A stretch of DNA of 62,704 bases, the filler included, from Chrysochromulina tobinii (Eukaryota): the NCBI GenBank assembly GCA_001275005.1. It is 6 parts of 6 records of this genome, joined end to end, with 100 filler letters (N's around TTAATTAATTAA, not from the genome) between each part and the next. Parts side by side here need not be neighbours in the genome. Positions count along the whole stretch, not along the records: positions 1 to 11,605 come from JWZX01000895.1; 5 more parts are not named here. One strand, given 5' to 3'. Positions within the stretch are counted from its first letter, which is position 1; the number at the start of each line of letters is the position of its first letter. The position numbers were made by a program, and so were the translations under genes. Shown one piece after another: positions 1 through 62,704 of the stretch. Under the pieces are notes generated by a model. That model was given only the letters and a program-made list of their open reading frames with translations. It was not told the origin of the DNA and ran no database searches.

Positions 1-548
1 GCAGGCCATCGGGCTCGACGAGGGCATTGGGTAATGCGCGCCCGCACGAGGGGATTGCCGAACTCACGTCCACCTTTGGCATTGACTTACCGCCAACTTT
101 TGGGCCCTTCTTCCTGTGAAACGTTTTGTGCAACGTCTGTGAAGTGCCCGTGGGCGCGCGCGGGCGTGAGGTGGGCACTTGTCTCTGATCCACGTGCGCG
201 AACCTCCAAGCGGGTGCCTCGCCATGCCACTCGGATTGCCTCGGCTGTGTGATGTGAACGTTAACACACAGACGCCACAACCGGTTTACCGGTGCTACGG
301 CACTGTTACTGTGTGATGATTGCCTTCACGTTCAACATTCGGCCGACTAGTAATGGGCCAACATTTGTAATACCAATTTCCGGCCTGTCCCAGCATCCCC
401 CCGGCACCCGTCGAGGCACCCGAATTCCTGCGACGGCCGACCAACTGACCGAACGCTGACCGAACAGACCGAACGTGGCGTTCGCAGCCTCTACTCTCTA
501 CCGGCCCGGTCCGCTGGTCGCCTGGTCGAAACGACCTGTCACGGGATC

Positions 549-3500
549 TCAAGACGCCCCAACGGACGCCCCGCGCTCGCGCACCCTTGCGCGTACCTCC
601 TTGATCCACGCGCTCGCCACGCGCAACCGCTCGAGGTCCCGCGAGCGCTCCTTGAGCTGCTGCACGCGTTTCTCATCGGAGCTCATCAGCTCCACCAAAT
701 TAGGGCACTCATCAATGGCGTGGGCGAGGTGCTGGCGCAGTCGCCACTCGACGGTCGCAGTACACACCTGATGAGGGAGGCAATCAGACCCAATTCGTAC
801 TCGCCATCAAGCGCAATCAAGCGCAATCAACTCGACGGTCGCAGGACACACCTCCGCGTGCGTGCCCAGCTGGACGTAGTCGAGCAGCCGCCGTTTCATC
901 ACGTGCCAGTACGCGTACGTCTTCAGCTGCAGCTCGACGAGGGCGTGCTCCTCGGTCGCGGGCTCCTTGGAGCGCTTCGCGTTGATGCCCTGTGCAAACT
1001 TCTTGGCGCTTGCGGGCGCGTCGGCCGACTGCTGCACGATATCGAGGTACGCCTGGCTCGTGGTGTGGGGCTCATTCTCCCAAGCGAGCAGCGTCTCGCC
1101 AATGGCCAAGGCACGCTCGAGGCCCTCGGTGATTGCAATCTGGGCGGCGGGCTCGAGTAGGGCGTGTAGGTTGTGGGGGCGGGCGTAGCAGCTCACCGCC
1201 TCCACTACGGACTCTTCCGTCGCCGCGGAGACCTGACGTACGTGGCCCACGATCAGCCCGTGCAGCGGCGCGAGCAGCTTCCGAAGCACGCCGACGGCGA
1301 CCTCGGAAACGATCTCATTCGGGAGACCGAGCCCGCCACGACGCGCGTCCGCTTCAAGGCGCAGCATGGTCCGAAACTGGCGCGAGCCGAAAAAGTCGTC
1401 CGTGTATAGCGCGTCCATCTCGGCACAGAGCGCCTGGTCGCGCGCATGCAGCTTGGCGCAAAGGAGCATGCGTGGCTGTGCCACGTCGCCGCCGCCCCCG
1501 CCCCCGAAGGGCCACAATCGAGAGAATGGCCAGAGCCCAACACGGCGCCCGATGCTGCCCACGTGGGCGCCGAGTTGGGCGCCCCCAACGCCAACGCCGC
1601 CGCCGCCGCCGCCGCCGCCGCTGGCCGCAGCAGCTCCAACGCCCAACTCGGCGCCGCCCATGTTGGGCTGAGCCCCTGTAGGCGCCCAACTCGGCGCCGC
1701 CCATGTTGGGTGAGCCCCTGTAGGCGCCCAACTCGGCGCCCATGTGCCACTCGTGGTCCAAGGCGCGGCCGGAGCGCTCCGCCTGCAGCCGATGGATGAT
1801 CTTGTCGACGACGAGGGCGGCGGTGGCCTTGGCGGCCTTCAATCGGCAACCACGCGACTCAGAGCCGATGGCGTTCAGATCTCACGAGAGAGGCCATCAG
1901 AGGCCATCAGAGGCCCATCAGAGGCCCTCAGAGGCCATCAGTGGGCCATCGCACCTGGAGCGAGTCAGGCACGGTGCCGATGCGCTCAATCTCGGCACGC
2001 AGCTCGCGCTCGCGCTGCTGTATGCGCGTGGCGATCGCGGGGAGCGACTGCGTAATCCTTCGCTCCTGATGAGGGAGGCAATCATTCCCAATTAGTACTC
2101 GCAATCAAGCGTAATCAATCGCAATCAAGCGTAATCAAGCGTAATCCTTCGCTCCTGGAGCTGTACAAGGCGCTGCCCGAGCTCGGCGACTCCCAATCCA
2201 TAGCCCGCGGCCGCCGCGCCTCGCTGCAGCTCGGGGTGGCCGAGATCTCGCAGCTCGAGCTCACGCGCCGTGCTGAGCGAGAGGCGGCTCTCATTCTCGC
2301 GCTGCGTGCGGTTTCGGACCAGGAAGGTGTGCTGCGGCCGCACATGGAGCTCGTGGATGGCGCTCTGCACCTGCATGCAATGAGGGAGGCAATCAGAGGT
2401 CATCAGAGCTCATCAGAGCTCGTGGATGGCGCTCTGCACCTGCATGCAATGAGGGAGGCAATCAGAGGTCATCAGAGGTCCTTAGAGCTCGTGGATGGCG
2501 CTCTGCACCTGCATGCATGCCAGTGCAGGGGCCATCGGACGCAATTAGGGGCACTAATAATGACCGAAGTCATCAGGGACCATCGGACGCAATTAGGGGC
2601 ACTCAGTGGCAGGAGCTCGTGGATCGCGCTTGGCCGTCGTCAATCAAGCGCAATCAAGCGCAATCAGGGGCACTCAGGGGCACTCAGTGGATCGCGCTTG
2701 GTCGCGCCTCAATCAAGCGCAATCAAAGCTCAATCCAGTCGCAATCAAGTCGCAATCAAGCGCAATCCAGTCGCAATCAAGCGCACCTTGGCCGCGAGTC
2801 GCGCCTCATCGTGCATCTCGTCCACCTTGGTGACGCACCTGATGAGGGAGGCAATCAGATGCACTCACACACCATCCGCGGCCCTCACCCTCGTCCACCG
2901 TGGTGACGCACAGCAGCGTGCGCTCGCCCGAGGGATCGACCTGGCGCGCGAGCTGCAGGCTGCCGCTCGTCGAGAAGTCGACCATGGCGCTGACCTGATG
3001 AAGGAGGCAATCAGACCCAATTAGTACTCGCAATCAAGCGCAATCAAGCGCAATCAAGCGCAATCAAGCGCAATCAAGCGCAATCAAGCGCAATCCAGTC
3101 GACCATGGGGCGCTCACCACGTTGAGGACGATGCAGCTCTCGGGGGCCATGTACTGCAGGCACATCTGCTTGATGCGCTGCTCGAGCTCGGCGTCCGGCA
3201 TCGACTGTCCCGCGACCGCGACGCGCGTGATCCCGGGCAGATCGATCAGATCGAGATCGTCGAGATCGCGCCGGTAGATGCGCAGCGTGATCGGCACGTC
3301 ACTCACGTCCTTGGCCGTGCCTGCGAGCGCAATCAAGTCGCAATCAAGTCGCAATCAAGTCGGAATCAAGTCGCAATCAAGTCGCAATCAAGCGCAAATC
3401 AAGTCGCAATCAGGCCGCCATCAAGCCGCAATCAAGTCCTTGGGCGTGCCTGCGAGCCTCTCGGTCATCTCTTCGACCGCGCGTGAGATTTGGGACAGAT

Positions 3501-4104
3501 CGCCGATGCGCTGCTCCGCGATCTCGGGAGCCGAGATGAAGGCGCACTCGCTCCCGCCGCCCTCGCGAAGGCCGCGCAGCTGCAGAACCAGCGGGCAACG
3601 CGTCTTGATGCCCTCGCCGCGCGGCAGGTCGACAGTCGAGAGCGCCTCGAGCAGCGACGTCTTGCCGTGCGACTGGTCGCCGACGACGACGATGCGCGCC
3701 GTCGAGGCCTGCGCCGCGTCGCTGCTGCGTCCCTGCCGGAGGATCGGCACGACCTCGCGCTCAAGGAAGGCGTTGAGCTCGAGCAGCGGGCGCACATGCT
3801 GCTTGAAGCCACTCAGCAGCGAGGAGGTCGTCACGAGCGGCTCCTCAGGCTGGCTGCTGCTACGGTTGCCGCCGAGCCGCTGCTCGACGAGGTTTCTCAT
3901 GCCGAACGGAGAGGCCGCCGCCTCAGCAGCCGCCGCAGCGGCAGCGCTCGCGGCGGCGGCCACGACGGCAACCGTCGCGCGGAGGCTCCCCGACGCGGCA
4001 GATCTGGCCGTGGCGGCGGTGCGCGTAGCGCCCATGCACCCGCCGCGTCGGATCGCGCCGAGCGGTCGCGTGCAGACGCGGAAGCCGATGGCAACTCGCG
4101 CCAT
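549..4104 (-). CDS. Mx/DRP4-like dynamin-family GTPase, spliced. Exons approx. 4104-3450, 3320-3118, 2994-2912, 2838-2787, 2370-2155, 2065-1955, 1836-852 (one unresolved frame break near 1640-1743) and 767-549
   Basis: After splicing: G1 VVVGDQSHGKTS, G2 IKTRCPL, G3 LIDLPGI, G4 TKVD; middle domain LGQRLVQLQERRITQSLP; GED-like AYWHVMKRRLLDYV. Intron phases are consistent. Start at ATG 4104 (alternative ATG 4035). Confidence 0.9.
768..851 (-). other. GT-AG intron (84 nt) flanked by a 24-bp exon duplication
   Basis: Plus-strand ACTCGACGGTCGCAG(T/G)ACACACCT at 746-769 and 830-853. Filler is TTGATTGCGC units plus the acceptor cassette. Splicing joins the two ORFs in frame. Confidence 0.88.
1837..1954 (-). 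other. GT-AG intron (118 nt) with TGATGGCCTC decamer repeats and no obvious flanking duplication
   Basis: CAG|GTGCGA...TTGAAG|GCC joins DSLQ to AAKATAAL in frame. Confidence 0.75.
2066..2154 (-). other. Probable GA-AG intron (89 nt) flanked by a perfect 19-bp duplication
   Basis: Plus-strand GCGTAATCCTTCGCTCCTG at 2050-2068 and 2139-2157. The intron ends in TGATTGCCTCCCTCATCAG. Removal gives LVQLQ|ERRITQSLP. Confidence 0.75.
2371..2786 (-). other. GT-AG intron (416 nt), microsatellite-rich, with repeated copies of the acceptor plus downstream exon start
   Basis: AAG|GTGCGC...TGCATGCAG|GTGCAG. 69-bp period units start at 2347, 2416 and 2485. Confidence 0.8.
2839..2911 (-). other. GT-AG intron (73 nt) with a 22-bp duplication of the G4 motif codons
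   Basis: Copies at 2817-2838 (encodes CVTKVDE) and 2890-2911 (CVTTVDE). Ends in the acceptor cassette. Confidence 0.9.
2995..3117 (-). other. GT-AG intron (123 nt) with an exon-start duplication and a (TTGATTGCGC)n array
   Basis: The intron starts GTGAGCGCCCCATGGTCGACT and the downstream exon starts GTCAGCGCCATGGTCGACT. The intron ends CTGATTGCCTCCTTCATCAG. Confidence 0.88.
3321..3449 (-). other. GC-AG intron (129 nt) flanked by a 22-bp duplication straddling AG|GC
   Basis: Plus-strand GTCCTTGG(C/G)CGTGCCTGCGAGC at 3307-3328 and 3436-3457. Filler is GACTTGATTGC-type units. Confidence 0.85.
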
Positions 4105-4156
4105 CGCCGACCGAAGGCTCAACCGGTCTGTGAATACCAAGCGCTTTCGAAAAAAA

Positions 4157-5146
4157 TTAACTGCCGATATGAAACCCCGCCGAGAAGAGCTCTGAGAGCA
4201 CGTCCATGCCCAGCAGCACGGGGCGATGCGTATCGAGGCGCGTCAACGCGACGCGCATGGGTCCGAAGGCCACTCCACGAACCTCGAGCTGGACGTTGAT
4301 CACCGTCGCCTGCGCTTGTGCGCCTGGCACGATGCCGCGGAGCGTCACGCTGTCGCCACCGTGCCCCCCCGTCGCTGGGCTGTTAGGCACATGCAAGCCG
4401 AGCGAGATGGCGAAGGCCTCATCGACACACGTGAGGAGCTCGTTGCCCGTGTCGAGCAAGGCGTCAGTCAGTTGCCACGCGCCGCGCCCGTCGAGGACGC
4501 GGATCAGCTCGACCTGCTTGAGAGCGCGCTCCGCGGGCTCGAGGGGCGTGGGCACGTACCGCGGCGGGTCGAACGGCCTGAGCGGTTCGGCGGCGCAGGG
4601 CTGGGCCCGAGCACCGCCCAAGACGGCGCTGGTCTGGGCCCGAGCACCGCCCAAGACGGCGCGTGATGAGGGCGGAGGACGCTGGATGGCAGCGGCGGCG
4701 GAGGAGAGGTCGCCCAAGACGGCGTGTGTTGAGGAGAGGTCCGCTCCACCGCCCGCCCGCGCCGACGCCGGGCTTTCGAAGCGCGCCAGCCGAGCCGCAC
4801 GCACAGCCTCCGCCGCATGACGTGGGCCGACCGGGGCACGCTGGCTGTCCACGCGCGCAAAGCTGACGGCTCCAGCAGCGGCAGTTGGCCTGGATGTTCC
4901 TCTCGCGGGTCCGGCCGCAACGCCAAGTGGACACGCAGCAAGTGGCCGCCAAGTGGCGTTGGCATCAGCAAGTGGCGGTGGCCGTGGTCCTGGCGCCTGC
5001 AAAGAGGCACGAGGCCTAGAAGATGCCGTAGATGCGGGCATCTTGCCTCCGAGCCGTCGGCCGGCCGGGCCGGTAGCCGTGAAAGCGACGTTGCTGCTCG
5101 TCCCCTGCTGCTGCTGAGCGAGCAGGCGCGCGCGCTCCTCAGCCAT
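4157..5146 (-). CDS. Protein with a C-terminal retropepsin-like aspartyl protease domain
   Basis: ALLDTGN catalytic motif and downstream VLLGMDVL motif; low-complexity N-terminus. Start set at MAEERARLL. Confidence 0.7.
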   Translation of the reverse strand: MAEERARLLAQQQQGTSSNVAFTATGPAGRRLGGKMPASTASSRPRASLQAPGPRPPPLADANATWRPLAACPLGVAAGPARGTSRPTAAAGAVSFARVDSQRAPVGPRHAAEAVRAARLARFESPASARAGGGADLSSTHAVLGDLSSAAAAIQRPPPSSRAVLGGARAQTSAVLGGARAQPCAAEPLRPFDPPRYVPTPLEPAERALKQVELIRVLDGRGAWQLTDALLDTGNELLTCVDEAFAISLGLHVPNSPATGGHGGDSVTLRGIVPGAQAQATVINVQLEVRGVAFGPMRVALTRLDTHRPVLLGMDVLSELFSAGFHIGS

Positions 5147-5788
5147 TGGCGTGATGACTGTGTATCCCTGCCTCGGACAGCTCCGGGATGTGTTCGCCAT
5201 GACCCGACTATCTCTTTCTGACGTTTCGTCACAAGATGTCCAAAAAGGGTTTTCAAATTTCTCGGTTTGCATTCGTACGCAAGTAAGCCGACCGTGGGCC
5301 AGGTTCCACGCAAAGGTCCGCTTCAGTTCGTCGACCGCCGCATGCGCTGCGCCGCCAATCACACACACTGCGATCGATATTGTAGAGCCGTGCGCAAAGA
5401 CTGGCTTCGAGCAGATGATGGCGTACACAGACGTGCTGCCGACGCGCGCGCACTACGCGGTCGCAACAGGTGCTGGACCGTCGTCGTGCGCATTGGGATT
5501 CGAGGAGCTGCCAGACGACGCGTTTCCTGATTCTTGAGGGCCTCAATGATTCTTGATGCGAGCTTGCATCCACAGAGGAGCAGGAGGAAAAAGCAGAAAT
5601 GCAGCTTCAAAAGCAGAGATACAGAAGAATCCAGCAACAGAGTTCCAGCCCTTTCAGACGTTCGCCTGCAGCGTGTGCAGCGTGTCTCAGTGCGTATCAA
5701 AAGCGAAAAGCAGAAACACAAAAGCGAGACCAACCAAAAGCCACAACCAATCTGCCACGAGAATGAGGTGTCTGAGGTAAATACGTAA

Positions 5789-5850
5789 ATGCCGCAACCG
5801 TACGAGGTCCTCGGTGTTCCCACGGACGCGAGCCCGGAGGCTCTTTATGA
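5789..5850 (+). pseudogene. J-domain (DnaJ) N-terminal fragment
   Basis: MPQPYEVLGVPTDASPEAL resembles J-domain helix I, but no HPD motif follows. Confidence 0.4.
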
Positions 5851-6898
5851 ACACGGAGCGGCCGCGCATGCAGAAAGCTGCTGGCGACTGCGCAAAAGAA
5901 ACGTGACTGAAACGTTCACGTTCACGTTCACATTAAATACGTGCCTGACAGGGGGGTCACGCACCTGGCGTCGATAAAAAAGGAAATCTGGAATTTGGTC
6001 ACTAACAAGCAAACAAGCTAGTAAACAAGCAAGACCAATCATACTAGCTTTGAAAAGCCGTAACGGCTTTTTATGTGGTCCAAGAGACCTTACACAGGAT
6101 CGCCGCGCGTCCACCCCTCTCACAGCCCGACTCTCGCCGAACGGCGGTCACCATCACGCTCGGCCTCAACGACGAGTTCCAACTTCAAGGATGCTCTCGA
6201 GCTTCTTCTTGAAGACGCAGCATGGGGGCTTCCCCACGCTGCGGTCTCGACAAATCATGAACAACAAGCGAATCTGGAGCCCTGCACGTCCTCCTTACAT
6301 GCTGCTCACATTCGCCGACGCTCATGCAAAGCGCCCGTCCCGAAACCAGCAGATTCCCTATGACGCGCACCGCTCCGCGACTCGCCCCTGCAACGACATC
6401 AGCGCAGCGTACGCCCGAGCTCCGAACCAAATGCGATATGTTTTTCTACTTGACGACGACGTCACGCCATAATTCCGCAAAATCGTTGCAGGATTGCAGA
6501 CCTTGAATTTTGCGGAATCCTGATTGACACCCTGAATCCATTGATTTGTTAACTGACCTCACCCTGCAACCGATATCCGCGCAGGAACTCACTTACTACC
6601 AAGGGACTTACTTGTAACCATCACCGCCCCCCCCCCACATACGGGGTCGGTCACGACGAAGACCACCACGATGCCGTCGCCCTACACGGCGACGCCCCCC
6701 CATCCGGGGGCGGGCCGTGAAACGCATCGGAAAATCCTGTCCCCGGGGTGGATGTTTTCTACAACCTCCCGAACTTCCCCAGGACGGAAAAGGGGGGTTC
6801 GATGTGTCGGGAGGGGGGGGTTAAGGTGTCACCGGGAGTCATCAAGCTGATGAACCCCGGGCCGTATAGGCCGTTTATATACTTGTGGGGGGCTGGGC

Positions 6899-7042
6899 AC
6901 TGAGTTCAAAATCAGGTGGTGGGGATAGTGTGTGAATCCAGAAAGAATACCCTCCCCTACCCGCCGTTTGGGTCAATTACTGAGTTCAAAATCAGGTGGT
7001 GGGGATAGTGTGTGAATCCAGAAAGAATACCCTCCCCTACCC
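6899..7042. repeat. Tandem direct repeat, about 63 bp, period 80
   Basis: ACTGAGTTCAAAATCAGGTGG...CCTCCCCTACCC occurs twice. Confidence 0.9.
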
Positions 7043-7281
7043 CTTTGGGTCAAGTTTGGGTCGAGGTTTTCAGATTTCATGATCATGAAATCATGATTCC
7101 GTTCCATGCTCCGTTCGGAGGCAGCCGCTTCTAGTTCTACCATGATCTACCGGGACGGGATGCAGATCTTGTTTTGGGTTTTGGACTGGTTCGACTGTTA
7201 CGTTAGGGGATTCCAGCACATTCGATTCTGAAAAGTTTGATCTCGAACTCAAGAGACAAATCAGCATAAGTTTCTCGCCGC

Positions 7282-8922
7282 TCAAGCCCCCAACGCCTCG
7301 AGCACGGCATCAAGCGCGCGGCCACCCTGCAGGCTCTTGCAGTCGGCCTTAAGCAGTACCCGCGCGAGCTGCCCAACGGTCATCTTGGCCGCGAGCAGCC
7401 GCGCGACCGCCGCCCCTAGGCCCGTGGCACGCGGGTCGCCGTACGGGAAGTAGAGTATTGTGCGGCCCGCGCGCGAGGCCGCGATCCACTGCAGCAGTGC
7501 CTTGAGCCGCAGATCGCCGCCGAAGACACCGCAGCCCCAGTTGCCCGTTGCAAAGGGTTGACGCGCAGCCCCTGCGGCGCCGGCGCTCGGCGCGCTTCGC
7601 ACACTCGGAGCCGCGACCGATCTCGACGTCGTGGTTCGGGTACGCTTGCGCGCTGCGCCCGTCGTCTCCAGTGCCGTCGCCTCCGGCGCCGTCGCTGCCA
7701 CCGTCGGTGCCACTGTCAGCGCTGCCACAACGGTCGCATTCGTCGCCGTCGGCGAGTGAGTGCCCGTCGCGGGTGGCGGGGCCGCGGCAGGCCAGCCTTC
7801 GGTCGACAATCCCGCCCATAATTTGGTGAGCTCCCGCAGCATCTCCTTGGGCGTGTACTGCGCGCGACGGTCCTCACCCAAATATGGGCGAGCATCAATA
7901 GCGAGCACTGTCGCGCTGCTCGCCGCTGGGTCGGCATACGCGCCCGTGCACTCGAAGCGACTGCCGTATCCCTCGTACGAAGCATACTGCCGAATGCCGC
8001 TGAGCAGGATTGCCTCGTGGTCGCCCATGCGGGGGCACAGCAGCAGCGACACGAGCGCCTCCGGGCAGATAGAGAAGCGAATCTCCTCCTGCACGTTACC
8101 TCCGCACAGCACGCCACCCCCAATGTACTCATTGGCAAAGTCGGCCTGTAAAGCTCCGCGCGCCTCCTCCAGCCCGCCTGTCGCCACGACCTCCATGGGC
8201 AGTAACGGCTGCTCGCATGCCATCCAGCCGGCGGCGGTTAGGGCGGCGGCGCGCTCTGGCTGGAGAACGAGCCGTCGGATCTCAATCGGCTCAGATGCAT
8301 CGGTCTGTGCGGCGCACTGGGCAGCACACTGAGCCGCGTCGGACGTACTGGGCGGCGCGCCCGCTTCCGCACTCTCCGCCGCCTCGCCGCCGTTCAGCTC
8401 CTCGAGGTGGCGGATGCGCAGAAAGTACTGCAGGAGGCAGTGCGCCTTGTGCCCGTCGGCCTCGTCCACCGCCTCGGCGTGCAACCAGGAGCGGACGGTC
8501 AGCCGGTCGGGCATATGCCAGCCGTGATTGGGCTGCTCCGGGAGCGCATCAAAAAAGGCGAGCGCCAGCAGCGACGCCACCTCCATGCGGGTGAGGCTCA
8601 CATAGCCTGCGACCCCCGGCGGCAGGAAAGTGAGCGGTACCCGAGAGTAATCGAAGAGCGATTCCGATCGCAGGGCGAGGCGAGCGATGTACGCGACGAG
8701 AGACCACCACTCATCCTCCTCGTCGAATACCTCCGCGAGAGCGGCGACGCCCTCAAAGGCGCCGTACGACGAAGGGCTGCACTCATCACGCTTGTACCAG
8801 CTTGTGCGCGTGAGGATGTCGACGAGCGCGTCGTTCGAACAGCAATCGCGCACCTCTTCGAGCGCAGACCGTTGCTGCGGCCAGCGCGCCGGGTCGTGCA
8901 GCAGTACGGGCGGGGTAGACGT
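7282..8922 (-). CDS. PARG: Poly(ADP-ribose) glycohydrolase; start codon unresolved
   Basis: ADFANEYIGGGVLCGGNVQEEIRF (GGG-X-QEE signature), ATGNWGCGVFGGD, LQWIAAS. Confidence 0.9.
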   Translation of the reverse strand, partial: TSTPPVLLHDPARWPQQRSALEEVRDCCSNDALVDILTRTSWYKRDECSPSSYGAFEGVAALAEVFDEEDEWWSLVAYIARLALRSESLFDYSRVPLTFLPPGVAGYVSLTRMEVASLLALAFFDALPEQPNHGWHMPDRLTVRSWLHAEAVDEADGHKAHCLLQYFLRIRHLEELNGGEAAESAEAGAPPSTSDAAQCAAQCAAQTDASEPIEIRRLVLQPERAAALTAAGWMACEQPLLPMEVVATGGLEEARGALQADFANEYIGGGVLCGGNVQEEIRFSICPEALVSLLLCPRMGDHEAILLSGIRQYASYEGYGSRFECTGAYADPAASSATVLAIDARPYLGEDRRAQYTPKEMLRELTKLWAGLSTEGWPAAAPPPATGTHSPTATNATVVAALTVAPTVAATAPEATALETTGAARKRTRTTTSRSVAAPSVRSAPSAGAAGAARQPFATGNWGCGVFGGDLRLKALLQWIAASRAGRTILYFPYGDPRATGLGAAVARLLAAKMTVGQLARVLLKADCKSLQGGRALDAVLEALGA

Positions 8923-10019
8923 TGTTTTCGGTCGGGAGCCGGGGCGGCGGAAGGGTCGGGAGGGCGGCGCCGGCGGTGAGGGGTTATTACTATGTACAGT
9001 ACTGTAGTAGGGTCCAGCGACTCACCCTCGACTCCGGTGTCGAAATAAATCAATGGCTGTGAATAGATTAGACGGTTTGGCCTACTGGCCTCCCTTAGGA
9101 CTGCTACGGAGCGGCGACCCTGAACACGGATGGGTACACACGCCACACACGGAAAGTACCGAGATGGCATGCAATGCAACATCCACCCGTGTGCCGGGGC
9201 GCCGCCTGCGAACGAGCGCAGTGAGTTGAACACTGACCTAACTACCACGCATATTGGGGGTCGGGTGGGCGGGCGCTTGCCATGGCTCTGCGCGCTCTTG
9301 TGCGCCAGACCACGAAAGCGAAGCCAAAGGCAGCTTTACAGTGGTGGCCCCCGTGGTAGCGGAGCTTTTTGCACGGTCGCATCATCACCTGAGCTGCGGT
9401 CGGGGCCACGCCCCGCCGCTCGAGCTCGTCAAACGAGACCCACGTCGCTTGCTGCCCGTCCACCGAGCGTACGAGGAAGGACCTGCGTCCCCTCGCCCAC
9501 GGCCTTCCGGCGCAGGTGATCTGGTCCGCAGCACGCACCGTTGATCCGTGCACTCTCGCAACAAATCGGAGCGTTGTCTAGCCTCGAGCAGACCGCCTTC
9601 ATGCACCGTATCGACAGGCAATCTGCATCGTACAAATGCAGCAGACAAACCAACCTAACATCCTGAGCTCGACCTCAGTCGATGCCCCCCGCACGCCCGG
9701 CGGCGTGACTTCCTACGAGGACTTCGAGGCGATGTTCGACCATGAAGAGTTCGTTCGCTTCTAGATGGTCTTCAGTGATCATTAGGGCCTGACGATTTCT
9801 CGGCGCTGCTCTCTTTAGCGTTGGGGTCTCTTCGCACACACTGACTCGAGCTTGGTCAGCTCGCGGCAGGTCTGCGGGCTTCCGAGGGCAGCTATGGCGT
9901 GTTTACCCATCGTTGTGCACATCGAGCATCTAACCGAGCCCATCTGGCGGGCGCACGACAGCGAACCCCGCAGATAGAGTTATAGAGCTCATAAACGTCC
10001 GAGTCCCATCGACCCATGG

Positions 10020-10230
10020 CTCGGATAACAGCTTCCGAGACGTTCGCCGCCAGTGCGGCGGACGCCCCCCCGATGCGCAGACTGTGCCCCCCGTACAGGC
10101 CGGGGGAAAGCCCAACAGGGCATCAAGCTGCTCTACAAGACCTACAAGATCTTCTATGCAGAAGAGGAGACGGAGGAGATGGTGCTCGAGCAGTGGGAGG
10201 ACCTGAAGGCGGAGATCAAGGGATAAGTGT
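10020..10230 (+). mobile_element. Possible degraded DNA-transposase (hAT-like) fragment
   Basis: The frame KLLYKTYKIFYAEEETEEMVLEQWEDLKAEIKG has coding-like codon usage and loosely resembles a hAT C-terminal region. It lies in a gene-free, repeat-rich zone. Confidence 0.25.
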
Positions 10231-10265
10231 TGTTTTTTCCCGAAAGTGGTGTTGTTTTTTCCCAT

Positions 10266-10790
10266 ACGCATTAAAGTGCATATTCATGCATTCTGATGCA
10301 TTTTCAACATTTTCATTGCATTTCATTCACCTGCTGCATGATACTGCATATTATTGCATTTATACGCATTCATGTTTGATGCATTCTGATATTGATGCAT
10401 TTGCTTACATTCATACGCATTTTCAATGCTGCATTTGGTACAAGGTGCATTCATTGTGCATTTGAATGCATCCTATTTTGGTTGCATTTTCTTAGCTTGT
10501 TGCATTCTCGTGCATTCATTGCACAAGATGCATTCATGTGCATTCTTTGTATGTTGCATTCTATATGCCGCATCTTAACGCATTCTAATACATTCTCAGC
10601 TTGGTGCATTTTGAATGTGCTGCATTCTACCTGTGATGCATTCAGATGCATTATTTTGTATTCCAGTGCACTTAGGAGGAAAAATACCCGATTTCGATGA
10701 GCGCCGGGGCGCGAACTTACTCGCTTCATGATGCTTAAGAATGCACATGAATGTACAAGAATATACCGGGTACAAGAATGCGTTGGAATG
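10266..10790. repeat. AT-rich degenerate (TGCATT)n low-complexity tract
   Basis: Dozens of TGCAT(T) motifs; orientation switches to AATGCA after about 10700. Confidence 0.8.
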
Positions 10791-11605
10791 CACCAAAAAA
10801 CACCAGGGACCACACATACTTACACAAGAGAAGCCGAGCGGACTCAAGGCCAAACTCACATGGACGGGTATGGGCTGGACGGGCTGTGGGCTTGCCATAA
10901 GGCGTGCCAATGGCGCACCCATGTGCCACTACATGTCATCCAAGTCTTCATCTTCAGACTCCTCTCCATCCCCTTCCTCTTCGACCGTGTCGTCAGTCGG
11001 CTGGATGCGGGTCCAGCAACTATGATGTGTGCAACAAGAACCGCGCAATCGCGGCGCAATCCGTCACCGAGCTCGCGACCGTCTGGCGTCGCATCGGGTC
11101 GCTGCACGTCGAGCCACTTGGCGAGCAGCCCGCTGGCGTGCTGGTCGACCTGCACCAGGGTCATTTTGGCACCACTGGGCAGTTTCCCATGCGCAGCCAG
11201 GGCCTGCATGGCCTCGATCTGCCGATCGATCGGGTTGACGCTGGTGAGCTCCCGTACGTAATTGTACAGCCCCAGGCTGGCGCAGAGCCGATTGACGGGG
11301 GATCGGCTCTGCGCTTGAACCCGTACGTAATTGGCTGGCGCAGATGCTAGCTCGGGGTTCTCTCTTCCCCCCAGCTTCGCCGATTAACGGCCTGTGTTAA
11401 TACGGTTGTGTTAGCACGGGTTGTGTCGGCCACACCTCCGTCCATAGTGATAGTGGCTCTCGTGCTTGGGGGTCCGGAGAGAGTGCGCGTTGTGTTGAAC
11501 AGCAGCAGCCAACGCTCAACCACCCAAGACAGCGGCCGGAAAACGGGGGACGCGGCTCTGCCATCATCGAGGCGCGCAACCCCTTCGCAGAGCATGCTCG
11601 AGGCC

Positions 11606-11705
11606 NNNNNNNNNNNNNNNNNNNNNNNNNNNNNNNNNNNNNNNNNNNNTTAATTAATTAANNNNNNNNNNNNNNNNNNNNNNNNNNNNNNNNNNNNNNN
11701 NNNNN
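11606..11705. other. Artificial contig spacer
   Basis: N44-TTAATTAATTAA-N44, which gives stops in all six frames. Confidence 0.98.
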
Positions 11706-11850
11706 AAATCTCTTGGGGACACTCTAGAACTCACATGCCCCCGGGCGGAGCGAGTTCTAGGACCCGACTTCTAGAATGCAAAGTCGAGCCTTAGAGAAAA
11801 AAAAAGGTGGGTTCCAGAACTCGGCTTTTTCAGCTTTGGGTGTCCACAAG

Positions 11851-12065
11851 GTGATCATAATTTTATTTTTTGTGATATCATGTTGGTATCATGTTTTCCA
11901 AAAGGCGAGTTATATCATCATATATCATGTCATGCATTTGTATCATGAATATATCTATATATCATGGGTCGACGAGGGACATGATATATGAGATACATGA
12001 TGATGATACACATGATACACGATGATACAACCAAGATATAAGATGATATATAATGATATCTTGTA
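11851..12065. repeat. AT-rich ATCATG/GATA low-complexity tract
   Basis: Repeated TATCATG and ATGATA motifs, with orientation flipping near 11970. Confidence 0.65.
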
Positions 12066-12700
12066 TTGAAAATTCCCTTTTCTTGTATTGAAAATTCCCC
12101 CAATCCCAGTGACTGCCGAGGCCCCGAGCAGGGCCGACTGAGTCCATGGCCGGCGTTTACATGAAACAGGGAAGGACGGACTTGCCTACCCTGTTTCTGC
12201 GCAATCTGCGGTTCCCCCCAATTTAAGTTAGCCCCATCGATGTTCCCCCGGCCGCGCGCCCCGGTTATTAACGGTTATTCGATTTGAAGTTTTTCGAACC
12301 AAGAACACCACACCGGGGGGCGTTCGGGCGCACGCACGAGACAGCGACACACCGCATGCGGATCATAACATAATACTAATCGCTATAAATATCGCAACAC
12401 TGACCGGACGAACGAAATTAGAGTTTCAACTACCACTTCACGGTATGGCGTATGGGGTGTGCTTCACCTTCATTCTTCGCTTCCATGGATGCCACGATGC
12501 CTACCGAAGTACCGAAGATGAGGCCAAACCCCAACACCCATTCAATAGATGCATCACCTCTCCCGGTGGTCCAACACGCAACAGATGCATCACTGTCTCC
12601 CCGGGCACTGGGCCGTCGGCCCCGAGGATGATCGGGGTATGATCGGGGACACATGGTGATGCAGCACTTCCGCCACGGTGCTGCTCACAGAGCACCTCTT

Positions 12701-14318
12701 TCAGTCGTCTGATTCCAGCAGACGGACGGGAGACACTACACCCTGCTCTTGCTGCAGGTCAAGCCCACTGCTCTTCGGAGTTGCTTTCATTCGGCACAGC
12801 TTCCACGCCAGCCCGCAGAGGCCGGCCAGGAGAAGGAGACCGCCGCAAACACCTCCTGCGATAGGGCCGATGTCCATGGCCTGAGAGGGCGACAACGAGG
12901 TGAGCGGTACGGAGCTCACATACGTGAAGTGAGCGTCGAGGTTCGGATCTGAGCCGGCGGGTGCGGCGCAGAGCTTGTAGATCATCGGCCCGCTGAGGCG
13001 CACGGTGACCAAGCCGCGCGAAAGCACACCGCCGGTCGGAAAGAGCCCGCCGGCCGCGGCGCCCGCGCACGTGTCATCGCCCGCGGGAAGGAAGGCGCAC
13101 GTTGCGCCATCAGTGAGAGCGGTGCCGACAAAGGCGATGGCCGTGGGGATGTTGGAGGCGATGGTTGCGGGGATAAGGGCGAGGTCGGGCGGCGGCGGCG
13201 ACGACGGCGGCGGCGGCGGCGACGACGGCGGCAGCGAGGGCGGCGGTGCCTCACAAGTTGAAACCGTGCCATGCACGCCAGTGAGGATCGTTGCCCAGGA
13301 GCAGACTGTGGCTCCACAGCAGCTATCGACATTAACGTTGGGCCCATTGGGCCCTTGATCAGCTGTGTTCCCACCGATGGTGCATGATGAGATGGCCACT
13401 GTGCCACCCTGGACATAGACACCGCCGCCATTGGAAGCTGTATTCCCGTGGATCGAGGAAGATGTTATCGTGACCGTGCCGGAAGAGACGATGACACCGC
13501 CTCCCCAATTTGTAGCTGTATTCCCGTAGATCGAGGAAGACGTTATTGTGACCGTGCCAGAGCCAGATAAGATGTAGACACCACCTCCATATGTAGCTGT
13601 ATTGCCAGTGATGGTGCAGGATGACAAGATCACCGTGCCAACGACGTAAACACCGCCGCCGGATGATTCATAGGTAGCTGTGTTGGAGTAAATCTGGGAG
13701 CTCACGATTGACACTGTGCCACTCTGGACAAAGACGCCGCCGCCATTGTGAGCTGTGTTCCCGTAGATCGAGGAAGACGTCATCGTGACTGTGCCGGACT
13801 GGACATAGACACCACCACCACCACCACCTCCATCGTTCATGTAGCCTCCCGTGATGTTGAGCCCGATCATTTTCACGACGCCCAACGAGCCGGCGTCGAT
13901 GATCAGCACACGGCGCAGACTCGAGGAGCTGGCTTGTGCATCCAGCACGACCGATCCTGCCACCGCCGCCTCGAGGACGACACTCCTGGTGATGTTGAGC
14001 TCGGCGCTGAGTATGTACGTGCCAGGGGCGAGGACAATGCAGCTGACGGCTGTGTTGGCGAGTGCACTGAGCAGGCCCGCACTGGTGCTCACCTGGGTCT
14101 GCAGCTCGCGGCGGTGGCTGGGCACCGCGAGCTGCAGACCTCGGTACAACCCTGGATCGTTGCTGGCCTCAGTGCAGGGCAGCACGGTGCACGGGAGTGC
14201 CATCAGTGGCAACCATGGAGGTGGAGGGGATGGCATCCGAACGGGAGGTGGCGGCGTAGGCACAAGCAAACGTTCCCGTGGCCGAGGCGGTGGCGATGAA
14301 GGAGATGAGGAGGGCCAT
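12701..14318 (-). CDS. Pmp-like right-handed beta-helix repeat surface protein with Pro-rich stalk and C-terminal TM helix; 5' structure uncertain
   Basis: Repeats of GGGVYV..GTVTI.SSSI.GNTA, a PPSSPPPP linker and TM IAGGVCGGLLLLAGLCGLAW. A signal-peptide-like MALLISFIATASA (ATG 14318) is in another frame, which implies a 5' intron or frameshift. Confidence 0.75.
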
Positions 14319-14499
14319 CTGCATCTCTCGTGACGATGTTGTGCCGTGATCGTGCTCGCATTCTTCCGGATTGACGTGCCGAGGACCAGATGTGGGGTTA
14401 TCGCGCTCTGAGTAACGGGCTGCACAGAAAACATCGATAATACAAACAGCGCGATCGATGACGAAGCGACGAAATCCCCCTGGTTCGAGATTTTTGCTC

Positions 14500-15702
14500 A
14501 TGACAGTCCGGACCGTGGCGCTCCTCGCGCCGACGCTGGCCGCAGCTCTGCAGCTGCAACCAGCGCTCCCACGGTTCTCGGCAGAGGTACGCCGCCGCGC
14601 ATCGCCTCTGGTTGCAAAGGAGAAAGGGCCGCCCACGCGTGAGCCTGACGTGCTCGTGCCCACAGAACAGGGCGGCGTCCTCTGGGATGTGCTGCCAGTC
14701 GCGCTGCTGCTCGAATCACAGTCAGCTGATCGAAGCGCCGATCCGTTGGTGGGCGAGGATGCGGGCACGTTTGCTTGGAAGAATGAGCGCTGGGGCTCGC
14801 TGCGGGCCGAGGGCGGCCAAGTAGGACGCGACTGGCTGACCTTTTTCGTAGCTGTCGCCACGATCATGACTGCAGTCATTATGACCTGGGTGCTGCCGGC
14901 CACGGGGTACGGCGACGACTTCCTCGCCGGGCTGGAGTCGGCAGTGGGTGGAAACTCGCACCTTGTCACGCTCGCCCTCGGCATCATCTTCCCGATCGTC
15001 CATTCCGGACTCGCATCGCTCCGGCCGTACGCAGAGCCAATCGTCGGCGCGCGCGCGTGGCGCGTCGTGTTCGCGTTCCCCTCGCTCTGCCTGTCATACA
15101 CGTGGATCACCTACTTCATCAGCCACGCGCACGACGGCCTCGTGTGGTGGGATGGGGAGCAGAGTGCCCTGGCGCACACGCTCGCGTGGGGCGTGAGCTT
15201 CCTCTCATTCTTCTTCCTGTATCCAAGCGTGTTCAACCTGAAGGAGGTTGCGGCCGTCGAAAAGCCGAAGGTACACCTGTGGGAGACGGGCATCATCCGG
15301 ATCACGCGCCACCCGCAGATGGTCGGCCAGGTCATGTGGAGCGCGGCACACCTCGCTATGGTTGGCTCCTCCTTCACCCTGCTCACGATGGCTCTCCTTG
15401 TCGGCCACCACGTGTTCGCCACATGGAATGGGGACCGCCGACTGCTCGATGCGCACGGCGAGGCCTTCCTGCGGATCAAGGAGCGCACGAGCATCGTGCC
15501 CTTCGCGGCCGTGCTGGAGGGTCGGCAAACGTTGCCCAAGGATTACTACAAAGAGCTCCTCCGCGCTCCTTACGCGCTGATCGCTGTCGGCACGCTCGGT
15601 GCATACCTGGCACATCCCTACATGCAGGCCGGCGCGGCACTCGCGCGCAACACCGGCCTCGTTCCCGGCGGAATCCTCGATGGCTTGCTCCCCGGAGCCT
15701 GA
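14500..15702 (+). CDS. Z-ISO: 15-cis-zeta-carotene isomerase (NnrU family), plastid-targeted
   Basis: [51 protein letters not shown] and RTSIVPFAA. The N-terminus has a signal peptide plus a transit-like region. Confidence 0.92.
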
Positions 15703-16427
15703 CCTGCAGGTACACGGACATGTAGAGAGGTGGTAGCTAGGCCCGGGGCTCACCCGCCCCCTGCGCCCAGGGGTGAGGTTTCCTGCACCTGGTTGACTGA
15801 TGACTCTTCGAAGTGTTGCACGGGACATCGGGGCCCATGTGGAATTGGAATCTTTGGGCATTGGGCTTAGGGCTGCAGGCCCGCGGGGCGCGAGTCATCC
15901 AGTCAATCCAGGTCGAGGCCGCGGCCGGCGCAGGTGACGGGCACGCGTGAGTCGGAAGGTCCACAAACCCCTTTGCGAGACTGTTTCGCGAGGGTGTTGG
16001 GGTAAGAGGCGTTACAGGAGGAAATGTGAGAGCCACAGAGATAGGTTGCCGAGAAAGCGCCGAGACCACAGCGAGAATGCGAGAGACCGGATTCCCGGTC
16101 GCGCAACGAGTCGGCGCCCCACCTCTGCTGCAAGGTCGTTGAAGTTCCTCGGTGCCCGTTCGCACTCATAGGCTACTTCTCGTGCGGGTGAGGCGCGATT
16201 GGGCAATGGCGCGCATAGCATGGGGCCCAGGAGCACCTGCGCTGCGAGCGCCGTGCGTGTCGCTGCGAAATCGGATGCCCGAAGCAGCCAATGCTCCCTG
16301 GCGCTCGAGCCCCTCTCCGTGTTCCCTTGTAGCAAAACCTCAGATCTCTCCCTCGTGCGCTCTCTCGCGCTCTCTCTCAGGTCTCGTGAGCCGACGGTGT
16401 TCCGCGTGTCGTCGGACTATCAACGGC

Positions 16428-19400
16428 ATGGCGAAAGTCGGACCCTCTCACCACAACCCAAAATGGCCAACGATGGAAAACCTCGTCAAGATGATGGAGG
16501 AGAAGGACTCGAGCCACTTGAACTTGGACAAGGCGCTTACGCCTGCGCAAAGTCTCGCGGCCATGCTCGACACTGACGTGATGACTGGGCGTACGCACAC
16601 GGCCGACGACTTTCATCACCGTCAGAGCGTTTTCGGCGCGAACATGGTCGAGGAAAGGAGGCTGACGACGTACTGGGAGTTTTGCAAGGACGCGCTGGGC
16701 GATACGACGATCCAGCTGCTGCTCGTCATGTCGGTTATCTCCATCGTCATGGAGAGCACCGTTGGGGACCACAAGACAACTGGTTGGATCGATGGCTTCG
16801 CGATCATGGTAACCTGTGCTTTTGTTGTGAACTCTGGGTCCATCATCAACTATCGCAAGCAGGCCCTCTTCGCCAAGCTTCAGGATGCCCTCAAATCGGG
16901 CAACCTGAAGCGCGTGATTCGGAACGGTGTGCAGATCGACATCAAAGATTCTGAGATCGTCGTGGGCGACATCGTCTGCTTCAACTCGGTCAACCTGGCG
17001 TCGATCCCAGCCGATGGCCTTCTCGTCGACGGCACGGACGTGAAGATGGACGAGTCGGCTCTCACTGGTGAGCCAAAGCTCATCTCGAAGGAGCCGGCGG
17101 GCAAAGACCCCTACATTCTCGCCGGCACCAACGCCGTGTCCGGTTCGGGCAAGCTGCTCATTGTGGCTGTGGGGCCAAACTCGACCGCCGGCAAGATCGC
17201 AGCTGCGGTGTACGGCAAGCAGGGGGAGGGCGAAGATGAGGGCACGCCCCTCGAGAACAAGCTCAACGGGATGGTGCTTAAGATTTCCAACACCGGCCTG
17301 TCTTTAGCTCTCATCGCTCTGATCGCCTTGTTGGCCCGTGGGCTCCCTGAGAGGGTCGAGAAGGATGAGGGCGTTGCGGCGTTCGTGGTCAAAGCCATCA
17401 TGATCGCCATCACCGTCCTCGCCGTCGCCGTGCCTGAGGGTCTGCCGCTCGCCGTCACCCTCGCCCTCTCGATCGCCTCGAATAAAATGATGAAGGAGAA
17501 CAACCTCGTCAAGATCCTCAAGTCGTGCGAGACGATGGGCTCTGCGACCACCATCTGCACCGACAAGACAGGCACCCTCACCGCTAACCGCATGACCGTC
17601 CGCGCGTGCTTCCTCGGCGGCGAGTACATCCTGCCTTCGGACTATGGGGTCGACGATACCGCCGGCTCACTCCTTGCTAAGAAGATCCCCGCGGCGACGA
17701 CGAAGCTGATCGCCGACCTCATGGCGATCTGCACGATGGACGATTCGTTTGTCCAGCCGCCCCTCGCCCCCGGCGGTTGGCCGGTGTTCAAGGGCAATCC
17801 GACCGAGTGCGCGTTGCTCATCTGCGTTGGCACCCTAGGCCACGACTACGAGCAGATTCGTAAGGAGACGACTGGCCGGTCGCTGGAGACCCAGAAGCAG
17901 GGATGGAGCCAGATCTTTTCGTCCGCACGCAAGATGATGAGTTACGCTGTGCCGCTGGGCGACGGCAAGTGGCGCCTGTATGTCAAGGGCGGCAGTGACG
18001 TCATCTTTGAGCGGTGCACCACCATGCTCAGTGGCGAGCAGGCTGTGCCCATGGACATGTCCGTGCTCGATCCCAAGGTGAAGAAGATGTCGTCGTTGGC
18101 CATGCGCAACCTTGCGCTCGCGTACCGCGATTTCCCCTCCACTCCCGATTGGGAGGCGACTCACGCGTCGCAGCTCAACGTCGATGGCTCCCCCGCTCTC
18201 GCCGTCGAGACGGAGCTCGTGTTGGTTGGCATCATCGGCATCGAGGATCCGCTGCGCCCCGAGGTGGCCCCGGCGATCAAGGCGTGCTATACGGCGGGCA
18301 TCGACGTGCGCATGGTCACCGGCGACAATCTTGACACGGCCATCGCCATCGCCAAGGACGCCGGCATCCTCAACGATTCACACTTTGAGAAGGATGCGAC
18401 GACGCTCTCCGGGTTTCGCACCAAGCCCAAGGTCGCCATGGAAGGCAAGGCGTTCCGCACGGCCGTCTACATCGAGGACAAAGAGACTGGCAAGAAGGAG
18501 TTCGACCAGGACGCGTTTGACGAGATCTGGCCGCACCTCCGCGTCCTCGCGCGCGCGGCCCCCCAGGATAAGCTCACCCTCGCCGACGGCCTCCAAAAGT
18601 CGAACCTCTTCAAGAACAAGAAGAAGTGCGCGGCGCTGCTGGCCGAATCTGGAATCACGATCTTCCCAGATCGCCAGGTGATCGCCATGACTGGCGACGG
18701 CACCAACGACGCCCCCGCCCTCAAGCGCGCCGACGTCGGCTTCGCGATGAACATCGCGGGAACCCAGATCTCCAAGGACGCTGCCGACATCATCCTGCTC
18801 GACGATAACTTCGCCTCCATCGTGACCGCGGTCAAGTGGGGTCGCAACGTCTACGACTCGATCTGCTGCTTCCTCCAGTTCCAGCTGACGGTCAACATCG
18901 TGGCGTGCATCCTGACGATCATCTGCATCTTTGTCCACGCGCAACCGCCCATCCAGGCCATTCAGATGCTCTGGATCAACGTGATCATGGACTCGATGGC
19001 TTCGATCGCCATGGCCTCTGAGCCGCCCAACCCGACTGTTCTCAATCGTCCGCCGATCAACCGCACGGCAAGCATCCTCAAACCGCGCATGGTTGCGAAC
19101 ATGATCGCGCAGTCCGTCTATCAGCTCGCCGCCCTCCTGGTCATCTACTTCAAGGGGCCCGAGTGGGGTGGATTCTTTGAGGGCCACTTGGCTGGTGAAA
19201 AAGTCGTTGTCGGTATGCTCCCCATCGACGCACCCATCGACGTTAACGGTACGATTGCTGGGCGAATGCTCGCGCAAATTGGAGGGTGCCCAGCAGGAGC
19301 CATTTGCGTCGAGATGCCTTCGGAATCCGTCCACTACACGCTCATGTTCAACGCGCTGGTCATGATGACCCTCTTCAACGAGCTCAACAGCCGCAAGCTC

Positions 19401-19835
19401 AATGGCGAGGTCAACGTCTTGTCGGGCATCACGAAAAACCCCACCTTCATTGGGGTCTTCCTCTTCTCCTTTGGCGTTCAGGCGATCGTCGTGCAGGTCG
19501 GAAGCCTGGCCTTCAAGACTGCGCCCCTTGACGGCCGCCAGTGGGGCGTCTGCATCGCGCTGGGCTTCCTCGGCATGGTCTGGCAGTTGGGCATCAACCT
19601 CATCTTTTACATGATCTCTTCGTGCATGGGCAAGAAGAAGGGCAAAGAAGTGGTGATTGAGATGGAGAAGCCCGTGCTCAGACGCTCCTCGACTCAGATG
19701 TTGGCTGAACAAGCTGCTGCGGGCGCTGCTGGGCTTGTGACTTCGCATCCGGCCTCAAGCCCTCTCATCCTACAGCCGAAGGACAGCCGTGTCAAGTTGG
19801 CGAGGCAGATGAGCTCGGGTAGGCCGGTGCACTAA
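16428..19835 (+). CDS. P-type IIB (PMCA-like) Ca2+-transporting ATPase
   Basis: DESALTGE, VPEGLPLAVT, DKTGTLT, MVTGDN, TGDGTNDAPAL, FLQFQLTVN. Confidence 0.96.
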   Translation: MAKVGPSHHNPKWPTMENLVKMMEEKDSSHLNLDKALTPAQSLAAMLDTDVMTGRTHTADDFHHRQSVFGANMVEERRLTTYWEFCKDALGDTTIQLLLVMSVISIVMESTVGDHKTTGWIDGFAIMVTCAFVVNSGSIINYRKQALFAKLQDALKSGNLKRVIRNGVQIDIKDSEIVVGDIVCFNSVNLASIPADGLLVDGTDVKMDESALTGEPKLISKEPAGKDPYILAGTNAVSGSGKLLIVAVGPNSTAGKIAAAVYGKQGEGEDEGTPLENKLNGMVLKISNTGLSLALIALIALLARGLPERVEKDEGVAAFVVKAIMIAITVLAVAVPEGLPLAVTLALSIASNKMMKENNLVKILKSCETMGSATTICTDKTGTLTANRMTVRACFLGGEYILPSDYGVDDTAGSLLAKKIPAATTKLIADLMAICTMDDSFVQPPLAPGGWPVFKGNPTECALLICVGTLGHDYEQIRKETTGRSLETQKQGWSQIFSSARKMMSYAVPLGDGKWRLYVKGGSDVIFERCTTMLSGEQAVPMDMSVLDPKVKKMSSLAMRNLALAYRDFPSTPDWEATHASQLNVDGSPALAVETELVLVGIIGIEDPLRPEVAPAIKACYTAGIDVRMVTGDNLDTAIAIAKDAGILNDSHFEKDATTLSGFRTKPKVAMEGKAFRTAVYIEDKETGKKEFDQDAFDEIWPHLRVLARAAPQDKLTLADGLQKSNLFKNKKKCAALLAESGITIFPDRQVIAMTGDGTNDAPALKRADVGFAMNIAGTQISKDAADIILLDDNFASIVTAVKWGRNVYDSICCFLQFQLTVNIVACILTIICIFVHAQPPIQAIQMLWINVIMDSMASIAMASEPPNPTVLNRPPINRTASILKPRMVANMIAQSVYQLAALLVIYFKGPEWGGFFEGHLAGEKVVVGMLPIDAPIDVNGTIAGRMLAQIGGCPAGAICVEMPSESVHYTLMFNALVMMTLFNELNSRKLNGEVNVLSGITKNPTFIGVFLFSFGVQAIVVQVGSLAFKTAPLDGRQWGVCIALGFLGMVWQLGINLIFYMISSCMGKKKGKEVVIEMEKPVLRRSSTQMLAEQAAAGAAGLVTSHPASSPLILQPKDSRVKLARQMSSGRPVH

Positions 19836-20925
19836 AGCGCGCCTGGTGCCCCCTAGTCCGCTCTCGCGCGAGTGGGGCGTTTGGACGGCGCAGCCCCCCT
19901 TACTGTTGCTGCAGGTGCTCTCGCATGCTCTCGTGTGCGTTGGCACCCGAAGATGGGCCTGTACTTGAGCGGGAGTCGAGAAGAGCAATTGTTGGTGGCT
20001 GATCTTATGGGGCTGGAGGGGACATCGAGACGGGCGGGTGGGGGGTTCGTGTGGCCGTCGTTCGCATGTCAAGCCACATCGCACCGCAGCGCATGCGGTC
20101 TACAAGCGGTTCGGCTCATCGTGGGTTCGTGGCTCTGAGCAGCTCACCGCCATATCGGATTTCAACGTGGCGGCCGCCGTGGTGCACTCCGCGCAGTTCA
20201 ATACATGATAATTTGAACGCGAGAGACGGGCGTTGACTGCCAGGGGTCCGTCCTTGGTCAGGAAACAGGAACAAGGGGTCCCGTGGGAGTGTGTGCGAGC
20301 GGGGAGAAGATGCGGAGATTGGCGGTAACATCGTGTATCTGTAAAGTGTGTCGCGTACCGATGTTTCAAGGACGGAAACGGGGAAAGGTTGTTCCGTGAA
20401 GCTCCAAGCTCGGAAGGGGACGCTCGGTCAAAGGTGAAAGGACGTCGGATCTTATAGTTCTTAACACTCTTACCGAAGTCGGACTTACGTTGCGTTGCTT
20501 CGGGGTTCGGACGAAACTGGTGCGTTGAAAGGCTTGATGTTGAGGCTTGAAAGCAGACCAGCATTCTGTTAAGCATTCTGGCCCTTTAAAAACGCGTGCG
20601 ATGCGAATAAAGACCAGCGGGGACAAGACACAGCGAAGGCTGCAGCGTATACACACACCTGCGCCGTCGACGGTGCTGTACCTGGTGAGGGCCCGCTGAG
20701 GTTCACAGACCCCTTCATCGGCGGGACATCGCAGACTAGTTTCCGAGCTTCGCACACGCACGAGCCATGCATGAGCTTCCCAGCAACGGGCCCACAGCCA
20801 CCCTCACAGTAACACGACGAGGGCGCTTGCGTCCTCTTGCATGGCCAGCGACTGATTGAGCCACGATTGCACGGACTGTCATGTGGGCGCGCTAGTGTCC
20901 ACAGTGTGTGCTGGTGAGTGTCAAT

Positions 20926-21710
20926 TTACACTCCAGGAGGTAAGCACACCTGGCCTGCCTGGTTCTCAAAGAGGAATCCGTAGGTCAGGTACTCGTCGCG
21001 GCTAAAGTCGGATGCGCAGTCCGTCGGGCACGCGATCCACACGAGGCGGGTGCCCTGAGTGATGGGGACGTTGTGCTGGCCACCGGCTTCGGGCACGAGG
21101 ATCATGTTCTTCGTCTTATGCTTGATCAAAAAGGAGCCATCATCATCGGCGTAGGACCAGCCGGGGCGCGTGTTATCATTGTAGAGGAGCACGTAGCCGA
21201 TCCGGTTGGTCGCCTCCGTCATATGCTGTGCGTTGTTCACGTTGAACGAGAGGTCGCTCGCAATGGGGTCGGTAAAAAAGGTGGTTTCGGTGCGGTGAGG
21301 GTACGTGGCGACGCCGTAGCCGCCGCTGTAGCACACACGGTTGCTCGACGTGGGCGAACAGCGGAGTGCCTGCATGAACTTGTCCATCTGCACGCCGTGC
21401 GTGAGCAAGAAGGAGTAGTCGCCCGGTGTGGGGTGTACGATGGCGCGCAGCCCGATCGCGCCAAAATCCGCGCGTCCCTCGGCGAATACCACTGTGCCCT
21501 CATTCATCAGGTTCCTGCCGGCCGGTCCGACCCGCGTCGGATGCACGTACATGCCACCGCCCTGTGTCGCGAAGTTGGTGAAGGCCCCGTTGATCGTGCC
21601 ATGCCCCGCCCAGCGCTTGTGCCGCAGCACAAAGTTGGTGCCGATCGGGCACGCGACGAGCGGCGGCGGAAAGGGCGGCGGTGAGGGGGGTGGCGAGGGG
21701 GGTGGCGAGG
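20926..21710 (-). CDS. Hypothetical protein, 5'-truncated by the contig end; Pro-rich linker followed by an unknown domain
   Basis: The frame is open from the gap (PSPPP repeats) to the stop at 20926, with coding-like codon bias. Confidence 0.6.
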
Positions 21711-21810
21711 NNNNNNNNNNNNNNNNNNNNNNNNNNNNNNNNNNNNNNNNNNNNTTAATTAATTAANNNNNNNNNNNNNNNNNNNNNNNNNNNNNNNNNN
21801 NNNNNNNNNN
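21711..21810. other. Artificial contig spacer
   Basis: N-TTAATTAATTAA-N, 100 nt. Confidence 0.98.
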
Positions 21811-21883
21811 TTCCCCCTGGCTGGGCTACTGATGGCCCCGCCGACTGTCTCTTCACACGGTGGTTCACGGCCGCTTAACTGTT
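21811..21883. repeat. Dispersed repeat, probable transposon end; second copy at 28333-28406
   Basis: TTCCCCCTGG..GGGCTACTGATG...TCACGGCCGCTTAAC.GTT is shared by both copies. Confidence 0.75.
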
Positions 21884-21910
21884 GGGGTCAAGCGGCATTT
21901 CGGGCGTGCG

Positions 21911-22444
21911 ATGATGCAGATGGCCACGCTCATCGGCCAGCCATTCCCTGCCAACATCGAAAACTTGTACGTCTTCGACAAGCCATTCGTGAGAGACGAC
22001 GTTTTCACTGGCAAGCGCGTAATCGTCATCTCATTGCCGGGCGCGTTCACCCCTGTCTGATGCGATCAGCTGGACGGCTACAAGCAAGCAGAGATTGAAG
22101 GAGCGGCGGTAGCGGCAGGCGTAGACTGCGTCGTCATCCTTTGCGTGAACGACGGCTACGTGATGCAAGGATGGAAGCAAAGCCGCGGCTTGGCGGGATC
22201 CGAGCTCATCGTGTTCTTGGCAGACCCGTTCGGCAAGCTCACCTCGGCTCTAGGCCTCAACTTGCCCGAGCCGGACGCCGAGCTTGGACCTTTGCTTCGA
22301 GGCCAGCGTGCTGCGATGCTCGTCATTGATGGCGTCGTGCGGCACATGGAGATCAGCGATCCGAATGGAGACCCCAGCGGCGACCACAGCAAGCTCAACA
22401 CCAGCGCTCCGCACATGCTCGAGGTCGCAAAAGGCCTCAAGTAG
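21911..22444 (+). CDS. Prx5/type II peroxiredoxin with an in-frame TGA (22058-22060) at the peroxidatic position; likely selenoprotein
   Basis: SLPGAFTPV-TGA-CDQLDGY; the same frame continues without stops through CVNDGYVMQGW, FLADPFGKLT and RAAMLVIDGVV. Confidence 0.88.
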
Positions 22445-23142
22445 AACAGGCCGCGCGACTTCGACACTTGTGGGGCTAGAGCACCGAAGCCTCGCCTCTC
22501 CCGTCACATGATGCAGCCCGCGACAATGATGCGTTCGAGGATCAAGGCTTCGCCAACGGCCACCCGAACGCGGATACGGTTGAACCCGCAGCGTGCGTAC
22601 AGCGATGACATTCGGTCCCCGGTGGGAGAGGTACTTAGGGGTGGTGTGACGTGTGAGCCACCCCTTAACTTACATCGCATATTACTCGATACTCGCCTCG
22701 TTCTCTCACGTCATGTCGATACTGAAATCCACTGTGCGCAGCCGCGCACGCACTGTCTACTCGCGTCTACTCGGTCGTACCGAAGGCGAATTTCCTGTAG
22801 CAGAAAGCCTCGTCCTACCACATTGAATTCAATGACGTCAAGCCAGGTAAACCAATTTTTTTGAATTTTACCAACATGCGGCCTGTACATGTTCTGTACA
22901 TGTACATGTACACGTCGCTACGAACGCCAAGAACAATTGCGTTGCATGCACCGACGGCATTGGGACGTTTCGACTTTCACAGTCCACGCGGCCTGATGCA
23001 GCGGCCTGACGCGGGTTGAAGGGTCGTCTGCCCACCGCGAGGTCGCGTGTGTGGCTGCAGTCGCCGTGCGTGCGACGAGTGCCACTCCTTTGCTCGTGCG
23101 TGGGGCGCTGCAATCTTGTGGCACGGATACGGAACGGCACGG

Positions 23143-25827
23143 ATGGACACTGTTGAACCCATCGAAGAAGCTGAGTCCTCGCATGATCCGGCTGCGGATG
23201 CCGCCTCCATTAAAGAGTGGCGCGCGAAGCTGCAGGTGGTCTTTGACAGTGCGGCTGCGGCGTTGCCCAGCAATCAGCGGCCGATGATTGCGAGGGTCTC
23301 AGAGCAGGTGCTTGCAGTCGTTGAGGCGTTGCAAACAACTGAACTCGCTCGGAACCACAAGGCGATGGAGAGCCTGCGCTTCCGGGTCCAGTGGGAGAAA
23401 GAACAGGCCAAAAAGCAGCTGGGCTCGCTCCGCAGTGCCTCGACGATGGAGGGGCAGCACCTGATCACGCGGGTGACGATGCAGCTCGAGGCGGAGCACA
23501 AGAACACACTTGAGCAGATGGAGCAGAAAGCGGCCGAGGTGACGAAGCGGTACGAGGCGCAGATAGGCGCCCAGGCCGAGGTGCAGCAGGTGCTCCTCAT
23601 GAAGATCACGCTCCTCGACGGCGGCGCCACCGCGGCCAGCCTTGAGCACGAGCGTCAGGTGAGCTTTATGGCAGCGAGCGCGATGCGCCGGCTACAACAC
23701 GTTGCGCTGAGCCGCGGCTGGCTCACATGGGTCGAGGGGGCGGCCGAGCAGCGCAAGATGCACGGTGCGCTGAGGCGGATGCGAGATTACGCGGTGAATC
23801 TCGCCTTCCACGCGTGGGTCGAGCTATGTGAGCAGCGTGAGTCGCAGCGGCAGCTGATGGAGCAGGCGGCAAGACGGCTGCTGCGGCCCGCGCTCACGTC
23901 TGCGTTCACGCACTGGCTCGAGGAGTGGAAGGAGGCGCAGAGGCGGGTAACGAGGGACGGGCTGCTCGTGCGCATCGAGGAACTTGAAAGCCAGATCATG
24001 CGTGAGCGCATCGAGAGTGCGCGCCGACTCGATGCGGCAGTGGCCGAGCAGCAGAGGCTGCTGCACACGATCACGCTCGGGCAGTCGGAGGCCGTGCGCC
24101 TCGAGGCGCTCGCGCGTGCTGACCTCGTCGAGTATCTTAACCACTCCACCACCCGCCGCCGGCTACACCAAGCACGCATGCGTAGCTGGGGCGCTTGGAA
24201 GGAATTTCGACAAGCCCGCGCCACGCAGCGGCGGCGGCTCAGCCAGTTTGTGAGTCGGTGGCTCAAGCGTCAGCTGGTGCGCGGATGGGCGGAGTGGCAC
24301 GTGTGGGTTCGCATGCATATAAGCGAGCGGAGGTGCATGGGCGCGGTCGTCGGCCGCCTCGCCAACAAGCACCTCTCTCGAGGTTGGACTGGCTGGCACT
24401 CGTGCTGGGAAGAGGGCACTGCGCATCGGCGCATGATGCGCGGTGCCTTGAGCCATCACACCAAGAAGCAGCTCACGGGCTGCTGGGGCTCCTGGCATGT
24501 GCTCCGGCATGAAGCCGCGAGGCAGCGTCAGCTTCTCGCCGTCGCTGCCAGCCGGCTGCGCAACCCGAGCCTCGCGGGCGCCTACGGCGTCTGGCGGCAC
24601 GAATGGCGGAGGGCACTGATGGCGGAGCACGCGAACATCTTAGAGGAGCGTGCCCGGCTCTTCGGCCCAAAAGGGGACAAGGATGGAGAGATCCAGCTGA
24701 GCGAGACGACGTCACCTCCGCTCGAGCTCGCGGAGCGCACGTTATCTCCGCTCGAGCTTGCGGAGCGCAAGGCGGATGAGTTAAGTCGCGCACTGCAAGA
24801 GATGGAGAGATGGAGAGATGAAGAGAGGGGCGCGCGCGAGCTGGCGAAGGCGGAGGCTCAGATGGCGACAGAGATGCTCGTCGAGCTCGACGGCCTGCGA
24901 AATGAGTCCTCCCGCTGGCACGCAGAGCGCGAGGCTTTGCAGGCGAAGCTCGACGAGACCGTACGCCAGCTGACGCGCGAGATCGAGCACGCGCGTGCCG
25001 ACTACGAGCGGCGCGGGCGCGACCTCGCCGCTGCTAAGCTGCACGCCGAGCAAGCCGCCGATGTCGAGAAGGAGGCGAAGGAGACGCTCGAGAAGGCCCT
25101 CGAGGCCGTCGCACGCGCGGACGAAGTACGAGAGACCGAGAAGAGGCAGCTCACGCGCCGGATGTACGAACAGATGGAGGGCCTGCTCGCCGAGCGCATG
25201 GATGCTGTCGCGGTCAACCACGAACACCGCATCCGGGAGCTGACCAACCTCCTCGCGCTGCGCGATCGGCAGCTGATGCGAGCTGTCGCGGGCGCGACTT
25301 CCGGAAATCTCGGCCTCTCGAGATCAAGCTCGGCGATGCCGGCGTTCATGGCCCCAGCATACGCGGCGGCTGCCACACCTGGCACGGCGCTACACAAGAG
25401 CGCGTCCGAGAGCGCGTCGCCCAAACCTCTCGTGCGCGGCTCGGGTGACAAGCGCTCCCTTGACCTCCGACCTGTGAACGCACCTGTGGACGACCTCCGG
25501 ATGAAGCGGCCGGCCACTGCCGCGTACACGACGAATGCCTCGCGTCGTGGGCGGGGGCCGGCCGCGGGCATGGCGCTCAGTACGTCGAGCGCTGGGCTGC
25601 TCGTCACCGCGACGCTGCCCGAGGCGGTTGGCTGGGCGGGGCAGATGGCCAGAGTTGACGCGCAGCCGCTCGGGCTCACGATCGCGCTGCCTATCGTGCC
25701 CACGAGGGACATCACAACCCCTCATCTCTACCATACGATGACAGCTCCCGGCGGGAGCATGATGGGTGCAAAGTCCGCACCTTCTTGGACGAGCCCCTTT
25801 AGCAGACGATGCGGGAGTCAGGCGTGA
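23143..25827 (+). CDS. Coiled-coil protein with Sfi1-like Trp-containing repeats
   Basis: Recurrent L.R.W..W and AF..W motifs in Arg-rich helices, followed by coiled coil. Confidence 0.65.
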   Translation: MDTVEPIEEAESSHDPAADAASIKEWRAKLQVVFDSAAAALPSNQRPMIARVSEQVLAVVEALQTTELARNHKAMESLRFRVQWEKEQAKKQLGSLRSASTMEGQHLITRVTMQLEAEHKNTLEQMEQKAAEVTKRYEAQIGAQAEVQQVLLMKITLLDGGATAASLEHERQVSFMAASAMRRLQHVALSRGWLTWVEGAAEQRKMHGALRRMRDYAVNLAFHAWVELCEQRESQRQLMEQAARRLLRPALTSAFTHWLEEWKEAQRRVTRDGLLVRIEELESQIMRERIESARRLDAAVAEQQRLLHTITLGQSEAVRLEALARADLVEYLNHSTTRRRLHQARMRSWGAWKEFRQARATQRRRLSQFVSRWLKRQLVRGWAEWHVWVRMHISERRCMGAVVGRLANKHLSRGWTGWHSCWEEGTAHRRMMRGALSHHTKKQLTGCWGSWHVLRHEAARQRQLLAVAASRLRNPSLAGAYGVWRHEWRRALMAEHANILEERARLFGPKGDKDGEIQLSETTSPPLELAERTLSPLELAERKADELSRALQEMERWRDEERGARELAKAEAQMATEMLVELDGLRNESSRWHAEREALQAKLDETVRQLTREIEHARADYERRGRDLAAAKLHAEQAADVEKEAKETLEKALEAVARADEVRETEKRQLTRRMYEQMEGLLAERMDAVAVNHEHRIRELTNLLALRDRQLMRAVAGATSGNLGLSRSSSAMPAFMAPAYAAAATPGTALHKSASESASPKPLVRGSGDKRSLDLRPVNAPVDDLRMKRPATAAYTTNASRRGRGPAAGMALSTSSAGLLVTATLPEAVGWAGQMARVDAQPLGLTIALPIVPTRDITTPHLYHTMTAPGGSMMGAKSAPSWTSPFSRRCGSQA

Positions 25828-26037
25828 CGAACGTACGAAAACGGTGTCTGGTATTTTCTGGCTAAATCACATAACTTTAACTACCTAGGGGGTCTTGGGC
25901 GTTGTCTATGTGTGTCATGTTTGTCATGCTCATCAACCCCCCCTGGCCGTCGTAACACAACGTTCACAGTACAGGACATCCATTTCACAGGTCGGCGGCA
26001 TATCCGGAATCATGTTTGGTGGTGCCAGCTCACATAC

Positions 26038-27585
26038 ATGTTGGCTCGCCGTGTGCCGGCGTTCGCGACTCGCGTGCTGACGGCTGCACGCGCTCGCACA
26101 TTATCAACCGCCATCGTCGATCCGACCAACTACGAGCCGGCCGCCGGACACACTCACGACCCGTGGGCGCCGCCTGAGCTGCAGGCGCGCTCCAACGACG
26201 TCGACCTGAAGGCCGTGTCGGCTGCGCACTGGGAGGACAAATGGGACGCGGCGAAGATCCGCGCGGCATCGGCCGCGCACGTCGGTGCCACCTGGACGCC
26301 GTCCAACGTCTTGGACGACGTGCCCATCCTCGTCAAGGGCGAGGGCGTCTTCCTGCATGCGGCCGATGGCCGCAAGTTTATCGACTGGACGTCGCAGGCC
26401 GTCTGCACGAACCTCGGTTACGACGTGCCGCCGGCCGTCATTGAGGCGGTCACGCGCCAGCTCACCGAGCTGCCGCACGTTTACAGCGGCCTGGGCATGG
26501 TCGAGCCACGCGCGCGGCTCGCGGCCCTGCTGGCGGAGCTGCTGCCGGCACCGCTCACGGGCCTGATCTTCCCTTCGAGCGGCTCCGAGGCGAACGAGGC
26601 GGCAATCCGCATCGCGCGGCGGTTCACGGGCAAGCACAAGATCCTCACACAGTACCGCTCGTACCACGGCGGCTCCGGCGCGTCGCTCGCGGCCACTGGC
26701 GACTTCCGCCGCTGGTATGCTGAGGCAGGCAACAGCGGCTTCATCAAGGCCATCAATCCGACGCCGCTCATGTTCTCGTGGTCGGAGGCGGGCGACGCGG
26801 CCGAGACGGACGGGGCGCATCGGGCGCTCGCCGCACTCGAAGAACAGATTCTCCTCGAAGGGCCTCAGACGATCGCCGCTGTGCTCCTCGAGTCGATAGT
26901 GGGCTCCGGTGGCACCTTCATCGCTCCCGAGGCGTACATGCGCGGAGTGCGCGCGCTGTGCGACAAGTACGGCATCCTGTACATCGCGGACGAGGTGATG
27001 GTCGGCTTTGGGCGCACGGGCAAGATGTGGGGCTTCCAGCACTACGAGGGACTGGTGCCCGACATAGTGACCTCTGCTAAGGGCCTCACGGCCGCTTACC
27101 TCCCGCTTTCGATGGTCGCGATGAGCGCGGAGCTGCATGAGTTCTTCCGCACGCGGCCCGTGGGCTGGGGCTCCACGTACCAGGCGCACCCCGTCGCGCT
27201 CGCATGCGCGTACGAGTGCGTCAAGCACCTGCTCAAACACGACCTTGTGGGGAACGCAGCGCGCCTCGAGCCGGTCATGCGGGAGTGCACCGACCATCTC
27301 GTAGCCTCTCACCCGTCGGTGCGTCAGGGCCGTGTCAAAGGGCTCTTCGGCTGCCTCGACCTGCAGGGCGTCGACGGCAAGTACATGCAGCCGCTCTCCG
27401 GCCCGCCGCACGCGGCGGTCAAGCCGTTCAGGCGCGCGCTGCTCGACGAGGGCGTGTATGGGCTCGTGCGCCCGCCGCTGTTGCACTCGGCGCCACCGCT
27501 CGTCATCGATGAGCCAACGCTGCGCGACGGCTTCGCGCGCGTCGACCGCGCGCTCAGCGTGCTCGACAAGGAGCTCGGGTTCTGA
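26038..27585 (+). CDS. Class III PLP-dependent aminotransferase, mitochondrial-type presequence
   Basis: SGSEANEAA, SYHG, YIADEVMVGFGRTG and PDIVTSAKGLT. Confidence 0.93.
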   Translation: MLARRVPAFATRVLTAARARTLSTAIVDPTNYEPAAGHTHDPWAPPELQARSNDVDLKAVSAAHWEDKWDAAKIRAASAAHVGATWTPSNVLDDVPILVKGEGVFLHAADGRKFIDWTSQAVCTNLGYDVPPAVIEAVTRQLTELPHVYSGLGMVEPRARLAALLAELLPAPLTGLIFPSSGSEANEAAIRIARRFTGKHKILTQYRSYHGGSGASLAATGDFRRWYAEAGNSGFIKAINPTPLMFSWSEAGDAAETDGAHRALAALEEQILLEGPQTIAAVLLESIVGSGGTFIAPEAYMRGVRALCDKYGILYIADEVMVGFGRTGKMWGFQHYEGLVPDIVTSAKGLTAAYLPLSMVAMSAELHEFFRTRPVGWGSTYQAHPVALACAYECVKHLLKHDLVGNAARLEPVMRECTDHLVASHPSVRQGRVKGLFGCLDLQGVDGKYMQPLSGPPHAAVKPFRRALLDEGVYGLVRPPLLHSAPPLVIDEPTLRDGFARVDRALSVLDKELGF

Positions 27586-27656
27586 GCCACCATGCCGCGA
27601 GGATGTTGTGTGGAGGAGGTGGCGGCTGATTGGCTTCGTCGGTGCGGGGATTAGGT

Positions 27657-27725
27657 ACAGGAACCTCATCTCTAAAACCTAGTGGCGCACTGGGCGAGCA
27701 TGTAACCGACTCGCCGAACCATTTG
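27657..27725. repeat. Direct repeat, left copy (right copy 29847-29912)
   Basis: ACAGGAACCTCATCTC..AAAACCTAGTGGCGCA..GGGCGAGCATGTA.CCGACTCGCCGAACCATTTG. Confidence 0.9.
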
Positions 27726-28556
27726 ACAGCTGCTAGCTAGTATGTGACCAAATTCCAGTGCGTTCGCGTTGTCACTCGATAAAAAAGGATAATTTTCCGC
27801 CATTCGTTTAGGGTTTACTCGCTGTGAGCTGCGCACTTGCGTTCCGGGGGTCTGGACTCGCACGTCTTTCACTTTCTTTGCCGTGCGATGTATCGCAGGC
27901 CCATAATAGCAGAGTAAACCTGGTCGCGCGTTGAAACGTAGAATTGCAGATCATCAAAGCTACACAAGCAGCCTGGTGAGCGCGAAACCCCGGTCCCTGC
28001 TAAAGCTAGACCAGGCTTATTACATCGCGGTGGGTAGGCGGGAACACTTAACTCTCGTCAGAGAGACCGACATCATGCGCACCATTGGCATTGCGCTTCG
28101 AAATCTCCCCAAGAGCCGCAGAGGTGCCGAATAGCACTCAGTCTGCCCCCTATGTATCACTCCCGTTGGGATTAATCCCCCGGGATACGCATCGAATAAA
28201 TTCGAGAACCCTTTGGGCCTCGAGCCTCGAGCAGCAGATCTCCCGATATGTCTCCCCATGGTACCCCATATGCCCAATATCCCAAACGGCCGGGTCGAGA
28301 CGTCTCCCAGCATACAAGGGCCAGCATACCCCTTCCCCCCCTGGCCGGGCTACTGATGCTCCGCTGTCTGTCTCTTCACGCGGTGATTCACGGCCGCTTA
28401 ACCGTTAACCGTTGGTTTTGTGGCAAAGAAATCACACAGACACATTCACACCCATGCACACCCTGTTGTGTTGTGAACCATTTTTGGGCTAATGATTACT
28501 TAGTGCAAGGGGTACATAGTAGTGGCCCCGGTATCTACGGTACAGTAGGTCTGGTC

Positions 28557-29723
28557 ATGCCAACGACTCGTAAGTCCACGCGCGATGCGGCTCGGCCTCC
28601 TCCTTTTCTGTGGGGCGTCATGGACGGTGATTCGCTCATCATGGTGTTTTCGAAGCTAAGCACATTGGCCGACATGGTGAACGCGAGCCTCGTTTGCCGG
28701 GCGTGGGCCACTGCGGCTCGGGTGGAACAGGCATGGGAGTGCGCCGTCAAGGCCAACTTTCCGTCAGAGCTGCACTCCGGGGTGTTCCACTCGTTCGAGA
28801 CCCTTGGAATCATGGGGTGGAAGGCGCGCTGCAAGCTGCTCTTACAACGCGTGAGGCCAATTTGTCCGAAGCGTGGCTGGGGGGGGCAGGACATCAAGGC
28901 CATGTACTCATTCGTCGTCTCGGTAGCTGACGCTGAGGGCAACGCCGTGTCATCTGCGGCGACGCTGTGCGCTCCACGTCACTTCGCTTTGCGCTTCCCT
29001 AAGAGTCGTCCCGATTTCTACTTCCGCCTCGAGGCCTTATTCGACATTGAGGCTGTGCTGAACGTCGGCGCAAAGGGTGACTGGCTTCTGAACGATCCGG
29101 ACACTATTTACGCTGACGGAGCCGATGGGTTTGGAACAGCGACCGTCGATGTGTTCGTGCGCCGTTCGAGCGACGGAAGAGTAGCTCACCTCATGAAGAG
29201 CGACTTCGACTTCGAGAATCCGTTCCCGAGCGAAGGAGTTGGAGTCTGTCCTCACAGACGCGTCCCGAAGGATGCCATTTCCCCACAGTCTGGTGCCCAT
29301 GATGCGCCTGAGCTTGCCATCTCTATTGAGAACTGGAGCGTGAAGCCGCCATGGCTCGGGGAGCACGTACATGATGTGTACCCCAACCTCTCGTGTGGCC
29401 GCTGGCGGGAAGATCCCCAGTTTCCCCACAGCAAGCAAGAGCCTCCGTCTCGAGTACGGCTCCAGTGGCCATCACACCGAAACGGATCATATGATCCGGA
29501 GTGGGTCGTTGGACTGTCGGCGATTGCAAAGCCTCCACAGCCGCGAGAGCTCGACGACGACGACGACGACGTTGAGGACGTAGAGGAGGCAAAGACTAGC
29601 AAGTGGACGGGCCTGCAGCTCGACTTCAGCTGGTCCGACTCCTTTGGCCAGGGAGAGCACGAGCCTGTTGCAAACGACTTTATGGCACAAGCCCTTGCCG
29701 GCCGTGCGCTCCTGTGGGTCTGA
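28557..29723 (+). CDS. F-box-like domain protein
   Basis: DSLIMVFSKLSTLADMVNASLVCRAW matches the F-box pattern; the C-terminus is not recognised. Confidence 0.7.
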   Translation: MPTTRKSTRDAARPPPFLWGVMDGDSLIMVFSKLSTLADMVNASLVCRAWATAARVEQAWECAVKANFPSELHSGVFHSFETLGIMGWKARCKLLLQRVRPICPKRGWGGQDIKAMYSFVVSVADAEGNAVSSAATLCAPRHFALRFPKSRPDFYFRLEALFDIEAVLNVGAKGDWLLNDPDTIYADGADGFGTATVDVFVRRSSDGRVAHLMKSDFDFENPFPSEGVGVCPHRRVPKDAISPQSGAHDAPELAISIENWSVKPPWLGEHVHDVYPNLSCGRWREDPQFPHSKQEPPSRVRLQWPSHRNGSYDPEWVVGLSAIAKPPQPRELDDDDDDVEDVEEAKTSKWTGLQLDFSWSDSFGQGEHEPVANDFMAQALAGRALLWV

Positions 29724-29846
29724 GCCGCGCCCGTTTGAGCCTACCGACCCGGAGACGCTCCGAGCTCTCATCTCGTGCGCGGCCGCGCCGGGTCTGGCAC
29801 ATCGATAGTCAGACCGAACGGTGTGTGTCCCGAGACAAACACTGTC

Positions 29847-29912
29847 ACAGGAACCTCATCTCAAAACCTAGTGGCGCAGGGCGAGCATGTATCCGACTCG
29901 CCGAACCATTTG
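29847..29912. repeat. Direct repeat, right copy
   Basis: Near-identical to 27657-27725, with small indels. Confidence 0.9.
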
Positions 29913-29969
29913 TTTCATAACTGCAAGCTATTCACAAGCCTCACGTTCACGCGGCGACTTGGCGTAAGG

Positions 29970-32309
29970 ATGGCGCACAAGACCGACCGCGCAGCCGCCA
30001 CCTCGACCGTAACCGCCTTCGCGGCTGCCGAGAGCGAAGCAGGCGACTGCTCCGACGTCGCGATCCTCCTCAGCCGACTGCAAGCGCGCGGCCCGCTAAA
30101 ACGCGCGTACGCTTTGTTGCGCGAGTCGCTCCCCGATGAGCTCTTGGGGCTCGGCGCTAGCCGAGTGCACGCGCTCGTGCTCAGTGCGTTGCAGTCACTG
30201 CTCGACGGGCCAGCACGAGAGGACAAAGAGGCGTGGCCTGGCTCGGGAGCTGCCGCCTATTGCTCGCTGCTGCTCGACGCGGCCTCCAAGTTGCACGCCA
30301 ACGGCTCCGCAGCAGTGCTGCCTTCGCACCGTGAGCAGGCCGTCACGCTGTGTGCGCGGCACCCGCGCTTCGTGCGCAAGCTCCTTGCTGTCTACGGAGG
30401 AGGTGAGGACGACCGAGCGCCGGCGCTGCTTGCGGCACAGACGTTGTGGGCACGCGGTGACGGCGCGGAGGTGGCGCAGCTCACCGCTTCCTTCGCGCTG
30501 CACGCCCACTTTGACGTGCGCGCTTTGCTCCGCTCCGCCCTAGACAGCACTCAGCCGCAGGCCGCCACGGCTCTTGCGAGTGCTTCGCCGGAGCATGCTC
30601 TGATGCTGCTCGAGGAGCTGTGCGAGCGCGGCGACGCGCGCCAGGCGCTGCGCGCCCTGCCCAAGCTCAACCTTACGCGTCGCACACTGCCGTTGACCAC
30701 GCGCCGGCTGCTCCGTCGGGGCGTGCTCTCGCCTCGCCGCCGCTGGCTCGCGCGCTCGAGGCTGTGGGATCTCATTGACGCCTTCTACGCGGCGGCCGCG
30801 GCAGGCGTCGCCGAGGCCAGCAGCGCGCACGACGAGGAGGATGCGGCGCTCGACACGGCGCTCGACACGACGCTCGACACGGCGCTCGACACGGCGCTTG
30901 ACAGCGCGGCGCAGGTGGAGCGGCTCGTGCTGCGGACGGTGCTACCAGCATGTGATTGGGTGGCGCTGGCCGCGGGCCTGAGCCTCGAGCTTGCAAAGGA
31001 AGGGCTGCGCACCGTCGCCGTCCACGGCTGCTTACGTCATCAGATTGAGAGCGCACTGCCTCCCAAATTACGGCCAATTACGGCAGCAGAGCGCGCAGAG
31101 GCGAGGGCCTTGACGGAGGAACAGGTGGCCACTGGCGCCCCCTACGTGGCACTGGCGCCCGCACGCGACGGTGCCCGCGGCGGCGCGCCTCCGAGCTACT
31201 TTGGCCAACGGCTCGATCTCGCGCGGGTGATCGTGATCTCGGACGCCGCCGGAATGCGCTCCATGTACGCCGCCGTGCTGGCCGGCGCTGTGCCGGGCGC
31301 TGTGCCGGGCGCTGTGCCGGGCGCTGTGCCGGGCGCTGTGCCGGACGCAGTGGGGTCGCACGCCGGCGCCGGCGCGTCGCTCCCGGTGCGAGCCGGCGAG
31401 ACGACCGCCGCCAGTGGCGGCCGAGCGGCAGGTGGCGCGAGCGACGCACTGGCTGTCTCTCGAGGCGTGCTCGGCATCGACATCGAATGGTTTGACGGCG
31501 AGGGCGGCTCGGGCGAGGGTGGCATGGTGCAGTGGGTGCAGCTCGCAGATGGGATGCGCATCTACCTGCTCGACGTGCCCGCGCTGCTGGGCACGGACGC
31601 ATCGCGCGTGGCCTTTGCGGAGGGCTGGAGAGCTCTCATGAGCTGCCAAGGCCTGCTCAAGCTAGGCCTCGGGCTCAAGCAAGACCTGAGAAAGCTACGC
31701 AAGGCGCACGCAGTACTCGCGGCAGCTGGCGCCGACGAGCTTGAGCCGGCCGTTGAATTGGGTGCGCTCTGGAGCAAGCGGCGGGCCGCCAAGGCTAAGG
31801 TGGGCGGCGGTGGCGGCGGTGGCCGCGGTCGTGGCGGTGGCGGCGGTGGCGGCGATGGCGGCGATGGCGGCGACGGCGACAGCGATGGCGGCGGCGACGA
31901 AGGCGGCGACGAAGGCCGCGACGACGGCGGTGGCGGGGCGGGGCGCAATAGTCCCGGCCTTTCCGCGCTGGTGCAGGAGACCTTCGGGAGCCCCCTCGAC
32001 AAGTCGATGTGCCTTTCCAACTGGACACGTCGGCCGCTCACCCTCTCCCAGCTGCGCTACGCCGCTCTCGACGCCGAGTGTCTGGTGACCCTGTTTGCAC
32101 ACTGGGAGCGCCAACGTATTCTCGAGGGGACGCCGCCGCTTCTGCCCGCCTACCTGCCTCCTGCCCGCATGCGTGGCGTCACTTGCTGCGTCGTGTCGCT
32201 ACAGGCCGTTGCTTCGGCGGCGGTGCGCATCGAGCTTGCAGTTGGTGCCAGCTTCGCGGCGCGCATGCTGGGCGCTGCCTCCGTGAGCGACTGCGCTACT
32301 TGTGGTTGA
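29970..32309 (+). CDS. DEDDy 3'-5' exonuclease, mut-7/EXD3-like
   Basis: ExoI GIDIEW, ExoII LGLKQDL and ExoIII SNWTRRPLTLSQLRYAALDA. Confidence 0.85.
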   Translation: MAHKTDRAAATSTVTAFAAAESEAGDCSDVAILLSRLQARGPLKRAYALLRESLPDELLGLGASRVHALVLSALQSLLDGPAREDKEAWPGSGAAAYCSLLLDAASKLHANGSAAVLPSHREQAVTLCARHPRFVRKLLAVYGGGEDDRAPALLAAQTLWARGDGAEVAQLTASFALHAHFDVRALLRSALDSTQPQAATALASASPEHALMLLEELCERGDARQALRALPKLNLTRRTLPLTTRRLLRRGVLSPRRRWLARSRLWDLIDAFYAAAAAGVAEASSAHDEEDAALDTALDTTLDTALDTALDSAAQVERLVLRTVLPACDWVALAAGLSLELAKEGLRTVAVHGCLRHQIESALPPKLRPITAAERAEARALTEEQVATGAPYVALAPARDGARGGAPPSYFGQRLDLARVIVISDAAGMRSMYAAVLAGAVPGAVPGAVPGAVPGAVPDAVGSHAGAGASLPVRAGETTAASGGRAAGGASDALAVSRGVLGIDIEWFDGEGGSGEGGMVQWVQLADGMRIYLLDVPALLGTDASRVAFAEGWRALMSCQGLLKLGLGLKQDLRKLRKAHAVLAAAGADELEPAVELGALWSKRRAAKAKVGGGGGGGRGRGGGGGGGDGGDGGDGDSDGGGDEGGDEGRDDGGGGAGRNSPGLSALVQETFGSPLDKSMCLSNWTRRPLTLSQLRYAALDAECLVTLFAHWERQRILEGTPPLLPAYLPPARMRGVTCCVVSLQAVASAAVRIELAVGASFAARMLGAASVSDCATCG

Positions 32310-32569
32310 CGCTTGCGGTATAGAGCTCCTGTGTTCTGCCCGATGGAGCACCGATGGAGCACCGCGGTGTGAACAGCTCCGTTTCCGAGGTGCTCGTGCA
32401 CTGCGCCGGCACATGTGCTAAAAAAAGTATCGATAAACGGTATGGGCGTGAGTGTCGCAACAACTCGCCCCATGTTGGTTGTCATTGCCCCCTCACCCCG
32501 CGCGAGTCCGTGCGTCTGCCGGGCGTCGGGCTATTCTCGACAAAGAACCCAGCAACCCACCCATTATAC

Positions 32570-35500
32570 TTATGCACCGTCTTCGCCGTTCAACAACACG
32601 CCCGCATGCAGCCACGGAGGCTGCTTGCACGCCAGCAGCCGCTCAATCTCGCACTGCCAGTGCCATGCCGTGTCGGAGACGTCGCACGCCGCCGCGTACG
32701 CGTTGCGCCGCAGCGCGGCGTAGTGCTCGGGCTGCGCGTACAGCGCCAGCGCACGCTCGAGCGAGCTCATCAGTGCCGAGTGCGAGTGCCCTGAAAAGGT
32801 CAGTCCGGAGCCCTTACGGCTGCGCTCGTCGTAGTCGGCCACTCGCTCGCGGAGGCCGCCGGCGCGCGAGCAGACGAGCGGCGTGCCGGCTGCGAAGAAC
32901 TCCTCGCGCACGAGCCCCGAGGGTTCGAAGAGGGAAGGCATGAGCCCAAAGTCCGCCGCGATGCTTGCGAGCGCGCCGTCCTCGAAAAAGGTGGCTGGGT
33001 CGGCCCAAAAGTGGTCTGGGTACGTTGCCTGGAGCGAGGCCATTTGTGGGCCGATGAATAGGCTATCCAGGCAATCAATAGGCCCCATAGGCCATCAAGA
33101 GGCAATCAAGAGGCCATCAAGAGGCCATCAAGAGGCCACCCGTGGAGATCGCACCTGGAGTGTGGCCATTTGGTCCGCGCACCGACGAGCGTATGCGTCC
33201 GAGGGGTCTGCGTGGCCGCAGACACACAGCTGCAGCTGCCCACGCGCGGCTTGGAGGATGGCCGGCACGCAGTCGAGGAGCAGATGGATGCCCTTTTGGT
33301 ATGAGATCCGCCCGAGGAAGAGGAGCAAAGGCACCGACGAGCGCACGCCAGATTCGCCAAAGCAGCGGCGCTGTAGCGTCGCCTTCGCGGCGGCATGGTC
33401 GCCATGCGCGGCCAGCTCGGCACGGCGCCGGCCGAGGGGCAGCCCCGAGGCGCATGCAATCGCTCCACCCGCCGCACGTAGCAGCGGCGCGTAGCTCGAG
33501 GATGCGAGGAGCTCGTCCCGATAGCTCGTCGAGACGGTCGCCCACGCACACGAGCAGAGGAGCGCGGCCCGAGTGAGCGAGATCGTGCCGAGATTGGGCT
33601 CCTGGCTGCCGCCCTTGCGACCCCCGCCCTCGTGCAGCAGACGGTGCGGCAGCTGGTGCAGCGCCGTCAGTTGCGTCGCCGGCGCATCCACCACCAACTT
33701 ACCATCGTACCCGGGCTCAAGGTTGTGGATGAGGTGCACGAAGAGCGCCGACTCGCCGAGCGCTCTCACCCCACTCGCCGCACTACCAGCCCAGCCCGGG
33801 TGTTGGGCGTAGGGCGCAGCGAGACCGGCCACCCAGTCGTTGGTCACGACTGCGTGCGGCAGCGGCTCTCCGCGCTCGCGCAGTCGGTCGAGCAGGAGCA
33901 GCGCGCCGCGCGCGAGCAGCGCGGCTGGGAGCAGTTTGCGCGCGGTACCACCTGTGGGGTCAGCAGAGGTCAGCAGAAGTCTTCAGAGGCCATCAGAAGT
34001 CCTCAGAGGCCATCAGAGGTCATCAGAGGCCATCAGAGGTCCTCAGAGGCCATCAGAGTTCCTCAGAGGTCACCTGTGGGGTAGGGCGCGCCAAAGCAAG
34101 CGCCATTCTCAAGGAGATGCACCGTCACTCCATGCTCCTGTATGGTGCGCACGCCCACGGACATGTGGGCGTGCCCGAGGGGAACTTGCAACGAGTACTC
34201 GAGGCGCATCGATGCCCAACGCGGCGCGTAGCACCGGTAGGCCGGCGCGATCACGCGTACGTGCGCGCCGCGCGCGGCGAGCGCGGCCGACAAGTGCGCG
34301 GTCATCGTGCCGAGCCCTCCGACGGATGCCCAGCGACCGAGTTCGGGGGTGATCAAGACGAGCCTCCGCGGCTGTGCCACCTCCACAAGCGCCCGGTGCA
34401 ACCGTGCAATTGGATCTCGGTGCAATCTCGGTGCAATTGGCGCGTTTGGGGCGGGCTGGAGGGGCGCAGCGGGTGTGGCGGGCGCGGCCGGCGGGCCTGC
34501 TGCGGCGGGCGGGCGCAGCGAGTCGCCGGCCGAGGCCGCATCCCCCGGCGCATCCCCCGAATGCCCACTGAGGACGCAATTGGGCGAGGCGGACGTTGGG
34601 TATGCGTCGTCGCTCGTCTTGACAACCGCTTGGTGTGCCTGCCATCGAGGGGTGGGGATTTCGGTCTGCGCGAGCCGACTCATTGCGCCGAGCGCACGCC
34701 GGATAGCCTGCGTCGCGCGCTGCGCGGCCTCCGCGGTCGTCAGAGCCTCGCATCTCGGTACGATCTCGGTACAATCTCCCGTGGCCGTGAGTGCCTCGGC
34801 AGCACGATCTCCCACACGATCTCCCACGCCGTCACGAGCGCCGTCGCGAGCGGTGTCCGACCCAAATATGTGAATCGGCTCGAGCGACTCGTCAGAGTGC
34901 TCTCCACCTCCAGCCCCAGCCCCAGCCCCAGCCCCAGCCCCTCCCACAGGCTCATGCAGCTCGTCAGAGTGCAGCGCACCTGCCTGGGCGGCCATATGCA
35001 CTGCGGCTGAGAGCATGAGTGCTAACGGTGCCATCATCCCGTCCTCGATGGGCATGAGCGACGTGAGGAGCGCGAGCAGACGGTGGCCAGAGGCGTTCGC
35101 GTCCGCGGACGCGCAGATGCGCTGCAGCGCCGTCGCCGCAGCATTGTGCTTCGCGTACGCACTCGGCCGTTGGCTCAGCCGACGGAGTGCACTGAGCAAG
35201 TGCGACCGGTAAGTCAGGTGCTTGGAGCAGTGCACGCGCAGGGCGACCAAGCCGTTGGCAGGCACACGTGCATGCAGCTGAGAGTGAGCCAGCTCTTGCC
35301 GAGAGAAGACCTCGAGCGCAGGCTCCTCAGCCTGGCATCCGGACGACATGACGCCAGGAACTCTGGCCACGGCGCTGACGCTGCTCGTGGAGGTCAGCAT
35401 GCGGTGGACGGCAACGAGCGCCTGGGGATCGTCATCGGCGCCATGGAGAGCTTCGGCGGAGACGTTGACTGCGACTGTCGTCGCAGCGCCGCTCAGATCG

Positions 35501-35712
35501 ATCAGGATGAGCAGCGGAGATCCATCATCTCCACGCCTCCAGAAAGCGAGCGGCGGCTGCTCCTGCGGTTGCAACGGTTGCACGCTCAAAGTACGTAGCC
35601 CGTCGTGCGCTAGAAGCCGTCGCGCGTGCCCGCACGTGTCTGCCGACAAGTTGCAATGCTCGAGCAGGTGGCGCACGAGCACGACGAGGCCGTCGGGACG
35701 CTCCGCCGACAT
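32570..35712 (-). CDS. GT5 starch/glycogen synthase-like glucosyltransferase, spliced (exons 35712-34074, 33951-33155, 33028-32570)
   Basis: ITPELGRWASVGGLG, VTNDW, HLIHNL, FLGRISYQKG, ADFGLMPSLFEPSGL and AGGL motifs. Confidence 0.85.
33029..33154 (-). other. GT-AG intron (126 nt); acceptor derived from a duplicated upstream exon end
   Basis: Sense CAAATGGCC(ACA/TCG)CTCCAGG at 33154-33172 and 33028-33046. Filler is TTGATGGCCTC units. Confidence 0.85.
33952..34073 (-). other. GT-AG intron (122 nt) flanked by a perfect 12-bp duplication
   Basis: Sense ACCCCACAG|GTG at 34071-34082 and 33949-33960. The interior is almost entirely CTGATGGCCT-type decamers. Confidence 0.88.
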
Positions 35713-35743
35713 GGGCGCTTTTGACGAAATTCCCGGGAGACGG

Positions 35744-36120
35744 TTACAGATTACAGATAAAACAAATCTTCACAACGCACTCTCTAAAACAGGTGTCCCC
35801 GGAAATCGACTCGACAGGGTTGCACGACGTCTGACAAGCCAGCTCTTGGAAGGAGCCCGGTGCGCACTTGACGCACACGTCTCCTGCCGTGCGGTTGTTG
35901 TACGTGCCCGGAGCACACGGCACCGCCACGGCCGAGCCCACAGAGCACGACGTGCCGACCGGGTAGGCGATGCACTCGCTCAGGGAATTGAGGTAGCCGG
36001 TGAGAGTGACAGAGTGGGAGCAGCTGTGAGCTGAGCACACGGTCTGGTTGGCGCTGGTGCCGCCCGGGCAGCAGGGCTGGGGCGCGGACCTCGACGCACA
36101 GGTTCGAGCTCAGGAGCAAA
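35744..36120 (-). pseudogene. Fragment of Cys-rich GCC2/GCC3 (ephrin-receptor-like) repeats
   Basis: PCAPGTYNN...CVKCAPGSFQ...QTSC; short, frame-disrupted and without a clear start. Confidence 0.55.
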
Positions 36121-36153
36121 TCGGTTCTTTGTAGCGAAATGAGTGGCGGTGTG

Positions 36154-37536
36154 TCACAACGTCGCGCCGGACTGCCGGTGCCCGCAGAGGCGGTCACGGC
36201 ACTCGCGGGCGAGCTCGCGCGTCTCTGCGGGTTTCCCACAGCAGCGCCAGCCGTCTCGCACAGCCACGCTTCCAGGCCATGTGACCCAGCCCATGTCCTC
36301 GCACGTCCGGCAAGTGCGGCGGGTGGGCTGGAAGGGCCCTGAGCTCATGCGCGCGGCAAAGGACCACGCACTGCTGTTGGGGTTCTTGAGATCGTGAAGG
36401 ACAATCGAGCGATTGCTCATGTGGCCTCGCGTGTACGTGGGCCAAGGATGGTGCTGCACGAAGAGGGGCGAATCGACGATGTTCAGCGCCTCGTGCCGCG
36501 CGCGCAGCACGTCACTCACCCAAAAGCCAAAGACGCTGTCCCCCATCGGAAAGCAAGCACTTCCGCGCATGCGAGAAGGGATCCGACCACCGCGTGCCTG
36601 CACGGTGCGCGCAATCTCCGTCTCGCGCAGCCGCTCGAGCCAGCGACGAGGGCGCGCATCCTCGACGAGTCGCTGCGCGAGGGCGCGCGAGACGCCGAAG
36701 CATGGGCCGTTCACCTGCGGAAAGGGTGGGCTCGGGTCGACAGCGCGCGAGGCGATGGAGAGGGCCGCCTGCTGACGCGTATGGTCCATGTCACTGAGGA
36801 GTGCCCGTTCACGAAGTGGCACCACCAGCCGCGCGCATGCGGTCGACCAGCGCCGCACCAAGGAGGCGTTCCTCGTCGCGCCGAGCATCTGAAGCTTGAA
36901 GACCCTCGAGCTGATGTTCATCGAGTTGTGCTCCAAATCAGCCGCACAGCGATCGATTAGAAGCCGGAAACGCGCCGCTTGCCAATCTACCGGGTCCCAG
37001 CCCATGAAGCCGACGCCCGACGTGTCCATACTGAGATTATTGTAGTAGCTGCGCCAAGTGAGCAGGCCCCAGAGCGTCATGCCTGTGGCAGGCACGAGCT
37101 GCGACACGAGCCGAAGATCGGCCTCCAGATGCGCGAGCTGGATGTAATTGTCGTCGTCACCCGCGACGAGATACTGCGCGTTGGGGTACCGAGGGAGCGC
37201 GGCATCGAAGAACAAAAGGTACTTTCTCGCGCACTCGAGAAACCCTTCGCTCATGTTCACGAGGAGGAGGTCACCCTCACGGGCATGCTCTTCTTGGAGT
37301 GCACGATCAAGCGCACCGGTTGCGAGCTTGCTCTGAGGCGGCACAGCTGCCAGTACAAAGTGTAACGCCACTCGTGAGGAGGGCTCCTCCAGGAAGCGCC
37401 TCGAGAGCTCGCGGATCTTACGCCGCCTGGCCGCGCCTAATGAACTGCTACCCCGTTTGGGGCAGCACCGCACGTTGCTGTCGTAGGCGAGCGAGAGCAA
37501 CCCCACGACGACGAATGCGTCCTTGGGGCGAGGCAT
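36154..37536 (-). CDS. GT31 galactosyltransferase-like protein
   Basis: FVL...LQEEHAREGDLLLV, YLVAGDDDNYI (DxD motif) and GPCFGVS. Confidence 0.7.
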   Translation of the reverse strand: MPRPKDAFVVVGLLSLAYDSNVRCCPKRGSSSLGAARRRKIRELSRRFLEEPSSRVALHFVLAAVPPQSKLATGALDRALQEEHAREGDLLLVNMSEGFLECARKYLLFFDAALPRYPNAQYLVAGDDDNYIQLAHLEADLRLVSQLVPATGMTLWGLLTWRSYYNNLSMDTSGVGFMGWDPVDWQAARFRLLIDRCAADLEHNSMNISSRVFKLQMLGATRNASLVRRWSTACARLVVPLRERALLSDMDHTRQQAALSIASRAVDPSPPFPQVNGPCFGVSRALAQRLVEDARPRRWLERLRETEIARTVQARGGRIPSRMRGSACFPMGDSVFGFWVSDVLRARHEALNIVDSPLFVQHHPWPTYTRGHMSNRSIVLHDLKNPNSSAWSFAARMSSGPFQPTRRTCRTCEDMGWVTWPGSVAVRDGWRCCGKPAETRELARECRDRLCGHRQSGATL

Positions 37537-37865
37537 GGTGTCTCAGTGCTCGGATAGACCTGCTGCAGTGGGTACTGGATCCGTCCGTCGCAGCCTCTCT
37601 TGAAAATCTCACAGTCCTGCGGGGACGCCACGATTGATTGCACGCGACGCGCTTCGATCGAGCGAAGTGCTGTGGTCAACGTCGTCTAAAAAAAAAACCA
37701 GATGCATGCGTGTTACACGAGTTTTTCGAAATTACCACTGTCCAATCGTACGCACCCCCCCCGTCCACAGCCATACAACAACACGAGCAATGCGTGCGTA
37801 CCCGCGGTTGCGGGAGGAATAGGTTGGCTCAACGGGGGGCGGCGGACGGGCTATTCGCAATCGAA

Positions 37866-37903
37866 TGGTCGGTACCTTGTGTGTCGATTCAACTGACCCT
37901 TTC
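37866..37903. repeat. Short dispersed repeat shared with 55222-55259
   Basis: TGGTCGGTACCTTG(T/A)GTGTCGATTCAACTGAC(C/T)CTTTC. Confidence 0.8.
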
Positions 37904-38049
37904 TCAATACTCGTGCAAGGTCGTCTCTACTCTCGTGGGATGACGTGTCGCGCGGTATGGGCACAGGCGGTAGCCTCTCTCTCTGCATACGGGCCCAACA
38001 TTACCTTCGAGAAAGAGGGCCCTTACATTGTGCTCACCACCACACCATG

Positions 38050-38538
38050 TTACCTCAGTAAATCACAGACAGCAGAATGTCCACCACGCTCCGCAAGTTT
38101 CAGAGCATTCCAGCCGCTGTAGAGACCAGAAAGCTGCTCCATGTTCCGGTCCGCCTTTGCCTCGAGTAGGACGAGAGCAACCTGCTCGTGGCCATTTTGG
38201 GCAGCGACCATCAAGGCGGTCACGCCGTCGGACTTTGCCGTATTTGGGTCTGCCTTTGCCTCCAGCAGGACGGCCCACGACGAGGGCGTCCGCAGCAGCC
38301 AGCTTCCCCGCCTCGTGCGCCGCCTCGCGCGCCACGCCCTTGGCTGCCTCGAGCGCCTAGATCGAGCGCCGTGGGCAGCCACGCGGCAGGCAGCCCCTTG
38401 CGCACGAGCGTGGCGACCACGCGCAGCCGCCACGCCTCCTTGGCTGGCACGGCCGCCGCCTCGGCCGCCGGCAGCTGCGCCGCCTTGACGAACGCGTCGC
38501 CAAACGCCGCGCCACCCGCCTGCACGCCCATGAGAACG
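38050..38538 (-). pseudogene. Internally deleted, frameshifted copy of the NACHT-ankyrin gene 3' region
   Basis: 38290-38538 matches about 41700-41933. 38052-38270 matches the last ankyrin units and C-terminus (about 39995-40300). Confidence 0.85.
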
Positions 38539-39679
38539 CGCTGAAGGTCGGCCCTCGACAGGTTTAAGGCCTCTTGCGTGGCTCAGCCCTAGCCCGCTCG
38601 GTGTGCTCGTGCGGGACCAACTTCTTGGTGCAAAGGGTAACACATGAGCCCAGAAGCACGAGACCGAGACGCTCTTTCTGATCGGCGAGGTGATCACCAA
38701 ATGCAGCGTTTCTGATGGATAAGCCTTAACGGGCTGCCGAGTACTCGAGAGGGGGTCACCGCAAGACACCTACTCGTTCGCCCGGCTCTTCGGAACCGGG
38801 GCGGCGACCCCGATCTCGCGGCCGGCGGGCCAACAAAACGCAACCGAACGACAGGGGGGCAACGACACGGGCAACAGGAAAGGGGAAGCCTCAACGGGCT
38901 GACCCAGTGGCCCACCTGTGTGTCGTAGTCCGGTCATGTGATTCTCCCATGCTCCCCGTAAGGGGCCCACGCCGCTGCATATCCGATACATGCGTCTGTT
39001 CCTCCCAAGAGGGGGTTGGCAGTTTCGCCGGGCAGTGGTGTGCGGGCATATAGAAATGTAGCATATAGAGAGGGCATATCGACACCCGAACATGAATCGT
39101 TAGATTCGAACCACATGGCCACGAGCATCCGTTGAGGGAGCTGCGTGTGCTGCCATGGGATATCCTATGTGTCTTAGTGGATATCTCGACCCGTACCCCG
39201 TATTGTTCCAAGGTGATCGGTGTGTCTGTGTCTCAATAACTCACTCACTCTCACTCACAACCACCGACATGGAAATGATGACAGACGGAGACACGAGACA
39301 GAGGCTGAACGTATTGGAAAACAATCCCTCGTACTTCTTACAGGATGTGTGAAGTCTGAAGAACGGAAGGCGGCTGGAGCCTCAGCCTGGACTGATGAAT
39401 CCTCAAGAATCCTCAAGAGGGCTTGACTTGACTTGACTGAGCGACCTTGCGCCCTACACGGCGCTTCACACGGTGACCGGGCCTATCCGCCCAATTGATC
39501 CGCCCCTCAAAATGCATCTTCACGGTCACACCGTCGTTCGCACCTCCGCCGGCACAGCGCGATGCGCGGCACATGGCGCGGCATCGGATCAACAGATACA
39601 ACACATGCAAGAGGAGAATTAGAGGAGAGACGCCGCACAGGAAGCTCCTTGTTCTGGTCTGATTCCGGTCAGCTCCTGC

Positions 39680-39995
39680 CTTGGGTTGTGGCCATTTTGG
39701 GCAGCGAACATCAAGGCGGTCATGCCGTCGGACCTTGCCTTAATTGGGTCCGCCTTTGCCTCTAGCAGGACAAGGGCGCACCGCTCATGGCCATTTGGGG
39801 CAGCCCATATCAAGGCGGTGACGCCATCGTTGTTCTGAGCGCTCACCACGGCGCCCGCCTCAAGCAGGACGCGAGCAACCTGCTCGTGGCCATTTAGAGC
39901 AGCGAACATCAAGGCGGTCCTCCCGTCGGACAATGCCCTATTTGGGTCCGCCTTTGCCTCGAGTGTTACTTTGCCTCATTTTGGTCCGCCTTTGC
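39680..39995 (-). pseudogene. Extra out-of-frame ankyrin units downstream of the NACHT-ankyrin ORF
   Basis: TALMFAALNGHEQVARVLLEAGA and similar units from the same 99-bp family. Confidence 0.75.
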
Positions 39996-42276
39996 CTCAG
40001 TAAATCACAGACAGCAGAATGTCCACCCCTCTCCGCAAGTTTCAGAGCATTCCAGCCGCTGAGACCAGAAAGCTCCTTGTTCCGGTCAGCTCCCGCCTCG
40101 AGCAGGACAAGAGCAACCTGCTCGTGGCCATTTAGAGCAGCGAACATCAAGGCGGTCATGCCGGAAGACATTGCCCTATTTGGGTCCGCCTTTGCCTCGA
40201 GCAGGACGAAAGCAACCTGCTCGTGGCCATTTTGGGCAGCGATGATCAAGGCGGTCACGCCGTCGGACCTTGCCTGATTTGGGTCCGCCTTTGCCTCGAG
40301 CAGGACGAAAGCAACCTGCTCGTGGCCATTTAGGGCAGCGCACATCAAGGTGGTCGAGCCGTTGGACCTTGCCTGATTTGGGTCCGCCTTTGCCTCGAGC
40401 AGGACGAGAGCAACCTGCTTGTGGCCATTTTGGGCAGCGAAACCCAAGGCAGTCGTGCCGTCAGACATTGCCTTATTTGGGTCCGCCTTTGCCTTGAGCA
40501 GGACGAGAGCAACCTGCTCGTGGCCATTTAGGGCAGCACACATCAAGGTGGTCGTGCCGACGGAATCTGTCATATTTGGGTCCGCCTTTGCCTCGAGCAG
40601 GACGAAAGCAACCTGCTCATGGCCATTTAGGGCAGCACACATCAAGGTGGTCACGCCGCCGGACCTTGCCATATTTGGGTCCGCCTTTGCCTCGAGCAGG
40701 ACGAGAGCAACCTGCTCGTGGCCATTTAGAGCAGCGAACATCAAGGCGGTCATGCCGTTGGACTGTGCCTGATTTGGGTCCGCCTTTGCCTTGAGCAGGA
40801 CGAAAGCAACCTGCTCGTGCTGGCCATTTTGGGCAGCGAACGTCAAGGCGGTCCTGCCGTCAGACATTGCCTTATTTGGGTCCGCCATCGCCTCGAGCAG
40901 GACGTGAAGGCAGCGCTCGTGTCCAAAACGGCTCGCCAGCATGAGTGGAGTGCCACCGTCGGAATCGGCGAGCGCCGCATCCGCCCCTCGAGTGAGGAGC
41001 TGCTGCACGATCGGCTCGGCGCCCTCCTCCGCGGCGAGGTAGAGCGCGGTGCAGCCCTCGGCGCTCTGCGCATTCAGCGTGGAGGCGTTTGAGGATGCCA
41101 GCAGCTTGGCGACGGCCGCGAGTTGCTTGCGGCGGGACGCGACCATGAGCGCCGTCATCCTCCCCGCGTCCTGCGTGCGTGCGAGGGTTGCCAGGTCCCC
41201 CGTCGCGGCGGCGCGCAGCCGCTCCGTGCGCGTGCACGCCTCGTCGGTGAACTCGTGGTCCGAGAGCGTCGGCACAAAGAGGCGGACGACGGCGTGCTGC
41301 TTGGCGTTCCGTGCTGCTCCGACTGCGGACTGGAGCTGCGTGTTGTTCTCCTCCTTGTCGGCGCCCTTTGCGACGAGCGCACGGCAGATGGCCACGTGCC
41401 CGCCGGCGGCGGCGCGGTGCAGCGGCGTGTTGGCGCGCTCGTCCGTGACGAGCGGGTTGACACCCGTGTCGAGCAGCGCCTCGACGAGCGCCGCGTCGCC
41501 CGCCCCTGCGGCGAGACGGAGGAGCGCGCCCGCGCCGTCGGACGCAACGACGAGCGCCTTGGTGCGCGGCAGGCCCTTCTTCTCGTCCCACCCCATGATC
41601 TTGACGTCCACCGCGTCGCCCTCCACGCGTGCGACCACGGCCGGCGTCCAGAAGTTCCCGTCGCGGGCGAGCACTCTCTTGCCCACGACGAGCGCGTCTG
41701 CAGCAGCCAGCTTCCCCGCCTCGCGCGCCGCCTCGATCGCCACGCCCTTGGCCGCCTCGAGCGCCGTGGGCAGCCACGCGGCAGGCAGTCCCTTGCGCAC
41801 GAGCGTGGCGAGCACGTGCAGCCGCCACGCCTCCTGGGCTGGCACGGCCGCCGCCTCGGCTACCGGCAGCTGCGCCGCCTTGACGAACGCGTCGCCAAAC
41901 GCCGCGCCACCCGCCTGCACGCCCATGAGAACGGCGTTCGTCCACCACACGCCCCACGCAAACGACGACAGCGGCAAGCCGCCATCGCCGATGGCGAGCA
42001 TCGCATAGTACTCCTGGAAGGAGAGATGGAAGGCCTGCATCTGCAGCGGCTTCGCCTCGAGCAGGCGCACGAGCGGCAGCCCGTCTCGCGCCACCAGGGC
42101 GCGCAGCTCGTCGGCCGCGCGCTGGGCGGCGGCCATGCCGATGCGCGCGCTGATACGCGCGGCGGCGGCGCCGAGGTGTACCTCGGTGATGATGCGCTGC
42201 TCGGCGGCGTGCGCCTCGAAGAAGGTGGCTTGCAGCAGCGCGCGCGCGTCGTCCGACACGGCGGCGCCCGACCGTT
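39938..42276 (-). CDS. NLR-like (NACHT winged-helix plus ankyrin repeat) protein, 5'-truncated by the contig end
   Basis: FHLSFQEYYAM is typical of the NACHT-associated winged-helix region. Divergent ankyrin repeats follow, then about 8 near-identical 33-aa repeats. The P-loop is not in the window. Confidence 0.75.
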
Positions 42277-42376
42277 NNNNNNNNNNNNNNNNNNNNNNNN
42301 NNNNNNNNNNNNNNNNNNNNTTAATTAATTAANNNNNNNNNNNNNNNNNNNNNNNNNNNNNNNNNNNNNNNNNNNN
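42277..42376. other. Artificial contig spacer
   Basis: N-TTAATTAATTAA-N, 100 nt. Confidence 0.98.
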
Positions 42377-42477
42377 CCCTACGTAGCCGCTGGTTTCGAG
42401 ACCTGAAAATGCAATCCTGAGGAGTTAGGTCGAAAAAACGCTGTTTTGAGCGGCAGTTGACCTTTGTTGACCTCAAC

Positions 42478-43740
42478 CGAGGACCGGCGCCACTGGTCAC
42501 CATTGGTCACCCCTGGTCGCCCGTGTGCGCCCATTGAAGCCAGAACCCCCTGGCACCTTCTGGCACCCTCTGGTACCTATGGGCGCGCATGGGCGCACAT
42601 GGGCGACCGCTGGCGTGTACCGACGTATGAGCGCCCATCGTACCGAGGACCGGCGCCACTGGTCACCACTGGTCGCCAGCGAGCGCTTGTGTGCGCCCAT
42701 TGAAGCCAGAACCCCCTTGCACCTTCTGGCACCCTCTGGTACCGATGGGCGCTCATGGGCGCTCATGGGCACACATGGGCGCCCGCTGGAGCGTATGAGC
42801 GCGTACCGAGCACCTGCGCCAGTGGTCGCCAGTGGTCGCCAGTGGTCATCAAAGACCCGCACGCCTGAGACATAGCAGCTCAGGGAGGGCTCTGGCGGCC
42901 CTGCTCACATGGACAGAGTGACCACTTGTGTAGCATTTTGGGTAGCCTTAGTGCTCGGAGCCGTGGCACACGGAATGCGTGTACCGAGGAGTGGCGCCAC
43001 TGGTCACCCCTGGTTGCCAGTGAGCGCCCGTGTGCGCCCATTGAAGCCAGAACCCCCTGGCACCTTCTGGCACCCTCTGGTACCCATGGGCGCTCATGGG
43101 CGCTCATGGGCGCACATGGGCTACCGCTGGCGTGTACCGACGTATGAGCGCCCATCGTACCGAGGACCGGCGCCACTGGTCACCACTGGTTGCCAGTGAG
43201 CGCCCGTGTGCGCCCATTGAAGCCAGAACCCCCTGGCACCTTCTGGCACCTTCTGGTACCCATGGGCGCTCATGGGCGCTCATGGGCGCACATGGGCGAC
43301 CGCTGGCGTGTACCGACGTATGAGCGCCCATCGTACCGAGGACCGGCGCCACTGGTCACCACTAGTTGCCAGTGAGCGCCCGTGTGCGCCCATTGAAGCC
43401 AGAACCCCCTGGCACCTTCTGGCACCCTCTGGTACCGATGGGCGCTCATGGGCGCTCATGGGCGCGCATGGGCGACCGCTGGCGTGTACCGACGTATGAG
43501 CGAGTATCTATTGAGGACAGTCCGGGGCCAGTGCTCGCCAGTGGTCGCCAGTGGTCATCAAAGACCCGCACGCCTGAGACATAGCAGCTCAGGGAGGGCC
43601 CCGGCGGCCCTGCTCACGTGGACAGAGTGACCACTTGTGTAGCATTTTGGGTAGCCTTAGTGCTCGGAGCCGTGGCACACAGAATGCGCGCGAGGACCGG
43701 CGCCACTGGTCGCCCCTGGTCGCCCCTGGTTGCCCCTGGC
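42478..43740. repeat. Satellite with a monomer of about 176 bp and a higher-order period of about 709 bp
   Basis: GAGGACCGGCGCCACTGGTC recurs near 42479, 42646, 43162, 43338 and 43692. The block AGTGGTCATCAAAGACCCGCACG occurs at 42841 and 43550. Confidence 0.9.
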
Positions 43741-44139
43741 TGCCAATAGTTGCTCATGATTGCTCACCTTATATTCATCTGATGAAAGGATTCAGCAGAA
43801 AGAAGCGGGGTCCGGGGGCGGCAGCCCCTGGGAAAGAAAAGCGGGGGTCCGGGGGCGGCAGCCCCTGGAATAGAAAATTCATCATTCATTGCCAACAGCC
43901 CTTTGAATGTTCATCCCCTTTCATCACCAAGATTGTACCAAGTTCTCAGATGACTTTTTGTTGACTGACAAAGGTGGTGTGAAATTCACAGGAAAATTTC
44001 CAAATCCATTCGTTTACAGTACTGTGAGTTGCGCAGGTGACCCGCTGGAAGGACACCTCAACGTCTGCAAAAGCTCTTGGTTAGCTCTTGGGCCTCAAGC
44101 TGGATCAATTTTGGCCATGAAGGTGAGCTTGTGGCCTTG

Positions 44140-45080
44140 TGCTGCTGGCTGCTAGCTGCTGGCTGCTGGCTGCTGGCTGCTGGCTGCTGGCTGCTGGCTG
44201 CTGGCTGCTGGCTGATCTGGCTGTTGGCTGCTGGCTTCCTAAAGAGCTGCTGGAGCTGCTAGAGCTGCTTGAGCTGAGAGCTGCAAGCTGCAAGAGCTGC
44301 AGGCAGAGGATGAGCAGCTGTCTGATTCCAGGCAGGAGAGGATGCTGCCTGCTGGCTACCTCAAGAGCTGCTGGAGCTGCTAGAGCTGAGAGCTGCAACG
44401 TACACGCGAGGCAGAGCTGCATGAAGCTGAGGAGCTGCATGAGGCTGAGGAGCTGCATGAGGTGGCTGAGCAGGCTGAGCAGGCTGAGCAGGCTGAGCAG
44501 GCTGCTGAGCAGGCTGAGCAGGCTGCTGAGCAGGCTGAGCAGGCTGCTGAGCAGGCTGAGCAGGCTCCTGAGCAGGCTGAGCAGGCTGCTTGCTGATGAG
44601 CAGGCTGATGACCAGGCTGATGATGAGCAGGCTGATGACCAGGCTGATGATGAGCAGGCTGATGACCAGGCTGATGATGAGCAGGCTGATGAGCAGGCTG
44701 CCCAGGCTGATGATGATTAGGCTGATGACTAGGCTGATGATGATGATGAGCAGGCTGATGAGCAGGCTGATGATGATGATGAGCAGGCTGATGACCAGGC
44801 TGATGATGATGATGAGCAGGCTGATGACCAGGCTGATGATGATGATGAGCAGGCTGATGAGCAGGCTGCTGAGCAGGCTGCTGAGCAGGCTGATGAGCAG
44901 GCTGATGAGCAGGCTGAGCAGGCTGATGAGCAGGCTGATGAGCAGGCTGATGAGCAGGCTGAGCAGGCTGATGAGCAGGCTGATGAGCAGGCTGATGAGC
45001 AGGCTGATGAGCAGGCTGATGAGCAGGCTGATGAGCAGGCTGATGAGCAGGCTGATGAGCAGGCTGACGAGCAGGCTGAG
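44140..45080. repeat. Low-complexity minisatellite: (GCTGCTG)n, then (GAGCAGGCT[GAT/GCT]0-n)n
   Basis: Directly visible; runs to the contig end. Confidence 0.92.
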
Positions 45081-45180
45081 NNNNNNNNNNNNNNNNNNNN
45101 NNNNNNNNNNNNNNNNNNNNNNNNTTAATTAATTAANNNNNNNNNNNNNNNNNNNNNNNNNNNNNNNNNNNNNNNNNNNN
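45081..45180. other. Artificial contig spacer
   Basis: N-TTAATTAATTAA-N, 100 nt. Confidence 0.98.
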
Positions 45181-45340
45181 GCATGTGTCTCAGTTGAGGC
45201 CTGGCCTGTATTGTATTGTTTTGTCTTCACGGCTGTACTGCTTACGTGTTGTGTGTATTAACATGAACTATACCGGTACGCTTTTCGGCGCGCGATGCGG
45301 AAGGTCGCTGTTGTTTTTCCCCAGGCTCTCCCCACGATTC

Positions 45341-46261
45341 ATGTCTGGTCCCACCGTGGTTCCTGGGACGGCAAGCAAGCAGGATGTGATTAAGGCGTAC
45401 GCGATCAGCGAGGAAGAGTACGACGAGATCAAGCGGGACTTTGATGAGATGGACGCCGACAATTCGGGCTTCGTCGACGGTGCTGAGATCGCCGTGTCGC
45501 TCAAGAAAGAGCGTGGCGGCCAAGCGCCAAGCGATGAGGAGGTGGCCGCGGCACTTAAGACGTTTGATTCCGATGCTGATGGAAAGATTACGTTTCTGGA
45601 GTACGTGGGTGCGCTCGGCTACCAGCCCATACGAGAGAAGGCGCCTGCGGCTGCATCAGCGGCCACTGTCGACGCCGCCATGCGAGCTCCGCTCGAGTGG
45701 GTCTTCGAGCAGCTTGACGATGACGGGAGCGGCTTTATTGAGGAGCGCGAGGGTCTCAAGGTAGGCAAATGGCTCGGAGGAGGTGGTGGCGACCTGCTCG
45801 CTTTTTGGACGAAGATGAAGGCGGACATGGACGCCGATGGCGACGGCAAGGTCTCCAAAGAAGAATTCGTCACATGGATGGGGACGAAGGGGTGCTCGCA
45901 TCCCACAGCTGCCCTCCAACTGAAGGACGAGGTCCAGTCCAAGCTGAATCAAGCCAAGTTGCAGCAGCCGTACCCGAAGCGGCCCGTCCCGTCATTATCG
46001 GCCAGCGCGGGCAAGGACGAGGTCTGTTCGACACTGGGACTGGCACCCGAGGAGTATGATGAGATGCGCGCCGATTTCGATGCGATGGACGCCGATCGCT
46101 CTGGCGTCGTCGACAAGTCCGAGATCGTCGAGTCGCTCAAAAAGGAGCGAGGCGGCCAAGCGCCTAGTGCTGAGGACGTGGATGGCATGCTGGCCATGCT
46201 CGACATGGACGGGGATGGCAAGGTCACTTTTGTCGAGTATGTGACGGCGCTTGCCTCCTGA
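45341..46261 (+). CDS. Six-EF-hand calcium-binding protein
   Basis: DADNSGFVDGAE, DSDADGKITFLE, DDDGSGFIEERE, DADGDGKVSKEE, DADRSGVVDKSE and DMDGDGKVTFVE. Confidence 0.92.
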   Translation: MSGPTVVPGTASKQDVIKAYAISEEEYDEIKRDFDEMDADNSGFVDGAEIAVSLKKERGGQAPSDEEVAAALKTFDSDADGKITFLEYVGALGYQPIREKAPAAASAATVDAAMRAPLEWVFEQLDDDGSGFIEEREGLKVGKWLGGGGGDLLAFWTKMKADMDADGDGKVSKEEFVTWMGTKGCSHPTAALQLKDEVQSKLNQAKLQQPYPKRPVPSLSASAGKDEVCSTLGLAPEEYDEMRADFDAMDADRSGVVDKSEIVESLKKERGGQAPSAEDVDGMLAMLDMDGDGKVTFVEYVTALAS

Positions 46262-46382
46262 GAAGCCTCTCGATTCGTTTACACTTCACGCGCTGAACAG
46301 GGCATTTCACAGCAGTTTCGGTCAGTTTCGTGACAAACTTTTTTCGCGAAGCGATTTGCAACTCGTGTCTGCGCACGCACAC

Positions 46383-47237
46383 ATGGTGCTCGCTCAGGAA
46401 CTCCGTACGGCTGCGAGGCATGGCAAGCTCGATGCGCTCACGGCCATCCTAGAGGGTGAGGGCGTTTCGCATGTGAACGACGCAGACGCCGAGGACGGCG
46501 CCACGCCGCTGCTGATGGCGTGCTGCTACGGACACACACCCTGCGTCGATGCGCTGCTCAGGTTCGGAGCAGATACGAACATCTCGGGCAAGCACGGCAT
46601 CACGCCAACCTTCTTCACATGCCAGGAGAACAAACCAGACTGCCTGAAGCTGCTGATCGCAAAGAAGGCCGACTTGAACAAACCAAACTTGATGGATGGT
46701 GGGTCGCCCCTCTACATCGCGTGCTCGAAGAACAACGCAGATTGCGTGCGCCTGCTCCTCGAGGCCGGCGCCGACGTGAATCTTCCGCGCAAGGATGGCA
46801 GCACCTGCCTTCAAGCCGCGCTCAAAAAGAAGAACTTGGTAATCGCGAAGCTGTGCATCCAGTATGGTGCGGAGATAGACCGCAAGCTGCCGCCCGCAAA
46901 CAAAACGCCGTTCCAGATGGCCATGGAGATAGTCTACGAGAAGGACGTCGAGACGCGCAAGGAGTACCTCATAGGTATGTACGAGCCGGGTGATCTCTGC
47001 GGTCTGCTCTGCGATATGCTGAAAGAAGACAATCGAAAGCTCAGACGGCGCATCGCTGCGAAGGAAGCCGGTGGAGAGCCCCCGGAGACGGACCGTAGGG
47101 AGGGCGATGAGCCCGGCGACGCGACGGAGACCCAGATGAACTCTGGCGAAGCTACTGACCGGTCGGTCGTAGTCAGGTCACCCAAGAAGGAGGAGTCGAA
47201 AAAGAAGAAAGGAGGCAAAAAGAAGGCGAAGGAATAA
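46383..47237 (+). CDS. Ankyrin repeat protein
   Basis: GATPLLMAC, GITPTFFTC, GGSPLYIAC and GSTCLQAA repeats; Lys-rich tail. Confidence 0.9.
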   Translation: MVLAQELRTAARHGKLDALTAILEGEGVSHVNDADAEDGATPLLMACCYGHTPCVDALLRFGADTNISGKHGITPTFFTCQENKPDCLKLLIAKKADLNKPNLMDGGSPLYIACSKNNADCVRLLLEAGADVNLPRKDGSTCLQAALKKKNLVIAKLCIQYGAEIDRKLPPANKTPFQMAMEIVYEKDVETRKEYLIGMYEPGDLCGLLCDMLKEDNRKLRRRIAAKEAGGEPPETDRREGDEPGDATETQMNSGEATDRSVVVRSPKKEESKKKKGGKKKAKE

Positions 47238-47919
47238 GGCTCGTGGCATCCAAGGGCGAAGATGTCTGCAACTCACTCTCAAACGATCTGCAGAGAGTAC
47301 CTCTACGCCCATATCCCCGTAGCATGTGTCTAGCATGTGTCTAGCATGTGTCTAGCATGTAGCATGGGCTCCAAGCCAGGTTGGCCTCCGGGGAGTGGTC
47401 AGCGCAGGTCACAGAGATTATCGTCAGCCGCGTGCCCGTGGCCGTGCCGTGCGGGTGTTGCTGGTGCGTGTTGCAGGCGCGGTTCTTTATCCCCGCGTCC
47501 GACACGCGACAGTCATGAGTCAACCGTGTGACGACATTCGACACGTGAGCGCTGAGGGCCTTTCAACAATTGCCTTTCAAGTTGTTTTAATAGTTACATG
47601 GTGCGCCGTCTTGCAATTGCTCGAGGTGCTCAGCGTACACGCTGTGGCGACTCGCAAGGGCCCCCTGCCGTGAAGCGTGATGTGCCTGTGGCTGCGGAGT
47701 GACAGAGAGATGGGCTTGAGCCGAGCCCCTGGCCGGGAAAGAGCGTCGAGGCACTCAAGTTATACCAGGATGATTTGCCGGATCGCAGTGGAGTCGAGAA
47801 GATCAACGTCTTCGAGGGTCCGAGGCGCCCCTTGATGATGGATGTAATTGAGCACACGAGTGAATTTGCAACTTCTGGACTCGACTCACACACGCGTGCT
47901 CGGACTGATCGCGTGCACG

Positions 47920-50900
47920 ATGGCGCACGTTGGGCCTTTCGCATCGGTGCAGTGGCAGCAGCAGCAAAACAAGCAGCCAGAGCTGAACAGGCTGGGCCTG
48001 TACAATCCGATCCAGCCGCCTAGCGTTGCGCCGTCCTCAGTGACGCTGGTCGAGCAGGCCGCCGCGGCCACGCCACTCAACATGCTCTCGCCCGGAGTCA
48101 ACTTGAACAGCGCGCCACTGAGCCCAAACAGCGCGCTGCCGAGCCCGGCAAGTGCCGCCGTGCTTCGCGAGCGCGATTGGGGCAATCGGGACCTCTTTTC
48201 CTCGCTCCGCAGCTCGTTCACCTCGTCCGGGCTGGCAGGGATGGGTGGTGTCGCGCCGGTGGACTTCATCGCGCCGGTGGAGCACATGAAGCGGCTGCTC
48301 ACGCTGCCGTACACGCCCGGGCGCGTCTCCTTTCCCGTGCACCGTGTGGGCAGCTCGCTCGTCATCGACGGCGGCGTCGCGCCGCGAAACCCACATGGCA
48401 GCGCGAGCGCTGAGAGCCTCGAGCAATACGATCTCGAGGGTGAGCAGCGCGAGCTCGAGGCGACCATCACACGGATGCTCTCGGCCTCTGGTGTCGCAGG
48501 CGGTGGCGCGCCGCCGCGTCAGGTCGAGCACGCCGCCGCGGCCGCGCCAGCAGAGTTGGCGTCCGCGCCTGCGCTCGCGCTCCCAGCACCCTCGGCACCC
48601 TCGCCTTCGCAGCAGTCACCGTCGAAGCCCGCGTCGTCACCGGCGTCGCCGCAGCTGACGTCGTCGCCGCCGACGTCATCGGCACCACGCGACGAGGCAG
48701 GTGAGGCGACTGTCGCTGAGGAGGGCGGGGCGACGGCTGTTGAGGGCTGTGATGCGGAGTCGCCGCGGGCCGACGACACCGCAGCCGCCGCTGCCGCTGC
48801 CGAGGCCGCTGCTGCTGCCCAAGCCGACACCTCCGCGGCAGCAGCAGCGGTAGCGACGGCGGCAGAAGCGGCGGAAGGGGCGGTAGCGGAGGAGGCGGCG
48901 ACAACGGGGTCTGCGTGCGCACTTGCGCCGTGCGCGGCCCCCGCTGCCGTGGCCGACCCTAATAAGGCCGGTGAGGCCGTGACAGACCCTAATCAGGAAA
49001 TGCAAGACGATGGAGGAGGGGCGTGGGTGACTGCGGCACGCAAGAAGACGCGGCGGCACGCTCGTCCGTCGTCGGGCGGCGGTGGTGCCGGCGCTGGCGG
49101 GAGCGGAGGCAGCGGCGGCCTGCGGGGGTGTGCCCACGACGGCGCTCTCTGGTCGCGCTTCCTGCACCACTCAGCATCGCGCGAGAGCGAGCATGAGGGT
49201 CTCGAGGACTCTCCGCAGGAGTCGAACGTGATCACAGCACACGAGGACAGCCCGTCGGCGACGGCAGAGGGGATGGGGGCGGCGGCAGCTGGCGCAATGG
49301 GGTCGCTCCCCGACAGCAACACGGAGACTCGCTGGACGTTTTGGTCCGATGGGGGGGCGCCGGGGGCCGAGGCGAGAACAGCGGCGGCGGCGGCGGCAGC
49401 GGCGCGCCCGCAGACGGCCCTCATCACGCCGCGCGCGCACGGGCAGCGGCGCGAGGTGCGCATGACGCGCGAGCACCGGCGGCCGCATACGGCGCCGCCT
49501 CATCCCTTTCGTCAGGTAGTCCATTGGGAACTCCAGGGCATGGGGATGCTCTTGGGCACCGACCTGCCGATCTTCTCGTCGGCAGACCATCCGGCAATGG
49601 CGCTGCAGCTTGTCGACTTGTCGCGGCCCATCCGACCACTCTCCATCTTGGACTTTTGGCTGGACAACGTGATGAACGCGATACCAGCCCTTGCCGTGTG
49701 CGGGCACGTGGACGGCATGGTCAAAGGTTACCAGGTCTTCCGAACGGACGAGCTGCCGCACTGGCCGGGCGCGTCCTTCGATGAAGATGCGGTGCTCGAC
49801 AATGCCCATCAACTGCTCTCGTTCTTGCAGGGCCACTGCACACGACCTGGCGGTTCATGGTGGGTGCTCAAGGAGCCAGAGGCGAACGTGGTGCGCGTCT
49901 TTGATTTGGCGACGCTCTCGGCGGAGTACGGCGCCGACGCAAACCCGTTTGCGCACTCGGTGGCGCTCATGTGCTATCGTATGGCACTGCGATGCAATGT
50001 ACAGCCGGATGGCGGCGGCGGCGGCGGCAGTGGCGGCGGCAGTGGCGGCGGCAGTGGCGGCGCTCGAGACGGCGCGGGCACCGGCGCAAAGGTCGGCGGC
50101 GGCGACAAGCCGGCAGAGCGGGCGAAGGTGATGTCCGGCGGTGCCGTCGTCGACATTAGGACTCATGACGGCGGCGACAACGACGACGACGATGACGACG
50201 ATGACGACGACGACGATGACGACGACGACGACGACGATGACGACTGCGGCGGCGGCGGCGACGACGACGACAACGACGCTGGGCGGCGCGCGGAGGGGAA
50301 GGACAGCCGCAAAGAGGCGGAGCAGCGTCGCGAGTTGCTCATTCAATGCTCCGAGCTGCTCGATGCACACGCACACCCGCTGCTGTACTCGCTCGTGCAC
50401 TTGCAGCTGGCGCGCTGCCACGCGGCGCTTGGGATCGACATTGATGCCGTCGCGCGCCTTGCCGCTGAAGAGCGGCGCCAGGGCGCCGGCGCCGGCGCCG
50501 GCGCCGGCGGCTGTGCTGGCGGCGGTGCTGGCGGCGGCGGCGATCGCGAAGACAGCGGCGGCAGCGGCAAGAGCGACGGCAGGTGCGTGCTCGCTCGCCG
50601 ACCTTCGAATGACGGCGCGTCGCTCGACGGCAGCGCACCCGTCGCTGGCCCCGCCGAGGCAGTCCATCTGCAGCCGCGGCGCACAGGCAACGCTGGCGGG
50701 AGCACGCCAGCGGGCGCCGTGCTGGGCGCCGCGCCGGTGCTGCAGCTGCTTCGGTGGCTTCAGGGCCAACTGCCTAGCACCGTCTGGACGCAGACGGTGA
50801 TGCTTTCTCACGCGCTCCGCGGCCTTGAGGTGCTCGCGGGGCTCGGCGATGACGTGCTCACGACGGCGACTTGCGAGGAGCGGCTGCGTGCGGAGCTGCC

Positions 50901-53845
50901 GGAGCTTTCGGAGGCGTCGCTGCCGCAGCAGTGTGGGGAATTGGCGCTCGTGTGCGCTGGCTGCTGCCTCGACCTCTCACGCGCTTTATGCATACCCGGC
51001 GGCGCCTCGCCGCCGCCCCCGCCGCCGCCGCCGCCGACTGGTGGCGCTGCAGTTGACGGCAGCGCGGCCGGTGCATCCAGTGCAGACGCATCGAGCACGG
51101 CGACAGAAGGGAGCCCAGCAAGGTCTCATACCGGTACCTCTCGTATTCTGGGAGCGGCCGCGTCCCTCGCGCTCTTGCAAGCGGCCATCGAGGCCCTGCT
51201 GCTCCATGTGTTTCGGGTGCGGGGGGGCGCGAGCGAGCAAGGGTGCCGATCGGCCTGCTGGATTCCTCAGGCCGCGCTTGCACCGCCCTCGCCGCTCGTC
51301 GCCATGCCCTGGGAGCCCAGCTACGCGCCGTTGGCCACCGACGATGCCGCCCAGCACCCAAGCGCCTCAATCAGCTCGGCGTCCGCCGCGCCTCCGCCGG
51401 CCGTCGTCGCATCCGCTGCTGACGGCACCGTTCAGCACCCAAGCGCCTCAGCGTCCTCCTCTCTCCCCTGTACGCCCAGCACGGCGCCCTCGCCGGCATC
51501 GCCCGCCGCCTCTCTACCTTCATCCCCCACGCACCTGTCGGAGTTGGAAGCGCGCGCCTCCCTGCTACTGCAGCAACTCACGCAGCAGATGGGCGATTCG
51601 CTCTACGAGCTCTCGTCCCTTCATGCCGCTGCCCACCACACGGCTTCCGACGGCCGCAACGACGCCAGCGACGATGCCCGCAACGACGCCCCGCACGCAG
51701 CAGCGACGGACGGACGGGCAGACGGCGCAGGGGCCATTGTGGAACCCGAAGCCGCCAACGCCGCCAACGCCGCCGCTGCAGCCAACGCCGCAGCGGCCGC
51801 CGGCACTGCAGCCGCCGGCACTGCCGCCGCCGGCAGTGCCGACGACGACGCCTCCTCCGCCTCCTCCTCCTCCATCCCCTGGGAATTCCTCCACCCGCCA
51901 TGGGTGCGCAAACAGCTCGCTCCCTTGATCGCATGGCTTGCAGCCGCCACTGCCGGCATCTCCCAACCCACACGCGCCGCTCTGCGCTCCATGGCACTTC
52001 GCGAGTCCCTGCCTCCCGACCCAGACGGTGCGGTCCGCTGCCTTCGGCTCGCAAGGACCGCCTATTGGTGGTCCCTGCTCATCTCGGCGCGTCACACCAC
52101 TTGGGCCGTTGGCGCTGGCAGTCCTAGCGCCGAGGGTGGGAACACTTCCGAAGCCGAGCACTCGAAGCTTCCGAAGCCGAGCACTTCCGAAGGAGGGCGC
52201 AGCTCCGAACGTGTGCGTAGCTCCTCGTGGCGCACAGCCTGCCTGAGCGAAGCCGTCGCCTCGCGCTCCCTAGCCCTTCGACGGCTCGGGTGTATACTCA
52301 ACGAGCTCGGCCAACGCCACCTTCGTCGGCGCGAGCCACTCCTCGCAGACGGATGCTTCGTCGATGGCATTGCCGCCTTCAGCCGCGCCAACGACGCTGC
52401 CAACACGGCGCTGCTGCTGCTCAACCGCGCCGCGATTGCACGCCAACGGGCGGCCTGGCATGTGGAGGCGTTTGCCACGGCGGCGGCGGCCATCAGCGCC
52501 GCGGAGCGAGCGCTCGCATTGCATGCCACCGCAGCCGCTGCCGTGGCGGCGATGGAGGCGGCTGAGGGGGCGACGGAGGAGGAGGGGGCGGCGGCCGAGG
52601 AGGGGGCGGCGGCGGAGGAGGGGGCGGCGGCCGCGCCCACGCAGGAGGCAGCAGGAGGCGATGCATCTGGCGGAGGCGGCAAGTTCACATCGCCTCCACC
52701 GCCACCGATGCCGCCGCCACCGTCCGTTGTCCTCGACCCCGCGGCCATCCCCGACGTCACGGAGCTCACATCTCCCCGCCATCTCCTGCTCACCTCTCCC
52801 CGCCATCTTCCCGACGAGACGGAGCTCACCCTTCTCCTGAGCGCCGTCGAGCTGCAGCGGCAGGCGTGGCAGCAGCTCCAGCAGCTCCGCGGCGGAGCCC
52901 CGGCGCCTCTGCGTGCGATGGTGCTACGGGAGCTGAGCGGCGGCGAGGCGGCGGCGGGCTCGGCGTTGCATGCGGTGGTCGCTGAGACCGGAGGGAGCGA
53001 AGCGATAGTGAGGCGCGCGGCCGCCTGCCTGGCGAGCGCTCAGCAACTCTATGAGGAGCTCGGCGAGCTCGCGCAGGTGCGGCTGATGACGGCTGATTGC
53101 CATGGATTGAAACTGGCACTGAGTGGACGCTGAGTGGACGCTGAGTGGACGCTGAGTGGACGCTGAGTGGACGCTGAGTGGACGCTGAGTGGACGCTGTG
53201 CCCGGCGCGGTGCGCGCGCAGGTGCAGCTGATGATGCGCAAGCAAGGGTCGCTCTACCTCGCCTCCCTCGTGTGTGCGTCGCTCTCGGACTCGTTGAGCG
53301 AGCGAGCTGCCGCCTCCCGCCTCACGCTTGCGCTTCGTCACTACGATCGCGCGCTCAATTTGCGTGGGGGTCTCGGCCACGGCGGCGCCGCCGCAGCCAG
53401 CGCGAATGCGGCCGCCTCCCCAACCATGGAGCGATGCGTGGCCGAGTGTCGCCTCGAGCTCGCCACCTTTTTCCTCTCGTGGAGCCTGTCGACGAGTGTG
53501 CGTGCGCTGGGGACGGAGGCGAGCGCGACGCGCATTCGCCATCTGGAAGCGGCTCTCGGCCATGCGCGTGCCGGCGCATCCGCCACCACACCCAACGCAC
53601 CCGCCATCCCCCACGCACCCGCCACCCCCCACGCACCCGCCACCCGTCCCGCAGCCACCCTTCCCGCTGAGGTGGTCCGAGCGCTCGCGCAGGCAGAGCA
53701 GACGGCCCTTCGTGAGCTCATTAAGGCGCACACAGCGCATGGCAACGTGGCCCGCGCCTCCGCCCTCAAGGAGGTCTACCGCCGCCAGCTGGGTGCGCTC
53801 AAGACGGCGCTCTCGCAGGCTGAGGGCCGAGAGGCTCCCGGCTGA
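47920..53845 (+). CDS. EDRF1: Erythroid differentiation-related factor 1-like protein (exons 47920-53076 and 53222-53845)
   Basis: MKRLLTLPY..VHRVGSSLVID, MLLGTDLPIF and DFWLDNVMNAIPALAVCGHVDGMVKGYQ match my recollection of EDRF1 conserved blocks. There are long low-complexity inserts. Confidence 0.8.
53077..53221 (+). other. GT-AG intron (145 nt) flanked by a 20-bp duplication and containing (CTGAGTGGACG)x7
   Basis: CGCGCAG|GTGC(G/A)GCTGATGA at 53070-53089 and 53215-53234. Splicing joins the two ORFs in frame. Confidence 0.9.
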
Positions 53846-54975
53846 CCTGAAAGTCGAAAGCCGATGCCAAAGTCCGCGGTGTCTCCGCTCACTCGCACTG
53901 CGTTTTGATCCATCAGTGAACCATGATCGGTGCTAACGTAAGGGCCTTCGTCGACTATCGATTATGAAGTGAGAAAATATGCCTCCATCCAGTGGCAGGA
54001 CATCTGATGTGAAGCCCAGCCGTTCGAGCTGTGAGTGGACCACACACCCGTATTCTGAGCGGGCAGTAACAGTGCCGTAGCACCGGTTGTCGCGTCTGTC
54101 GTGTTAACGTTCACACCCCGGTTGCCGCATAGGCAAACCGATTTTTTTCATCCAGCACACTTCCTACTGTACTTCCGGGAACAGTCGACAGTATATACAC
54201 GCACCCGACAGCTGTTGTTTACATGTACGGCTGCACGGCAGTACCCTACACACAGCAGCAAACCACCACATGTTCAACGTGACAGCTCCACAACTCATTC
54301 GATCCACAATCCGGTCTCCGGCTCTCCACCTTCTCGCACCGCTTGTACCCCTGCACCACCAGTTGAAAATGTTCCAACTGAGGCTAAGCTTGCCAGCTTG
54401 GTCAGCACCGACGTGCCCGATTGCAACGCGTCCGCAATCGCGTCCTTGTAGCGCGCGTTGGCATGCGTGACAAAGTCGGCCCACATTGACACTGCGTCAC
54501 CGAGGGTAGCACGCAATTGCTTGACAAGGCGCATAAGCGCAGCCCGCTCCAGCGTTGCTGTGCGCGCTTGCGCACCTTCGTGGCAAATTTGATCCGGAGG
54601 GCGGGTTGGTACGCCGCAGGCCGTGCGCCGCGGGCTGCGATCGTGCCATGGCTTAGGGCGCAAGCCATAGATCGCGAGTCCGGGCTTGGCGGCGGCACGG
54701 AGGGCGCCCCCGGCGTCGTCGTTGCTCGACATGAGCTGCATAGTACGTTGGAAGTGTTCGATCTCTTTCCGGGGAAAATTCGGCACTTTATAGGAAATAC
54801 CTTTATAGGCAACCAAATTAGGAAATAACTAAGACGACGATCAGTGTGCTCTTCATGGGGCTGGGCACGGAGGTCGTAGTTGCTCGGGGGCACGGGGAGG
54901 CCAGTTATACGAACTACCGGCATGGGGACCGATAGATGTAGTGTGGCTGGGACGGGGGTGGGGGCCGATCCTTGA

Positions 54976-55122
54976 CATTCAATTCCCAAACAGGTGTAGG
55001 GGTGGGGCCTTATAAACATGAAAAATAGTAGACCACTCCCCCTTGGGTCAACCATTCAATTCCCAAACAGGTGTAGGGGTGGGGCCTTATAAACATGAAT
55101 AATATAGTAGACCACTCCCCCC
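54976..55122. repeat. Tandem duplication, period about 77 bp
   Basis: CATTCAATTCCCAAACAGGTGTAGGGG...AGACCACTCCCC occurs twice. Confidence 0.9.
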
Positions 55123-55628
55123 CATTTGGGTCGCACAACTGAAAATCCTCGCCGGTGTGTCAGTCCACCGTCACCGAGCGACGCGACCAAACTGCGTGGC
55201 AATGTTTCGTGTGGTAGTGGCTGGTCGGTACCTTGAGTGTCGATTCAACTGACTCTTTCGCAAAGAACCCACAGGCGGACAAGGATCCACTCATGTGTTC
55301 ACTGTGCTCGCATCTACTGATGAGCTTGGGGTTGGAGGGTTGATTGAGAGTATTAGGAACAGATAACATCACGAACTGGCTGTCAGGCAGGGCCTGGGGC
55401 GACGGATCTATCGGGACACCGCGAGGATGGCCACTGTATCTCGAACGCAACGTACCCCTACCGGTACGCGCCCGCCGATCTAATTAACAAGCCGGATTTG
55501 GGCGGGTAGTTGCATGAAACTACCTCGCCCTAGTGATTTGGGCGCGTCGTCCTGGTGTATCGCTTCGAGTCACTCGAAGCGAGGGTAGGAGTCCCGGGGT
55601 GTAGTGTGGGGAGGGTGGAGACGTATCA

Positions 55629-56555
55629 TCACCCCCTCGAGCTCGCAGTAGTACGAGAGCTCATCAGAGTACGTCTTCCAACTGGTGCAGGGATTGCGTC
55701 TTCTTCCCTGACTCAACATGCAATATCGAGCAAGCAAACTCGAACAGCGTAGTGTCGGCTCTACTATCGTCGGTAGACAGCAAGAACACTGGATGAGCTC
55801 GACTAGACCTGGCGGGCTGCACCCTAGTGGGCGCCGGTGCTGCTACGGTAGCTATCTCGGGTGGCGACGGCACAGTGGCATACCGGCCCTGGTGCTCCGC
55901 CTTACGGAGGTCGATCTCCTCCAGTATACGTCGGTCGGTCACCCGACTCACGATGGATGACAGCCGCTCGGTGGTGATTGTGGGATGACCCTCCCACTTG
56001 ACCCTTAGCTTCCATCCGCGGCCGGACGGTTCAGCACTAACAATGCTTTCGATGTCGTAGAGTTTATCCTCACGCCATGCGTGCCATTCGTCTGGCGTGT
56101 CGTCGATCGGCAGCGCAGGTAATTCATCGACGACTGTAGGGGTGTTGATGGGCGGCGCCAAGGTGTCCGACTCCGGGGTCATCGGCAGGGCATGTTCGTC
56201 AACATCGGGCAACACAAGCTCGGGGTCGTGAAAGAAAGGTGCAGCAAAACTGCACTTCCTGAGGGACTGCCATGGGAGAACATCAGGGACTGATCCGTCC
56301 GATGGCACCTCGAGTAGCACGGCATGTGGCTTAGCCGCGAGTACCGTGAACGCGTGCCTCCAGGCGAGTCCCTTGCCATGCTTGCGGATGTAACGCGACT
56401 TCTCCGAATCGCTGTACTTCAGCCATACTTTATCTCCCGGTAGTACTGTCCGGAGTGGCTTCGAGGGGGGCATCAGTCGTGTCTCTGCGTCCTTGAGATC
56501 GTCAAGCTCTCTCGTGAGCCTCAGGTGCATCCGCCTCATTCGCAATCCGAACTCT
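55629..56555 (-). mobile_element. 3' end of a Ty3/gypsy-like chromodomain retrotransposon pol (ORF 56545-55664) plus a candidate polypurine tract
   Basis: PGDKVWLK (integrase C-terminal region) and chromodomain YDIESIVSAEPSGRGWKLRVKWEGH. GAGGGGGTGA (55638-55629) is followed by TGATACG, a possible LTR start at 55628. Confidence 0.72.
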
Positions 56556-56655
56556 NNNNNNNNNNNNNNNNNNNNNNNNNNNNNNNNNNNNNNNNNNNNT
56601 TAATTAATTAANNNNNNNNNNNNNNNNNNNNNNNNNNNNNNNNNNNNNNNNNNNN
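56556..56655. other. Artificial contig spacer
   Basis: N-TTAATTAATTAA-N, 100 nt. Confidence 0.98.
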
Positions 56656-56909
56656 GGTGGAGTCGGTCTCGCATGGGCATGGCCCTCCGCGTCATGTCCC
56701 GCTGTGTCTCCTGCCCGCGACCTCTCCCTGGTTCATGCTCGCTCATCCGCACTATGGGTGGCCAGAGCAGCTTGTGTGTATCCCCCCCTGGGAGGGGGGG
56801 GAAGTATGTTTGGTATCTGTATCGGTGTGTCCCTCCGAGTGCGACCTTTGCGCGAGACAACGCCGAAACCAGATAGGAAATGACGAAGCTAAATATGGCG
56901 CATCGATTC

Positions 56910-57192
56910 CAACTTTGACTGATCGCTGAAGCGGAACGCTTCCGAATGGGCCCAAACCGAGCACAGGTCCCTGATCCCCACCACTAGGCCACTCTTTGGT
57001 GTAAGTATCAGCCGATCGCGGCGAAAACATCGCGGCACACGGCGCGTGTGAAAACTGGCTTTTACTATGTAAATAGTCAACTTTGACCGACCGCTGAAGC
57101 GGAACGCTGCCGAATGGGCCCAAACCGAGCACGGGTCCCTGATCCCCACCATTAGGCCACCCGTTGGTGTAAGTATTAGCCGATTGCGGCGT
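56910..57192. repeat. Direct repeat of about 114 bp, period 168
   Basis: CAACTTTGAC.GA.CGCTGAAGCGGAACGCT...AGCCGAT.GCGGCG occurs twice. Confidence 0.88.
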
Positions 57193-57417
57193 AATCTTGC
57201 GGGTTTTCCGATTTGTCCACTGGCTGATATATGTTCACAGTATGTTCACAGACACAGTACCGCATAGTCCTAATAACTTCGCGCCGTGCTGGGTTCATAT
57301 CATCAATATATACGTGAAGTTGACTTAGCCTGATGCTTAACTTCTTTGGTAGCTCTCAATGACGAGCCACCCGACTCATCAACGACGACAGTCAGTCACA
57401 CAGTCAGTCACGCACGT

Positions 57418-57712
57418 GTGTGAACATTATGTTCACAGTACGGTACGACCATGATAACATGCGGTTGAGCTGAGTGCTGATCTGGAATCAGTGAGAAAAA
57501 TTATGCTTGTAGCATATTTAACATCTCTCTGAAACTCTGGTAGCTCTGAACGGCAAGACTTCTTGCGGGACCTAGTGAGTGTGAACATGATGTTCACAGT
57601 ACGGTATGACCATGATATAACTTGAGGTTGAGCTGATTGCAGATCTGAAATCAGCGAGAAAAAATTATTACAGTAGCATACTTAACATCCTTGGAATCTC
57701 TTAATGGCAAGA
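57418..57712. repeat. Diverged direct repeat, period about 160
   Basis: GTGAACAT.ATGTTCACAGTACGGTA.GACCATGATA occurs twice and includes the GTGAACAT/ATGTTCAC palindrome. Confidence 0.75.
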
Positions 57713-58015
57713 ATCATGCCGGAACTGGAATTCCGCAGCTTTCACAGTCACCGCAGCTGTGAAATCATGCCCAACTGCCAACACGACGCTTTTGGCCACC
57801 CTAACTTACTTACTTACCACGGATACTTTACCGGTCCGGTCTAAGTTTCCATCGCAAGGTTTCGTCCGCCCGCCACATCTCGTTGGTGGGTTAGCATGCT
57901 AACGACCGACCCACGTCCCCTGGACCTCACCTCCCGCTCGCAGGCGTATTTCTCGATCGAGGTAAAAGTACTTGTACTTCACAGCTGATTCACGCGGGCG
58001 CCCCGAATATCAACT

Positions 58016-59410
58016 TTAGAAGTTGAGATTGGGAAACGTTTGATAGCGCTGGTGATGATCTTCGCAAGCTTTGCGCGCCGCAATTGAGCTGGTAGCGGTG
58101 CAGGAGGTGAGCAACTCGTAAAGGTTGACCGTGACAAGCTCGGCTGAGTACCTTCGCACTAGACGATGCGCGTAACGTTGCATCTGCGCGCGCCGTGTGG
58201 AGTTTGCTCGTAGGTGGTCGATGGCGTCCACGTAGCGATCGATCATCGTGTCGTCGTACAGCTGCGGGACGTGCAGTGGCTTATATGCTGACTGCGCGTT
58301 TGCCGGAATGCCACCTGGCGGGGTCACCCACATGACAGCCTCGCCAAACACCGAGGGCAGCGCGGCAATCGGTGGGGCGAGCACAAGCACGCCTGCAACC
58401 AACGCCTCCGCAACCGCGTTCGCAAAGGTGTCGTAGTGCACAATTCCGCGGACACTCGCAAGGCCATACACAAAGAAGGAGGAGCCGAGTAGCTCTCGCA
58501 GCAATGCCTCCTTGCTAAAGTGCGTCACCAACACGTCAGGCCCTTGACCAGCTGCAGACCGGATTCCGTCCCTCTCCGCAATCGAACCACCGTTGTCTTT
58601 AGCATATGAAGCCCACGTCGCGCGCGCCACAATGCTCTCTTTCTCTCTCCCTGTCGAGGTGTGCATACGGGACGCGTTGACCGTGCCACCATATCTGTCA
58701 CGCACCCGCGCATAGACACGAGCAGCAACCGCACCACCTCGCTCATAGCACGCGGGGAAGACAAAGCCGAGAGGGTTGCGGGGGATGTGCGAGGATGAGC
58801 TTATGCGATCCACGGCCTCGGTGTCGACCGGATTGCGCCACTGCAGGTGCCTTACCCACTGCGACCGCTGCATCCATGTCGGTGCGTACCGTGGGAAGAG
58901 AGACTGGCCCCACGGGCTCAGATGGGCAAAGACGAGTTCATAGGACGGGTGGACGGCACGCTGGGCTTCACTGTACGTCTGCAGCCTCTTCGCATCGTTT
59001 CGATCGAAGTCTTGCATCTCCATGAGGATGCAGAGCCGCTGGGTGACGACTTGGGTAAAAAAACGTGCGACAAAAAGGGCAGTGGACACAATCGTCACAT
59101 TGAATGTTAAGGCCTTCAACCTGGTATGCGCCTCATCCAGTGGCACATAATGAACACCATTTGCAGCAGCCATGGAGCTCGGCTTCGTGACCTGACCCAC
59201 AAGATACGTTTCCCAGCCCGATGCTGCAAAACGCTCTGCCATTGCAAGCAGTGCTGTATGTGTACCGGAAATGCCGACACCACTTTTGGGATTCGCAATG
59301 ATCTCTGAATTCCAAGTGGAAAAACCTTCTGGTATGCTTGGAGTCTCAACAAGGACGCGATTCCTTGGGCGAACCCCTAGCATGGCGAGCGCTAGCGTTG
59401 GTCCCAGCAT
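58016..59410 (-). CDS. GT-B (GT4-like) glycosyltransferase
   Basis: GISGTHTALLAMAERFAASGWET and DTFANAVAEALVAGVLVLAPPIAALPSV. Confidence 0.75.
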   Translation of the reverse strand: MLGPTLALAMLGVRPRNRVLVETPSIPEGFSTWNSEIIANPKSGVGISGTHTALLAMAERFAASGWETYLVGQVTKPSSMAAANGVHYVPLDEAHTRLKALTFNVTIVSTALFVARFFTQVVTQRLCILMEMQDFDRNDAKRLQTYSEAQRAVHPSYELVFAHLSPWGQSLFPRYAPTWMQRSQWVRHLQWRNPVDTEAVDRISSSSHIPRNPLGFVFPACYERGGAVAARVYARVRDRYGGTVNASRMHTSTGREKESIVARATWASYAKDNGGSIAERDGIRSAAGQGPDVLVTHFSKEALLRELLGSSFFVYGLASVRGIVHYDTFANAVAEALVAGVLVLAPPIAALPSVFGEAVMWVTPPGGIPANAQSAYKPLHVPQLYDDTMIDRYVDAIDHLRANSTRRAQMQRYAHRLVRRYSAELVTVNLYELLTSCTATSSIAARKACEDHHQRYQTFPNLNF

Positions 59411-59644
59411 TGCCCTCGAGCTTCCGCGGAAGCGTGCCTTTTTGCCAAATTTGGCTCGAAAAATAAGGGTCATCCGAGGCAAATGCGTTCCGACGTGGGC
59501 CGAGGATCGTGAAAGATGAAGATGCCGCATTCGATGCGTCGCTAGCGTAGGTTTCGTCGGGTGATACGAACCGCGGGACCCGGCGTCGATAACCGAACCG
59601 TTGAAATACGCGACGAAACCGACCAACGCAACTCTGAACCGATC

Positions 59645-62041
59645 TTACAAAACCGAATCATACGCAGCCGCCGCTTCGGCCTCGGGCATCGCCTGATCGC
59701 GCGCCTGCTCGAGCGCTGTGATGAGCGCCTTGGCCTTTGTCGCCACCTCGACGTCCTCTGCGGTGCCCGCACCAGGGGCTTCGGAGGCGGCCACGAGCGC
59801 GGCCGCCTCGCGGCGGAGCGCCGCCACCTGGTGCACGAAGCGACGAGCAGCGAGCGTGCGCCCCTTGGGGGCATCGGCATCGCCGGCCTCGGCGGCCACA
59901 CGACGCTGCTGCTCGAGCACCTCGAGCGCGGCACGTGTCCGGTCCTCGAGCTCCACGAGGGCGCTGGCACCTCGCAGCTGCTGCAAGTTGTATCTCATGA
60001 TTCGACCATGGGGCCCGTCGCGCACACGCTCGAGCTCGTAGACGGTCCCAGGCACCGGTCGCAGATGGAGCTCAGCCGCGGCGGTCGCCCTGGCGAGCAG
60101 CTCGGCAGGTAGCGTGCGGCTCGCAGCCCGCACCATCTGCTGGATGCGCCCGATACCACGCGCGCCCACGATGACGCCGCCCACACCAGGCCGACTGCGG
60201 GCCCAGGCAAGCGCCACGTCGGCAATGGCCAACGGCTCGCCACCGACGGCGGCGGTGGCATCATCTGCGATCGCACGGAGAGCGCGGAGGAGGGCCTGCA
60301 GTGCGCCCCACCCGCCGGCCTCGTCGACGATCAGCAGATATTTGGTGAGCGATCGTGACTCGTGTTGCAATGGGTCGGCAGGCGGCTGCGGCTGGCCGAG
60401 CCACCGATCGGAGAGCAGCCCCCCCGCCAGCGCGCCGTAAGGCAAGATCTGGATCCCGGTGGCCACGCAGTAAGCGCCCAGGCCACTCGTCTCGACCCGA
60501 CGGTCGAGCAGCGACAGTTGCACCTGCGTGGTCGCGATGGGCACGCCCGCTTGTACAATCTCGCGCGTCGGCTCGAGCACAAGATTCGTCAGCCCGAGCT
60601 CGCGCACGAGGCCTTGCCTGCGCAGCGTCGCCAGATGCTGTGCGACCTCTACGTAGCGGCGGACCGAGAGGTCCCACCAGTGGAACTGGACGAGATCGAG
60701 GTAGCTAGTCTGGAGCCGCCCACACGAGCGCTCGACGGCCCGGCGCGTCTCCGCCATGCCGTACGTGCCCAGCTCATCGAGATCAGGCACGAGCTTCGTA
60801 TGCAGCAGCAACGAGGCGCGCCGCCGACCACGCGCAACGTGTTCGCCTACGAAGCGCCCCACGATCACCTCGACGCCCGTGTAGATGTCGCCTAAGTCGA
60901 ACGCGACCAGCCCCGCAGCCACATGCGCCGCCAAGTGCTCATGACAGCGCTTACGAAGCGCGTCGAGGTCGCTCCCCTCCGGATGCTTCGAATGGCCTGA
61001 GGAGAGCTGCCAACCCCCGACGATGAGCCGCGGGCAGCGGTACGTGCTGCCGATCGGCACGCGAGGGATACTCGCGCTCCCGGCCGCCTGCTGCTGCGCA
61101 CGCCGCGCATGCATGCGCATCACGCGCCCCATGAAGTCCTCCGTGGGCGCCTCGGCCGCGGCTGCAAAGAGAGGGAGCGCGGCTGCGTGGTCGCGGCACA
61201 CGACCTCCAGCCACAGGGCGGCGTAGAAACGGCCATATGAGCCGTGGTCTGTCATGAGCGACGGCAGCACGCGCCTGGCCCCCTCGGCTGGATTGGTGGC
61301 GCCACTCTCATAGAGCTGCTGCACGAGGTGCATCACCGGACGGTCGTCGAAGCCGCACGCGAGTAGTGAAGGGGCTCGCATATGGGCGGCAGCATGGGCC
61401 GGGAATTCTGGCGCGCGCAGCTGGCACAGGCACAGGTGGTGCCACACGACCTCCTCCACGTCGTTCCCGTTGGCCGTCACGTCGTTGAGGAACTGTGCCG
61501 CCCCCGCAGCGTACGAGCCCTGGTAGAAGAGCGCGAGGCCGCGTTGCCAGAGCAGCGGCGAGAGGCTTGCGTCGATGGCGAGGATGGCATCGAACAGCTC
61601 TACGGACGCCTCGGCGTCGCCCACCGCGAGTGCGTTGGCCGCATCCACCGCAAGCGCCGCCACCTTCGGCGAGTGCTCGAAGAGCGTGTCGATCTGGGCC
61701 GTACTGCTCCCGGCGATCGGGGTCTTGCTCGTGGCGACCTGAGCTGCGCTGCTGCTCGAGCTGCGCTGAACGGGCGCCAGCTCCGCCTCTAGCTCGTGCG
61801 TCGGCACGCGAGAGGAGATGCTCGAGCTGCGCTGCGCGAACTCCGCCTGCTTCTGGTAATCACAGAGGTGCTGCCCGATGGCCACCAAAGGGTTGTCCGG
61901 CCTGTCGATGAGCACTTGTTCGACTGCCGCCTCAAGTGCGGCGCGGGCCTCCCTCAGGTACACATCCGCCGGACGCTCCTGCGATTTCAGCCAGCGCACG
62001 ACCGCCGCTTCGGTTGGAGTGGTGTTTTGGTTCGACGCCAT
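59645..62041 (-). CDS. Fusion of a Dpy-30/RIIa-like helix, an NlpI-like TPR domain and an aldo-keto reductase
   Basis: AVEQVLIDRPDNPLVAIGQHL; LWQRGLALFYQG..QFLNDVTANGNDVEEVVW; GGWQLS, FDLGDIY, HTK, LDLVQFHWW and YGALAGGLL. Confidence 0.85.
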   Translation of the reverse strand: MASNQNTTPTEAAVVRWLKSQERPADVYLREARAALEAAVEQVLIDRPDNPLVAIGQHLCDYQKQAEFAQRSSSISSRVPTHELEAELAPVQRSSSSSAAQVATSKTPIAGSSTAQIDTLFEHSPKVAALAVDAANALAVGDAEASVELFDAILAIDASLSPLLWQRGLALFYQGSYAAGAAQFLNDVTANGNDVEEVVWHHLCLCQLRAPEFPAHAAAHMRAPSLLACGFDDRPVMHLVQQLYESGATNPAEGARRVLPSLMTDHGSYGRFYAALWLEVVCRDHAAALPLFAAAAEAPTEDFMGRVMRMHARRAQQQAAGSASIPRVPIGSTYRCPRLIVGGWQLSSGHSKHPEGSDLDALRKRCHEHLAAHVAAGLVAFDLGDIYTGVEVIVGRFVGEHVARGRRRASLLLHTKLVPDLDELGTYGMAETRRAVERSCGRLQTSYLDLVQFHWWDLSVRRYVEVAQHLATLRRQGLVRELGLTNLVLEPTREIVQAGVPIATTQVQLSLLDRRVETSGLGAYCVATGIQILPYGALAGGLLSDRWLGQPQPPADPLQHESRSLTKYLLIVDEAGGWGALQALLRALRAIADDATAAVGGEPLAIADVALAWARSRPGVGGVIVGARGIGRIQQMVRAASRTLPAELLARATAAAELHLRPVPGTVYELERVRDGPHGRIMRYNLQQLRGASALVELEDRTRAALEVLEQQRRVAAEAGDADAPKGRTLAARRFVHQVAALRREAAALVAASEAPGAGTAEDVEVATKAKALITALEQARDQAMPEAEAAAAYDSVL

Positions 62042-62704
62042 TTTCCCGAATCCGAGCGCACTGTGAAGAACTTTAAACATTGGCTGTGAAGAGAAGGGGA
62101 AGTTAGCTATTCCCCCTACCCCTGCCTTTTGGGAGAGTACCTTCTGGATTTCAGTCTGTCAGTCCGTTTCGTCCACTCGATCCCCACCACCTGATTTTCA
62201 ACTCAGTGATCAGTCCTAGGGGACAGAACCGAGTGTGGACGTCAGCCGAGGTGCCCGAGGTCATGTGTCGCGTCGACGCCCGCGTCGCGCGTGCGGTCTC
62301 GCGAGTTATTTTTGCCCCAAACGGCAAACCGCCTAAGTTTGTGACCCTGATCCTTGTAAACGAGACCGCGGTGTGCGCCGTGTATCGACTTACTCGATCG
62401 CCGTGTCAGCACGGAACCCGCTAGATCCGTCTACCCGACATTCCTACCCGATTCCCTGGCTGCGAGGCAGCGGATGCCACAGTCACGGACACCCTCGCAC
62501 GTCGCCCCCAGATCCCATCTCCCAGATCCCTGCTCGTAGCGCGCACAGGAGGCACGGCGCTCGCCGGAGCGAACGTCGGCACACCAACGACGTGAACGGA
62601 GCGGAGCGCTGTCCAGAGCACTTGCTTAGTACTCCTCGCCGCCCTCCTCCTCGAACTCGCCCTCCTCCTCGGCGGACGCGTCCTGGTACTGCTGGTACTC
62701 GGAG

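Follow-up and report, generated by a model that had tools for sequence, protein, structure and literature searches.

The origin of new spliceosomal introns is a long-open question, and most of the introner families described have no known mechanism (PMC12130899). Only 72 of 177 families carry TIRs (PMC9860276); about 5% of the classified families are non-LTR, and about 72% of families are unclassified (PMC12130899). The original prediction made for the DNA described here, which took known introners to be TIR-bearing DNA transposons with short target-site duplications (TSDs), was overstated in this respect.

Intron gain without a transposon has also been reported. It can occur by tandem duplication (PMC3443670; review, PMC11282704), and staggered breaks that leave repeat-flanked introns, one of the routes suggested in the original prediction, had already been described in Daphnia (PMC4202315). 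The introns of Chrysochromulina tobinii resemble the neointrons of Daphnia pulex in having direct repeats at opposite ends and in being present or absent within populations (PMC4202315, PMC3443670); parallel gains at one site and secondary staggered events inside young introns are known in Daphnia as well (PMC4202315). The Daphnia repeats span 4-17 bases (PMC4202315, PMC3443670) as against 12-33 in C. tobinii. Unlike in Daphnia, the filler in C. tobinii is a common, sense-oriented intron repeat with a splice signal, and the copy provides a GT, GC or GA donor.

Two TIR-less families come from haptophytes and, like the introns described here, carry one splice site and obtain the other from the duplication: Chrysochromulina sp. 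family 5 (PMC9860276) and E. huxleyi fam24, which has '10bp terminal direct repeats' and co-opts the 5' site (PMC12130899). As far as their published descriptions go, these are sequence families with a 4-bp TSD (or a 2-bp one, as called), the 4-bp TSD being that of the TIR-less Chrysochromulina family (PMC9860276), whereas the C. tobinii introns differ from one another in length and content and have duplications that are both long and variable. Non-LTR introners such as Pavlovales fam1 (PMC12130899) also lack TIRs and would fit long variable duplications with one fixed end; the C. tobinii introns differ from them in having several filler families and no intergenic copies in the stretch analysed. 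The ILEs of Polarella and Symbiodinium likewise take the donor from the duplication, use GA and GC donors and derive either or both sites in this way, but they have a fixed 3-8-nt TSD in each class and DNA transposon signatures (10.1101/2020.10.14.339549).

How do the introns of C. tobinii compare? Those described here lie in the window, a stretch of 62,704 nt made of six joined parts of the genome. An aminotransferase encoded on the third of these contigs shares a 90% cluster with C. tobinii KOO35368, to which it is near-identical where the two overlap, in keeping with a C. tobinii-like haptophyte if all contigs belong to one organism. They are not TIR introners, and they appear to work like Daphnia-type staggered-break gain fed by an introner-like common template. 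In the explanation that we prefer, with a probability of about 0.5, a staggered break is repaired with filler from an existing intron, and the result is a new spliceosomal intron with a 12-33-base copy of the target at its flanks. Introners without TIRs, introners of the non-LTR class and break-repair introns in Daphnia had all been reported before. The long variable copy with common oriented filler is new to the literature searched, in which exon copies of this kind combined with a common repeat filler were not found described, subscription papers lying outside its coverage. The available text of a 2025 survey that included C. tobinii gives no introner families for this species; such introns were missed (PMC12130899).

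Introns of an Mx-like gene and their exon copies

The main locus is an Mx/dynamin-like gene of about 810 codons once its seven introns are removed. Its product has a Pfam Dynamin_N match, and the frame is open for 807 residues from 4005 when one surplus base near 1668 is dropped. This base, which lies inside a 42-bp repeat and shifts the frame, is probably an assembly error; it is missing in assemblies L006 and L007 and in one contig of RNA run X14. Seven introns are unusual, because C. tobinii averages about one per gene (PMC4580454). The features discussed below are the following.

560..4005, minus strand: Mx/dynamin-like gene
3321..3449, minus strand: Mx intron 1, GC-AG, 129 nt; both splice sites within a 26-nt copy spanning the junction, 2 mismatches; 11-mer filler
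2995..3117, minus strand: Mx intron 2, GT-AG, 123 nt; donor supplied by a junction-spanning copy of 20-22 nt, 1 substitution and a 2-nt insertion; 10-mer array and branch/acceptor cassette
2839..2911, minus strand: Mx intron 3, GT-AG, 73 nt; junction-spanning copy of 22 nt, 1 mismatch, supplying a weak donor; cassette without array
2371..2786, minus strand: Mx intron 4, GT-AG, 416 nt, compound; older outer intron
2371..2508, minus strand: two tandem 69-nt units; 33-nt copy across the old acceptor and 36-nt filler ending in the cassette
2066..2154, minus strand: Mx intron 5, GA-AG, 89 nt; 19-nt copy, 0 mismatches
1837..1954, minus strand: Mx intron 6, GT-AG, 118 nt; 10-mer filler; no copy (score 3)
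768..851, minus strand: Mx intron 7, GT-AG, 84 nt; donor from a 24-nt junction-spanning copy, 1 mismatch; array and cassette
33029..33154, minus strand: intron in a glycosyltransferase-5 gene, predicted from sequence; own donor, acceptor from a 19-nt copy, 2 mismatches
33952..34073, minus strand: predicted intron in the same glycosyltransferase-5 gene, interrupting a Pfam domain; both sites from a 12-nt copy, 0 mismatches
53077..53221, plus strand: predicted intron in an EDRF1-like gene; donor and acceptor both supplied by a 20-nt copy, 1 mismatch; 11-mer array

Three further features of the gene and its surroundings were observed. Positions 1480-1760, in the Mx stalk region, encode a Gly-rich low-complexity insert with a 42-bp tandem repeat, part of which is covered by RNA contigs. 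A poly(ADP-ribose) glycohydrolase gene (7282-9021) lies a few kb away, and an antiviral neighbourhood is possible. In L010, exon 1 of Mx has an 11-nt insertion at about position 520 that would shift the frame and is either an allele or an assembly error.

Splicing was assessed in contigs of five of the six RNA runs, together with DNA contigs of one of ten DNA runs, X1. Among the junctions listed, exact skips were found for six of the Mx introns: 84 nt (X11, X14), 89 nt (X12), 73 nt (X15), 416 nt (X14, X15, and X11 with just 24 nt on one side), 123 nt (X12, X14, X15) and 129 nt (X14). Three of the skips are joined on one X15 contig, and loose ends at intron 3321-3449 were also seen in X11, X13 and X14. 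There were no other letters at the skips, so that the letter kept is that of the exon copy, for example at 768-851 in X11 and X14. Removal of the insertion thus restores the coding sequence in six Mx introns, as the original prediction had proposed. Intron 2839-2911 is spliced in an X15 contig but often retained, as contigs from each of X11, X12, X13 and X14 show; the RNA-run contigs also include a number of pieces that are unspliced or derive from DNA. For intron 1837-1954, the donor at 1954 was placed by RNA pieces that stop there, and the acceptor is suggested by the frame and the spacing in homologues. The donors used are GT, GC (3449) and GA (2154), and E. huxleyi likewise uses all three (PMC4028052). 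It should serve as a warning that introns of this kind, with GA and GC donors and long repeats at the junctions, escape both read mappers and gene finders.

The copies were compared with controls at the DNA level in 10 introns. Junction-anchored scores were 12-21 in eight of them, whereas none of 90 mismatched intron/flank pairs scored above 11. The bounds first proposed for nine introns proved correct, including those of the three on other contigs with copies of 12-20 nt. An exon copy had been proposed for six of the seven Mx introns. It holds for five, in which it spans the junction over 19-26 nt with the expected 0-3 differences; in the sixth, 2371-2786, the outer ends have only 6 nt in common (score 6, within the control range), and the copy belongs to a nested unit. 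A stricter blind scan gave 0-2 matches in each of five order-4 Markov copies of the window and recovered seven of the nine copy-bearing introns, missing 2995-3117 and 33029-33154. The scan also picked up coding tandem repeats, for example ankyrins; in the window, 99-bp ankyrin coding repeats at 39688-40904 imitate the duplication signature in blind scans.

Are the copies an artefact of assembly? The original prediction had raised this possibility. They are not, because both copies are carried by X1 DNA contigs and by assemblies L006-L008. The X1 contigs cross the whole of 2066-2154 and both ends of 768-851 and 3321-3449. L006-L008, which probably represent the same strain as the window and hence are not independent populations, reproduce the copies base for base where covered, differing in the number of 69-nt units and in the window base at about 1668.

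Intron 4 has a more complex structure. Its 33-nt copy, 9 nt of which are intronic, forms part of a 69-nt unit nested at the acceptor end. Assemblies disagree on how many of these units there are, with more in L007 and L009, and the units are missing in proteins P0240, P0243, P0246 and P0247, where assembly collapse is possible. The interior of the intron contains a decayed piece of one flanking exon end (score 33, shuffle maximum 28) and, marginally, a piece of the other (score 23, shuffle maximum 22).

Composition and source of the filler

Each intron contains 36-125 nt of foreign filler, made of 10-11-nt repeats around a branch-point-like core. Intron repeats of 10-11 bp period were reportedly described in E. 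huxleyi by Read et al. in 2013. The introns of E. huxleyi are rich in repeats (10.1101/283549). In five segments of the window, the filler includes a cassette ending CTGATTGCCTCCCTCAT(CAG). Words of at least 10 nt are common to 22 of 45 pairs of fillers in sense orientation and to none of the 45 in antisense, the likeness being greatest among fillers of the Mx gene. Words of at least 13 nt are found in 13 of 22 same-gene pairs as against 2 of 23 between-gene pairs, the pairs not being independent of each other, and similarity between introns is limited to common words of 13-25 nt. All 11 repeat clusters in the window lie within introns and in the sense orientation. In run X1, 1322 contigs matched, and filler bins were far deeper than exon bins, which points to many other loci and is not to be read as copy number.

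Where does the filler come from? Under repair of staggered breaks, an exon would be opened by two nicks 12-33 nt apart. A freed end resembling the 10-11-nt intron repeat would anneal to another intron (its DNA or its RNA), often one belonging to the gene that was broken. Copying would take in a stretch of repeat of variable length, to which the branch-point/acceptor end or the donor end might or might not be added. Fill-in would then duplicate the target. The survivors would be sense insertions only, those whose lacking G[TCA] donor or AG acceptor is provided by the copy. Later, the copy would decay, often toward the repeat unit, and an existing intron could be struck again.

Host repair is ranked first because either intron end and several repeat families have been copied (an acceptor end in four Mx introns and a donor end in 33029-33154), because same-gene fillers are the most alike, and because no intergenic copy was seen. 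The length of the copy varies from 12 to 33 nt. Where copy and filler meet, 8-mers of exon sequence agree with the repeat units at a mean of 6.0 of 8 positions compared to 5.1 in the coding background (P ~4e-4, n=9), and at a mean of 5.8 for all 11 junctions (P ~2e-3), in a test that is partly circular, since the repeat units were taken from the same introns.

Could the filler be a retroposon instead? It is possible, if doubtful, that the introns are SINE-like introners, that is short non-autonomous retroposons, copied by a LINE or Penelope-type reverse transcriptase via target-primed reverse transcription. The RNA could be an excised intron, with priming at the AG end and truncation within the repeat region; alternatively, it could be antisense, its head fixed and its tail made of repeats. 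Long variable duplications are typical of target-primed reverse transcription, and the copies here are both long and variable. This explanation keeps its standing because of the fixed end that the cassette has at the acceptor in 768-851, 2066-2154, 2839-2911 and 2995-3117, and, three bases short, in the 69-nt unit. The other end is variable, lies inside the repeats and shows microhomology. The fixed acceptor cassette in five segments, together with its abundance in other contigs, looks more like a discrete element than like random filler. Many of these contigs join the cassette to a donor-like GTGC start, as seen in the X1 loose-end consensus; such joins are also expected if donors come from the duplicated target. 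Taken together, the traits of non-LTR elements (a long variable TSD, one fixed end, and a repeat end with microhomology) are present in five segments but not in four. Non-LTR introners do exist, one of them in a haptophyte (PMC12130899).

Against retroposition, the cassette is missing from four of the nine copy-bearing introns, which have other repeat families, and one of these, 33029-33154, carries a donor end in its place. Among the 11 repeat clusters in 62.7 kb, a small sample, none lay outside an intron and none was antisense, and no reverse transcriptase was found among 45 distinct window ORFs scanned (of 134 listed).

Searches with the filler and the introns themselves were also made. 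A protein search with in-frame filler matched only the query, and a profile of antisense filler translations gave 11 proteins, none of them usable for testing duplications. Cassette and repeat patterns had 0, 0, 3 and 0 matches in viral contigs and 5 in genome contigs; these were set aside as chance matches in unrelated DNA. An Rfam search of the introns gave no matches. No hairpin or ribozyme is claimed, because folding did not go beyond shuffles in any intron (z -1.3 to 0.6).

Repair of staggered breaks may have a wider meaning, which is put forward tentatively: introns might beget introns without a transposon. The repeat-rich pool of introns would be the template for break repair, and each new intron would be pieced together from older ones. 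Introner screens that rely on sequence families would not see such introns, which would still be segregating in the wild.

Intron presence in relatives and the age of the introns

Intron presence was read from gene calls on unspliced contigs that run into or through the introns. The 30 listed exon-1 proteins bearing on 3321-3449 comprise one that is uninformative, 21 that enter the intron and eight that read through, so that the intron is absent in 8 of 29 informative cases. All eight belong to one haplotype or lineage and still enter intron 2, the copy of which is shorter in this lineage. For 2066-2154, 15 listed exon-5 proteins were drawn from a cluster of 55; eight of them, from one haplotype, enter the intron and seven read through. 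The latter represent three haplotypes, one of which differs from that of the window by a single residue. These seven proteins derive from unspliced sequence, because all of them start in intron 4 and stop in intron 6. Assembly collapse is unlikely to explain the absence of 2066-2154, because it is tied to exon substitutions and the copy is short (19 nt).

Other introns show less variation. Intron 4 (2371-2786) is entered by all 15 listed exon-5 proteins, intron 6 (1837-1954) is present in every lineage seen, and 33952-34073 is present in 15 of 15 listed proteins. Among the listed proteins, there was no relative without 33029-33154. Exact look-up retrieved four of ten flanking ORFs and gave no match to relatives of the EDRF1-like gene (53077-53221). 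A metagenome scan of the locus found 19 loci, five of them close and none from the intron-less lineages.

Judging by the read-through proteins of close relatives, 2066-2154 and 3321-3449 are likely to be recent gains, in line with the original prediction. Intron 2066-2154 would be the youngest, one gain being simpler than several losses. The quality of the copy follows apparent age: it is perfect in 2066-2154 and has been lost from the outer ends of the two introns that all lineages have, 4 and 6. The copy in 3321-3449 has 2 changes, and the affected residue is unchanged in the SLIP haplotype. Filler length differs between strains. The young introns keep an unusually long footprint of the insertion site, vary among the close relatives of an alga that is in culture and has public genomes, and were missed by the 2025 survey, so that break repair and retroposition can be tested directly against each other.

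An alternative is that the introns are old, that the copies came later at existing junctions, and that the absences are precise losses aided by direct repeats. The copies would then have arisen by aborted conversion, from cDNA or an intron-less allele, or by slippage from the repeat array. This is unlikely, although several observations are in its favour. Haptophyte introns are rich in repeats as a general rule (10.1101/283549). In L009, intron 2 is precisely missing (position L009 720) and introns 1, 3 and 4 are kept; it may be a partly spliced RNA or a precise intron loss. In intron 4, nested copies are found that include pieces of both flanking exon ends. This intron gained copies once it already existed, a point against the repair reading, and its nested events show that duplications also arise at existing introns. 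Against old introns with later copies, the 33-nt copy cannot have come from cDNA, because it includes intronic bases. In favour of repair, the repeated secondary events match the pattern seen in Daphnia (PMC4202315).

The original prediction had regarded positions conserved in distant algae as a sign of old introns, and this applies to one site. L013, at about 50% protein identity, has a 98-nt GC-AG intron (1789-1886) exactly at the site of 3321-3449, and P0003 (75%) runs into an intron that lies no more than about 3 nt away. The site of 3321-3449 could thus be old, with repeated loss, which would count against the repair reading; five of 15 members of the L013 cluster are without the intron at this site. 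However, the L013 intron has its own 9-nt junction copy and an unrelated filler with inverted ATAG/CTAT microsatellites, as parallel gain predicts. L013 has only one of three visible intron sites in common with the window gene, and L011 has an unbroken frame of 984 codons with no intron. The common site may reflect either an old intron with repeated loss or parallel gain; in Daphnia, 43 of 90 gains are parallel (PMC4202315). For 2066-2154, old introns would require several losses instead of one gain.

A classical cut-and-paste (MITE-type) introner or a plain tandem duplication of an exon segment is highly improbable: although Chrysochromulina MAGs contain hundreds of introners (PMC9860276) and tandem duplication is a listed route of intron gain (PMC3443670), none of the 11 segments tested has TIRs above shuffles, the duplications are variable and 12-33 nt long instead of 3-9 bp (PMC9860276), and foreign filler makes up the bulk of each intron, with duplicated exon the smaller part. 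The absence of TIRs and a route other than a DNA transposon with a fixed TSD had both been anticipated by the original prediction.

Tandem repeats of other kinds were observed elsewhere in the window. A 176-bp tandem array made of 10-mer sub-repeats occupies 42476-43502, with no Pfam match in the one frame scanned, and a long 12-bp array lies at a contig end (44100-45080). Intergenic two-copy tandem repeats with units of 77-168 bp are found at 6899-7053, 54960-55110 and 56930-57200; the first of these has more copies in L006.

What the first reader, a model, noticed from the sequence alone, without database searches (positions are those of the whole stretch)
768..3035. Shared 3' acceptor cassette reused in independent introns
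Seen: three introns (3' ends at 768, 2066, 2995) end in a near-identical cassette of about 40 nt, GCGAGTAC(T/G)AATTGGG(TC/AA)TGATTGCCTCC(C/T)TCATCAG. The intron ending at 2839 has its last 20 nt. Positions 2371 and 2440 carry the variant CTGATTGCCTCCCTCATTGCATGCAG. The cassette has branch-point-like TACTAAT/CTGAT, a pyrimidine tract and CAG. At 2839-2911 and 2995-3117 the upstream exon does not end in AG, so the acceptor must come from the cassette. Inference: it is a copied, mobile splice-acceptor module.
Basis: partly seen in the sequence, partly recalled or inferred. Interest (0 to 1): 0.8.

Follow-up and report, generated by a model that had tools for sequence, protein, structure and literature searches.

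The report
New introns borrowing neighbours' splice ends
In the haptophyte alga Chrysochromulina, introns in many different genes end in the same 20-base splice-acceptor sequence and often begin with a copy of the exon that follows, and they were likely made recently by copying the end of a nearby intron into a duplicated site, which offers a rare, testable view of how new introns arise.

Summary
The cassette is real and sits at the 3' ends of minus-strand introns of a Chrysochromulina dynamin-like gene. The upstream half is confined to this gene (0 of 140 loci), where three introns share 63-81 nt. A typical intron is a 9-55-nt copy of the next exon's start (donor), then 10-11-nt repeats, then the core (acceptor). 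In 20 of 38 such introns the upstream exon has no AG. Same-gene introns share private bodies, one 101-nt intron is copied whole within its gene, and allele proteins point to presence/absence polymorphism. Best reading: not a discrete mobile element but intron gain by templated insertion, in which a duplicated exon site receives the 3' end of an existing, usually neighbouring intron. Whether the template is DNA or RNA is open. This is a new variant of known intron-gain routes; I found no description of it in ten literature searches.

The parts
549..4035 (-). Host gene: dynamin/Mx-like GTPase of Chrysochromulina, at least seven introns
   Evidence: PF00350 relatives; near-identical cluster members named C. 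tobinii and C. parva; exons 3900-1954 joined in a script give 372 aa without a stop and align across introns A-D with a 49%-identical homologue
768..851 (-). Intron G, 84 nt, GT-AG: 22-nt copy of next exon start (21/22), TTGATTGCGC repeats, 37-nt cassette
   Evidence: RNA contigs of X11 and X14 skip 84 nt; present in 33 and absent in 21 allele-like proteins
768..804 (-). 37-nt cassette copy; last 20 nt (768-787) are the widespread core
2066..2154 (-). Intron E, 89 nt, GA-AG, inside a 19-nt direct repeat; cassette at 2066-2102; repeats carry an exon-derived variant unit (GATTACGC)
   Evidence: X12 skips 89 nt; an X11 piece runs 14 nt into the intron end; sequence
2371..2786 (-). Intron D, 416 nt, variant acceptor ending TTGCATGCAG at 2371-2396
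   Evidence: removal restores alignment with homologue; the variant also ends 5 other distinct sites in the fetched loci; RNA joint not among rows shown
2347..2517 (-). 69-nt tandem duplication (2.5 units) of acceptor plus exon start; holds the 2440 copy
2839..2911 (-). Intron C, 73 nt, GT-AG: 22-nt copy of next exon start (21/22), 20-nt core at 2839-2858; upstream exon ends CT
   Evidence: retention gives a stop and breaks the dynamin TKxD motif (motif name recalled); RNA pieces shown retain it, X14 contigs break at 2901 and 2809 as a spliced/retained fork would (inference)
2995..3117 (-). Intron B, 123 nt, GT-AG: imperfect 20-nt copy of next exon start, repeats 3029-3095, cassette 2995-3031; upstream exon ends GTG
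   Evidence: X12 and X14 skip 123 nt; 8 allele proteins read into a different intron start here
3321..3449 (-). Intron A, 129 nt, GC-AG, no cassette: both splice sites come from a 21-nt duplication around a repeat filler
   Evidence: X14 skips 129 nt; absent in 8 and present in 21 allele proteins

Best explanation
The cassette is the working 3' end (acceptor and likely branch point) of a class of Chrysochromulina introns that likely arise by templated insertion, in which about 20 bases of exon starting at a donor-like GT are duplicated and the gap is likely filled by copying the repeat array and acceptor of an existing intron, most often one in the same gene. Shown: acceptor use, sense orientation, the exon-copy donor, a fixed 3' and variable 5' boundary, excess sharing within genes, one whole-intron copy. 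Inferred: a broken or slipping DNA end runs past the site, switches to the neighbouring intron somewhere in its 10-11-nt repeats, copies through CATCAG and re-anneals at the recipient's G/GT start, as in microhomology-driven end joining or synthesis-dependent annealing; selection keeps the spliceable products; each new intron is a template for the next, so the 20 nt nearest the fixed end become the common core while longer bodies stay gene-specific. The branch A is predicted to lie in the core's CTGAT, 17 nt from the end (untested).
For: Exon-start copy upstream of the core in 50 of 112 sites versus 3 of 336 controls (49/112 versus 2/112 and 1/560); 38 are true donors, 9-55 nt, median 19, 20 without upstream AG, frame open in 31 of 38 after removal versus 7 of 38 if kept. 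Next exon starts GT in 86 of 119 against 22 of 597 after exonic AG. No conservation upstream of the core across loci except repeat periodicity. Same-locus pairs share long upstream stretches in 7 of 124 versus 87 of 16,347; permutation 1 of 300. L037 intron 144-244 matches intron 3012-3112 at 97 of 101 bases including a 5' segment that copies the exon after 3112, which gives the direction of copying. Same-locus pairs with shared bodies also share 6 or more exon-start bases in 3 of 11 versus 248 of 16,347 (post hoc, small n). Allele proteins differ in introns A and G and at a third site; two alleles read a G duplicate with the exon's own residues (P0116, P0131). Introns with the same filler but both sites from the duplication exist (intron A), which a general gap-filling process explains.
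Against: 62 of 112 sites show no detectable exon copy. Microhomology between the copy's end and the repeats was not significant across loci (5 of 38 versus 6.5%, p=0.10), though visible at A, B and E. Window introns B, E, G share only G or GT at their exon starts. Polymorphism was seen in predicted proteins only, not DNA, and could be loss; no DNA-level empty site was found among the few overlapping loci. No DNA-versus-RNA template test was possible.
Confidence: 0.55

Rival explanations
1. RNA-templated version: the 3' end of an excised or half-spliced intron RNA is reverse transcribed at a nick, or reverse-spliced into the same transcript and copied back, so the fixed end is the splice acceptor itself and the variable end is truncated cDNA.
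For: Exact stop at CAG, variable 5' extent, duplication of about 20 nt, sense-only orientation and same-gene preference all fit; whole-intron copy in L037 resembles the same-gene near-identical pairs ascribed to reverse splicing in Oikopleura (PMC3879977, passages).
Against: Intron A and similar introns carry the same filler without the acceptor end; shared exon-start bases between source and recipient suggest copying ran into the source exon; 60 of 182 sites are tandem multi-copy groups, a DNA-level behaviour; no reverse transcriptase was looked for.
Confidence: 0.2
2. The introns are old; ectopic gene conversion between repeat arrays has homogenised their 3' ends, tandem re-duplication made the exon copies, and the allele differences are precise intron losses.
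For: Tandem re-duplications of acceptor plus exon start are common; one site shows two different intron ends in different alleles (P0088 type versus P0124); 62 of 112 sites lack the copy.
Against: Conversion does not explain a donor that is itself a copy of the next exon in 38 sites, nor the L037 copy carrying another site's exon segment; a 75%-identical relative reads through the G site and a 49%-identical homologue through A-D, although their DNA was not seen.
Confidence: 0.12
3. A short non-autonomous transposon (introner or SINE-like) carries the acceptor and recruits the donor from its target-site duplication, as the first reader and an earlier scan note proposed.
For: Same logic as Polarella classes 4/5 and Symbiodinium elements (bioRxiv 2020.10.14.339549); very many copies; introners are reported in a marine Chrysochromulina MAG and Emiliania (PMC9860276).
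Against: No shared body beyond 20 nt across loci except generic repeats; duplication length 9-55 rather than a fixed 3-9; only a 5-bp inverted repeat, -1.3 kcal/mol; same-gene bias is not expected of a trans-mobilised element (inference).
Confidence: 0.09
4. The 20-mer is simply a strongly selected fused branch-point/acceptor signal that arose independently in many introns.
For: It holds CTGAT, pyrimidines and CAG; always sense and terminal.
Against: Other introns in the same genes splice with unrelated ends; 107 of 183 repeat arrays do not end in it; private 23-85-nt extensions shared within genes need copying.
Confidence: 0.04

Closest known systems
Introner-like elements of Symbiodinium and Polarella glacialis classes 4/5 and 6/8/10 (bioRxiv 10.1101/2020.10.14.339549; read parts 1-2 of 4)
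   Same: Insert carries the 3' splice site; the 5' end of the duplicated target gives a GT/GC/GA donor; next exon starts like a donor.
   Different: There: fixed 3-8-nt duplications and family-wide sequence. Here: 9-55-nt duplications, only 20 nt shared widely, bodies shared mainly within a gene.
Introners of a marine Chrysochromulina MAG (PMC9860276; passages, supplement rows)
   Same: Same genus label, intron gain with a duplicated target.
   Different: Its figured family has a 4-bp duplication, carries the 5' site and co-opts the 3' site, the reverse of this. C. tobinii and C. parva appear only in the input list of the stored (cut) supplement.
[quoted passage not shown]
   Same: New introns flanked by direct repeats, parallel gains at one site.
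   Different: Daphnia gains are described as unrelated to each other (PMC3879977); here the filler is traceable to other introns and brings a ready acceptor.
Intron transposition / near-identical same-gene intron pairs in Oikopleura dioica (PMC3879977 and PMC3443670, passages)
   Same: Whole intron copied within one gene (L037).
   Different: Four pairs in about 75,000 introns there; here most events copy only the 3' part and add a new exon-derived donor.
Tandem genomic duplication of AGGT-containing exon (PMC3443670, passages)
   Same: Exon duplication supplies splice sites; fits intron A.
   Different: In 20 of 38 cassette introns the duplication has no AG, and foreign filler lies between the copies.

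Membership tests
Introner / introner-like element | Many introns alike over most of their length | tested here: not met
   Conservation ends one base upstream of the 19-mer; cross-locus extensions are generic repeats
Introner / introner-like element | Fixed short target-site duplication (3-9 bp) or none | tested here: not met
   9-55 nt, median 19, n=38; shorter copies fall below the detection limit
Introner / introner-like element | Terminal inverted repeats (DNA-transposon types) | tested here: not met
   Only CTGAT/ATCAG within the core, -1.3 kcal/mol
Introner / introner-like element | One splice site carried, the other taken from the target | tested here: met
   RNA joints
Introner / introner-like element | Sense orientation inside genes | tested here: met
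   106:5 strand concordance; Pfam 15/116 versus 0/111; codon model 96/117
Introner / introner-like element | Presence/absence between close strains | tested here: inconclusive
   Seen in predicted allele proteins, DNA not seen
Introner / introner-like element | Autonomous partner element or transposase | not testable with these tools
   No whole genome held
Intron gain by double-strand-break repair | Direct repeats flanking new introns above background | tested here: met
   50/112 versus 3/336; control is other loci, not conserved introns
Intron gain by double-strand-break repair | Microhomology at insertion junctions | tested here: inconclusive
   5' junction 5/38 versus 6.5%, p=0.10; exon-start sharing 3/11 versus 1.5%
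Intron gain by double-strand-break repair | Dependence on a repair polymerase or ligase | not testable with these tools
   Needs genetics
Intron transposition (reverse splicing) | Whole intron copied precisely to a new site | tested here: met
   One case, L037 144-244 from 3012-3112, 97/101
Intron transposition (reverse splicing) | No new exon duplication at the site | tested here: not met
   38 sites have their own exon copy as donor
Tandem genomic duplication | Both splice sites from the duplicated AG|GT segment | tested here: not met
   20 of 38 lack upstream AG; met only for non-cassette intron A
Known structured RNA | Match to an Rfam family | tested here: not met
   0 matches to E=1 in 700-3500

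The most novel reading that the evidence does not exclude
Chrysochromulina introns breed without any transposon: the spliced-out intron RNA of a gene serves as template to patch breaks in that same gene, its 3' end defining a ready acceptor and the duplicated exon a donor, so genes that have one such intron keep gaining more, and the process is still segregating in wild populations.
Probability: 0.2. Interest if true: 0.92.

Novelty: new variant of a known kind. Interest (0 to 1): 0.74.

Why it matters
How new spliceosomal introns arise is a long-standing question, and most large-scale gains are credited to transposon-derived introners. Here sequence, RNA and allele evidence point to a transposon-free, self-feeding route in which existing introns donate their 3' ends. 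Each event records its target (the duplication), often its source (a neighbour's private sequence) and sometimes its direction. Two sequenced, named species carry the gene, so source-recipient maps, allele frequencies and the DNA-versus-RNA template question can be tested directly. It also matters for annotation: both public gene models of this gene mis-splice introns C-E.

Tried and rejected
No whole genome is held and the contigs behind the loci are not searchable, so no genome-wide count exists; 1,322 contigs of DNA run X1 lay on the 3.8-kb stretch, 577 only in part, a rough hint of hundreds of other places, not a copy number. Viral contigs: 0 matches. Rfam: none. Search for intron-less DNA among the loci gave self-matches only; overlapping locus pairs differed only in repeat number. 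Junction microhomology test not significant. A U12-type branch site, a hammerhead core and a C/D box in the reverse strand were considered from recalled motifs and dropped: no matching donor, no GAAA partner, no Rfam hit. Telomerase filling was considered; the units are 10-11 nt and varied, not a telomere repeat (recalled as TTAGGG). The 3' end of intron F (donor 1953) was not resolved. The first spliced translation used a boundary off by one for intron A and was corrected. Two paper ids recalled from memory were wrong or not held, so the report of 10-11-bp intronic repeats in Emiliania (Read et al. 2013) is recalled, not seen. Rows dropped: overlapping loci L004, L021, L027, L029, L052, L053, L059, L067, L069, L070, L072, L076, L077 and L083, L093, L096, L119, L126; L074 and L075 were dropped from the same pair counts as supposed duplicates, which one search shows they are not; L007 as a probable chance match; L025 from the exon-start test.

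Full report
Observation. A 16-nt core pattern has 6 matches against 0.07 expected, all within 768-3013 of the 62.7-kb window. The full cassette is 37 nt. The host is a dynamin-like gene of Chrysochromulina: members of a 90% cluster are named C. tobinii and C. parva. Removing introns A 3449-3321, B 3117-2995, C 2911-2839, D 2786-2371 and E 2154-2066 gives 372 codons without a stop that align across A-D with a homologue. The 2440 variant is one unit of a 69-nt tandem duplication within D, not its own intron.

Splicing. RNA contigs skip 84 nt at G (X11, X14), 89 at E (X12), 123 at B (X12, X14) and 129 at A (X14). C is run through in the pieces shown for all three RNA runs; X14 contigs break at 2901 and 2809, exactly where a spliced and a retained path would part and rejoin, which is a hint only; 167 joints and 2,430 pieces were not shown. 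In a second gene (L037) with 8 cores within 2 mismatches, RNA joints end at 6 of them, a seventh is bridged in the piece table, and the one at 244 is not among the rows shown. Together 10 of 12 core sites laid are shown as intron ends; L037 was chosen for having the most cores.

How far the cassette reaches. The next base is G in 113 and the next two GT in 86, GC in 20; GT follows exonic AG in only 22 of 597. In 65 non-overlapping loci (252,783 bases) pairs of cores lie on the same strand 106 times and on opposite strands 5 times. Open frames after the core hit Pfam in 15 of 116 sense and 0 of 111 antisense cases, often from the first residues, mid-domain; a codon model prefers sense in 96 of 117 (control 0.50). 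So the core is widespread and the 40-nt form is private to this gene, where B, E and G share 63-81 nt.

Anatomy. In 50 of 112 sites with enough flank, a copy of the next exon's start lies upstream of the core, against 3 of 336 controls. Twelve follow another core (tandem re-duplications); 38 form the donor: GT 32, GC 3, GA 2, CT 1; copies 9-55 nt, median 19; introns 50-272 nt; 18 have an upstream AG and 20 do not; removal leaves an open frame in 31 of 38, retention in 7. Between copy and core lie 10-11-nt units built on (C/T)TGAT. 62 of 112 sites show no copy at this threshold. Related introns take the acceptor from a copy of the upstream exon instead (intron A; several); 76 of 183 repeat arrays in the core-selected loci and the window end in the core.

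Local copying. Same-locus pairs share the 20 nt above the core more than other pairs (8.4 versus 7.0; 1 of 300 label shuffles reached it) and share long extensions in 7 of 124 versus 87 of 16,347 (three of the seven are window pairs; pairs are not independent). The best cross-locus matches are generic repeat runs; the best same-locus matches include private sequence. In L037 the intron at 144-244 matches that at 3012-3112 at 97 of 101 bases, and its 5' segment copies the exon after 3112, not its own, so 3012 is the source; the two sites share TCG|GCAA. Among 11 same-locus pairs with shared bodies, 3 share six or more exon-start bases, against 1.5% of other pairs (post hoc). A test for microhomology at the copy/filler junction was not significant (5 of 38, p=0.10), although at A, B and E the copy's last bases match repeat units present in the gene.

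Alleles. Among listed cluster members (at most 15 per cluster, not a population sample) 55 proteins span the G site: 33 read into intron G, 21 read through, and 1 is a 75%-identical relative that reads through. Two of the 21 are spliced models; seven begin in what reads as another intron absent from the window, one of them on 74 contigs up to 9.8 kb, which argues for genomic DNA. One protein has a core-like intron end at that same third site. Intron A is missing in 8 of 29, and those 8 share a haplotype and a different B start. DNA was not seen, so gain versus loss is inferred.

Mechanism. A fixed 3' end, variable 5' entry, variable duplication, neighbour-biased source and acceptor-less relatives fit templated gap filling: about 20 nt of exon are duplicated at a donor-like GT, the end switches into an existing intron's repeats, copies through the acceptor and rejoins at G/GT (0.55). 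An RNA template gives the same geometry and explains the exact CAG end (0.20). Conversion of old introns with losses (0.12), a discrete introner (0.09) and a merely selected signal (0.04) fit less well.

Comparison with print. The splice-site logic equals that of dinoflagellate introner classes that carry the 3' site (bioRxiv 2020.10.14.339549, parts 1-2 of 4 read), but those have 3-8-nt duplications and family-wide sequence. PMC9860276 (passages and supplement rows, file cut when stored) reports introners in a marine Chrysochromulina MAG with the reverse logic and lists C. tobinii and C. parva only as inputs in the stored part. PMC3443670 and PMC3879977 (passages) describe repeat-flanked gains in Daphnia and four same-gene intron pairs in Oikopleura. 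The C. tobin genome paper mentions introns once (PMC4580454, passages); PMC12130899, PMC11282704 and PMC12480563 (passages) added nothing specific; polymerase-theta papers were seen as a listing only. Ten searches found no description of this architecture; the library lacks most subscription papers and bioRxiv supplements are closed, so introner sequence lists there could hold the core. An earlier AI note on the same genome (e1-2577349) saw a repeat-flanked intron family and read it as a mobile element; it agrees on the footprint and is not independent support.

Verdict. Observation confirmed, interpretation partly supported: a copied acceptor, but as the common end of intron-to-intron copying, not a 40-nt element. 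New variant of a known kind; interest 0.74.

Noticed in passing
L037:144-244 and L037:3012-3112: Whole 101-nt GC-AG intron copied within one gene, 97/101 identical, carrying the source site's exon duplicate, so direction is readable.
   Followed up: yes
L037:1047-1088, 1379-1499, 1858-1939, 2249-2291 and many other loci: A second shared intron module, GCATGCAAGTGCTCACCACGGCG followed by a C-rich tract and CCCCACAG, in 64 distinct contexts of the fetched loci; RNA joints end three such introns in L037.
   Followed up: partly
window 33030-33154 and 33952-34074 (minus): Repeat-filled introns of the mirror type: acceptor from a copy of the upstream exon end; the first starts with GTGCGATCTCC, seen at 6 distinct sites.
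   Followed up: partly
window 2066-2154: GA-AG intron supported by an RNA skip; GA and GC donors arise simply from the duplicated exon start.
   Followed up: partly
window 1236 region (minus, exon codons for V-S-C-Y-A-R): Site without an intron in the window but with two apparently different introns in allele proteins (P0088 type, P0124): possible parallel gain.
   Followed up: partly
L068 (whole locus): A family-A DNA polymerase gene crowded with core and repeat introns; whether it is polymerase theta was not checked.
   Followed up: no
P0132 and P0133: Public C. tobinii and C. parva models of this gene skip or mis-splice the region of introns C-F relative to the homologue alignment.
   Followed up: partly
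window 42476-43744: 176-nt satellite built of 10-nt subunits next to an assembly gap; 99-nt ankyrin-like tandem repeats at 39688-40904 (family name recalled, not tested).
   Followed up: no

Follow-up and report, generated by a model that had tools for sequence, protein, structure and literature searches.

A dynamin-family gene with seven introns

The stretch of DNA analysed here (the window) comprises 62,704 nucleotides (nt) of the Chrysochromulina tobinii assembly GCA_001275005.1. Runs of filler N at 11606, 21711, 42277, 45081 and 56556, each with a central 12-base AT spacer, separate flanking contigs that are not linked to each other. On another contig of the window than the gene under study, an intronless gene encodes a protein that shares a 90% cluster with one of Chrysochromulina tobinii, in keeping with a C. 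tobinii-like haptophyte. The gene under study lies at 549..4035 on the minus strand and encodes a dynamin-family GTPase, as assigned from Pfam, from homologues and from in-script splicing. The Dynamin_N domain (PF00350) is matched in exons 1 and 2, which places the product in this family; full-length homologues, about 50% identical over the matched part, carry both PF00350 and PF01031, and one distant match (P0011, 36% identity) is named DRP4C. As assembled, the gene product is 577 aa long and reaches 817 aa when base 1668 is omitted. This single extra base, situated within a 42/43-nt repeat, shifts the reading frame; it is absent from the RNA contig of run X4 (depth 2.5) and is therefore likely an assembly error or an allele.

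Parts of the gene were found in 18 RNA runs, of which six (X1, X2, X3, X4, X8 and X15) were examined. All were used as assembled contigs and not as reads, so that minor isoforms would be invisible. We named the seven introns A to G in the direction of transcription, all coordinates below being on the minus strand unless stated. Intron A (3321..3449, 129 nt) carries a duplication of 8+14 nt across the splice site; its joint was seen in X4 only, and GC-AG is the sole near-canonical placement of this 129-nt joint. Intron B (2995..3117, 123 nt, GT-AG; joint in X2 and X4) begins with a diverged copy of the next exon. Intron D (2371..2786, 416 nt, GT-AG) is joined in X4; at its end (2347-2517) the acceptor and the exon start are repeated in tandem 2.5 times, with a unit of 69 nt, and the single joint seen uses the last acceptor. 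Intron F (1837..1954, 118 nt, GT-AG; joint in X1, X2 and X8) has the donor cag|GTGCGA and is devoid of a long duplication, and intron G (768..851, 84 nt, GT-AG; joint in X8, X2 and X4) carries a duplication of 2+22 nt.

Intron C (2839..2911, 73 nt, GT-AG) is a prediction with a 22-nt duplication and no listed joint. It is retained in contigs of X2, X3 and X4, in two of which intron B is spliced, and its retention stops the frame at aa 325. Its donor, gct|GTGCGT, is the weakest; the positions at which contigs end (2809, 2901 and 2930) are compatible with a second path in which the intron is spliced.

Three further GT-AG introns are predicted elsewhere in the window, at 33029-33154 (minus), 33952-34073 (minus) and 53077-53221 (plus), all with a filler of 10-11 nt repeats and flanking duplications. 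Together with those of the dynamin-family gene they make ten window introns (8 GT, 1 GC and 1 GA donors). Duplications of 10-24 nt lie across the splice site in seven of the ten, a count to be read with the three introns outside the gene being predictions. Over all ten, duplication length ranges from 3 to 24 nt and the split across the splice site varies. At 33029-33154 and 33952-34073 the duplication lies on the exon-end side, the 3′ end of the intron copying the tail of the upstream exon. In introns B, C, E and G it lies mainly on the exon-start side: the filler provides the acceptor, and the donor lies in the upstream copy.

Intron E is bounded by an exact 19-nt direct repeat

The two copies of the repeat, at 2050-2068 and 2139-2157, are offset by 89 nt and do not extend on either side. 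Exact repeats of at least 16 nt at a spacing of 40-300 nt were searched for in six long ORFs of the window (11.8 kb) and none was found. An 89-nt intron can be placed in 20 equivalent ways within such a repeat. A full listing gave no GT-AG or GC-AG placement (0/20) and two GA-AG placements: 2154..2066 (cag|GAGCGA...CATCAG) and 2146..2058 (aag|GATTAC...GCGAAG). An earlier, sequence-only reading of this locus had claimed that no canonical placement exists and had named the first of these two; the claim is borne out, and the second GA-AG placement has to be added to it.

In the preferred placement (2066..2154), the upstream copy of the duplication (2139..2157) supplies three exonic bases, CAG, and the first 16 bases of the intron, with the GA donor at 2154-2153; the downstream copy (2050..2068) supplies the acceptor CAG and the first 16 bases of the following exon. 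The acceptor belongs to a family motif, TGATTGCCTCCCTCATCAG (2066..2084), common to introns B, C and G and to many loci elsewhere, and RNA supports its use as acceptor in B and G. Upstream of it, the predicted branch point is TACTAAT (2091..2097, with the A at -27), which we take to resemble the branch consensus. The filler also holds an array of 4.4 copies of a 10-nt repeat (2099..2146); the first units of this array agree with the last part of the duplicated exon piece.

When intron E is retained, the reading frame stops at aa 389. A GT lies further upstream (ctt|GTACAG, 2161..2169, donor at 2166); it matches the donor profile poorly (score -3.2, see below) and its use was not seen in the RNA contigs examined. 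It would give a 101-nt intron, in frame, with deletion of the residues VQLQ. In a MAFFT alignment the four columns of VQLQ are occupied by residues in 13/13 homologues, against which the GT form leaves a four-residue gap. Gene models of this alga will choose the GT at 2166, at the cost of four conserved residues, or overlook such introns. The in-frame canonical alternatives with unmatched ends (GT 2166; GC 2152 or 2140 with AG 2058) were rejected for their poor scores and their misfit to the 89-nt joint.

Absence of the 89 nucleotides from assembled RNA

Two of the six RNA runs examined show the 89-nt joint. In contigs of X2 (depth 4.0) and X8 (poly-A, depth 28.2), bases 2049 and 2139 are directly adjacent; the contigs of both runs also skip intron F. 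The X1 contig skips intron F but runs 11 nt into intron E. In X15, a run of unrecorded kind, the sequence is unspliced at intron F and both ends of intron E are present, with no joint listed. No listed contig of X3 or X4 spans intron E, and these two runs are hence uninformative there. Among the joints listed in the RNA contigs examined there is no 101-nt skip. A check by cDNA had been proposed for this locus; in the assembled RNA of X2 and X8 the 89 nt are removed, the upstream GT is unused and the gene is expressed. Since all 20 placements yield identical cDNA, such data cannot locate the cut itself, and the placement at 2066..2154 comes from the acceptor family and the donor score.

The skip could have arisen during cDNA synthesis. 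Long direct repeats at a joint are a hallmark of artefacts caused by reverse-transcriptase jumps; intron E has 19-nt repeats at its joint, and all our RNA data are cDNA. PMC7072748 mentions template switching among the ways in which GA-AG calls may come about. We nonetheless regard a jump as very improbable here: two libraries of different type both assembled into the skipped form, the region is no more prone to folding than shuffled sequences (z +0.38 and -0.66) and holds no unusual hairpin, the protein would end at aa 389 if the 89 nt were kept, and the GA site at 2154 is the best donor match in the region.

Alternatively, the strains or alleles behind the RNA might have no such 89 nt in their DNA, which they never gained or which recombination between the two 19-nt copies removed; the window allele itself would then be spliced poorly or not at all. 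X8, which differs from the window at 13/687 bases, is a different strain and could lack the insertion; the X1 contig shows an unspliced boundary of intron E, and at other loci the number of repeat units differs between assemblies (see below). X2, however, skips the 89 nt with a difference from the window of 1/369 aligned bases. X15 contains intron E with no joint listed, and two assembled loci (L085 and L112) carry it and are identical over 620 nt, though possibly not independent of the window; its donor and acceptor both look functional as well. This reading therefore appears unlikely to us, if somewhat less so than a reverse-transcriptase jump.

Absent from the X2 and X8 contigs, without any GT-AG or GC-AG placement and with an exonic AG ahead of the GA, intron E has several of the characters of a GA-AG spliceosomal intron of U2 type. 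The 89 bases between the 19-nt copies are thus likely a true GA-AG intron, which the ordinary spliceosome would remove using the donor at 2154 and the acceptor at 2066.

The probable GA donor lies in a near-perfect context

To compare donors, a matrix was built from the nine GT/GC donors of the window (five supported by RNA, four predicted), position +2 being ignored. With this matrix, cag|GAGCGA at 2154 scores 9.7, the highest of the 37 G[ATC] sites in 2100-2239 and level with the best GT donors. The donor of the second GA placement (2146) scores only -2.5. The cut at 2154..2066 is accordingly preferred over 2146..2058, because its acceptor is the recurring family motif and its donor is the gene's best GT donor except at +2. 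Indeed, the donors of introns E and F are identical apart from this position (GA versus GT), which makes them a natural pair to test how far the rest of a site compensates for a non-canonical dinucleotide. To the donor consensus, cag|GAGCGA matches at 6/9 positions. The GA would be tolerated because the site agrees with the gene's best GT donor from -3 to +1 and from +3 to +6, so that U1 pairing would lose only +2; the site would then be recognised by ordinary U1 with a single mismatch. Rfam gave no match in the window.

The sequence-only reading had further proposed that the 5′ splice site is permissive, accepting GT, GC and GA in one gene, and that many such insertions are thereby tolerated. 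The first part stands, the GC donor coming from a single X4 contig; the second fared poorly. Among the 53 family acceptors followed by GA, inspected by eye from sequence alone, only one other clean candidate for a GA donor emerged, at the locus pair L022/L113 (cag|GAACGT, 24-nt duplication; by eye the gene resembles one for a TPR-repeat protein). In most other GA-starting duplicated units inspected by eye, a GT or GC donor lies upstream of or inside the copy, or the acceptor of an older intron precedes it. CAG stands before GA in about one third of GA-starting units, and we considered this as proof of a large class of GA donors; inspection by eye led us to reject it. At L005, L016, L072, L080, the first site of L038 and probably L003, an older intron upstream has this CAG as its acceptor, and at L001, L066, L086 and the second site of L038 a GT or GC donor lies within the copy. 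Since most GA-starting copies are not GA donors, permissiveness of the donor seems narrow, GA passing only in a near-perfect context.

At L012 and L035 the exon has GA but its upstream copy has GC, a difference that would be in line with selection for an improved donor.

GA donors had also been described in the earlier reading as rare and best known from dinoflagellates. This has to be widened, as they are reported in the haptophyte Emiliania huxleyi: the GA column of Table 3 in PMC4028052 gives 11 (4%) of 241 curated junctions and 1203 (4%) EST junctions, and one GA junction was verified by RT-PCR and Sanger sequencing. E. huxleyi resembles the present case in its GT, GC and GA donors, its AG acceptors and its frequent intron retention. 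It differs in that GC is its majority donor, whereas only one of our ten introns has GC, and in that its GA donors are not tied to duplications in the part of PMC4028052 available, whereas the GA donor here sits in one. The GA-AG introns of Eurytemora affinis and Oikopleura dioica share with intron E a conserved exonic AG ahead of the GA, but have a conserved A after it, where intron E continues with GCG like the GT donors of its own gene; a U1 variant has been proposed for these two species (PMC7072748).

A family of acceptors and a shared intron end

A pattern search for the family acceptor motif followed by GA retrieved at least 120 loci. Comparisons were made on 78 distinct acceptors, composed of pattern matches, for which GA was required after the acceptor, and of the window's own sites; this is a biased sample. 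An upstream copy of the sequence following the acceptor was present at 31 of the 78, against 1.3% (maximum 4%) in shuffled pairs. Many units in this sample are tandem copies beside an older intron and not new introns.

The likeness extends further than the acceptor at a few sites. The last 40 nt of intron E (2066..2105) recur nearly identical in intron B (37/40), in intron G (36/40) and at one other locus (37/40); these are the only three of the other 77 sites to reach 36-37/40, all remaining ones being at 28/40 or below. Counted over the sample, the 40-nt end is present at three of the four family acceptors of this gene (B, E and G) against 1/74 elsewhere (Fisher p 2e-4, a post-hoc test on a biased sample). 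The fillers of the introns are arrays of 10-nt units and are dissimilar from end to end.

The number of units, each made of an exon piece, repeats and an acceptor, varies between assemblies at several loci (L005/L063, L022/L113, L010/L030, L043/L048, L080/L088, L001/L074 and L021/L071), and indels of at least 35 nt occur in 11 of the 32 multi-member groups of assembled loci. These differences may be real variation or collapsed repeats, and for this reason we do not claim polymorphism. At L053, acceptor and exon start are repeated in tandem, which lengthens a GT intron from only 31 nt, measured to its first acceptor, to 88 nt.

Possible origins of intron E

The likely origin of intron E is an insertion of repeat-rich DNA that already ended in an acceptor, with duplication of the target site; the upstream copy of the exon start presumably turned into the donor. 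Taken as a whole, GA-AG splicing at 2154/2066 together with an origin by such an insertion is the explanation that we hold to be best, with good though not full confidence. No empty (intron-less) DNA site was seen in X15, L085 or L112, and no intron-less allele or orthologue was found, so that the gain of the intron is something we infer.

The intron could instead be old. An ancestral GT intron at this position would first have undergone a tandem duplication of its acceptor and exon start and then have lost its front part, with the exon copy left as the donor; the arrangement seen today would be no different. Tandem copies of acceptor plus exon start are common beside existing introns (L005/L063, L053, L080 and intron D), and such a history likewise predicts a CAG ahead of the GA. 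It requires two events, however; no remnant of a front part is visible at 2155-2170, where the exon aligns to its homologues free of gaps, and introns B, C and G, which are built like E, have no CAG before the copy. We consider this old-intron history rather doubtful.

An equally doubtful proposal takes the filler for a mobile element of non-autonomous type (an introner or SINE-like), lying antisense to the gene with its repeat tail adjoining the target duplication. The 3′ motif common to so many loci and the long duplications in most window introns speak for it, as does the precedent of Symbiodinium introners, known to carry an acceptor and to co-opt a donor (10.1101/2022.06.06.494994). The fillers, on the other hand, are not alike from end to end, with identity over the last 40 nt falling to at most 28 outside the four sites; the duplications vary in length and lie on either side of the splice site, and no terminal inverted repeat is evident by eye in the filler. 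Set beside the characters of introners, the introns examined here do derive a splice site from a duplicated target, but end-to-end similar copies and short duplications of fixed length were not found.

Insertion with target-site duplication remains our preferred origin, and within it the source of the filler may lie close by. A neighbouring intron in this gene could have served as its template during break repair, with no delivery by a transposon, a suggestion made with less assurance, to which we give about even odds. Copying of the 3′ half of a neighbouring intron fits the concentration of the 40-nt end in this gene and the short matches present at both joints of intron E, where the end of the duplicated piece nearly matches the repeat unit and the other joint shares CAG-G; such matches would assist copying during repair. 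Extended to the alga in general, the proposal is that intron gain needs no transposon: an existing intron would pass a copy of its 3′ half (repeats, branch point and acceptor) to an exon nearby in its own gene, with a target duplication of 10-24 nt; the duplicated exon start would become the donor, and selection would retain those events in which this start reads GT or GC, or GA where the context is a perfect CAG|GNGCG. We offer this general model tentatively, as a possibility that has less than an even chance of being right. If local copying is true, intron gain would be local and self-propagating, and invisible to introner screens; strain genomes of the cultured alga would then show directly a gain by repair or duplication, a long-debated route.

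Comparison with described routes of intron gain

Break repair with filler DNA and tandem duplication of a proto-splice site are both proposed routes of intron gain (PMC3296678). As in these, direct repeats flank intron E and the duplication spans AG|G. The present case differs from them in that the filler resembles the 3′ half of neighbouring introns, and in that repeats flank most of the introns examined and not a background share of them.

Symbiodinium microadriaticum introners resemble intron E in drawing the donor from a duplicated target, bringing in the acceptor and leaving the mRNA unchanged (Gozashti et al., 10.1101/2022.06.06.494994; PMC9860276), and some introner families reach 40% GA donors (10.1101/2022.06.06.494994). 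In contrast to our 10-24 nt duplications and differing fillers, Symbiodinium introners have 4-bp duplications, terminal inverted repeats and copies that are similar from end to end. The introner example from a marine Chrysochromulina, with 4-bp duplications and a donor carried by the element, is also unlike intron E (10.1101/2022.06.06.494994; PMC9860276). Both C. tobinii and C. parva appear in the genome list of PMC9860276 but not, among the rows listed, in its introner tables; C. parva is entered with no annotated genes and may thus not have been effectively screened. In the literature searched, outside which most subscription papers lie, we found no description of duplication-flanked introns in Chrysochromulina, and the main text of the C. 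tobin genome paper mentions introns once. Intron E can be counted, with good support, among GA-AG introns as already known; its setting, with long duplications and intron ends shared within one gene, differs from that of the described introners.

Longer tandem arrays also occur in the window away from the dynamin-family gene: a 176-nt unit is repeated about 5.8 times at 42476-43502, and a long array with a 12-nt period occupies a contig end at 44494-45080.
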